Source: a virus (Duplodnaviria > Caudoviricetes). From it: 36,697 nucleotides of DNA. Shown here piece by piece: positions 1 to 36,697 of the stretch. Where the stretch lies: positions 1 to 36,697 of the IMG/VR virus record IMGVR_UViG_3300037506_000345; one strand, 5' to 3'. Position 1 is the stretch's first letter; each line of letters opens with the position of its first letter. The position numbers were made by a program, and so were the translations under genes. The notes under the pieces are model-generated. The model was not told where the DNA came from. It saw nothing but the letters and a program-made list of their open reading frames with translations, and did not search any database.

Positions 1-20
1 AAAGCCGCAGCCTTGGTGGG

Positions 21-297
21 TTAGCCAGAACGCCCGAACGGGAACATAAAGGAGACGTACTCGCCTTGCCTCCCCGGGGCAGTCAGCGTTCGATACGGCG
101 TTCCGAGGTGGTCGAATTCGAGCGGGCGACCACACGGGCCGTGGACGGGCGACTGCCCCCTGCTTGTTTTCGACCCGAATCAGCTCAAGGTGATGGGGAA
201 CCCCAAACAGGTAAACCACCTCCTCCCCAAGCGGTTGGTGCAGCCGGGAGATGATAAACGGGTCTCGGGCGTTCGAAACGATAATGGTTTCGCTCAT
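21..297 (-). pseudogene. Hypothetical early protein, apparently frameshifted by +1 (G5 run at 156-160)
   Basis: ATG 297 reads MSETIIVSNARDPF...HHLELIRVENKQG. Removing one G continues into QSPVHG...YRTLTAPGRQGEYVSFMFPFGRSG* with stop 23-21, which is followed by the same post-stop motif seen at 7603-7617. The unshifted frame runs off the window. Confidence 0.45.
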
Positions 298-343
298 CGT
301 ACTTTTTTCTTTTGTTGGTATGGCGTATATGCGGTTTTGTTGG

Positions 344-868
344 TCACGGCTTCGCCTGCGACAGACCCGCCTGATGACAGGCGTTCATAGCCGCCTCCCT
401 TGTCGCGTAGACCTTCAGCGGGCTGTCCCCCCTTTCCCTGGGGAAAATGGTCATGACTTGGCCGCGTAGTCGCAGGTAAAACCTGCGTGGGAGCGAACAA
501 ATCCGTGGCAGTCCTTTCCCCTCTACGCCCCAAACCCATCCACCATCAGGCAGACCAACACCTTTTGTGAAAACCGGTTCTTTTGCGTGCTTACACGTCT
601 TGATTGTTAGGTATTTCTCTACAGCCGCGAGAAGGTCCTGCTCATGGCCGAGCATGTAATAATTGCTGGTCCACACCGTAAAGGTCCAGACGAGGTTAAT
701 TTCGTGGCAGAACAGGGCTGGGCCTTTGGTGGGTATGTTGTCTCCGGGGGCGGAGACGTACAACGTGGTTCCCCCGATGGTTTTTACCTCTCCGTATTGG
801 GAGAGGAAGTCTATGATGTCGTCCCTGCCGAAATTAACCGTGTCGCCGCCCATCAACAGCATCGCCAT
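344..868 (-). CDS. Hypothetical early protein, paralog family A (G-x-DD...L-x-x-YG motif)
   Basis: ATG overlaps the upstream stop (TAATG). Shares FGRDDIIDFLSQYGEV / WTFTVW / DLLAAVEKYL blocks with 1517-1897 and 8989-9321. Confidence 0.75.
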   Translation of the reverse strand: MAMLLMGGDTVNFGRDDIIDFLSQYGEVKTIGGTTLYVSAPGDNIPTKGPALFCHEINLVWTFTVWTSNYYMLGHEQDLLAAVEKYLTIKTCKHAKEPVFTKGVGLPDGGWVWGVEGKGLPRICSLPRRFYLRLRGQVMTIFPRERGDSPLKVYATREAAMNACHQAGLSQAKP

Positions 869-1194
869 TATTCGCCTCCCCATACAAAAGTTGTTCCCGA
901 ATCATTATTTTTGACTGTAATCTCTCGCGGAAGCTCGGGCGTGGGCATCGGCAGCCAGAACCCTTCTTTAATTGATTGCCCCTCGAAAAAGGCGGCGTGG
1001 TAGTAAGTACATCGTTCGCCGAAAACGCCGAGCAGCAGGTGAACCCGTACTGGTAAGATGGTGGGCTCGTCGGCGGCGGACAAACGGCCGTAAAACCAGT
1101 ACCACCCATCTTGGGTGGGGTGCTCACTCGACCACACCCCCTGCGCGTGAACGCGGGGTACGGCCCCTCGCGGGTTGTTTTCGGATGGTTTCAT
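868..1194 (-). CDS. Hypothetical protein (W-x-x-E-x-PTQDGWYWF motif)
   Basis: ATG 1194 has a GGAG RBS supplied by the inserted element; translationally coupled to the next gene. Confidence 0.75.
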   Translation of the reverse strand: MKPSENNPRGAVPRVHAQGVWSSEHPTQDGWYWFYGRLSAADEPTILPVRVHLLLGVFGERCTYYHAAFFEGQSIKEGFWLPMPTPELPREITVKNNDSGTTFVWGGE

Positions 1195-1436
1195 CGAAAA
1201 TCTCCAGTGTCGAAACCCATCGCCTGGAGGCGAGTGGGTATAAACAAACAACACTTTTCTTGGTGACAGCCTCGCCAACCAGGTATTAACTTAATGGCGA
1301 AAGTTGTGGTTGACGCGGACAAGAACGCCGCCGTCAACGTCGGGCGACGTGCCCGAGGGGCCGAAGTGAACCGGCCTATGGCTCCCCCGCCTGGGGTCGG
1401 GCAAGCCCAATCCCATTTGTGGGTTGGGTAGTTGAT
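1195..1436 (+). mobile_element. Non-autonomous IS200/IS605-family (TnpB-derived) miniature element, 242 bp
   Basis: Left-end hairpin GAAA-CCCA...TGGGTA (1212-1240), 17 nt after target TCAT (1191-1194). Right-end hairpin CAAG-CCCA...TGGGTAGTTGAT (1402-1436). Internal TnpB RuvC-III-like DADKNAAVNV. Removing it gives AGGAGaagttATG on the minus strand. Confidence 0.85.
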
Positions 1437-1456
1437 AACTTCTCCTGCGAGTTAGT
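1294..1456 (+). ncRNA. tnpB 3' remnant / putative omegaRNA (reRNA) scaffold with flank-derived guide starting at 1437
   Basis: 1294-1431 reads MAKVVVDADKNAAVNVGRRARGAEVNRPM..., like a TnpB C-terminus. TnpB reRNAs derive from this region plus the right end and 3' flank. Confidence 0.6.
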
Positions 1457-1516
1457 GATTTCCCCCAAAAGGGAAACCTTGTCGGTCCAGCTTACTCCGT
1501 TGTGGCCAACCATGAC

Positions 1517-1897
1517 CTATAGCTTGGTCTTGGCTGGTTTGGCGATGCGCCGAACAGGCGACTGGTTAAGCACCGGCGTCGCTGACGCGCGTGCTAGCTT
1601 CTTAACGAATAGGAAGTGGCGGACGGCCGCCGCCACGTCCAGTCGGAAGTGTTTGTCGTGTGTCCCTGTGGCTGTGCCGTCGTAGACATCGAACCACCAG
1701 CTGTTGTCGGCCTGGTAGCAGTAGACCCGAGGAGGAAACGGCGTGCCGTTTTTTTCGGCGTAAAGCCAGCCGCAACCCGGTGGGCAATTGACCGACAGTT
1801 TCTGGGACGTTTGCCCGTACTGGCGTAGATATTCTTCGAGGTCGTCCCACCCCCATGGGACAAGCTCGCCGTCAAGGAATACGCGTGGAAAACTCAT
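1517..1897 (-). CDS. Hypothetical early protein, paralog family A
   Basis: AGGA RBS; WGWDDLEEYLRQYGQ, NSWWFDVY, DVAAAVRHFL. Confidence 0.8.
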   Translation of the reverse strand: MSFPRVFLDGELVPWGWDDLEEYLRQYGQTSQKLSVNCPPGCGWLYAEKNGTPFPPRVYCYQADNSWWFDVYDGTATGTHDKHFRLDVAAAVRHFLFVKKLARASATPVLNQSPVRRIAKPAKTKL

Positions 1898-2018
1898 TAG
1901 TGTATCCTATATCGTGAGGCTGGTCGCTTTTATTCGTCGTGATTACGCGTTAATCTCTTCGCTGTGTCAAGATGCTCGTTATCTCGACAACCAACTGTTC
2001 CCCCCGACGGGGGAAACT

Positions 2019-2195
2019 ATGGGCAGGTGGCTTTTCTCGCAGCAAGACCCTATTTCCCCTAATAGGATGCTCCTCCCCCAGAAACCCAACCGGCAACGGC
2101 AGTGGCGTGACGCGTCTTGTTTCGGGGCTGTCGCGATGATAATCATCGGGGGAGGGGCTGTTATCGGTTTTGCCGTGTGGTGGCTGAGCCGATAA
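2019..2195 (+). CDS. Small membrane protein (58 aa, C-terminal TM helix)
   Basis: GGGGA RBS before ATG 2019; hydrophobic FGAVAMIIIGGGAVIGFAVWWL. The only plausible plus-strand gene in the left arm. Confidence 0.5.
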   Translation: MGRWLFSQQDPISPNRMLLPQKPNRQRQWRDASCFGAVAMIIIGGGAVIGFAVWWLSR

Positions 2196-2252
2196 CAACC
2201 ACCGTAAAATCCTCCAAGAAAGTTGAAGGTTTCTGCGTAGCGCTCACGCCAC

Positions 2253-2504
2253 CTATCGCCGCGGCCGCAGCGGCAGCGACAGCCGTTCCACCATGGCGTC
2301 GAAGTCTTCTCTCGTCAGCGGCTCGTCGTCGGGGAAGTCTACCTCAAGCTCGGCGTTAATCTCGCTCAGGTGGGCCACGGCGTACAGCATGGCCACCTGC
2401 ATCACCCACCAGTCCTTCTTGCTCACGTCGGCGTGTTCGTTCGTCACGGTCAACCATTCCGGTAATTGTTCAACGCCCGAGGACCAGTCCTTGTTGGTCA
2501 CCAC
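2253..2504 (-). CDS. Hypothetical acidic protein
   Basis: GTG start at about 2501-2504 just after the upstream stop; coding-like composition. Confidence 0.65.
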   Translation of the reverse strand: MVTNKDWSSGVEQLPEWLTVTNEHADVSKKDWWVMQVAMLYAVAHLSEINAELEVDFPDDEPLTREDFDAMVERLSLPLRPRR

Positions 2505-2512
2505 GAGGTCAC

Positions 2513-2932
2513 TCAGGTGTGGTATCGGGCCTGTTGGAGCCACACCTCGGAGCATCTCCTGGGTTTGTGCATGCCCATCAGGCCGATACCGAATACCCAC
2601 ACCTCGGAGTCGGTGTTACACCGGCCAGGCCTGTTGTCCATGCTTCCGGTCCAGTACAACTCTGCGTCTTCCGGCGATGAGTATTGTCCCCTCAGCTCCT
2701 CCATGAGGTCGGGGTACTCCCCCTGGATGTGTCTCGTAATTTGCCACAGTTTTTCTCCTTCGTCCGTGTTATCCCACTCTTCAAACGCCTCATATTCCTC
2801 CTCGGAAGCGTCGTCCCCCGGCTCTTTCGACCTCCTCGTCATCTCCTCATCCACCAAGGCAATAAACCGGTCGATGAACGGCCCTTCGGGGATGACGCCC
2901 CAAACTGCGTGTGCGAAGTAGTCAATACCCAT
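2513..2932 (-). CDS. Hypothetical acidic protein
   Basis: GGGAG RBS; directly downstream of a sigma70 promoter. Confidence 0.8.
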   Translation of the reverse strand: MGIDYFAHAVWGVIPEGPFIDRFIALVDEEMTRRSKEPGDDASEEEYEAFEEWDNTDEGEKLWQITRHIQGEYPDLMEELRGQYSSPEDAELYWTGSMDNRPGRCNTDSEVWVFGIGLMGMHKPRRCSEVWLQQARYHT

Positions 2933-2961
2933 GTTTTCTCCCGTTTTGTTATCCTAGGATA

Positions 2962-2990
2962 ATGTTAGTGTGCGGTTTGGAGCGTGTCAA
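2962..2990 (-). promoter_or_regulatory. sigma70-type promoter TTGACA-17-TAACAT
   Basis: -35 at 2990-2985, -10 at 2967-2962, followed by the palindrome TTATCCTAGGATAA (2949-2962). Confidence 0.8.
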
Positions 2991-3062
2991 GTCCGCCCCG
3001 GCGGGATGTCTCCGTCGCCTAATTTGTAGGTTAGACGGTGTGTTACATCGTTAACCTTTGTT

Positions 3063-3376
3063 CTAGTCGTCGTCGTTTACTCCGCAGCCGCCGAAACCCA
3101 CGTGGCCCCCGCCGCCGCCGTGGTAGCCGCCGAAGCCGCCCCCGCCGCCGTAGGCCGCGTATTCGCCGTAGCCGCCGTGGCCGCCGCAGCCGCCGTAGCC
3201 GCCGCCCTGCGGGGATAGCATGCATTGCGACAGCGCCCAGCGAGCGTCTAGCATCCCCCTGCCCCTCCTCACAAGGGCGGCGTCCTCCTGCCGCCCGTTC
3301 TCTTCGAGATAGTCGGCGTACGCTGCCTGCCCTAACGGGTCGTCGGCGCATGCTTGGGTTAGTATATTTTGTACAT
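3063..3376 (-). CDS. TIGR02996-like domain + Gly-rich (GGX)n protein, copy 2 (1-nt deletion after its ATG)
   Basis: ADDPLGQAAYADYLEENGRQEDAALVR followed by GGYGGCGGHGGY. Its own ATG (3376, AAGGA RBS) reads MYKIY* unless one A is added at 3367-3370. Confidence 0.7.
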
Positions 3377-3406
3377 ATTTATCCTTTTCAGGGGAAAAAG
3401 GCCGGT

Positions 3407-3827
3407 TTAGTCGCCGCCGTAGCCTCCGCGACCGCCGTGGCCACCGTAGCCGCCTTGGCCGCCGTAGCCGCCGTTGCCCCCCCACCCCCCCAAAGCCCCC
3501 GTCGCCGCCGAAACCGCCGTAATTTCCGTCACCGCATCCGCCGGAGTCACCGTGTCCACCGTAGGTGCCGCAGCCGCCGAAGATGCCACCTCCGCAGCCG
3601 CCGGTACCGCCGTGGCTGCCGTAACTTCCGTCCCAGGTTTTATTGCCGGCACCGCCGTAGCCGCCGTTCCATGTGGACTGTGACAGCGCCCACCGCACGC
3701 CAAACGTTTTTCCTCCCCTTATTATGGCGGCGTCTTCGTAACGCCCGTTCTCTTCGAGATAGTCGGCGTACGCGGCCTGCCCTAGCGGGTCGTCGGCGGA
3801 GGCGCTGCCGAGTAGACTCTCGCACAT
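3407..3827 (-). CDS. TIGR02996-like domain + Gly-rich (GGX)n protein, copy 1 (extra G in G7 run near 3485-3491)
   Basis: MCESLLGSASADDPLGQAAYADYLEENG. The Gly-rich tail continues as GGWGGNGGYGG...GGD* (stop 3409-3407) only after a 1-nt shift. 32 bp are identical to copy 2 (3742-3773 vs 3292-3323). Confidence 0.7.
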
Positions 3828-4053
3828 ATTTCTTCCTTTAATGAGAAACAGGCCTTGTGTGACCCCGTAATCCCCACTCCCTTGCTCCTTTATCCACGGC
3901 ATCCACTCTCTTAACACGCCACAGACGCGACATATCCCCGCCCCCCGTCGTCTGCCAACCCACCAAGACAACCGGTGAGTAGCCGTGGAAGGCCCCACGG
4001 TGACAACGCCCCGCACGGCGTGTTTGGGTGACAACGCCACACCCTTTTTATCC

Positions 4054-4360
4054 TAGGATACTGAGAGTATTCTGTTTTGGCTGCCTGGCGAGCCGCCGGG
4101 GTCGAGAAAACTCCCAGGGGTAGCTTCGGCATGTCGAATGTGCCGCTTTTGGCAGTCATAGCCGTGACCGCCACTGTTGCCGTGCCGCCGCCCCGTTAAG
4201 CCCAGCCCCAAGGCGAGGGCGTACGCTGGACCATCGCCCAGCGTACGCCCAACGTTTTTCCTTCCCTGACGAAGCCGCAGTCTTCAGGAAGACCGCTTCC
4301 TTCGATGGAGTAGGCGTTTACGGCTCTTACGCCTACCTTTCGTTGCCGGGGGCTGCTCGC
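4054..4360 (-). pseudogene. Degenerate third copy of the TIGR02996-like + Gly-rich gene
   Basis: Reads AYSIEGSGLPEDCGFVREGKTLGVRWAMVQ versus ADYLEENGRYEDAAIIRGGKTFGVRWALSQ in copy 1. Remnant HGNSGGHGY follows a stop/frameshift. Confidence 0.7.
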
Positions 4361-4689
4361 GAACCTGAACCCCGCGACTTCTTTTTAACTTTGTTTGCTA
4401 TTTCGACTGGGAGTTTGTCGGAAGTCCAATCACTCCAACTGATTGGAGTACCGTTCCAATATCTAGGGTACGGCGCTACGAACCGTGTGTTTGGTCCCGG
4501 ACCGCGCTCACATAATTCTGTGAGCATGGAGCCACCCGCATTTAACATGTAGGCGCAGTATTTGAAGCGGTGCCTGTCCATCCCTAGATTACGCACATAC
4601 TGCCCCACGAGAGTGAACCCGCCGGGAGCTAGAAACATGTACCACCTGCCGGGGGCAAACGCCGGCTCGTCGTCGTCGTAATCAATCAT
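4333..4689 (-). CDS. Hypothetical protein, possibly DUF6948-like small beta-barrel
   Basis: GAGG RBS; GRWYMF...TLVG...SMLTELCERGP pattern; sits upstream of Gly-rich genes. Family call is from memory only. Confidence 0.6.
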   Translation of the reverse strand: MIDYDDDEPAFAPGRWYMFLAPGGFTLVGQYVRNLGMDRHRFKYCAYMLNAGGSMLTELCERGPGPNTRFVAPYPRYWNGTPISWSDWTSDKLPVEIANKVKKKSRGSGSRAAPGNER

Positions 4690-4693
4690 TGTT

Positions 4694-4879
4694 TTACCTC
4701 TTAATGTTTACCTTGATGATACTGTTGGCTGCGACCATATGCTCGTTTTCCACGCACAGGTCTTTCTCCGCCGATTGTGCCGTTGGATAAACCGCCGCGT
4801 CCTCCAGACGCTCCGTGTAGGAGGGCATGGAGCCTGGCCGGGCGACGTGCTTGCCGTCATTCCTCATGATGACGAACAT
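4694..4879 (-). CDS. Hypothetical protein (SYT-x-x-LE-x-A-x-VY motif)
   Basis: GGAG RBS, ATG 4879, 61 aa. Confidence 0.75.
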   Translation of the reverse strand: MFVIMRNDGKHVARPGSMPSYTERLEDAAVYPTAQSAEKDLCVENEHMVAANSIIKVNIKR

Positions 4880-5207
4880 CTTCTCCCCCCTTTTTTTGGT
4901 GTTGGGTAAGTCTGGCTTCCACTCTGGAGGCCAGTTCGACCATCCTTCGCGCGTACACGACACACGCAGAGTTTTTTTTGTCCATCATACCTATTTGGTG
5001 GGCATAGGTACGTATGTAGTGGAGGTCGGCCATCGTTTCCTCCCCCACCCCCTTTTTCCTCCCCCTGCTCAATGCCCATGGTGGGCAGAGGTACGCCTTT
5101 GCTTCGATGCGGATTCTGTATCTGTTCTTGTTGTGGACCCACCCCACAACGACACCGTCGCCCAACTCTTCTACGGTTACCTCGTCGCCGACACGGAACT
5201 CTTTCAC
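4857..5207 (-). CDS. Hypothetical protein, SH3/KOW-like N-terminus; possibly two fused small genes (second start 5033)
   Basis: FRVGDEVTVEELGDGVVVGW; internal GAGG RBS before MADLHY. Confidence 0.55.
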   Translation of the reverse strand: MKEFRVGDEVTVEELGDGVVVGWVHNKNRYRIRIEAKAYLCPPWALSRGRKKGVGEETMADLHYIRTYAHQIGMMDKKNSACVVYARRMVELASRVEARLTQHQKKGGEDVRHHEE

Positions 5208-5454
5208 ACAGATGCCCTCCAAGCCGCCGGAAAGGTGCCTCTCGGCCACGCGGCCCGCCCGAGTAGGCCTTGGAGCCAGGGGGGGCTAAAACGCGCAGGA
5301 GGGCCATTTCTGTGCGTTTTAGGCCAACCCCTTTGATTATAGGCTTATCATAGGTACAAAACAACGGCTTTCTGACTGGTTTCACCGAGGGCTTCCCTTG
5401 ATTAGCTCGTTCACGGTCATGTTTTGCTCCTTTACTGTGGCCTTGGTTTGTTGG

Positions 5455-6255
5455 CTAAGACGCCCCGACGAGCTGGAGGGGGCGACGCTTGGACTGGGTG
5501 ATGCGGCTGGTCGGCCCGTGGTCGGGGATGGCGATGTTTTTCGCTTTTGTGGAGGTCCCTCTACAGAGGTGACAGTCCTTGCACTGGACCTTCTTCCCCG
5601 GCTGGCGGAACGGGTTGTCCCCGGCGGGGCACCAGACCTCGTCGGGCTGGAGGTCGTTGTCCCGCGTCACGCGGAAGGTCCGCCACCCCAGGGTATTGGC
5701 CCGTTCCTTTTCCCCGAGGGAGGAGACCGAAGCCATACAGTACTTGGCGAACCCTTGGTCGCAGCTGTCCCAGTCGTGGACGTACCCCGTCCAGTTCCTG
5801 GCTAAACCGGCGATGACCTCGGTGTCACGCAGGGGGAACACTGAGGGGTTACCGTAAGCGCCGAGCCTCACGTCGCGACCGCCCACCGCAAGCCCCCAAT
5901 CCTCGTAAAAGGGCAGCGGTGGGTAGCCCCCGTCCTTCGCGGTCCTGTACACCGCCAGCGGAGCGTAGTTAGGCGCCACGTAGCAGCAGGGGAGACGCCC
6001 CCCCGCCTTCAGGCCCATCTCGTCGGACCTCTTGCGCGCCAGCGAAGGGCGAAGCTCGCACTGGCCGCACGTCGAAACGTCCAATCCGCTCTTCACAGCT
6101 TGGTCTGGCGAAACGTCCTTTCGCAGCACCCACATCTGGAGCATTTCCCCCGTTTTGGGGTTCTTCGCCGGGCGCTCCATGCCGGTTACCACCAGCATGA
6201 CCGGTGCCCCGTCGTAGGGGGAGAACCCCTCCCCCAGAATGTAACCGTTCGGCAT
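5455..6255 (-). CDS. Cys-rich putative Fe-S / radical-SAM-like phage protein (Gp88/DUF7227-like)
   Basis: N-x-KTG, CGQC...CYV, VRLGAYGNP, WTGYVH-x-W, MASV, GWRTFRV, CPA...CKDCHLC motifs. Confidence 0.7.
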   Translation of the reverse strand: MPNGYILGEGFSPYDGAPVMLVVTGMERPAKNPKTGEMLQMWVLRKDVSPDQAVKSGLDVSTCGQCELRPSLARKRSDEMGLKAGGRLPCCYVAPNYAPLAVYRTAKDGGYPPLPFYEDWGLAVGGRDVRLGAYGNPSVFPLRDTEVIAGLARNWTGYVHDWDSCDQGFAKYCMASVSSLGEKERANTLGWRTFRVTRDNDLQPDEVWCPAGDNPFRQPGKKVQCKDCHLCRGTSTKAKNIAIPDHGPTSRITQSKRRPLQLVGAS

Positions 6256-6264
6256 ACCACCCCC

Positions 6265-6296
6265 AAAAGGAAAGGACGGGGTTGACAGCCCCGCCC
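6265..6296 (-). terminator. GC hairpin + U-rich tail (terminator/attenuator-like)
   Basis: GGGCGGGG-ctgtcaa-CCCCGTCC-TTTCCTTTT. Confidence 0.55.
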
Positions 6297-6339
6297 TGAT
6301 ACCACTGCGTGTTGACGTAACCGTTTGATATCAAACGAC

Positions 6340-6831
6340 TTACGATTTCCCCTTCTGTTTCTTGTTACGCCGTGTCTTCCCCGTGGTGGAGCTGACCACC
6401 CGCCGCAGTTTTGAGTAGGACACGCCGTGGTCGCGGCTGGCCTGCGCCATGCTCTTCCCGGCCTTCACGTCCGACAGGGCCTTTTCCATGGGGGTTGGCT
6501 CAGGCTCGACCGCCTCCTGAGCCGCCACGGCTACCACCTCTGGCCGCGTGGCTTCCACCTCTGGTGGCAGGGTTTCCACCGCCAGCACCTCTGTCGGCAA
6601 ACCCTCGTGGGTCAGTAGTTTGACCGTCGGGAGGACAGCCTTGGCCTTGACCCCGACGAACTCCTGACAGACCCATTCGTACAGCCCGTAAATCACGGCC
6701 GCGTAGACAAGGAAGCACAGGTAGACGAACGTCAGCGCCGCCGCCACCACCAGCAGGGCCGCCCCGATAAGGGCCGCCAGGACGGTCGCCGGGTTCGTCA
6801 GGGCAAGAACGTAGATAATCTTCTTTTCCAT
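6340..6831 (-). CDS. Membrane-anchored protein with C-terminal psq/Fis-like HTH
   Basis: About 45-aa hydrophobic N-terminus, E/P/A-rich linker, MEKALSDVKAGKSMAQASRDHGVSYSKLRR; AGGAG RBS. Confidence 0.8.
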   Translation of the reverse strand: MEKKIIYVLALTNPATVLAALIGAALLVVAAALTFVYLCFLVYAAVIYGLYEWVCQEFVGVKAKAVLPTVKLLTHEGLPTEVLAVETLPPEVEATRPEVVAVAAQEAVEPEPTPMEKALSDVKAGKSMAQASRDHGVSYSKLRRVVSSTTGKTRRNKKQKGKS

Positions 6832-6842
6832 TTTTTGCTCCT

Positions 6843-6874
6843 AAATAGAAACGGGGACGGGACAATCCCGCCCC
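6843..6874 (-). terminator. GC hairpin + U-rich tail
   Basis: GGGGCGGGA-ttg-TCCCGTCCC followed by GTTTCTATTT. Confidence 0.55.
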
Positions 6875-6899
6875 CCACACCACGGATTTCCCCTGCGCG

Positions 6900-7070
6900 T
6901 TACTTCGCCCCACCCCTCGGGGTCAGGCCGGCGTCTTCGATGAGAGTCGCGATTTCGGGCAGCGTGTCCGGAGACCAGTCCGCCTCTGTGTCCCCGTCGG
7001 GATAGAGGATGTCGATAATCCCCTCTACCAGCACGCACAACCCCCTGTGTGTTAGGTCTCGCGGTTGCAT
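6900..7070 (-). CDS. Hypothetical protein (WSPDTL-x-EIA motif)
   Basis: ATG overlaps the upstream stop; 56 aa. Confidence 0.75.
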   Translation of the reverse strand: MQPRDLTHRGLCVLVEGIIDILYPDGDTEADWSPDTLPEIATLIEDAGLTPRGGAK

Positions 7071-7357
7071 CACTTCCCCCCTTCCATGATTTTCATCATG
7101 GTTTTGTCGTCGAGCCGCCCGTGCTGCCAGTAGTACTCGCAGTCTTCGCACACACGACCTTCCCACACGACCTTGCCGTCCTCGCCGCAGGTCACCCCCT
7201 TCCCCTCGTATCTGTCTCCCCCCTTCATGGTGCCGCAGCAATCGCAGTGGCACCACGAGAACCACGCCTCCCCGTTGGTCGTCAGGATGTCCGCCCCGAC
7301 CGACTCCTTGAAGTTGGCCACCCCCTGCTGGTAGTCCGCGTACTCTTCGGCGGTCAT
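7070..7357 (-). CDS. Hypothetical Zn-binding protein
   Basis: FSWCHCDCC...GGDRY...VCEDC; RBS present. Confidence 0.8.
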   Translation of the reverse strand: MTAEEYADYQQGVANFKESVGADILTTNGEAWFSWCHCDCCGTMKGGDRYEGKGVTCGEDGKVVWEGRVCEDCEYYWQHGRLDDKTMMKIMEGGK

Positions 7358-7366
7358 GTTTCCCCT

Positions 7367-7582
7367 TTAGTGGTGTGAGACCCGCTTGTTGTGCGCTTTG
7401 ATGAGGACTATAGCCAACGCCACCCTAGCCTCATCCCCCTTCCGCAGAGCCTCCCTGATGTCCCTCGTCAGTCGGCACTCCTTGTCCACGTGCTTCAGCA
7501 CCTTCTTCAAGGCCGCGCCCACCTTTTGGTTGTGGACCAATGCCTCGCGGATATGGTCCTTTACCGGGAAACTTTTCCTCAT
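7367..7582 (-). CDS. Hypothetical basic protein
   Basis: RBS present; internal IREAL duplication. Confidence 0.75.
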   Translation of the reverse strand: MRKSFPVKDHIREALVHNQKVGAALKKVLKHVDKECRLTRDIREALRKGDEARVALAIVLIKAHNKRVSHH

Positions 7583-7614
7583 CCTTTTCCCCTTTCGGCG
7601 TTAGCCTTGGTTGG

Positions 7615-7938
7615 TTATCGGGAACGCCCCGGAACCGCAACGGGGTCGATGTTGACCCTCGCCCCGTTGTGGAGGACCACGTAGTTGTAGACCTTGTGCA
7701 TCCGCCGCCACGCCCTCACGTCGTTGCCGTAGCGGCCGCTAATCAGCGGGCGGGCCGGTTCCCGCTCGTCAACCCTCGGGTCGTAGCCGTACTTAGCTAC
7801 CCCCTCGGGGTCGATGCCCTGCCTCATCACGAGGGCGTACATTTCCAGAGTGGAAAGCTCCCTCTCGATTTCCTTGTGTTTGTCCCTTATCATCTGGATG
7901 TGAGCCAGGACCACGTCACCTTTCTCCTGCAAGCTCAT
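7615..7938 (-). CDS. Hypothetical protein
   Basis: ATGA overlap, GGAG RBS. Confidence 0.75.
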   Translation of the reverse strand: MSLQEKGDVVLAHIQMIRDKHKEIERELSTLEMYALVMRQGIDPEGVAKYGYDPRVDEREPARPLISGRYGNDVRAWRRMHKVYNYVVLHNGARVNIDPVAVPGRSR

Positions 7939-8159
7939 TTCTCCCTCCCGATGCGCGACATCCGCGCGTACCAATACCTCGCCTCCGGCGTCATGTCCCC
8001 CATCCACAGGGATACGTCGTCGGACATCGGCACGCCGACCGCGACGCGTTCCAACCACCGCCCGGCCGACGTGCCGTTGTGGATGTGGTGTTTGACCGCC
8101 TCCACCACCTCCGGCGTGCGGTTCCCCAGATGGAGTTTGACAATCTGGTGAATCTTCAT
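7935..8159 (-). CDS. Hypothetical protein
   Basis: ATGA overlap, GGAGAGG RBS. Confidence 0.75.
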   Translation of the reverse strand: MKIHQIVKLHLGNRTPEVVEAVKHHIHNGTSAGRWLERVAVGVPMSDDVSLWMGDMTPEARYWYARMSRIGREK

Positions 8160-8617
8160 CGCCTCTCCTCCAAGTAATCCTCCCACGCCTTCCTGGCTAA
8201 GTCGTCCCCCTGATTAGCGGCGTGCAATAGAGCGTATTCCTCTGATTGGTCCCCCACCGTGTAACCATCGAAGAACAACTGGTCTTTCCACCAGTGTGGG
8301 TCAGAGACGTACCACTTGTGGTTTTTCTGGTAGATTTGAACCGGGCCGACGGCGTTAAGCCTCCCCTGCGTTGTCCTCGTCCGGTGCCCCCCGCAGTTCA
8401 GGATGACCCGCCCGTCACGCAGGAAGGTTAAGATGGGCGTACGGTAAAGCACCACCTGGATGACATCCGTGTGCTTGCGCCCGGCCGGGTCTACGTACTC
8501 TCGCTCCGGACGCAAGTACGTGTTCGGCCCGAGCGAACTTTTGCCCCTGGCGAGACGCATCTCACACTCCGCATAGCCCAACCGGCCCGTCTGCCGGATT
8601 GCCTTCGCTACCGCCAT
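8156..8617 (-). CDS. Hypothetical protein with C-terminal TIGR02996-like half-motif
   Basis: LNCGGHRTRTTQGRLN...IYQKNHKWYV core; tail ALLHAANQGDDLARKAWEDYLEER. Confidence 0.8.
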   Translation of the reverse strand: MAVAKAIRQTGRLGYAECEMRLARGKSSLGPNTYLRPEREYVDPAGRKHTDVIQVVLYRTPILTFLRDGRVILNCGGHRTRTTQGRLNAVGPVQIYQKNHKWYVSDPHWWKDQLFFDGYTVGDQSEEYALLHAANQGDDLARKAWEDYLEERR

Positions 8618-8632
8618 GACTTCCCCCTTTTG

Positions 8633-8992
8633 TTAGTGGATTTTCCTATGACCATCCGGGCGGTAATAACGGCTCGTGTCCAGCGAGGCATGGTCATCCC
8701 CCACCTCGTTCGTCCACACCGTTACCACCCGCCACGGCAGACTTTCGACCGCCACCACCAGGCACAAATCCCTGTGGTCGTACCTGAGGCGGAAGCCCAT
8801 CTTGACCACCCGCCCCCCGTCTACTGCGACCTCGAACACCCGGCAAACCGTCGTGTCGAGGTAGGCCGGAAGGGTCACCCCGTCATTCGCGGCCTCTCGG
8901 ATTGCGTGCTTCGTGTGGGCAAGCATAAACTTGCCCTTCGGCGTCCACATCTTCGGGGGGATGTAGACCGCCGGTGAGTACAGGGTCATCAC
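8633..8992 (-). CDS. Hypothetical phage protein (HA-x-x-EA-x-x-D...TVW-x-N-x-x-x-D-x-H-x-x-LD motif)
   Basis: Coupled start and coding composition. Confidence 0.8.
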   Translation of the reverse strand: MMTLYSPAVYIPPKMWTPKGKFMLAHTKHAIREAANDGVTLPAYLDTTVCRVFEVAVDGGRVVKMGFRLRYDHRDLCLVVAVESLPWRVVTVWTNEVGDDHASLDTSRYYRPDGHRKIH

Positions 8993-9321
8993 TTTTTCTC
9001 CGTTAGTTCTAAGTACTGTTTTAATGTTTTTAGCAGGTCTGTTGTCCTCAACACTTCACCGGTGCGGTCTCCATCCGTGGTCCATACGCTAAACATCCAA
9101 CTGTTTTCCTCGATGAATTGGCACGCCATTATGTCTATGGACCGGTCCCCGTGTGGAGACAGGTAGACAGTCCCGTGGTCGTAGTTATGCTTAGACGAGT
9201 CTTTGAGGAAACCCCTCACCTCCCCGTACCTCGCGAGGAATTCCACCATGTCGTCCGGCCCCCACAGCAGCCGGTCGTCTCCCAGCCTAACCCACAAGGG
9301 CTTGTCCGTCCGCAACGGCAT
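8989..9321 (-). CDS. Hypothetical early protein, paralog family A
   Basis: WGPDDMVEFLARYGEV, NSWMFSVW, DLLKTLKQYL. Confidence 0.85.
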   Translation of the reverse strand: MPLRTDKPLWVRLGDDRLLWGPDDMVEFLARYGEVRGFLKDSSKHNYDHGTVYLSPHGDRSIDIMACQFIEENSWMFSVWTTDGDRTGEVLRTTDLLKTLKQYLELTEKK

Positions 9322-9323
9322 TA

Positions 9324-9521
9324 CTACCTCCCTGCGAGTTTGTACTCGCGTCTGTCACCCATCCCCCTTACCTCGATAGTTTCCTCCACCACTAGCAGGG
9401 AAAGCACATGCTCCCCCAGCTTCCCGGCCGGCACCACCTCGCGGAGACGGTGCCAGTGACCATCCCCCAGTATCCCCACCACCCTCTGCGTGGTCAGGAC
9501 GACCAGTTTTCTGTCAAACAT
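9324..9521 (-). CDS. Small winged-helix-like protein
   Basis: ILGDGHWHRLREV...LSLLVVEETIEVRGMGDRREYKL pattern. Confidence 0.65.
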   Translation of the reverse strand: MFDRKLVVLTTQRVVGILGDGHWHRLREVVPAGKLGEHVLSLLVVEETIEVRGMGDRREYKLAGR

Positions 9522-9554
9522 TTTAGCATCACCCTACGACTATGTAAACGCGTG

Positions 9555-9761
9555 TTACAACGGGTTAACGGGCACGACGACGGGGGCCTTTCCCCCCGTT
9601 TCGTCTTGGTCCACGATGACCCTCAACTCCCCGTCATACCAGTCTAGCACCACCTCGCAGAAACCCTTCCCCTCCACATGGGGCATCAGCCGCAGGAACC
9701 CCCCGACCACCCTGGCGTTGACGACCAGCGTTTTCCCCGTGTTGTCGGTCAGCTTGAACAT
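9555..9761 (-). CDS. Hypothetical protein
   Basis: GGAGG RBS, ATG 9761. Confidence 0.75.
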   Translation of the reverse strand: MFKLTDNTGKTLVVNARVVGGFLRLMPHVEGKGFCEVVLDWYDGELRVIVDQDETGGKAPVVVPVNPL

Positions 9762-9802
9762 GCCCAACCTCCCACTAACACACCCCCCACACAGGGGGCA
9801 AA

Positions 9803-9860
9803 CGGAAGGGCCGGGAATCGAACCCGGCGGACGCGGATGCGCCCTACCCCCACCCTTCCG
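9803..9860 (-). ncRNA. tRNA-like element 1 (58 nt; 8-bp acceptor + canonical T-arm, no D-stem, no anticodon loop)
   Basis: CGGAAGGG-tgggggta-GGGCGC atcc GCGTCC-g-CCGGG TTCGATT CCCGG-CCCTTCCG; starts 4 nt after a stop codon. Confidence 0.75.
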
Positions 9861-9864
9861 GAGC

Positions 9865-10041
9865 TTACCTTACTACCAGCCGGGCCTTGCTGGTCGGGGT
9901 CACTACTCGGTACTTCCCCCTGAGCAGCGACAACAGCTTTTCCTTGTCTGTGTGGACCGCCACCACGCGGCCCCTCGACATCGCAAACCACCCGGGAGAG
10001 CCGCTAATCAGCTCCCCCGTCCTCAGGTATACCGTCTTCAT
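9865..10041 (-). CDS. Hypothetical protein (58 aa, not in ORF track)
   Basis: GGAG RBS; MKTVYLRTGELISG...ARLVVR*. Confidence 0.65.
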   Translation of the reverse strand: MKTVYLRTGELISGSPGWFAMSRGRVVAVHTDKEKLLSLLRGKYRVVTPTSKARLVVR

Positions 10042-10042
10042 C

Positions 10043-10402
10043 TCACTCCCCCTTAAAAATCACCCCGGACATAGCCTTGGAAGAGTCCACGTACCTCTCG
10101 CCTGGGCCGAACCACGTCTCGACCCTCCCGGGTAAGTTTTCCCCTCCCCTGTAGGCGTTGACGAACCCCTTCGAGGGGTTCTCCAACACCTCCCACGCCA
10201 CCAACTCCCCCATCGCCCTTATGGGGATAAGGTAGGTCGTCCCCTCCCTGAACCCAATCTGATACTCCCCTGCCCAGGGGAGAAAACATGTCCCCGCCTC
10301 ATCCCCCACTGCCGTAAACCCCTACAACACCCTCCCCGCCTCATCCAAACTGGCAAGGTCATCCCGGGCAATCTGCCTCGCCCGATTGCTGATAAAGTAC
10401 AT
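10043..10402 (-). pseudogene. Hypothetical protein with in-frame TAG at 10324-10322 (or a shorter CDS from GTG 10309)
   Basis: ATG 10402 is in frame with the 10043-10309 ORF but separated from it by a single TAG. Confidence 0.5.
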
Positions 10403-10436
10403 GGTCGCGACCCCTGGTTTAATAGCTGAGACAACC

Positions 10437-10502
10437 GGTCTCGTCGGCGTCCGCACCACGGGCGGACACGCAAGGGAATCGCTCCCCCTGCGTGTTTCGG
10501 CC
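10437..10502 (-). ncRNA. Type II hammerhead ribozyme, degenerate (U4C core change, stem mismatches)
   Basis: GGCC-GAAA-CACGCAGGG...CCCTTGCGTG-TC / CGCCC gtggtgc GGACG-CCGACGA-GACC; starts 3 nt after stop 10506. Confidence 0.6.
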
Positions 10503-10505
10503 TAC

Positions 10506-10970
10506 TTACCCCACCCAACAAGGCACGTCGTCGGGGTGGACGTGGACGACCATAGTCGCCTCCTTCCCGCAGAAGGTCCCGCCCCGGACGATGATTTCCC
10601 CCTTGTTCAGGCGGGTCGTCTCGCGGTCGTTACCCCTGAACGGGTCTATGTCTAGGAAGACGGACACCTTCCCATCCCTCACCAGAACGTAGGTAGACTT
10701 GCTCCCCCCTGACCAGTACCGCCCCGCCAGCGTTACCGTCGTCGTAACCTCAAGCAGCGCCGACCGTTTGCGGTATCGCGGGAAGGTCTTCCGGAGACGG
10801 GCCAACCCAGCCCGGCTGACCTCCAACCCCCACCCCTTCCCCAGGGCGGCGGCTATCACCCTTTGCCGGGCCGCCTCCCCCATCTCCCCCCTCTCCTCGT
10901 GCCAGTCGGCCAGCGCCAGCCGGCCTAGCTTGTCCATCGGGTCGGCGGCGACGGCTTGCAGCATGTCCAT
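10506..10970 (-). CDS. TIGR02996 (repeat-companion) domain protein
   Basis: MLQAVAADPMDKLGRLALADWHEERGEMGEA matches the TIGR02996 pattern; then YWSGGS-x-STY and GTFCGK motifs; GAGG RBS. Confidence 0.85.
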   Translation of the reverse strand: MDMLQAVAADPMDKLGRLALADWHEERGEMGEAARQRVIAAALGKGWGLEVSRAGLARLRKTFPRYRKRSALLEVTTTVTLAGRYWSGGSKSTYVLVRDGKVSVFLDIDPFRGNDRETTRLNKGEIIVRGGTFCGKEATMVVHVHPDDVPCWVG

Positions 10971-10998
10971 GTTTGACCTCGTGTTGTGTTCGGGGTTG

Positions 10999-11301
10999 TT
11001 ACCCCTTGGTTGTGGCCATCTTCAGTACCCGCCTAACGGGTAGACCACACCGAGGTTCCCCCCGGTGTGGTTTCGGCCTGTCAACCTGGCTGGTCCCGAA
11101 CCAGCCAGCCACGTTGTACCCTGTCACCCCCGCCATCCCCACAAGGGTAACCGTCTCGACCCTGTGCCCGAGACGGCCGTAATACTTCCGCCTCACCTTG
11201 ACCGACCCCTCAAGGGGCTTGCCGTCCAGGTAGACCTTGTCATGCCTGAACCACTGCCCCCAGCGCCCCTTGACCGTGGTTCCCTGTACCACCGTAATCA
11301 C
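10999..11301 (-). CDS. Hypothetical protein (3' end overlaps the hammerhead; true end uncertain)
   Basis: GTGA coupling with the upstream gene; frame open to 10999. Confidence 0.55.
   Translation of the reverse strand: MITVVQGTTVKGRWGQWFRHDKVYLDGKPLEGSVKVRRKYYGRLGHRVETVTLVGMAGVTGYNVAGWFGTSQVDRPKPHRGEPRCGLPVRRVLKMATTKG
11014..11078 (-). ncRNA. Type II hammerhead ribozyme, intact core; predicted cleavage after GUC (3' of nt 11043)
   Basis: GGCC-GAAA-CCACACCGGGG..CCTCGGTGTGG-TC / TACCCG ttagg CGGGTA-CTGAAGA-T-GGCC: all three stems and all core nucleotides present. Confidence 0.9.
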
Positions 11302-11525
11302 GCTCCACCTTCTCGGGGCATCCGGCACGCGGCCCGGAGGGCGGCGGGACAGCCCGCCCACACGCTCCACCGGTTGCCGTCGTGGGAGATGGCCCACCCC
11401 TCGAACTCGACCACCTGCCCCGTCTCCGCCGCCAGCGGCGCGGCGTCGCCGACCTCCTCGCGGATGTCGCCCGGGTGGACGCCCACCCACTTCGCCAGCC
11501 GGGCAATCGCCTCACGCACGGTCAT
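11298..11525 (-). CDS. Hypothetical protein
   Basis: AAGG RBS, ATG 11525. Confidence 0.7.
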   Translation of the reverse strand: MTVREAIARLAKWVGVHPGDIREEVGDAAPLAAETGQVVEFEGWAISHDGNRWSVWAGCPAALRAACRMPREGGA

Positions 11526-11619
11526 ACCTTTTCCCCTTGGGTTGTGCGGACCCGCCACGGTATAGCGGGTCCAAATAGAGGGATATATAACACAGTGAGA
11601 GAGGTGTGGGGGTTACATC

Positions 11620-11724
11620 TTACCCCCTCGTGATGCCAAGGTCTGCGTTGTACGCCCACCGGCCGGTGACGGCATACCTGTCCCCCCCGATGGGGGCGAT
11701 GTCGTAAAACCCGGCCTTGCTCAC
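11620..11724 (-). CDS. Micro-ORF (34 aa) MSKAGFYDIAPIGGDRYAVTGRWAYNADLGITRG
   Basis: GGAGGT RBS 6 nt before GTG. Confidence 0.5.
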   Translation of the reverse strand: MSKAGFYDIAPIGGDRYAVTGRWAYNADLGITRG

Positions 11725-11801
11725 CGCGCTACCTCCGCAGACACGCAGGGGGCATGGGGCGGGAACGCCAGCGCCACCCCCTGACACCCCCTGCTAGTAA
11801 A

Positions 11802-11881
11802 GGGCAAGCCCCCGGAGTCGAACCGGGCACGCGGCCTTGTGGGTAACCCCACAGTGGGCGCACGGTCCCCGCCGGCTTGCC
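11802..11881 (-). ncRNA. tRNA-like element 2 (8-bp acceptor + canonical T-arm, no D-stem, extended central helix)
   Basis: GGCAAGCC-ggcggggacc-[GTGCG..TGTGGG gtta CCCACA..CGCGT]-g-CCCGG TTCGACT CCGGG-GGCTTGCC. Confidence 0.75.
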
Positions 11882-12410
11882 TGTCAACACGGGGGGAACG
11901 CACGCGACACAATCGGCGGGGGAACGTAATCCACGCCCGCACGTCGCGCGCCCTTTCCCGTGTTTGTCCGCCCTACCCCCCCGTTTGACTATCGAGGGGT
12001 TGTTGTTTCGAGTCTGCCCCAGCGTCGCGGACGCGCCGGGAGACCTTTATCGTAGGGGAAAGTTACCGCTTTGTGCGGCAACCCCAAGGGGACTTGCCCC
12101 CGTGCCTGATGCAAGGGGATGCGACACTCATCCCGATGCACTGTTGTCGATACTCCCGCTCTTCGCGGGCGGTATCCAGGCCCACCCATGCTACGTCCCG
12201 GTTTCAACAGGGGGTTAACCGGTAACCCGGCCTCGCGGCCTTCTCAACCGTTTACGGTAGGTCATCCGGGCACGCTAGTGCCATCGCTCCGCGGTCGGTT
12301 GCCCTGCCGGTTGGGCAGGGACAACCGTTGTGCTGTTGCGTGCGGGCTTGCCCCCCCGCAGGGGGTGGGCGGGTAACCCCCCGCCCAGGGGTTGGGCGAT
12401 ACCCCCAGAG
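11882..12410 (-). ncRNA. Candidate large structured ncRNA (~530 nt)
   Basis: No credible ORF; at least 10 consecutive hairpins, several with G-U pairs and one GCGA tetraloop, which favour the minus strand. Confidence 0.6.
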
Positions 12411-12413
12411 GGG

Positions 12414-13427
12414 TTACTTGCCCGCGATGAGGGCGATGGCCGCGTTCAGGTCGGCCACGCCGACATGGAACCGCCGGGCGACCTCCGCGAGCAAGTCGGC
12501 GTCGTTCACGGCCGACAGTGGGTGGGCGGTCTGCGCCGCGGTCGCCAGCGCCGGGTTGCTCGCCGGGGCGGTCGAGGCCGCGAGCGGGGTCTCCGGGGCC
12601 GCCGGGCTGTTGAGGTGATGGCGGCAACGGTCCTTCCCGCTTAGGGCTGGTGCGCCGCAGGGGGTGCCGTCCTTCTTGACCCCGCGGCACCGGCCGCCGG
12701 CCTCAGTAGCCGGGGCCGCAAATGTGGTGATAACCACACCTTCTCCCGCCGGGGCCGGGGCCGGGGCGACCGGGGCCGGGGGCGAGGCCGGGGCGACCGG
12801 GGCCGGGGCGACCGTGGCGTTGGCCTTAACCGTCGCGCTCGTGCGGGTGGGCGTCTTAGCGGCCTTCTCCGCGGCCGGGGCCGGTGTCGATGTGGCCTTC
12901 TCCGTGGCCGCCGCGAGCAACTTGCGGCGCACTCCCACAGCCAGCCCCCAAGTTCTGCTAAGCTGGTCCAGTTCTTCTTGCGATGCGGCACTGTTAACCA
13001 GTGCCACAATGGCCTGGCTGGCCCGGTCAATGTCGAAGGGGGCGGGGGCAACCTGGGCGGGGGCAACCGGGGCGGGGGCAACCGGGGCGGGGGCAACCGG
13101 GGCCGGGGCGGACGGGGCTGGGGTAGCCTCGCAGACGCGAACGCTGTAGACGCCTCCCTTATCGGTCCGGCCCTGGACGCCGTAGGCCAGCACTGGGGAG
13201 GCCAACACCTTCCCCGACTTGGTGGTGTAGCTTACGGTCTCGTCGGCGTTGAGGGTCAACACGTCGGGGCTGACTCCCCACTCCTGCCCCATGCTGTTCT
13301 TGATGAACACCAAGCGGTTGCCAACCGTCAGGGTTAAAGACTCGCCCGCGTGCTTTCCGTAGGTGCAAACCCACGTAAACTTGCTGCCGGTCGCGGGGAC
13401 GGAAGCGGGGAAGTTGATGGTCGCCAT
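12414..13427 (-). CDS. First gene of the left arm: Ala/Pro-rich multidomain protein with CCCH-type Zn finger
   Basis: AGGAG RBS, ATG 13427; APAPV repeats; RCRGVKKDGTPCGAPALSGKDRCRHH. Confidence 0.85.
   Translation of the reverse strand: MATINFPASVPATGSKFTWVCTYGKHAGESLTLTVGNRLVFIKNSMGQEWGVSPDVLTLNADETVSYTTKSGKVLASPVLAYGVQGRTDKGGVYSVRVCEATPAPSAPAPVAPAPVAPAPVAPAQVAPAPFDIDRASQAIVALVNSAASQEELDQLSRTWGLAVGVRRKLLAAATEKATSTPAPAAEKAAKTPTRTSATVKANATVAPAPVAPASPPAPVAPAPAPAGEGVVITTFAAPATEAGGRCRGVKKDGTPCGAPALSGKDRCRHHLNSPAAPETPLAASTAPASNPALATAAQTAHPLSAVNDADLLAEVARRFHVGVADLNAAIALIAGK
13039..13110 (-). repeat. 15-bp coding tandem repeat (APAPV)n
   Basis: About 4.5 copies of GTTGCCCCCGCCCCG. Confidence 0.85.
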
Positions 13428-13490
13428 GGTACAGGTCTCCTGCCCCGTCAGGTGGGGCGGCCCGCGCCGCCGGGAGAGAAGTTCGCCCGG

Positions 13491-13592
13491 TCGGCACATC
13501 GCTTGTCGGCGGGAGGTTTCCCGCCGGCCGAGTCCCCCGACGCACGTCGCGACGGGCCGGACTCGGCAGCTGATACGTCGGGGCGAGGTTTC
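13491..13592. repeat. Imperfect direct repeat, 72-bp period: TCGGCA-N8-GTCGG-N4-AGGTTTC
   Basis: Units at 13491-13520 and 13563-13592. Confidence 0.7.
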
Positions 13593-13714
13593 TCGGGGGG
13601 GGTTTTTTCGGGCGGGCGGGTTACCCCCTGCCGGCGGCCCCCCGGGGGGGCGGGGTGCAAACGCAACTCCCCCCACCCACTCCTTCTTGTCACTCCCAAC
13701 CTTTCACGGTTTCC

Positions 13715-13742
13715 ATTATAAGATGTTCCTGAGAAAAGTCAA
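13715..13742 (-). promoter_or_regulatory. sigma70-type promoter TTGACT-16-TATAAT facing the left arm
   Basis: -35 at 13742-13737, -10 at 13720-13715. Confidence 0.75.
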
Positions 13743-13775
13743 GCTGGGCGTATAGAACGGTATGGGGTGTGAACT

Positions 13776-13976
13776 ATGCAAGACATTATGGAAGTTGGCG
13801 GCGTACTGTGGGTGCGAGGGGAGCACCCTGTGGAGCTCGGGGTCAGCGGCTCAGGGGTCAGGGGTGACGAGCTGCGAGGGGAACGAGTGCAAGGGTGGGT
13901 CGTGGCCGGGGTTCAGGATGCGGCCGTTACCGGAGCAGCACCCGAGGGTGGGGACGATGATGGCGATGTGGTGTGA
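13776..13976 (+). CDS. Hypothetical protein
   Basis: GGGGTG RBS; G-ending codon usage like its neighbours. The alternative Cys-rich frame 13762-14052 is possible. Confidence 0.45.
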   Translation: MQDIMEVGGVLWVRGEHPVELGVSGSGVRGDELRGERVQGWVVAGVQDAAVTGAAPEGGDDDGDVV

Positions 13977-14038
13977 GGGGTGCGGGAGGTACAGTTACCG
14001 GTTGCCGGGGGGTGAGTTCCCGGGGAGGTGTGTGCACT

Positions 14039-14596
14039 GTGTACATTCCTGAGGGGATGACTGAGGCGGAGGTGACGGAGGAGGTGACGAGGGTTGTGGA
14101 CACGGTGTCGCCGACGTTCGTGTTCGGGTACCTGGCGTTGGAGGACGTGAAGCAGATAGCGTGGCAGTTCGCCATCGAGCTGCTGAACAAGAGGACGTAC
14201 GACCCGGGGAAGCCTCTGGCGAACTACCTGTACGTGCACGTGAAGCGTCGCTTGTTGAACATGAGGCGGGACCTGCTGAGGCGGTCAGACCCGCCGTGCC
14301 GGGAGTGCCACAACGGGGGTTCGTGTCGCGGCGGGGGGTGGTGCGAGCGGTACGAGGCGTGGGTGTCGCGGAACAACGCGAAGGCGAACCTGATGGAGCC
14401 GCTGGGTTTCGACCGCGCACCGGAGCAAGGCGGCGGTGGTGACGAGGCGGAGGTGAGGGAGGCGTTGCTGCGAATCGACGAGGAGCTGCCCGCCGCGTTG
14501 AGGGCGGACTACCTGAAGATGAGGGCGGGGGTGGCGGTGCCGAAGGCTCGCAGGGAGGCCGTGTTGGAGGCGGTGCGGGGGATAGTGGGTGGCTAA
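14039..14596 (+). CDS. Phage sigma-factor-like protein (region 2-like) with Cys4 insert
   Basis: GGAGGT RBS + GTG; EDVKQIAW...YDPGKPLANYLYVHVKRRLLN; CREC...C...C. Confidence 0.7.
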   Translation: MYIPEGMTEAEVTEEVTRVVDTVSPTFVFGYLALEDVKQIAWQFAIELLNKRTYDPGKPLANYLYVHVKRRLLNMRRDLLRRSDPPCRECHNGGSCRGGGWCERYEAWVSRNNAKANLMEPLGFDRAPEQGGGGDEAEVREALLRIDEELPAALRADYLKMRAGVAVPKARREAVLEAVRGIVGG

Positions 14597-15467
14597 GAAC
14601 AAGGTGGGGCGGTTCTCCCTGGAGGAGATGGAGTTCATCCAGAAGCACGCGGCGTCGATGTCGCCGCTGGACATAGCGAGGCGTCTTAACCGGACGAAGG
14701 CGGCGGTGCAGGAGTACATAGACCGCTTTTACGCCCCGAAGGCCTACACACACCCTGCGGGTTCCGAGGTGGCGGGCAAGGATTCGCCGGACGCCATCCG
14801 GAAGGAGCTGCGGCAGTCGGAGCTGTGGAAGCGGCTGAGGCAGGAGCTGAGCCAGGAGGAGCTGGGGTTCTTCGACGAGGAGTACGTCAAGATGATGTCG
14901 CAGTTCAAGGGGGACGTGCTGCCGACGGAGGAGTCGCAGATATTCGACGCCATCAAGCTGGAGATTCTGAAGTCTCGGAACCTGGTGGAGAGGCGGAAGT
15001 CTCGGGAGGACATCCGGCGGCTGGAGGAGCAGCGGGACGTTTTCCTGAGGGGGTTTTCCTCTCTGGCGGACATGACGGGCGCGGACCGTGACCGGGCGTT
15101 GAGCTACGAGACGTCCATCCAGGCGGCGAAGGCGGCGGACCAGTCGAGGACGGCGGAGTACGACAAGCTGCAGCAGCGGAAGGACGCCATCATGAAGACG
15201 ATGAAGGCGACGCGTGACCAGCGGTTCAAGGAGGTGGAGTCGGCGAAGGAGAGCATCCTGGGGTTGTTCAAGAAGCTGCAGCTGCGTGAGGAGCAGGCGA
15301 AGGAGTCGAGGGCGGCCGTCCTGATGGACATGGCGACGAAGCGGGAGTACGAGCGGTTGAGCGCCGCGCACGTCTACGAGGACGGCAAGGAGGACCGGCC
15401 GGTTTTGAACGCCGAGACGGTCCAGCTTCAGGGCGAAAAAAATACGGGAGGGGGCGATGGAGGGTGA
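14589..15467 (+). CDS. Putative terminase small subunit (N-terminal HTH + coiled coil)
   Basis: MSPLDIARRLNRTKAAVQEYI HTH; long helical body; position upstream of TerL. Function inferred. Confidence 0.55.
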   Translation: MAKNKVGRFSLEEMEFIQKHAASMSPLDIARRLNRTKAAVQEYIDRFYAPKAYTHPAGSEVAGKDSPDAIRKELRQSELWKRLRQELSQEELGFFDEEYVKMMSQFKGDVLPTEESQIFDAIKLEILKSRNLVERRKSREDIRRLEEQRDVFLRGFSSLADMTGADRDRALSYETSIQAAKAADQSRTAEYDKLQQRKDAIMKTMKATRDQRFKEVESAKESILGLFKKLQLREEQAKESRAAVLMDMATKREYERLSAAHVYEDGKEDRPVLNAETVQLQGEKNTGGGDGG

Positions 15468-15771
15468 GTCTTTGCCAAACCAGCAAGGCCCCGCATTGTT
15501 TCTCGGGTCGCGGATGGCGGAGTTTCTGAACGGGTTGTTGGAGCTGGACCCTGTGGCGGCGAACGCGTTGTTTTCCCTGCGCGTTCCCCCTGGGGGGTTG
15601 GTCAAGCACCCCGACCTGACGTTCCGGCACCACGACTGCGGGCTGAGTTTCGGGTTGATGGGGTTGTTGAACGGGTTCCTCGGCGACGACAAGATAGTGG
15701 CGGTAGCCACGTTGGACGGGCAGGTGGTGCGGTTCATGACGAAGGCGGAGTATGAGCTTGAGCAGGGTTAA
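15457..15771 (+). CDS. Hypothetical protein
   Basis: RBS and coupling; FGLMGLLNGF motif. Confidence 0.75.
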   Translation: MEGESLPNQQGPALFLGSRMAEFLNGLLELDPVAANALFSLRVPPGGLVKHPDLTFRHHDCGLSFGLMGLLNGFLGDDKIVAVATLDGQVVRFMTKAEYELEQG

Positions 15772-16057
15772 GCCTCAGGAGGCGGTGAAGAAGGCGGCGG
15801 GCAAGTGCGCGTTCTGCGACGAGTCGGCGTACGAGTGTTTGGAGGCCCACCGGATAGTTCCCGGGTGTCAGGGCGGGAAGTACAAACACAGGGAAAATTT
15901 GGTCGTGTTGTGCGCGAACCACCACAGCAAGGTCCACCTCGGCACGCTGAGGATTCACCGCCGGTACGACTCGACCGGCGGGCCGGTGTTGCACATCACC
16001 GAGGACGGGGTGGACTACTTCCACTTCGAGTTGACCGGCAGGAGGGTGCTGGCGTGA
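15752..16057 (+). CDS. HNH endonuclease
   Basis: CAFC...LEAHRIVPG...GGKY...NLVVLCANHHSKVH. Confidence 0.85.
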   Translation: MSLSRVKPQEAVKKAAGKCAFCDESAYECLEAHRIVPGCQGGKYKHRENLVVLCANHHSKVHLGTLRIHRRYDSTGGPVLHITEDGVDYFHFELTGRRVLA

Positions 16058-16359
16058 GGGACTTCAAGTCGCCGGCGTACCAGGCGATGCGTCGGGCGGT
16101 GTTGCGTCGGGACGGGCACGGGTGTGTTTTCCCCGGTTGTGGGGCGAGGCGAAAGCTGAAGGTCCACCACATAAGGCGGTACGCGGACTCGCCGGGGGTG
16201 GGGCACTCCGTCCAGAACTGTTGTACGCTGTGTCGGGCGCACCACGACCTGGTGACGGGGCGTGAGGAGGAGTACGTCGGGCTGTTCACCACGATAGTGG
16301 GGGTGGCCGGCGACCCGGTGCTGGAGATGATGATTGAGCGAGCGCATGAGCAAGGATAG
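16054..16359 (+). CDS. HNH endonuclease
   Basis: GTGA coupling; VLRRDGHGCVFPGC...VHHI...NCCTLCRAHH. Confidence 0.85.
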   Translation: MRDFKSPAYQAMRRAVLRRDGHGCVFPGCGARRKLKVHHIRRYADSPGVGHSVQNCCTLCRAHHDLVTGREEEYVGLFTTIVGVAGDPVLEMMIERAHEQG

Positions 16360-16798
16360 GCCTCGGATACTTGTGGACCAGCGGGAAAAGACCCCGTGGG
16401 AGTTCAAGGACTGGGAGAGCGACGTCCGGACGATGCCGACGGGCGACTACACCCTGGAGGGGTTCGAGAAGGTTGTGTCGGTCGAGAGGAAGGGGGGTGT
16501 GGCGGAGTTCGCCCAGAACCTGTACCAGGACCGGTTCGAGCGTGAGCTGGCGAGGCTCGACGAGGTGCGGCACCCCTTCTGCGTGCTCGAGTTCTCCATG
16601 GAGGACTTGCTTTCCTACCCGAAGGGGTCGGGCATACCGTACAGCCGCTACAAGTACCTGCGCTCGACGGGCCCGTCCCTGCTGAGGAGACTCAACCAGT
16701 ACCAACTGAGGTTCCGGGCGAGGTTCGTTTTCGCCGGCGCGCAGGGGAAGGCGTTCGTGGTGAGCCTGTTCAAAAGGGTGCTCGAGTGCACCGTGTAG
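16346..16798 (+). CDS. ERCC4/XPF-like nuclease
   Basis: ILVDQREK, TGDYT, VSVERK motifs. Confidence 0.85.
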   Translation: MSKDRPRILVDQREKTPWEFKDWESDVRTMPTGDYTLEGFEKVVSVERKGGVAEFAQNLYQDRFERELARLDEVRHPFCVLEFSMEDLLSYPKGSGIPYSRYKYLRSTGPSLLRRLNQYQLRFRARFVFAGAQGKAFVVSLFKRVLECTV

Positions 16799-19700
16799 AG
16801 GCCAGGCTCAACGACCTCGGCTACGACCAGAAGTCGGTGCTGGAGCAGCTGGAGAACGCCTGGTTAAATCTCGGGGACACCTCGCGGATACTGACGCCGA
16901 ACCTGTGGGATTACCGCACGCCTGAGGACGTCGAGAACCCGGTCGAGTTCATGCTGAACCTGTACCGGCAACCCCAGCACTTCGACATGACGTGCCGGCA
17001 CCTCTTGAACAAGCAGCTGCACCCGTTCCAGCACGTCATCCTTCGGGAGCTGTGGACCAAGGCCTTCCCGATGGTGGTGGCGAGCCGTGGCGCGAGCAAG
17101 TCCTTTTCCATGGCGGTCTACATCGTCTTGAGGTCCCTGCTGTGCCAGGGGTCGAAGGTGGTCATCGTGGGGGCGTCGTTCCGCACGGCCAAGGTCATCT
17201 TCGAGTACGTCGAGGACATCTGGTACAACGCCCCCGTCCTGCGAGACATCTGCTCGGGCAGCTCGAAGAACGGGCCCCGCAGGGAGGTCGACAGGTGCCA
17301 CTGCCGGATTGGCGAGTCGTACATCTCGGCGCTGCCCCTCGGCACCGGCGAGAAGATTCGTGGCCAGCGGGCCAACATCCTCATAGCCGACGAGTTCGCC
17401 TGTCTGGAGGGGGACACGTTGGTGGAGACCGACATAGGACTGGTCAGGATAGGCGGGTGCGAGGACAAGCTTGGCACATTCCTGGTGCGTCGTTCGGATG
17501 GGCGGTTCGTTGCGCCGGACCGCTACATACGGACCCCGCCCACCGAGGCCTACCGGGTCACGACTAGGATGGGGTACGAGTTCGTTTGCTCGGGCATCCA
17601 CAAGGTAAAAACAACCAAGGGGTGGAAGCTGGCCAAGGAGCTGACCAGCGAAGACTACCTGGTGCATCAAGCTAGCGACTATTTCCCGGACGGCGAGGTG
17701 GTAGAAGACGGGTTAGAAGTCTCCTCGGACGTCGGGTGGCTGTTGGGGACGTTGGTTTCCGAAGGGGGCGTGGCCGGTCGGTACGTCGTTGGTGTCCATA
17801 CCACTGATATTGAAACCGCCAAGCGGACAAAAAGTGTCTTAGAAACATTTTCTAAGAATAAAGTGTCGATAGACACCAGGAATGGGTATATCGACAAGCG
17901 AGGCTGGCTGTGCAAACAGTCGTACACGGCAAGGGTGTGCGACGTGGGCCTGCGCGGCCGTCTGGAGGCGTTAGGACTCTCAAGAGTACGCGCTTCCGAC
18001 AAGGTCGTGCCCGACTGCATCCTGCGTTCTCCCCGGCGTGTCGTCCTGGCATTTTTGAGCGGGTTGTTTGACGGCGACGGCACGGCGTTTCTCTGGAAAA
18101 GCCGCGGTAAGAACAACCACCTTGGCGTGGCGTATTACACGGCGTCGGGGCGGCTGGCCAAAGACGTTCAGCTGTTGCTTCACAAGCTTGGTGTGGTCTG
18201 CAGCCGGACGAGTCGTCGCAGCCGCCTATCCACCCATCCGCAGTGGATGCTTCGGGTCAACGGCGAAGACGCCCATCGCCTGGCAGGCATGCTGAACATC
18301 CCTAGGTGGCGTGGCGTGGTGGCGTCGGCCTGTCAGCCGCACGCGGGCGGTCCGTGCTGGTGCGCGGACCGGAAGCGGTGGCGGGCTTACACGTACGCCG
18401 ACGGCAGGGTGAAAAACGCCGGGTGCTATCAGTCGGAATCGGAGGCGGGCGAACAGGCCATCGCCCCCCACCTGCGTGTCAAGGGCGTCGAACGGCTCGA
18501 CGGCCTGCACACTCTGTACGACTTTCACGTCCCCGACGGCCACGAGTTTTTGGCCGCGTCGTTTGTGCAGCACAACAGTATCCCGGTAGAAATATTTGAA
18601 AACGTCGTGTCGGGTTTCGCCGCGGTGGCGATGTCCCCGATAGACAAGGTGAAGCAGCGGGCGGCCCAGCGTGTCAAGGTGATGTTGGGGCTGGCCGAGG
18701 ACGCGGGCGAGGTCCCCCTGGTCCCGGGGATGAACTCCAACCAGACCGTGCTGGCCGGGACGGCGTACTACGCGTTCAACCACTTCTACTCGTACTGGAA
18801 GCGGTACTGCGACATCATCAACTCCCGCGGCGACCGCCAGAAGCTGGAGGAGATTTTCGGGGGCGAGGTCCCGGCCAAGTTCGACTGGAGGGCGTTCTCC
18901 GTCGTCAGGCTGCCGGTGGAGATGCTGCCCGAGGACTACATGGACGAGGCGCACGTCGCCAAGCAGAAGGCGACGCTGACCAAGCACCAGTACGGGCTTG
19001 AGTACGCCGCCATATGGGCTACCGACTCCGACGGCTTCTTCAGGCGGTCTCTGGTCGAGTCGTGCGTGGTCGGCAAGCCGGAGTCGCCAATCGTCCTCCC
19101 CGACGTGGGCGAGGTGGCGTTTTCCGCCAGGGTCCGCGGGGACCCCAACAGGAAGCACGTCATCGGGGTGGACCCGGCCTCGGAGCAGGACAACTTCTCG
19201 GTGGTGGTGGTGGAGTTGTGGCCCAACCACCGCAGGGTGGTCTACTGCTGGGCGACGACCCGCAGGCGGCACAAGACGAGGGTCCGCAAGGGCCTGGCCA
19301 AGGAGCAGGACTTCTACGGGTACGCCGCCGGCAAGATACGCGAGCTGATACAGCTGTTCCCCTGCGAGCTGGTCCTGATGGACGGCCAGGGCGGCGGCGT
19401 GGCGGTCATGGAGGCGCTGGCCGACTCGAGCCGGGCGGAGGGGGGAGTGCCCATCCTTCCGACCATCGACCACGACAAGCCGAAGGACACGGACGCGATG
19501 CCGGGCCTGCACATCATCGAGATTGTGCAGTTCGCCCGCTCCGACTGGGTGTCGGAGGCCAACCACGGGCTGAGGTTCGACATGGAGAGCAAGGCTTTGC
19601 TGTTCCCCCAGATGAACTCGGCCGAGATTGGGGCCGCCATCGAGGAGGACAAGATTGCCGGCCGGGTGGTCCCGTCCGAGTACGGCGAGGAGGACCGGCT

Positions 19701-20076
19701 TTACGACACGCTGGAGGACTGCGCTCTCGAAATCGAGGACCTGAAGGACGAGCTGGCCACCATCGTGCACACGCAAGTGGGGGTGACGATGCGGGACCGG
19801 TGGGACGTGCCCGGGTCGGCGCAGGGCGGGGGGCGGAAGAACCGCCTGCGGAAGGACCGGTACTCGGCCCTGCTGATGGCTAACATGGGGGCGAGGCAGT
19901 CGGCCAGGGCCACGCTGTCGCCCCGGCTGGAGGTGTACGGCGGGTTCGTGCGCGACCTGGTCAAGGGGCGGCCGGCCTGGGGCGGCGGAGGGCACCACCA
20001 GAACCCGCCCTGGTACGAGGCGGCCACACGTGAAAGGGGGTACGGGGTTGCGGTCCGCCGGGGTAATTCCCATTAG
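16786..20076 (+). CDS. terL: Terminase large subunit (intein-containing)
   Basis: Walker A SRGASKS, IRGQRAN-ILIADE Walker B, nuclease VIGVDPA and KDRYSAL. Confidence 0.92.
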   Translation: MHRVEARLNDLGYDQKSVLEQLENAWLNLGDTSRILTPNLWDYRTPEDVENPVEFMLNLYRQPQHFDMTCRHLLNKQLHPFQHVILRELWTKAFPMVVASRGASKSFSMAVYIVLRSLLCQGSKVVIVGASFRTAKVIFEYVEDIWYNAPVLRDICSGSSKNGPRREVDRCHCRIGESYISALPLGTGEKIRGQRANILIADEFACLEGDTLVETDIGLVRIGGCEDKLGTFLVRRSDGRFVAPDRYIRTPPTEAYRVTTRMGYEFVCSGIHKVKTTKGWKLAKELTSEDYLVHQASDYFPDGEVVEDGLEVSSDVGWLLGTLVSEGGVAGRYVVGVHTTDIETAKRTKSVLETFSKNKVSIDTRNGYIDKRGWLCKQSYTARVCDVGLRGRLEALGLSRVRASDKVVPDCILRSPRRVVLAFLSGLFDGDGTAFLWKSRGKNNHLGVAYYTASGRLAKDVQLLLHKLGVVCSRTSRRSRLSTHPQWMLRVNGEDAHRLAGMLNIPRWRGVVASACQPHAGGPCWCADRKRWRAYTYADGRVKNAGCYQSESEAGEQAIAPHLRVKGVERLDGLHTLYDFHVPDGHEFLAASFVQHNSIPVEIFENVVSGFAAVAMSPIDKVKQRAAQRVKVMLGLAEDAGEVPLVPGMNSNQTVLAGTAYYAFNHFYSYWKRYCDIINSRGDRQKLEEIFGGEVPAKFDWRAFSVVRLPVEMLPEDYMDEAHVAKQKATLTKHQYGLEYAAIWATDSDGFFRRSLVESCVVGKPESPIVLPDVGEVAFSARVRGDPNRKHVIGVDPASEQDNFSVVVVELWPNHRRVVYCWATTRRRHKTRVRKGLAKEQDFYGYAAGKIRELIQLFPCELVLMDGQGGGVAVMEALADSSRAEGGVPILPTIDHDKPKDTDAMPGLHIIEIVQFARSDWVSEANHGLRFDMESKALLFPQMNSAEIGAAIEEDKIAGRVVPSEYGEEDRLYDTLEDCALEIEDLKDELATIVHTQVGVTMRDRWDVPGSAQGGGRKNRLRKDRYSALLMANMGARQSARATLSPRLEVYGGFVRDLVKGRPAWGGGGHHQNPPWYEAATRERGYGVAVRRGNSH
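17401..18576 (+). mobile_element. Intein (392 aa) with LAGLIDADG endonuclease and AP2-like insert
   Basis: Starts CLEGDT, ends FVQHN followed by Ser; LLGTLVSEG and FLSGLFDGDG motifs; lower GC3 than the exteins. Confidence 0.93.
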
Positions 20077-20092
20077 GATGGGATTACCGTAA

Positions 20093-22243
20093 ATGGCATA
20101 CCAAGACCGAGACGGCGGGGCGAGGGCTGAGACGGGGTACCTGACCTGGTCGAACGACAAGGACAGGGCTGCCGTGCTCGCCGAGGCGGGCCGGGCCTTC
20201 GGGGCGGTCAACCCGGTGGTCCGCTCCGTGGGCACGAACGTGTACATGAACGTCGGGCCGGGCAACCAGTCGGTCCGGGACGGGTTCAACCGCGGGGATT
20301 ACGAGTACTTCCGCCCCGGCGAGGCGGGGCCGTCGACCCCAAAAGGGTGGATTGACGCGAACATGCGTGCCTACGAGGAGCACGCGATACTCAAGAACGT
20401 CGTCGACCTGATGTCGGAGTTCTGCGCGCAGGGGGCCGACCTGGTGCACCCCAACGCCCGCATCGAGAAGTTCTACAAGCAGTGGTGGAAGAAGGTCGAC
20501 GGGTACGGCCGCTCCGAGCGCTTTGTGAACATGCTGCTCAAAGGGGGGCAGTCCATCGTCAGGCGGCACACCGCGAGGCTGTCCGCCGCCGACGAGGAGA
20601 AGCTGAAGCGTACGGTGGCGGCACCCGACGCGGAGTTCCCGAAGGGGCCGAGGCCTTCCCGCAGGGAAATCCCGGTGCGGTACACCATCTTCGACCCCCG
20701 CTCGGTCGAGCTGCTCAACGAGGACGCCGCGCCGTTCATAGGCCAGCCGGGGTTCCGGTTCTCGGTCAAGGTGCCGACCAGCATCCTCAAGCTGATGCGG
20801 TCGCCCAACTCGGAGAGGGCCCAGGCCCTCCTGCGGGAGCTGCCGGCGGACGTGTCCGAGGCCCTGAAGAGCGGCAAGAACACCATCGAGCTGGACCCAG
20901 AGAAGACCACCTGCTGGCACTACAAGAAGGACGACTCCGAGGCGTGGGCCCGCCCGTTCGCGTCCCCCGTGCTGAAGAACTTCCGCGTGCTCGAGAAGCT
21001 CCAGCTGGCCGACCTGGCCGCCCTGGACGGGGCCATAAGCTCCATCCGGGTGTGGCGGCTCGGCAGCCTCGAGCACAGGTGCATGCCGTCGCCGAGCACG
21101 ATGCAGCGGCTGGCCGAGCAGCTGGCCAACAACCTGGGCGGCGGCGTCATGGACGTCGTGTGGGGCCCGGACATCGACCTGGTCGAGACGTCCACCGAGG
21201 TCCACCGGTTCCTTGGCGAGGGTAAGTACGCCCCCACCCTCAAGGCGATTTACGCGGGGCTGGGGATACCGCAGGCCCTGACCGGCGAGTCGAACGGGGG
21301 CGGGTTCACCAACAACTACTTCTCCCTCAAGACCCTCATCGAGAGGCTCCAGTACGTCCGCAAGCTGCTCGTGCGGTTCTGGGAAGGCGAGCTCAGGCTG
21401 GTGCAGGAGGCCATGGGCTTCCGGTTCCCGGCGACCCTGACGTTCGACCAGCTTCTGACCGACGAGGCCTCGGAGAGGCAGCTGCTGCTGAACATGGCCG
21501 ACCGCGACCTCATCTCCATCGAGAGCCTGCAGGACCGGTTCGGCCTGAGCCACGAAATCGAGGACGTCCGCATCCGCCGCGACCAGAGGAGGAGGAAGTC
21601 GGGCCTGGTGCCGAGGAAGGCGTCGCCGTTCCACGACGCCAACCGCGACTCAGGCCTGGAGAAGATTTTCGCCGGGACCGGGCAGTACACCCCCGGCGAG
21701 TTCGGGCTGGAGATGGAGGAGCGCGGCGAGGGCGAGGTGCCGCCGGCGGAGTCGGCCTCCCAGCAGAAGGCGGCCAAGCCCAAGGGTCAGCCGGGGCAGG
21801 GGCGGCCGCCGTTTTCCAAGGACAAGTCCAAGCGGAAAGAGAAGAAGCCCCGCCCGAAGAGGACCATCGGCTTCGTCCGCGACGTGCACTCCGCCGAGCG
21901 GGCCCTCGGGGAGGTCGCCCGGGTGATGACCCCCCTCCTGCTGGGGGCCCTAGGCAAGAAATCCTTGCGTGAGCTGACCGACAGGCAGGCCGCCGACTTC
22001 GAGGAGCTGAAGTTCGCCGTCCTCTGCCGGGTCGGCGTGGCGGTGACAGAGGGCGGCGTCAGGGAGGCCGTCTCCGACCCGTCCCTGGCCGTGCCCGAGA
22101 GGGCCGGGGCCCTGTTAAAAGCCACCGTGGACAGCTACACGGGGGAGGCCGGCAGGCCCCCGTCTCTGGAGACGCTGAGGAAGTTTCAGGCGGGGGTGTA
22201 CGCGGCGGAGTACGGGGAAGGTGTAGTAAAAGAGGAGGCATAA
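20093..22243 (+). CDS. Portal protein
   Basis: Follows TerL; ILKNVVDLMSEF, YKKDD-x-x-x-WA-x-P, IYAGLGIP motifs; 716 aa. Confidence 0.8.
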   Translation: MAYQDRDGGARAETGYLTWSNDKDRAAVLAEAGRAFGAVNPVVRSVGTNVYMNVGPGNQSVRDGFNRGDYEYFRPGEAGPSTPKGWIDANMRAYEEHAILKNVVDLMSEFCAQGADLVHPNARIEKFYKQWWKKVDGYGRSERFVNMLLKGGQSIVRRHTARLSAADEEKLKRTVAAPDAEFPKGPRPSRREIPVRYTIFDPRSVELLNEDAAPFIGQPGFRFSVKVPTSILKLMRSPNSERAQALLRELPADVSEALKSGKNTIELDPEKTTCWHYKKDDSEAWARPFASPVLKNFRVLEKLQLADLAALDGAISSIRVWRLGSLEHRCMPSPSTMQRLAEQLANNLGGGVMDVVWGPDIDLVETSTEVHRFLGEGKYAPTLKAIYAGLGIPQALTGESNGGGFTNNYFSLKTLIERLQYVRKLLVRFWEGELRLVQEAMGFRFPATLTFDQLLTDEASERQLLLNMADRDLISIESLQDRFGLSHEIEDVRIRRDQRRRKSGLVPRKASPFHDANRDSGLEKIFAGTGQYTPGEFGLEMEERGEGEVPPAESASQQKAAKPKGQPGQGRPPFSKDKSKRKEKKPRPKRTIGFVRDVHSAERALGEVARVMTPLLLGALGKKSLRELTDRQAADFEELKFAVLCRVGVAVTEGGVREAVSDPSLAVPERAGALLKATVDSYTGEAGRPPSLETLRKFQAGVYAAEYGEGVVKEEA

Positions 22244-22489
22244 ATGGCCAAGTTCGTGATTGAGTTCGACAGCGTCGAGAAGACCGTTTCCGTCACCAAG
22301 GACGGGGAGCCCGTGGACAACGTCAAGCGGGTCTACATCGGTGAGGACTGGGAAACGAAAGGTAAGTTCGGCATCGACATCACCACCAAGGCGGAAGACG
22401 ACGAGAACAAGATTACCACCTACCAGACGATGACGGCGGAGCAGCGGGCCACGGCCGCCGCCGAAATCTCCAAGCGGTTCTCGCCGTGA
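22244..22489 (+). CDS. Hypothetical protein
   Basis: GAGGAGG RBS. Confidence 0.8.
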   Translation: MAKFVIEFDSVEKTVSVTKDGEPVDNVKRVYIGEDWETKGKFGIDITTKAEDDENKITTYQTMTAEQRATAAAEISKRFSP

Positions 22490-23922
22490 AGCCGGTCGTC
22501 TTCCAGCGGGAGGTCGACGACGGCCTCCGCGACGCCGTCCTCTCGTCCGGCACCCTGGCGATGGCCAGCGTGGCCACCCCCTGCGAGCCATTCCCTACCG
22601 AGCGATGGCGGAAGCGGCTCGAGAGGGCGGTCGGCACGAACTTAGGGCAGCCGGACCTGTTCTACCTGAAGACGGTTCTGGTCTCCACCGGGTGGAACAA
22701 GAACGACGACGTGTTCGACCAGGCGGAGGTGTGGGCGGCCCGCCACACCCCCGAGGACAAGCCGTTCAACTACGAGCACGACTGCGCCGACATCATCGGC
22801 CACATGACGGAGTGCTACGCCAGCGGCGAGGAAGGGGCCATCGACGACTCCCTGCCGGTCGACGCCCTCCCCCGCAAGTTCGACATCGTCACCCAGGCCG
22901 TGGTCTACAAGCTCTGGCCCAAGCGGGAGCTGCAGGAGAGGATGGACCGCATCCTCGCCGAGGTCGCCGAGGGGAAGTGGTTCGTCTCCATGGAGGCGTA
23001 CTTCCGCGGGTTCGACTACGCCATGGTGTCGGCCGCCGGGGACGCCAAGGTCGTCCTGCGGGACAAGGACACCTCCTTCCTGACCCGGCACCTGAAATGC
23101 TACGGCGGCGAGGGCGAGTACGACGGCTGGCGCATCGGCCGGCTGCTGCGCGACATCACCTTCTCCGGCAAAGGCCTGGTCCGCAACCCGGCCAACCCGG
23201 ACAGCGTCATCCTCTCCCACGCCCGCGAGTTTTGCGCCGGCGTGGGGTATTTCACATCACCCAAGGAGCACGTTAAGGACATGCCGAAAGATACCGACGC
23301 CCACGAGGGCGAAATCGAGTCGCTGAAGGCGACCCTGGAGAGCCAGGCCAAGACGCTGGCGGACGAGCAGGCGGCGAGCGCCCAGGCTAAGGCCCAGGCC
23401 AAGCAGGCCGCCGAGGAGCTGGCACAGGCGAACTCGGAACTCGAGGCCGTCCGGGCCCAGCTGGCCGAGGCGCAAAAACAGGCGGCCGAGGCTGCCGCCC
23501 GCGCCGACAAGCTCGAGAAGGAGCTGTCCGCCGCGGAGGAGCGGTTCAAGGCCGTCGGCGGCGAACTCGAGAGCCTCAAGGCCTCGAAGAAGAAGTCCGA
23601 CCGGGAGCGGCTCGCCTCCGACAAGCTCGGCCTCGACGCCCAGAAGGCGGCCCGGCTGGTCGAGAACGCCCAGGCGATGACCGACGAGCAGTTCGCCGCC
23701 CACGTCGAGGTGATGGCCGAGCTGAAGGGCGAGAAGCCCGCCGAGACCAAGGGCGCCAAGGTCGCCGAGAGCGACCCGGCCGCGGCCGCCGCCGACCCGG
23801 GCGTGATTAGCCGCGCGGAGGAAAACAAGGAGCCGGCCCTGGCCGGCGGAAAATCTGGTGTAAACGATTTGCGACTGACCATCGCGAAGCACTTCGGCTA
23901 CACCGAGACGGCCCAGTCCTAA
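22486..23922 (+). CDS. Prohead protease-scaffold fusion (probable internal scaffold start at 23281)
   Basis: NKNDDVF, FNYEH-x4-IIGH, VSME, FSGKGLVRNPA protease motifs; coiled-coil C-terminal half; internal AAGGA RBS + ATG. Confidence 0.82.
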   Translation: MKPVVFQREVDDGLRDAVLSSGTLAMASVATPCEPFPTERWRKRLERAVGTNLGQPDLFYLKTVLVSTGWNKNDDVFDQAEVWAARHTPEDKPFNYEHDCADIIGHMTECYASGEEGAIDDSLPVDALPRKFDIVTQAVVYKLWPKRELQERMDRILAEVAEGKWFVSMEAYFRGFDYAMVSAAGDAKVVLRDKDTSFLTRHLKCYGGEGEYDGWRIGRLLRDITFSGKGLVRNPANPDSVILSHAREFCAGVGYFTSPKEHVKDMPKDTDAHEGEIESLKATLESQAKTLADEQAASAQAKAQAKQAAEELAQANSELEAVRAQLAEAQKQAAEAAARADKLEKELSAAEERFKAVGGELESLKASKKKSDRERLASDKLGLDAQKAARLVENAQAMTDEQFAAHVEVMAELKGEKPAETKGAKVAESDPAAAAADPGVISRAEENKEPALAGGKSGVNDLRLTIAKHFGYTETAQS

Positions 23923-23943
23923 CGAGAACAACACGGAGCAGAT

Positions 23944-24417
23944 ATGGCGCTGAAAGGCGAGCGGAAGGTAATCGAGGACGAAATCAACCTCACCTGCGAG
24001 AGCGTGGCTGAGGCGGGCACCGTCCTGTGCTACAAGACGGCGGGCTCGGGCGTGGCCACCGGCGACCGCCAGAACGAGGCGGACCTGTACGCTAACCCGT
24101 CGGGCAAGGTGCCCGCGGCGATGCTGATGGTCAACGTCGTCAGCGTGGACGAGACGCGGTACCACCGCAACTTCCACAACCTGGAGTCGCTGGTGGGCGA
24201 GCCGGCCTACATGGCCCGCAAGGGGAGGTTCGTCACCAACAAGGTGACCGGCACCCCGACCGTCGGGGCCACGGCCTACCTGACCGCCAGCGGCGTTTTG
24301 ACCCCGACCCTGTCCACGACCGGCGGCCTGGTCGCCACCCCGAAGGTTGGCCAGTTCTCCGGCGTCCTGGACGAGAACGGGTACGCGTCCGTCGACATCA
24401 ACCTGCCGGTTGTCTAA
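23944..24417 (+). CDS. Capsid decoration/stabilising protein
   Basis: Between scaffold and MCP; GTPTVGATAYL...VGQF...DENGYASVDINL. Confidence 0.7.
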   Translation: MALKGERKVIEDEINLTCESVAEAGTVLCYKTAGSGVATGDRQNEADLYANPSGKVPAAMLMVNVVSVDETRYHRNFHNLESLVGEPAYMARKGRFVTNKVTGTPTVGATAYLTASGVLTPTLSTTGGLVATPKVGQFSGVLDENGYASVDINLPVV

Positions 24418-24450
24418 GCAGGTTTTCTCGAGGTAACCATACAAAGAACC

Positions 24451-25467
24451 ATGAGCATCCACAAATACCTGCAGAAGACCACGCCGGAGATGGACGCACT
24501 GTACCGGGCGTGCGCGTCGACCGTCTACGCCGAAGCCCTGGCGGCCCGCCAGGAGTTCACCCAGGCTCTGACCATGCCCCTGCGGCAAGGCGTGCTCCGG
24601 GGCGACATCCTGCAAAACATCTTCGAGCCGATGCGGTTCGAGTACGGGCAGACGCCCGAGTTCCAGCTCGACTTCTTCGGCCCGTCGAGCGAGAACGACT
24701 TCATCGCCTACGTCATCCCTGACACCGGCGCGATTCCGCAAAAGAGCATCTCGGGCGACTACGTGATGGTCCCCACGTACGAGATTGGCGCCAGCATCGA
24801 CTGGCCGGTCAAGTACGCCCTGAACGCCCGGTGGGACGTCCCCGCCCGCGCCCTGCAGGTCCTCGAGTCGGCCTTCGTCTACAAGATGAACCGCGACGGG
24901 TGGCGGACCATCCTGGCCGCCGCCAAAGGCCGCAACATCGTCGTGTACGACGACCAGGCCGCGTCCGGCCTCTTCTCCAAGCGGCTGGTGTCGCTGGGCG
25001 AAATCAGCATGCGTCGCAACGCCGGCGGCAACTCGACCTCGCTGAACCGTGGCCAGCTGACCGACCTGTACATGAGCCCCGAGAGCCACGCCGACGTCCT
25101 CAGCTGGGACCTGACCCAGGCGCCCGACGCGCTGCGACAGCAGATTTACATGAACTGGTCCAACTCGGGCATCGTTCGCATCGGCCGGGTCAACCTCCAC
25201 GACCTAGACGAGCTGGGCGTCAACCAGGAGTTCCAGACCTACTTCACCGGCACGCTGGGCGGGGCGTTCCCGACCGACAAGGTCGAGCTGCTCGTCGGCC
25301 TCGACCTGACCAACCGCGACGCGTTCGTCATGCCCATGAGGGGCGACGGCGTCCAAATCGTCGACGACCCGATGTTCGCCCGGCAGCGTCGGATGGGCCT
25401 CTGGGGCAACGCGGAATTGGGCTTTTCCTGCCTAAACAATAGGCGTACCCTCCTGCTGGCAGCCTAA
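24451..25467 (+). CDS. Major capsid protein
   Basis: 338 aa, strong codon bias, VMVPTYEI and LTDLYMSPE motifs; followed by a terminator. Confidence 0.85.
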   Translation: MSIHKYLQKTTPEMDALYRACASTVYAEALAARQEFTQALTMPLRQGVLRGDILQNIFEPMRFEYGQTPEFQLDFFGPSSENDFIAYVIPDTGAIPQKSISGDYVMVPTYEIGASIDWPVKYALNARWDVPARALQVLESAFVYKMNRDGWRTILAAAKGRNIVVYDDQAASGLFSKRLVSLGEISMRRNAGGNSTSLNRGQLTDLYMSPESHADVLSWDLTQAPDALRQQIYMNWSNSGIVRIGRVNLHDLDELGVNQEFQTYFTGTLGGAFPTDKVELLVGLDLTNRDAFVMPMRGDGVQIVDDPMFARQRRMGLWGNAELGFSCLNNRRTLLLAA

Positions 25468-25494
25468 CCAATCCTCCCGCCGCCACTCTCCTTC

Positions 25495-25525
25495 GGAAGG
25501 CCCGCGGCCGCGGGCCTTTCTTGTT
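25495..25525 (+). terminator. Intrinsic terminator after MCP
   Basis: GGAAGGCCCGC-ggcc-GCGGGCCTTTC-TTGTT. Confidence 0.8.
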
Positions 25526-25546
25526 AGATGTCGCCTGGAGGAGGTA

Positions 25547-25600
25547 ATGATGACCATCTCTAAGGCGTTGGGGGAAAACAAGCTGGCTGTCGCCGCTTAA
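25547..25600 (+). CDS. Micro-ORF MMTISKALGENKLAVAA (17 aa)
   Basis: Very strong RBS GGAGGAGGT; bounded by two terminators; ssrA-tag-like C-terminus. Confidence 0.55.
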   Translation: MMTISKALGENKLAVAA

Positions 25601-25610
25601 ACCGCTTGGA

Positions 25611-25642
25611 AAGGCCAGCACCCGCTGGCCTTCCTCCTTTTT
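25611..25642 (+). terminator. Intrinsic terminator-like hairpin
   Basis: AAGGCCAGC-accc-GCTGGCCTT-cctccTTTTT. Confidence 0.7.
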
Positions 25643-25681
25643 GGGGTGGCGGTGTATCCCCCCGGTAGGAGGGATTGGCCG

Positions 25682-26173
25682 GTGTGGACCGAAGAGGCCA
25701 TCGAGATGCTGCGTGTGATGGTTGACGACTACGGCGCGACGCCGAAGTACTCCGACGCGCAGCTGACCAGGGTGTTGGTGGTGGCGGCCTACCAGGTGCT
25801 GACCGAGGTGGAGTTCCCCGCGGAGTACTCGGTGAGCATCTCCGGCCAATCCATCACCCCCGACCCCTCGCAGGGGGAGGGCAAGAACGACTCGTTCATG
25901 AACCTCCTGTGCATGAAGGCCGCCTGCGTGATTGACCGCGGCACGGCGGCGACCGCCGCGGGTCGCGCCATCTCCGTTCGGGACGGCGGCTCGTCCGTGG
26001 ACCTGCGCGGGGTCTTCCAGGGCAAGTTCGAGATTCTCAAGCGCGGGTGGTGCGCGACCTACGAGGACGCGAAGCTCGACTACCAGGCGGGCGAGTCCTC
26101 CACGGCCGGGGCGGTCGTCACCACCCCGTTCAGGCTTCTGGTTAACGGGAACAAGGGGGAGACGTGGCTGTAG
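25682..26173 (+). CDS. Head-tail adaptor-like protein
   Basis: AGGAGG RBS + GTG; LRVMVDD...YSDAQL; position after MCP. Confidence 0.7.
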   Translation: MWTEEAIEMLRVMVDDYGATPKYSDAQLTRVLVVAAYQVLTEVEFPAEYSVSISGQSITPDPSQGEGKNDSFMNLLCMKAACVIDRGTAATAAGRAISVRDGGSSVDLRGVFQGKFEILKRGWCATYEDAKLDYQAGESSTAGAVVTTPFRLLVNGNKGETWL

Positions 26174-26673
26174 CGAAGGTTGTCGAGGGGGCCAACTGCG
26201 TCGAGGGCGGCGCGGCCATCAGCCCACGCGGGGGGAAGGCCAAATACCTGTTCACGCCCGAGATGGCCCAGACGTACGGCTCCGGCGCGGCCCTGGGCCA
26301 CCACCAGGTCGTCAACGGGCGGTACCTCGTCCACGCACCGTTCCCGGCCAATCCCAACGAGAGGAACTCCGTCACCAACGGCGAGGCCTCGGTCTACCTC
26401 GGCAGGTCCGGGTCCAACCGCCGGCACGCTCTTTACCAGGTGGGGTGGGGCTACAACGGCACCCCGTCGGGGGCCGGAGCGTTCCGCGTCGAGTCGCCCT
26501 CGGGGACCATCGTCTACGGCCCCGTCCCGGTCACGTCGGCCGGCGCCGGGGAGTTCTCCTGGCCCGACGGCCTCCTCCTCGGCGAGGACTCCGACGCCCT
26601 CGTCGTCCTGGCCGCCGGCGGGGGCGGCGTCACCGGCCGCGTGAGCATCGGCTCCCGGGGGATTAGGGGTTGA
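26164..26673 (+). CDS. Hypothetical virion protein
   Basis: Coupled start, phage codon bias. Confidence 0.7.
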   Translation: MAVAKVVEGANCVEGGAAISPRGGKAKYLFTPEMAQTYGSGAALGHHQVVNGRYLVHAPFPANPNERNSVTNGEASVYLGRSGSNRRHALYQVGWGYNGTPSGAGAFRVESPSGTIVYGPVPVTSAGAGEFSWPDGLLLGEDSDALVVLAAGGGGVTGRVSIGSRGIRG

Positions 26674-26825
26674 GGCCGCATTCGCTCACCGGGCTGAGCG
26701 GCCTCCCGCCTCAGCAGTCCGAGCCGGCGCCCCCCGCCCCCGAGGAACCGGGCGGCGGCTACCTCTTGCTGGAAGATAACACGCCGCTTCTCCTCGAGGA
26801 CGGCGAGGAGTTCCTGTTGGAGTAA
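26670..26825 (+). CDS. Small protein ending in LLLED...LLLEDG...LLE repeats (51 aa, not in ORF track)
   Basis: TTGA coupling; YLLLEDNTPLLLEDGEEFLLE*; directly precedes the KISAL-type fibre gene. Confidence 0.7.
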   Translation: MRPHSLTGLSGLPPQQSEPAPPAPEEPGGGYLLLEDNTPLLLEDGEEFLLE

Positions 26826-26828
26826 ACT

Positions 26829-28979
<2,151 letters not shown>

Positions 28980-28988
28980 GGGGTTGAC

Positions 28989-30499
28989 ATGGGCACAAAA
29001 ATTTCCGGGTTGCCGGCGGCACCTTCCGCAGACCAGGCCACGACGATACCAGTCCTTGCCAGCGGGGCCAACTTCAAGGCCACGCAGGCGCAGCTGGTGG
29101 GCGGGGTGGCCAACAACTTTGTGCGGCCACAGACGTTTTCGTCGGAGGGGGGGCGGCCGTACTGCTTACCGGCGTTGACGGCTACGTCCAGGCCACGCCG
29201 GCCGAGGACGACATGAACATCGTGTTCCAGGCCGTCCCGATAGCCGGCGCGGGGTACGGCTTCCAGAAGGTCTACTTCCAGTACTCGACCAACGACTCGT
29301 CCTCGAACAACTCCTTCACGATTGTCAAGGTGGACGCGTCCGGGGCGGAGCCGACCTACCTGCGGATGGACGACTCGTCCTTCAAGCTGACCTCCCAGCA
29401 CATCTACCTGGACGGCAACGTCGGCGTCGGGACAGGTGGTGCCGGGGCGAGCGCTACAAACACCGTTATTGTCAAGAGAGGCGTAGCCCCGACCACCTCG
29501 CCCGCCGACTGCGCCCAGATGTGGGTGGCCGACTTCGTGGCCGGGGACGCCCGGTTCTACATGCGGACGGAGGGCGGCGTCACGACCCAGGTCGCCGGCC
29601 TGGGGCTGGCCAACACCTGGACCAAGTCGCAGAAGATTGAGGTGCAGGACACGGGCGTCGGGGTCGACCTGCTGACTCTCTATTCGGGGAACGGCCTGGA
29701 AGAGACGCTGACGGTGTCTAGCTATGCGGCCGACTACTACATCACGACCGCCGGCACGGGCGACGCAAACCTGAAGGTGGTTGCCGGCGGCGAGGTCGTC
29801 CTCAACGGGGCGGCGGGCAACAGGTCGGCCGGCTCGCTCTTGGTCGGCGCGTCGGCCAGCGTCGGGACCAGCGGCGTCCGCGTCCTGGCCGTGCAGAGCG
29901 GCACCGCCCCGACCACCTCGCCCGCCGACTGCGCCCAGATGTGGGTGGCCGACTTCGCGGCCGGGGACGCCCGGTTCTACATGCGGACGGAGGGCGGCGT
30001 CACGACCGAGGTCGCCGGCCTGGGGCTGGCCAACACCTGGTCGGCGTCGCAGACGTTCAACGAGAACGTCGCCGTCTTCTCGACCAAGACGTTCGGCTTC
30101 GCCGACGGCACGGTGGTGACCAGGCCGGCCTCCAACACGTTCCGTTTCGCCGGGGGGGGCGGGGGCATGCCCGCCGACGTCTCCTTAATGCCGAACACGC
30201 CGGCCCAGCTGGTGGCCGACCAGAACGACTACTCGCCGGGGGCGGGGTTTAACCAGAGGTGGAGCAGCGACGCCTCCCGCTCCGTGACGGGGATGGTGGC
30301 CGGCTCGCCTGGCATCATACGCTACATATGGAACGTCGGGAACAACAACATAGTGTTCAGTCACGAAAACGCGTCCAGCTCGAGCGGCAACAGGTTTTTG
30401 ACGTCGTCGGGGGCGGACCTCACCCTGCCGTCTGGGCGGTGCGCGATGGCGATGTACGACAACTCCTCCACGAGGTGGAGGGTGGCACTTTTATCGTGA
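28989..30499 (+). CDS. Second fibre-like protein, split by a -1 frameshift at G7 (29147-29153)
   Basis: N-terminus paralogous to 26829 (KISGLPAA...QAQLVGGV). The homology (VLLTGVDG vs ILLTGDDN) continues only in the frame of ORF 29213-30499. Confidence 0.75.
29486..30040 (+). repeat. 135-bp direct repeat (29486-29620 and 29906-30040), 2 mismatches
   Basis: Both encode APTTSPADCAQMWVADF-x-AGDARFYMRTEGGVTT-x-VAGLGLANTW; offset 420 bp. Confidence 0.92.
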
Positions 30500-30512
30500 A
30501 GGAGGTTGGCCA

Positions 30513-30854
30513 GTGGCCCTGGAAAAAGTTTTCGACAGCGAGTATTTGACGGCGGCGTTGCCCGAGGCGTACCACCGCATCACCGGGCTTTCTCTGGACT
30601 TCGCGAGGCAGTCGGCCCAGGTGACGGTGTCGGTCTACGAGAGCAAGGCCGCGAGGGACGCCGGCAAGGCCCCGCTGTCGACCCGGGCGATAAACATCAC
30701 CCCGGTTGACTACCCTCAGTTCCAGGTGGTGGTGGGGTCGGCCATGACCACGGCGCAGGACCCGGTGGGGACCCTAGCCTACGACATCGCCAGGAGGTCC
30801 CTGTACGCACTCCTCAAGGAGAGGGAGGAGTACCAGGGGGCGAAAGACGCCTGA
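30513..30854 (+). CDS. Fibre-associated small protein (chaperone-like)
   Basis: AGGAGG RBS; AYHRI...Y-x-SKAARDAG...LYALLK; follows the fibre genes. Confidence 0.7.
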   Translation: MALEKVFDSEYLTAALPEAYHRITGLSLDFARQSAQVTVSVYESKAARDAGKAPLSTRAINITPVDYPQFQVVVGSAMTTAQDPVGTLAYDIARRSLYALLKEREEYQGAKDA

Positions 30855-31372
30855 TGGGCAAGCTGTTCACCCTGGACGACGAGACCAAGGCCCTCGTCCG
30901 CGACGCGTTCGACGACGTGCTGGCAGAGTTCGGCAAGCCGTGTCTTCTGGTCTACCCCCCCCGGTGGAAAAACTGCGTCAACTGCGTGCTGACGCCGGGG
31001 GCCCCGACGTCCAACCGGTGGAAGACGGGCGGGCCGATGCCGTTCCCCAACGGGTCGGCGTGCCCCATGTGCAACGGCGAGGGCCGGCGGGCCGAGGAGG
31101 TGACCGAACAAATCACCCTCCTCTGCGCGTGGGAGCCCAGGTCGTTCTTTTACCCCGTCCCCGGAATCGAGCTCCGGGCGCCCTACTCCGTCCTGCAGAC
31201 CAAGTGCTTCATGTCTGACGCCCCCAAGCTGATGCGGGCCGACCACCTCGTGTTCCAGGTCCCCGTCGAGGGGGTGGCCCGCAAGAAGTTCAAGCTGGAG
31301 GGGGCCCCGGGTGACGCCTCGAATATCATCCAGTCTAGGTATTGCGTGTCCCTCTGGGTGGAGATTCCTTGA
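30854..31372 (+). CDS. Head-closure-like protein with Zn ribbon
   Basis: GKPCLLVYPP, CVNC, CPMCNGEG; neck-module position. Confidence 0.7.
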   Translation: MGKLFTLDDETKALVRDAFDDVLAEFGKPCLLVYPPRWKNCVNCVLTPGAPTSNRWKTGGPMPFPNGSACPMCNGEGRRAEEVTEQITLLCAWEPRSFFYPVPGIELRAPYSVLQTKCFMSDAPKLMRADHLVFQVPVEGVARKKFKLEGAPGDASNIIQSRYCVSLWVEIP

Positions 31373-31965
31373 TACCACCCAGGCACCAAGCAGTATTGGA
31401 CGCGTACCTATCTGGCCAACCCTCTACATCGGCAGCCGCGATGGGCGGTTACGCGTCTCACAAGGCTTGTTTGTACATCCTTCGGAAATACGGATACGCC
31501 GACAGCATACGCACCCGCGAGGACTACAAACCACACTCTCACGACACGTCATTATTTGACGAAATCGACACGGGAAGCAAGGCGTATTGGCTGGGCTTCA
31601 TTTCGGCGGACGGTTGTGTCACCGACAACGGCGTTGTGCGAATTGCGCTGGCCGGCCAGGACGAGGGCCACCTTGTGAAGCTAAAACGAGACTTGCAGGC
31701 TACCCACCCTATTAGGGGGGTAACCCCGAAAGGGCGGGCCAAGCACCAAAGCGCGTTGTCTATCAACAGCCGAAAACTTGCCGGCGGGCTGCGGGCCCAC
31801 GGAGTTGTGCCGCGCAAGTCGCTGACGATGAAACCGCCCACCAAAGTGCCACTCCACCTGTTACGGCATTATTGGCGTGGTATGGTTGACGGCGATGGCA
31901 GCTTGTTCGTTAGCAGAAAATATGCTAACCTTCGCAAGGCTGTAGAAATAAGCGGGGCCAACTGA
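31369..31965 (+). CDS. LAGLIDADG homing endonuclease, second domain truncated
   Basis: AYWLGFISADG and HYWRGMVDGDG; only about 21 aa follow the second motif; lower GC. Confidence 0.85.
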   Translation: MIPPRHQAVLDAYLSGQPSTSAAAMGGYASHKACLYILRKYGYADSIRTREDYKPHSHDTSLFDEIDTGSKAYWLGFISADGCVTDNGVVRIALAGQDEGHLVKLKRDLQATHPIRGVTPKGRAKHQSALSINSRKLAGGLRAHGVVPRKSLTMKPPTKVPLHLLRHYWRGMVDGDGSLFVSRKYANLRKAVEISGAN

Positions 31966-32633
31966 TGGAGGTCACGCTCACCGCCGACCTGACGGACATA
32001 GACACCCTCCTGCTAGCCATCGACGCGGAGGTCAAGTCGGCGGTGGACGCCATGACGGCGGCGGTGGTACGTCGGCTCAAGCGGGAGGTGCCGAGGCTGG
32101 TGTACGAGCTGGTGCAGTCGTCGCCCGAGGCGGCGTCGCTGAAAGGCGGGCGGCTCAGGGGGGAGATGGGCCTGGTGGACCCGGACCGGGCCGTGGCGGA
32201 GATATCGTCGGCAGTCGCGGCGGCCGCCGACATCAGGCAAATCCCCTGCGTGGTCAGGGGCGGGGTGGTGTCTAGCGGAGGCGTGGACGTGGGGCTGCTC
32301 AGGAGTAACATGTCGGACGCTCTGTCCGCCGAGTTGTCGTCGTTCGTCTCCGAGGGGAAGTTCCGCATCCCGTGGCTGAGCTGGCTCCTCAAAGGGGGAG
32401 ACCGCGTGCTCGTGAGCGAGTACCAGTTCTACCCGGGGAACTACCCCAACTCCCGCACGGGCATGGGCATCATGAGGACGCCGAGGGGGAGGAGTAAGTT
32501 TTCCGCGGGGTGGTCCGTGCCGACCGAGTTTAGCGGCACCGAGGGCGACAACTGGCTGACCCGCTCCCTTGGTAAAATCATCGGCCCGATAACCACCATC
32601 GTCGAGGAGGAGGTCGCCAGGGCCTTCCGCTGA
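31965..32633 (+). CDS. Neck/tail-completion-like protein
   Basis: IPWLSWLL-x-x-GD, SRTG, WSVP-x-EFSGT-x-x-DNWLTR; position. Confidence 0.65.
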   Translation: MEVTLTADLTDIDTLLLAIDAEVKSAVDAMTAAVVRRLKREVPRLVYELVQSSPEAASLKGGRLRGEMGLVDPDRAVAEISSAVAAAADIRQIPCVVRGGVVSSGGVDVGLLRSNMSDALSAELSSFVSEGKFRIPWLSWLLKGGDRVLVSEYQFYPGNYPNSRTGMGIMRTPRGRSKFSAGWSVPTEFSGTEGDNWLTRSLGKIIGPITTIVEEEVARAFR

Positions 32634-33595
32634 TGCCGACCCACACTTCGTTCCGCGGGGTCTCCGACTGGGGGGAGTCCCTCCTGTCCGACCAGCTCGA
32701 GGCCAACCTCGTCTCGTTCTTCTCGTGGGCCAGCCTCGGCGCCGGCGGGTTCTTCGACGTCCGCATCCCGTCGTCGGGGGCCTACGGCGGCGACATGCAC
32801 CGGCTCAGGCGGGCGGAAGACCCCAACTACGACGCCGGGCAGGTCTGGGAGGCGTTCCGCAAGGACTGGGTGTGGGAGTCGGGGGTGGAGAACCCCAGGC
32901 AGCCCATCCGTGTCTCGGGCGTCTACGTCGGCGGCACCTTCCACCCGGCCACCGGGGTCGGGCCGTACGCCCACACGGTTGACTACCCGCACGGCAGGGT
33001 GGTGTTCGCCTCGGGCCTGCCCGCGAACTCGGTGGTCACGTGCGAGTACTCCTACCGCGGCTGCCAGTGGGTCCCCGGGGATTCCCCCTGGTGGAGGGAG
33101 GTGCAGACCAACTCCCTGCGGGTGGACGACGGGCAGTTCCTCTCCTACGGGTCTGGGGCTTGGTCCACCCTATCGCAGAGCCGCGTCCAGCTCCCCGCCG
33201 TCGTGGTCGAGGCCACCCCCAACGCCCGCCGGCACGGCACCGCCCTGGGCGGCGGCAACACCGTCACGCAGGAGGTGCAGTTCCACGTCCTCGCCGAGAC
33301 GCCCTACGAGCGGAAGTTCCTCCACGACCTGGTCGCCTACCAGTGGCAGAAGCGGCTGGTCGCCTACGACCGCAACCTGGTGTTCGCCCTCAACAGGTTC
33401 CCCCTCGACGAGAACGGCTCGCCCTCACCGTCGGGACTCATGTACCCCTCCCTGATTAAGCCCAGCGGGGAAGGCGGGTGCGGCTGGGAGAGGCACATCC
33501 GCTTCGTGGAGGTGCAATCGACCCAGCCCCCCAGGTCGTCGGCCCCGCTCTACACGGCCGTCGTCAGGGGGCTGTTCGAGGTCGATTTGCCGTAG
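32633..33595 (+). CDS. Tail terminator-like structural protein
   Basis: RVQLPAVVVE...LGGG...FHVLAE; precedes the tube gene. Confidence 0.65.
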   Translation: MPTHTSFRGVSDWGESLLSDQLEANLVSFFSWASLGAGGFFDVRIPSSGAYGGDMHRLRRAEDPNYDAGQVWEAFRKDWVWESGVENPRQPIRVSGVYVGGTFHPATGVGPYAHTVDYPHGRVVFASGLPANSVVTCEYSYRGCQWVPGDSPWWREVQTNSLRVDDGQFLSYGSGAWSTLSQSRVQLPAVVVEATPNARRHGTALGGGNTVTQEVQFHVLAETPYERKFLHDLVAYQWQKRLVAYDRNLVFALNRFPLDENGSPSPSGLMYPSLIKPSGEGGCGWERHIRFVEVQSTQPPRSSAPLYTAVVRGLFEVDLP

Positions 33596-34173
33596 GCCGA
33601 CTCGCGATGTCTAGCGACCTCCTCGCACACCTGAAGAAACTTGTCGAGGGGGTACTCCTTCTTTATCATGTTAACGTCCTTGTGCACCCACCAGACGTTG
33701 CCGGGGACGTAGCCCTTGGTCGAGTCTATCCGGTCTAAAGACGCCGTTTGCCCGTCCGCTTTTTGCAGAAGCCTCCTAGACTCCATCAGGGAGAGAGACC
33801 TACCGGTCAACGCGCATCGTCCCCCTTGTTGTTGGAAGAGGCCCCAGGCTTGCTCTATGGTAATCTCAAACAACAAACCCCTTTTGCGAGCCGAACACCT
33901 CGTCACCGCAAAATACTCGCCCGAGAGGTCCTCACAGCCGCACCATTTCCTGGACAGCTTGCCCCTACGTTTGGTCTTGGCCATGCACCCGCACGAGGAT
34001 GCTGCGCCGGAAAACAGGCGATAGGTCGCTCGTGTCACCACGCTACCACAAACACACTCGCACCCCCACGCGGTCCTGCCGGGAAGGCGCGTCTTCCTTT
34101 TCAGAGTGAAGCTGCCCACCACGTCGCCAACGTTGTAACGGTGATTCGCCCTCAAGCACCCATCCCCTATCAC
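33550..34173 (-). CDS. HNH-type homing endonuclease (antisense insertion)
   Basis: CECVCG, SCGC, QGGRCALTG, ASLDRIDSTKGYVPGNV...VN-x-x-K. Confidence 0.88.
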   Translation of the reverse strand: MIGDGCLRANHRYNVGDVVGSFTLKRKTRLPGRTAWGCECVCGSVVTRATYRLFSGAASSCGCMAKTKRRGKLSRKWCGCEDLSGEYFAVTRCSARKRGLLFEITIEQAWGLFQQQGGRCALTGRSLSLMESRRLLQKADGQTASLDRIDSTKGYVPGNVWWVHKDVNMIKKEYPLDKFLQVCEEVARHRESAYGKSTSNSPLTTAV

Positions 34174-34187
34174 TATGTCCTACGAAC

Positions 34188-34216
34188 ATTTTACAACATA
34201 GCGAGAGGCCGGTCAA
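34188..34216 (-). promoter_or_regulatory. sigma70-type promoter TTGACC-17-TAAAAT for the HNH gene
   Basis: -35 at 34216-34211, -10 at 34193-34188. Confidence 0.75.
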
Positions 34217-34293
34217 CAAAGGTTTCGGGTTCGTTGGGGTATTTACTGTTGCTACCACCGGCAAGCAATCACCAAAGGCATTGGAGATATTAA

Positions 34294-35310
34294 GTGTCGC
34301 AAAATCGCGTCTATTATGCCGTGCAAAGCGTTAGTGTATCCAAGTGCGGGCTAAACACTTACACTGCCATCCACGGGCTGCAGAGGGCCGGCATTAACAC
34401 CCGGTTCACGCTGGAGAGCGTGTTCGAGATTGGCCAGCTGGAGCTGTACGAGCTGTCGGAGACGCTGCCGGACGTCGAGGTGACCCTGGAGAAGGTGCTC
34501 GACGGCTACCCGCTGATTTACCACCTGTGCACGAACGGCGCGTTGTCTGCGAGCCTGTCGGGGCGGTCGAACGTGCGGTCGACCATCGGCCTGTCCATCT
34601 TCGGCGACACCCAGGACTCGGCGTCGGGCACGCCAATCGCCCAGTGCACGGTGTCGGGCGTGTACCCCAGCTCGCTCAACTACAACTTCCAGGTGCAGGG
34701 GCCGTTCACCGAGAGCGTGACCCTGGTCGGCAACAACAAGGTGTGGAACAACGTCTTCACCGCGCCGGCCTTCAACAACAACGACTCGCCCCTGGCCATC
34801 ACCGGCTCGGGCGGCGTCCAGCAGCGGCAGGACCTGCTGTTCGGCCAGGTGTCGACGGCGTGCCGCCTCCCTCCCGACATCCCCGGGGTGTCGGCGTCGG
34901 GGTACGTGCCGTACAACACGACCACCCAGGAGTTCGGCGCCCACCTGTCGAGCATCCGCGTCTCGACCAACCTGGGCCGCGAGCAGCTGTTCGAGCTGGG
35001 CCGGCGCGGGCCGTACCACCGGTTCATCCAGTTCCCCACGGAGGTCCGGTGCGACATCGAGGTGACCGCGACGGCCGGCGACTCGGTGACCGCACTCGAG
35101 GAGAGCGAGGCCAACCTCACCGACCGCACCATCTACATCGCCACCAAGGAGGGCACCAAGCTCAACCTGGGCTCCAAGAACAAGCTCAGCTCGGTCACCT
35201 ACGGCGGGGCGGACGCCGGCACCAACGGAGGTAATGCCACGGCCACCTATTCGTTTACCAACTACAACAGCTTGGTGGTCACACATCCGCAAGACCCGTC
35301 CGGGTTGTAA
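34294..35310 (+). CDS. Major tail (tube) protein
   Basis: GGAG RBS; NRVYYA, VFEIGQLELYE...PDVEVTLEK, LGREQLFELGRRGPYHRF; terminator follows. Confidence 0.78.
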   Translation: MSQNRVYYAVQSVSVSKCGLNTYTAIHGLQRAGINTRFTLESVFEIGQLELYELSETLPDVEVTLEKVLDGYPLIYHLCTNGALSASLSGRSNVRSTIGLSIFGDTQDSASGTPIAQCTVSGVYPSSLNYNFQVQGPFTESVTLVGNNKVWNNVFTAPAFNNNDSPLAITGSGGVQQRQDLLFGQVSTACRLPPDIPGVSASGYVPYNTTTQEFGAHLSSIRVSTNLGREQLFELGRRGPYHRFIQFPTEVRCDIEVTATAGDSVTALEESEANLTDRTIYIATKEGTKLNLGSKNKLSSVTYGGADAGTNGGNATATYSFTNYNSLVVTHPQDPSGL

Positions 35311-35332
35311 GTTACGACGAGTCTTGCCGTGT

Positions 35333-35367
35333 ACAAAGGCCCTGTTTATCGGGGCCTTTGTCCTTTT
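35333..35367. terminator. Intrinsic, possibly bidirectional, terminator
   Basis: ACAAAGGCCCTG-tttat-CGGGGCCTTTGT-CCTTTT. Confidence 0.8.
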
Positions 35368-35493
35368 CACCGCCTCGAAAGCGTCATCGCCCGCTCAAAA
35401 GTCCACGAGTTGCTGGATAGGCGGCCGCTCAAAGACTCCGCGCGGGCGGCAAGGCGAGCCGCCTAACACGGCATTCTCCTGCGTGTTCGCAGG

Positions 35494-35522
35494 ATTATGT
35501 CGAGCCGCGTGAGTGTGGTCAA
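35494..35522 (-). promoter_or_regulatory. sigma70-type antisense promoter TTGACC-17-CATAAT
   Basis: -35 at 35522-35517, -10 at 35499-35494; AGGAG and GTG micro-ORF 35469-35395 downstream. Confidence 0.65.
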
Positions 35523-35569
35523 CCAACGCGGTGGGGTGAGTATTACCCTGTGGGGACCCAGGGGAAAAC

Positions 35570-36433
35570 ATGAAGGTCAACAAGAAGCAGTTCGAGGTCG
35601 AGGTCGGCGGTGAGAAGGTCAAGCTGGAGGCGCGTCGCCCGGACACGCGTCAGAAGCAGCAGGCCAACCTGGTCTACGCCAGGGCGTTTCGCAACATGGT
35701 CAAGCCGGCCGACGGCGGCCCAGGCTTCATCGTCCGCAGCGCCCTCGAGGGGGTGATGCGGGAGCAGAAGCTGTGGGACGACGAGAAGCAGGCCAGGGCC
35801 GACGAGCTTGCCAAGCTCCTGGCGGACGGCGAGCTGAGGCTGCGCAAGGGCGGCATCCGGCTGAGCGAGGCCCGCGAGCTGGCCATCTCCATGAGGCGGT
35901 GGCGGGCTGAGCTGAACATCCTGCTGGCCAAGCGGAACGAGCTGGACCTGAACACGGCTGAGGCGCAGGCGGAGCAGGCCCGGTTCAACTACCTGGTATC
36001 CGCCTGCACTGTTCGCGCCGACACCGGCAAGCCGTACTTCTCCTCGCAGGAGGACTACGAGGCCAGGGCGGACGACGACCAGGCCGCGGCGTCGGCGGCC
36101 GGCCAGTTCGGGCAGCTGTACTACGGCGTGGACGAGGACTTCTACGGCAAGCTGCCGGAGAACGAGTTCCTGCTCCGGTTCCGGTTCTGCCGCCCGAAGG
36201 ACTTCCACCTCGTCGACAAGGACGGGCGGCTCATCAACGCCGACGGCAAGCTGGTGAACGAGGACGGCTTCCTCGTGGACGACAAGGGCAACCCGGTCGA
36301 CGACAAGGGGAACCCGGTCGACAAGGACGGCCGGCCGGTGGTGCAGGCCCAGCCGTTCCTGGACGACGACGGCCGCCCGGTGGCGGAGGCCAAGCGGGAG
36401 CCGGAGGCCAAGCCGGAGGCCGCCCAGGGCTGA
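35570..36433 (+). CDS. Tail assembly chaperone-like protein with C-terminal 7-aa (VD-x-x-G-x-x) repeats
   Basis: Follows the tube gene; LVDKDGR-LINADGK-LVNEDGF-LVDDKGN-PVDDKGN-PVDKDGR. Confidence 0.65.
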   Translation: MKVNKKQFEVEVGGEKVKLEARRPDTRQKQQANLVYARAFRNMVKPADGGPGFIVRSALEGVMREQKLWDDEKQARADELAKLLADGELRLRKGGIRLSEARELAISMRRWRAELNILLAKRNELDLNTAEAQAEQARFNYLVSACTVRADTGKPYFSSQEDYEARADDDQAAASAAGQFGQLYYGVDEDFYGKLPENEFLLRFRFCRPKDFHLVDKDGRLINADGKLVNEDGFLVDDKGNPVDDKGNPVDKDGRPVVQAQPFLDDDGRPVAEAKREPEAKPEAAQG

Positions 36434-36438
36434 CGGGC

Positions 36439-36697
36439 GTGTCCCCCGAGGAGAGGGAGGCGGCGGCCTGGGCGGTCGTGGCCGGGGTTCGCAAGTTTTC
36501 CGTCTCCGGGCTGGAGCTGGCGGTGTGCCCGCCGACGCCGGAGGACAGGGCCGACGCGGCCGGGCTGTACACCCTCCTGCTAGGCGACTTCTTGATGTCG
36601 GGGGCGATGTGCGTCGAGGAGATGGCGGCGTACGAGGAGTCGACGGGCCTGTGGGTCGCAGCCGACGAAGCGTTGCTGTCCCGCGTCCGGGCCGACA
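36439..36697 (+). CDS. Hypothetical tail-region protein, truncated by window end
   Basis: Open frame MSPEEREAAAW...PPTPEDRADAAGLY...GLWVAADE, resembling the N-terminal half of the preceding gene. Confidence 0.65.
   Translation, partial: MSPEEREAAAWAVVAGVRKFSVSGLELAVCPPTPEDRADAAGLYTLLLGDFLMSGAMCVEEMAAYEESTGLWVAADEALLSRVRAD

Follow-up and report, generated by a model that had tools for sequence, protein, structure and literature searches.

A predicted type II hammerhead ribozyme in a phage gene block and its overlap, probably through a one-base loss, by the upstream reading frame

Why would a self-cleaving ribozyme with an intact core lie inside the tail of an open reading frame? The question is raised by the minus strand of a 36,697-nt virus contig (64% GC), the entire record of which was analyzed and is referred to here as the window. 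Its possible source is a freshwater metagenome. The plus-strand arm of the window encodes an HNH nuclease, a protein with a weak capsid match, and a terminase large subunit (16786-20076) whose intein contains a LAGLIDADG domain. Small genes without known function make up a minus-strand block that extends downwards from about 13.4 kb, and at the head of this block lies a sigma-70-like promoter consensus (13715..13742, minus strand; 11/12 positions, a consensus match only). Within this block, the open reading frame (ORF) at 11301-10999 runs through a predicted hammerhead, HH1 (11014..11079, minus strand), and ends at the TAA at 11001-10999, just as the original prediction had it.

HH1 is a real predicted hammerhead, of type II and with an intact core. 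Hammerhead cores share the elements C3-U4-G5-A6-N7-G8-A9, G12-A13-A14, A15.1-U16.1, and H17. Read along the minus strand, the core fold of HH1 spans 11078-11014 (65 nt) and every core element is intact. The 5' arm of stem II, GGCC (11078-11075), is followed by GAAA (11074-11071), the two arms of stem III (11070-11063 and 11052-11045), U16.1-C17 (11044-11043), the two arms of stem I (11042-11037 and 11031-11026) with the loop UUAGG between them (11032..11036), CUGAAGA (11025-11019), an extra U (11018), and the 3' arm of stem II, GGCC (11017-11014). CUGAAGA, GAAA, and UC are all placed correctly, loops close both stem I and stem III, and stem II is open, which is the type II permutation. The feature also includes a conserved unpaired A (A11079) located 5' of stem II, the proposed partner of which is U11036 of loop I, position 1.7. 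The extra U falls between A9 and G10.1, where the extra nucleotide of the CChMVd (+) hammerhead lies as well. Sequence, fold, and descriptor scan agree on the intact type II hammerhead that had been proposed, with all of its elements in place. The predicted cut, between 11043 and 11042, falls 72 nt upstream of the downstream gene's ATG at 10970; the ribozyme had been placed about 70 nt from the start of that gene.

The minimum-energy fold of HH1 is the hammerhead junction itself (-38 kcal/mol, z -5.1), and none of 200 shuffles was equally stable. When both strands of the window were scanned with a descriptor for all three permutations, HH1 (pairs 7/4/11) was the sole match with at least 10 pairs; of 200 shuffled windows, six contained a match of at least 10 pairs and none a match of at least 14. 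Given more flanking sequence, stems I and III retained pairing probabilities of at least 0.84, while stem II ranged from 0.72 to 0.99, reaching the lower value in a 500-nt context. The three helices are thus supported by pair counts, by the minimum-energy fold, and by covariation in relatives. An outer GGUUG/CAACC helix is also present in the fold, for which the flanks of the relatives give no support. Directly 5' of HH1, folding yields a 9-bp hairpin (11086..11108, minus strand) that covers the upstream gene's end. Loop I and the 3' tail of HH1 were examined for a pseudoknot of at least four pairs, which was not found, the longest Watson-Crick run being 2. One candidate, between loop I and CCAA, was rejected, as it requires a bulge and has just two contiguous pairs.

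A search with the Rfam Hammerhead_II model had been suggested as a check, and its outcome was divided: this is the best Rfam match of HH1 and the alignment is full-length, but the score of 28.6 bits is below the gathering threshold of 37, and the accompanying E value of 0.00035 refers to a 201-nt stretch that was picked after the fact. The whole-window Rfam scan missed HH1 and returned no hammerhead. By comparison, a covariance model built from relatives alone, with the window left out (R1), scores HH1 at 60.3 bits.

These relatives belong to what we define here as the compact group: an A before a 4-bp GGCC/GGCC stem II, a 6-bp stem I, a U-N3-G loop, an optional extra U, and freedom from a pseudoknot. 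HH1 fits this definition, as its R1 score attests. Nor is its extra U unusual, since about 2100 stored viral stretches match a related, loose extra-U pattern, and stems I and III were present in 127 of 135 sampled matches. Most of the loose matches have a 3-bp stem II together with a pseudoknot, while a minority that includes the window has the 4-bp GGCC/GGCC stem II; the pattern for this minority is found in 107 viral and 22 prokaryote stretches. A pseudoknot of at least four pairs could be formed by 91/105 members of the GGCA-tail class versus 19/248 compact cores. The latter are the 248 distinct cores that were fetched, a sample with a composition set by the search patterns, of which 128 carry the extra U and 120 do not. 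Stored viral stretches of the compact group that carry the extra U number about 140, and those lacking it about 350. The Rfam gathering threshold was reached by 2/5 compact relatives without the extra U and by 0/20 loci fetched with the extra-U pattern.

Conservation of the core and of stem II in these relatives is uninformative, because both were fixed by the search patterns. Stem I pairing was not required by the pattern, and all six of its positions are paired in 115/115 distinct relatives. A subset of 70 of these 115 cores, picked because their stem III is short, has 99.9% of its cells paired; in 274 cells both sides change, compared to 81 in shuffled and 29-73 in slid controls. This covariation shows HH1 to be a member of the compact group. 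With the constraint on it lifted, the A before stem II is present in 112/113 relatives, and the stem I region is 17 nt long in 98/113; in 97 of these 98, U is the first base of the loop, and in 86 G is the last. From this conservation we infer that a contact between U1.7 and A11079 would dock stems I and II in place of the pseudoknot, the invariance of the two bases being such that they offer no covariation evidence for a tertiary contact. A U4-to-C core variant was encountered in 7/124 distinct compact hammerheads, most of them with intact stems. It is seen, for example, at loci L385, L420, L431, L473, L498, and L501, with U4-to-A or U4-to-G absent, and may be a tolerated natural variant.

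The relatives also indicate where a compact hammerhead normally sits. In 196/232 relatives (95/110 and 101/122), the last base of a stop codon falls at -5..+2 nt relative to the conserved A. This test demanded at least 40 open codons before the stop, and controls placed 40-100 nt upstream gave 3-12; the window would pass it as well (its TGA frame is open for 42 codons), so that the test shows the positions of stops and not the genes to which they belong. With a longest-ORF method, the upstream stop lies at or before GAAA in 97/111 relatives. When frames were scored instead in 245 relatives, 212 upstream frames ended at or before +2, 4 ended inside GAAA or stem III, 10 were undecided, and 19 ended past the cut. 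Of the last, 11 have another open frame ending at -3..+2, and inspection of the translations of the remaining 8 left apparent true read-through in 2/245 relatives (L255 and L456). In both, the frame of the upstream gene appears to run across the ribozyme and an out-of-frame stop is found at the usual place; the L456 frame continues into the next gene. On the downstream side, a start codon with a ribosome-binding-like motif is found in 89/111 relatives at a median of 26 nt, compared to 43 nt in the window.

Annotated genomes show the same arrangement. In Streptomyces phage Satis, gene 248 has a copy on either side, both of them right behind an annotated stop, and Streptomyces phage JustBecause has one copy behind gene 251. 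Two compact hammerheads are encoded by a Gemmataceae genome. We also encountered hammerhead arrays between small genes, with 10 copies on one 67.6-kb contig (L385-L387) and 8 on one 112-kb contig (L028-L032). The order of stop codon, ribozyme, and ribosome-binding site is therefore shown, at the level of predicted features, to be the compact-group layout, and this predicted layout is common to hundreds of other phages. One part of the original prediction is not supported, namely that concealment within coding sequence is a feature of the ribozyme in itself: it is of an intergenic spacer type, and its overlap with the ORF is best explained by a frameshift.

Judged by its codon signal and homologues, the upstream ORF (10999..11301, minus strand; 100 aa as assembled) is a real gene of a small protein family without a name, with 18 homologues. 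Its first 72 codons have a codon score of 0.31 and a GC3 of 0.85, similar to the neighbouring genes, while the 28-codon tail appears non-coding, with a codon score of -0.45, below which just 10/880 coding windows fall. The codon signal collapses at 11085, and the tail has no homology among the 18 homologues. Immediately past this point, an out-of-frame TGA (11081..11083, minus strand) ends at -1 of the conserved A, whereas the window as assembled has no in-frame stop at -5..+2. The motif G-x4-W is found in 18/18 homologues (17 by pattern and P0011 by alignment), followed by W-L in 17/18 and W-L-x-R in 11/18. The assembled frame reads G-x5-W-F-G-T, and the TGA frame reads W-L-V-R-D-Q-P-G-stop. 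A profile made from the homologues only scores the assembled protein at 88.6 bits; this rises to 98.9 bits with an X at codon 65 and to 93.6-97.0 bits with an X at codons 62-64, and lies at 87.6-92.0 bits with an X elsewhere. Because both the family motif and the profile score favor the TGA frame, the upstream gene very likely once terminated at the TGA at 11083-11081; the family-typical position of this codon, the collapse of the codon signal, and the protein homologues all speak for the earlier suggestion of an ancestral stop. The frame break is best explained by a one-base change 25-35 nt upstream of the TGA, with the profile score pointing to 11108..11118 (minus strand; codons 62-65, best 65). 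As no un-shifted allele of the phage was found by blastn against phage records, by a search of viral contigs with a 20-nt stretch, or by a search with the upstream ORF, we infer the frameshift from the homologues, that is, from proteins at 38-55% identity and a gain of 10 bits.

The product of the TGA frame would be 73 aa long, ending 7 residues past the W. Comparison with the ends of homologues, a check that had been recommended, bears this out in one half of the family, 9/18 ending 6-11 residues past the W, and not in the other, since the remaining 9/18 have longer (at least 18 aa) unalignable tails. No close relatives were found of the upstream ORF in viral and metagenome contigs or of the downstream gene in viral contigs; a word-based protein search returned the self match only and the ESM Atlas no usable match. 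The gene and the ribozyme are not tied to one another, because one upstream homologue, at loci L507 and L508, has no hammerhead.

Three other accounts of the overlap deserve consideration. The missing base might be a sequencing or consensus artefact, in which case the real phage would stop at the TGA. The data do come from one sample and from assembled contigs only, but the site is no homopolymer and a second assembly matches the contig over 2601 nt with 0 differences and 0 gaps, so that we consider an artefact very unlikely. That second assembly has a depth of about 10x and was probably built from the same reads; run X2 offers no coverage of the ribozyme. Alternatively, most ribosomes could end at the TGA after a programmed -1 (or -4) shift near codon 65, aided by the 9-bp hairpin and yielding the 73-aa family-like protein. 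Such a shift would keep the family motif whole, and both the hairpin and a short GGCU repeat are present at the break. Hairpins that stimulate frameshifting lie 5-9 nt downstream of the slip site. Here, the hairpin overlaps the site instead, the sequence at the break contains no X-XXY-YYZ slippery heptamer, and the single homologue locus fetched is a plain ORF, all of which make a programmed shift exceedingly unlikely. Finally, the overlap could be functional, either because translation of the upstream frame unfolds the ribozyme and confines cutting to times without it, or because the cut makes a deliberate non-stop message that destroys the upstream protein. The cut site does lie within the assembled frame, the separately assembled contig (about 10x, possibly the same reads) has no indel, HH1 is intact whereas the second copy described below is likely decayed, and L255 and L456 also look like read-through. 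Yet read-through amounts to about 1% of relatives, in each of which the family-typical place holds an out-of-frame stop, the tail is without coding signal or homology, and the frame break falls inside a conserved protein motif. A functional overlap is thus quite unlikely. Since the TGA frame fits the family motif and gives the better profile score, a spacer ribozyme overlapped by accident is the most likely reading.

The gene downstream of HH1 (10506..10980, minus strand; 154 aa) has a GAGG at 10980-10977. It had been described as a TIGR02996 gene, and this stands only in part: its N-terminal region is TIGR02996-like, matching over residues 3-34 only, at 24.6 bits against a cut-off of 29.05, and its C-terminal part is common to three proteins without names. 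A second TIGR02996 match, above the cut-off at 38.1 bits, is located at 3063-4040 (minus strand), and two such matches presumably hint at a planctomycete host. Two nucleotides past the TAA of the TIGR02996-like gene, a second hammerhead copy begins, HH2 (10437..10503, minus strand), and the gene is therefore flanked by two hammerheads. HH2 scores 32.6 bits with R1, the next match scoring 13.3. Its U4 is a C, it has a C-A mismatch in stem I and an A-C mismatch in stem II, it lacks the extra U, and folding HH2 did not yield a hammerhead. Among relatives, stem I is intact in 122/124 and a 4-bp stem II is present in 121/124. It is because its two stem mismatches are so rare in relatives that HH2 is likely a decayed copy; the U4-to-C change alone would be no proof of decay, since 7 of the 124 relatives carry it. 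Decay of HH2 would likely fit relaxed selection at the locus. An ORF of 26 codons with a ribosome-binding-like motif (10322-10402, minus strand) is found 34 nt past HH2 and is possibly a truncated gene.

Could HH1 itself be inactive or very slow already, a relic like HH2? Relaxed selection nearby, as suggested by the HH2 lesions and the frameshift, is compatible with this, as are the extra U and the want of a pseudoknot. Nevertheless, the core bases and pairs of HH1 are all intact, U1.7 and the 5' A are both present, and HH1 scores 60.3 bits with R1, which leaves a relic HH1 distinctly unlikely.

Other candidate RNA features occur in the same gene block. Two tRNA-like marks lie in its non-coding gaps, and none of 300 shuffles had any: one with an 8-bp acceptor stem and a T arm (11803..11881, minus strand), in a non-coding stretch upstream of HH1, and a shorter one with a 7-bp acceptor stem, one hairpin, and a T arm (9804..9859, minus strand), 5 nt past a stop codon. 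ARAGORN found no tRNA, and the marks may be putative RNase P/Z cut marks. Other Rfam ribozyme classes were not found in 9000-10700 or 11150-12600, and 0-9000 was covered by the less sensitive whole-window Rfam run and R1 only. An 888-nt stretch without a convincing gene (11526-12413, minus strand) is rich in GC hairpins (12280-12413 and 11530-11600, z about -2.5) and could be a non-coding RNA or origin region.

Taken together, we propose that a compact-group spacer hammerhead likely cuts the minus-strand transcript between two genes, and that a recent loss of one base near codon 65 allowed the upstream frame to bypass its TGA. Cleavage would occur after C11043, with the U1.7-A11079 contact providing the docking. 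From established ribozyme chemistry and exonuclease preferences, the 5' product would finish in a cyclic phosphate behind the 11-bp hairpin of stem III, and the 3' product would carry a 5'-OH and, at its head, the hairpin of stem I; with terminal hairpins on both, we propose that both pieces are shielded from exonucleases and give separately stable messages. The TIGR02996-like gene would gain its own message, closed ancestrally by HH2. For the frameshifted upstream gene, the cut would fall in codon 87 and create a non-stop message, followed by ribosome rescue and probably loss of the protein, or else translating ribosomes might partly block ribozyme folding. The non-stop message, if the RNA cleaves, appears to be a by-product, and the overlap is probably a local defect rather than a design, which matches the decay of HH2. 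Cleavage-gated translation of the downstream gene was considered and rejected, as the cost of opening its ribosome-binding site shifts by no more than 0.6 kcal/mol.

Since most members have the docking A within or next to the stop codon of the upstream gene, one could also imagine the compact group as a translation-sensing ribozyme: a ribosome that terminates there would sit on the A, stem II, and GAAA, and cleavage would be confined to times when the upstream gene is idle. This phage would then carry a natural read-through allele, an extreme case of the kind, in a gene block divided by hammerheads as well as tRNA-like marks. We consider this idea rather unlikely. The role of phage hammerheads for the phage is still open according to the accessible text of two reviews (PMC6765202, PMC6155905). 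The compact group is small, common, and poorly caught by Rfam, and its presence in cultured Streptomyces phages makes its function directly testable. In addition, the present locus offers a natural series, with one copy intact, another likely decayed, and an allele that reads through.

With regard to known systems, four comparisons are instructive. The contact between a loop 1 U and a loop 2 A is described for natural hammerheads in the consulted part of Dufour et al. 2009 (PMC2632901) and for the O'Rourke minimal construct in that of PMC11875169, where U1.7 (there U7) is said not to be essential for trans turnover. The compact group likewise conserves a U seven bases past the cut as well as an A directly next to its 4-bp stem II; here, the A is on the open 5' strand rather than in a loop, often within the upstream stop, and the contact is proposed from conservation only. 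Secondly, one extra core nucleotide is compatible with activity in the CChMVd (+) hammerhead, for which the excerpted text of PMC3376415, citing De la Pena and Flores 2001, gives a moderate rate loss, although that is a viroid type III hammerhead with an extra A and HH1 is a phage type II hammerhead with an extra U.

The closest parallel is found in Perreault 2011 (PMC3088659). In the portions of this paper available to us, tandem prophage type II hammerheads cleave in polycistronic RNA (2-kb transcripts), gene-flanking phage hammerheads are proposed to cut long transcripts into gene-length messages, and supplementary figure S5 already counts U...A contacts; its gapped alignments may already contain compact-group sequences. 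In the literature searched, which covered few subscription papers, neither the compact group nor a natural bacterial hammerhead located within an ORF was described. That gene-flanking hammerheads occur in phages is already known from the accessible part of Perreault 2011, and what is new here is the likely decayed second copy, along with the pair of tRNA-like marks found in this gene block. HH1 shares with those hammerheads, as there described, the permutation, the core, and the occurrence of several copies flanking single small genes. It differs from them in having no pseudoknot between loop I and the 3' tail (longest run 2 bp), in the extra U after A9, and in an upstream ORF that crosses it as assembled. 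Similarly, Rfam RF02276 Hammerhead_II is its best match over the full length, but HH1 stays at 28.6 of the 37 bits and below the four pairs sought for the pseudoknot. By analogy, HH1 would therefore work like the known prophage type II spacers, yet it falls outside RF02276 in both pseudoknot and score.
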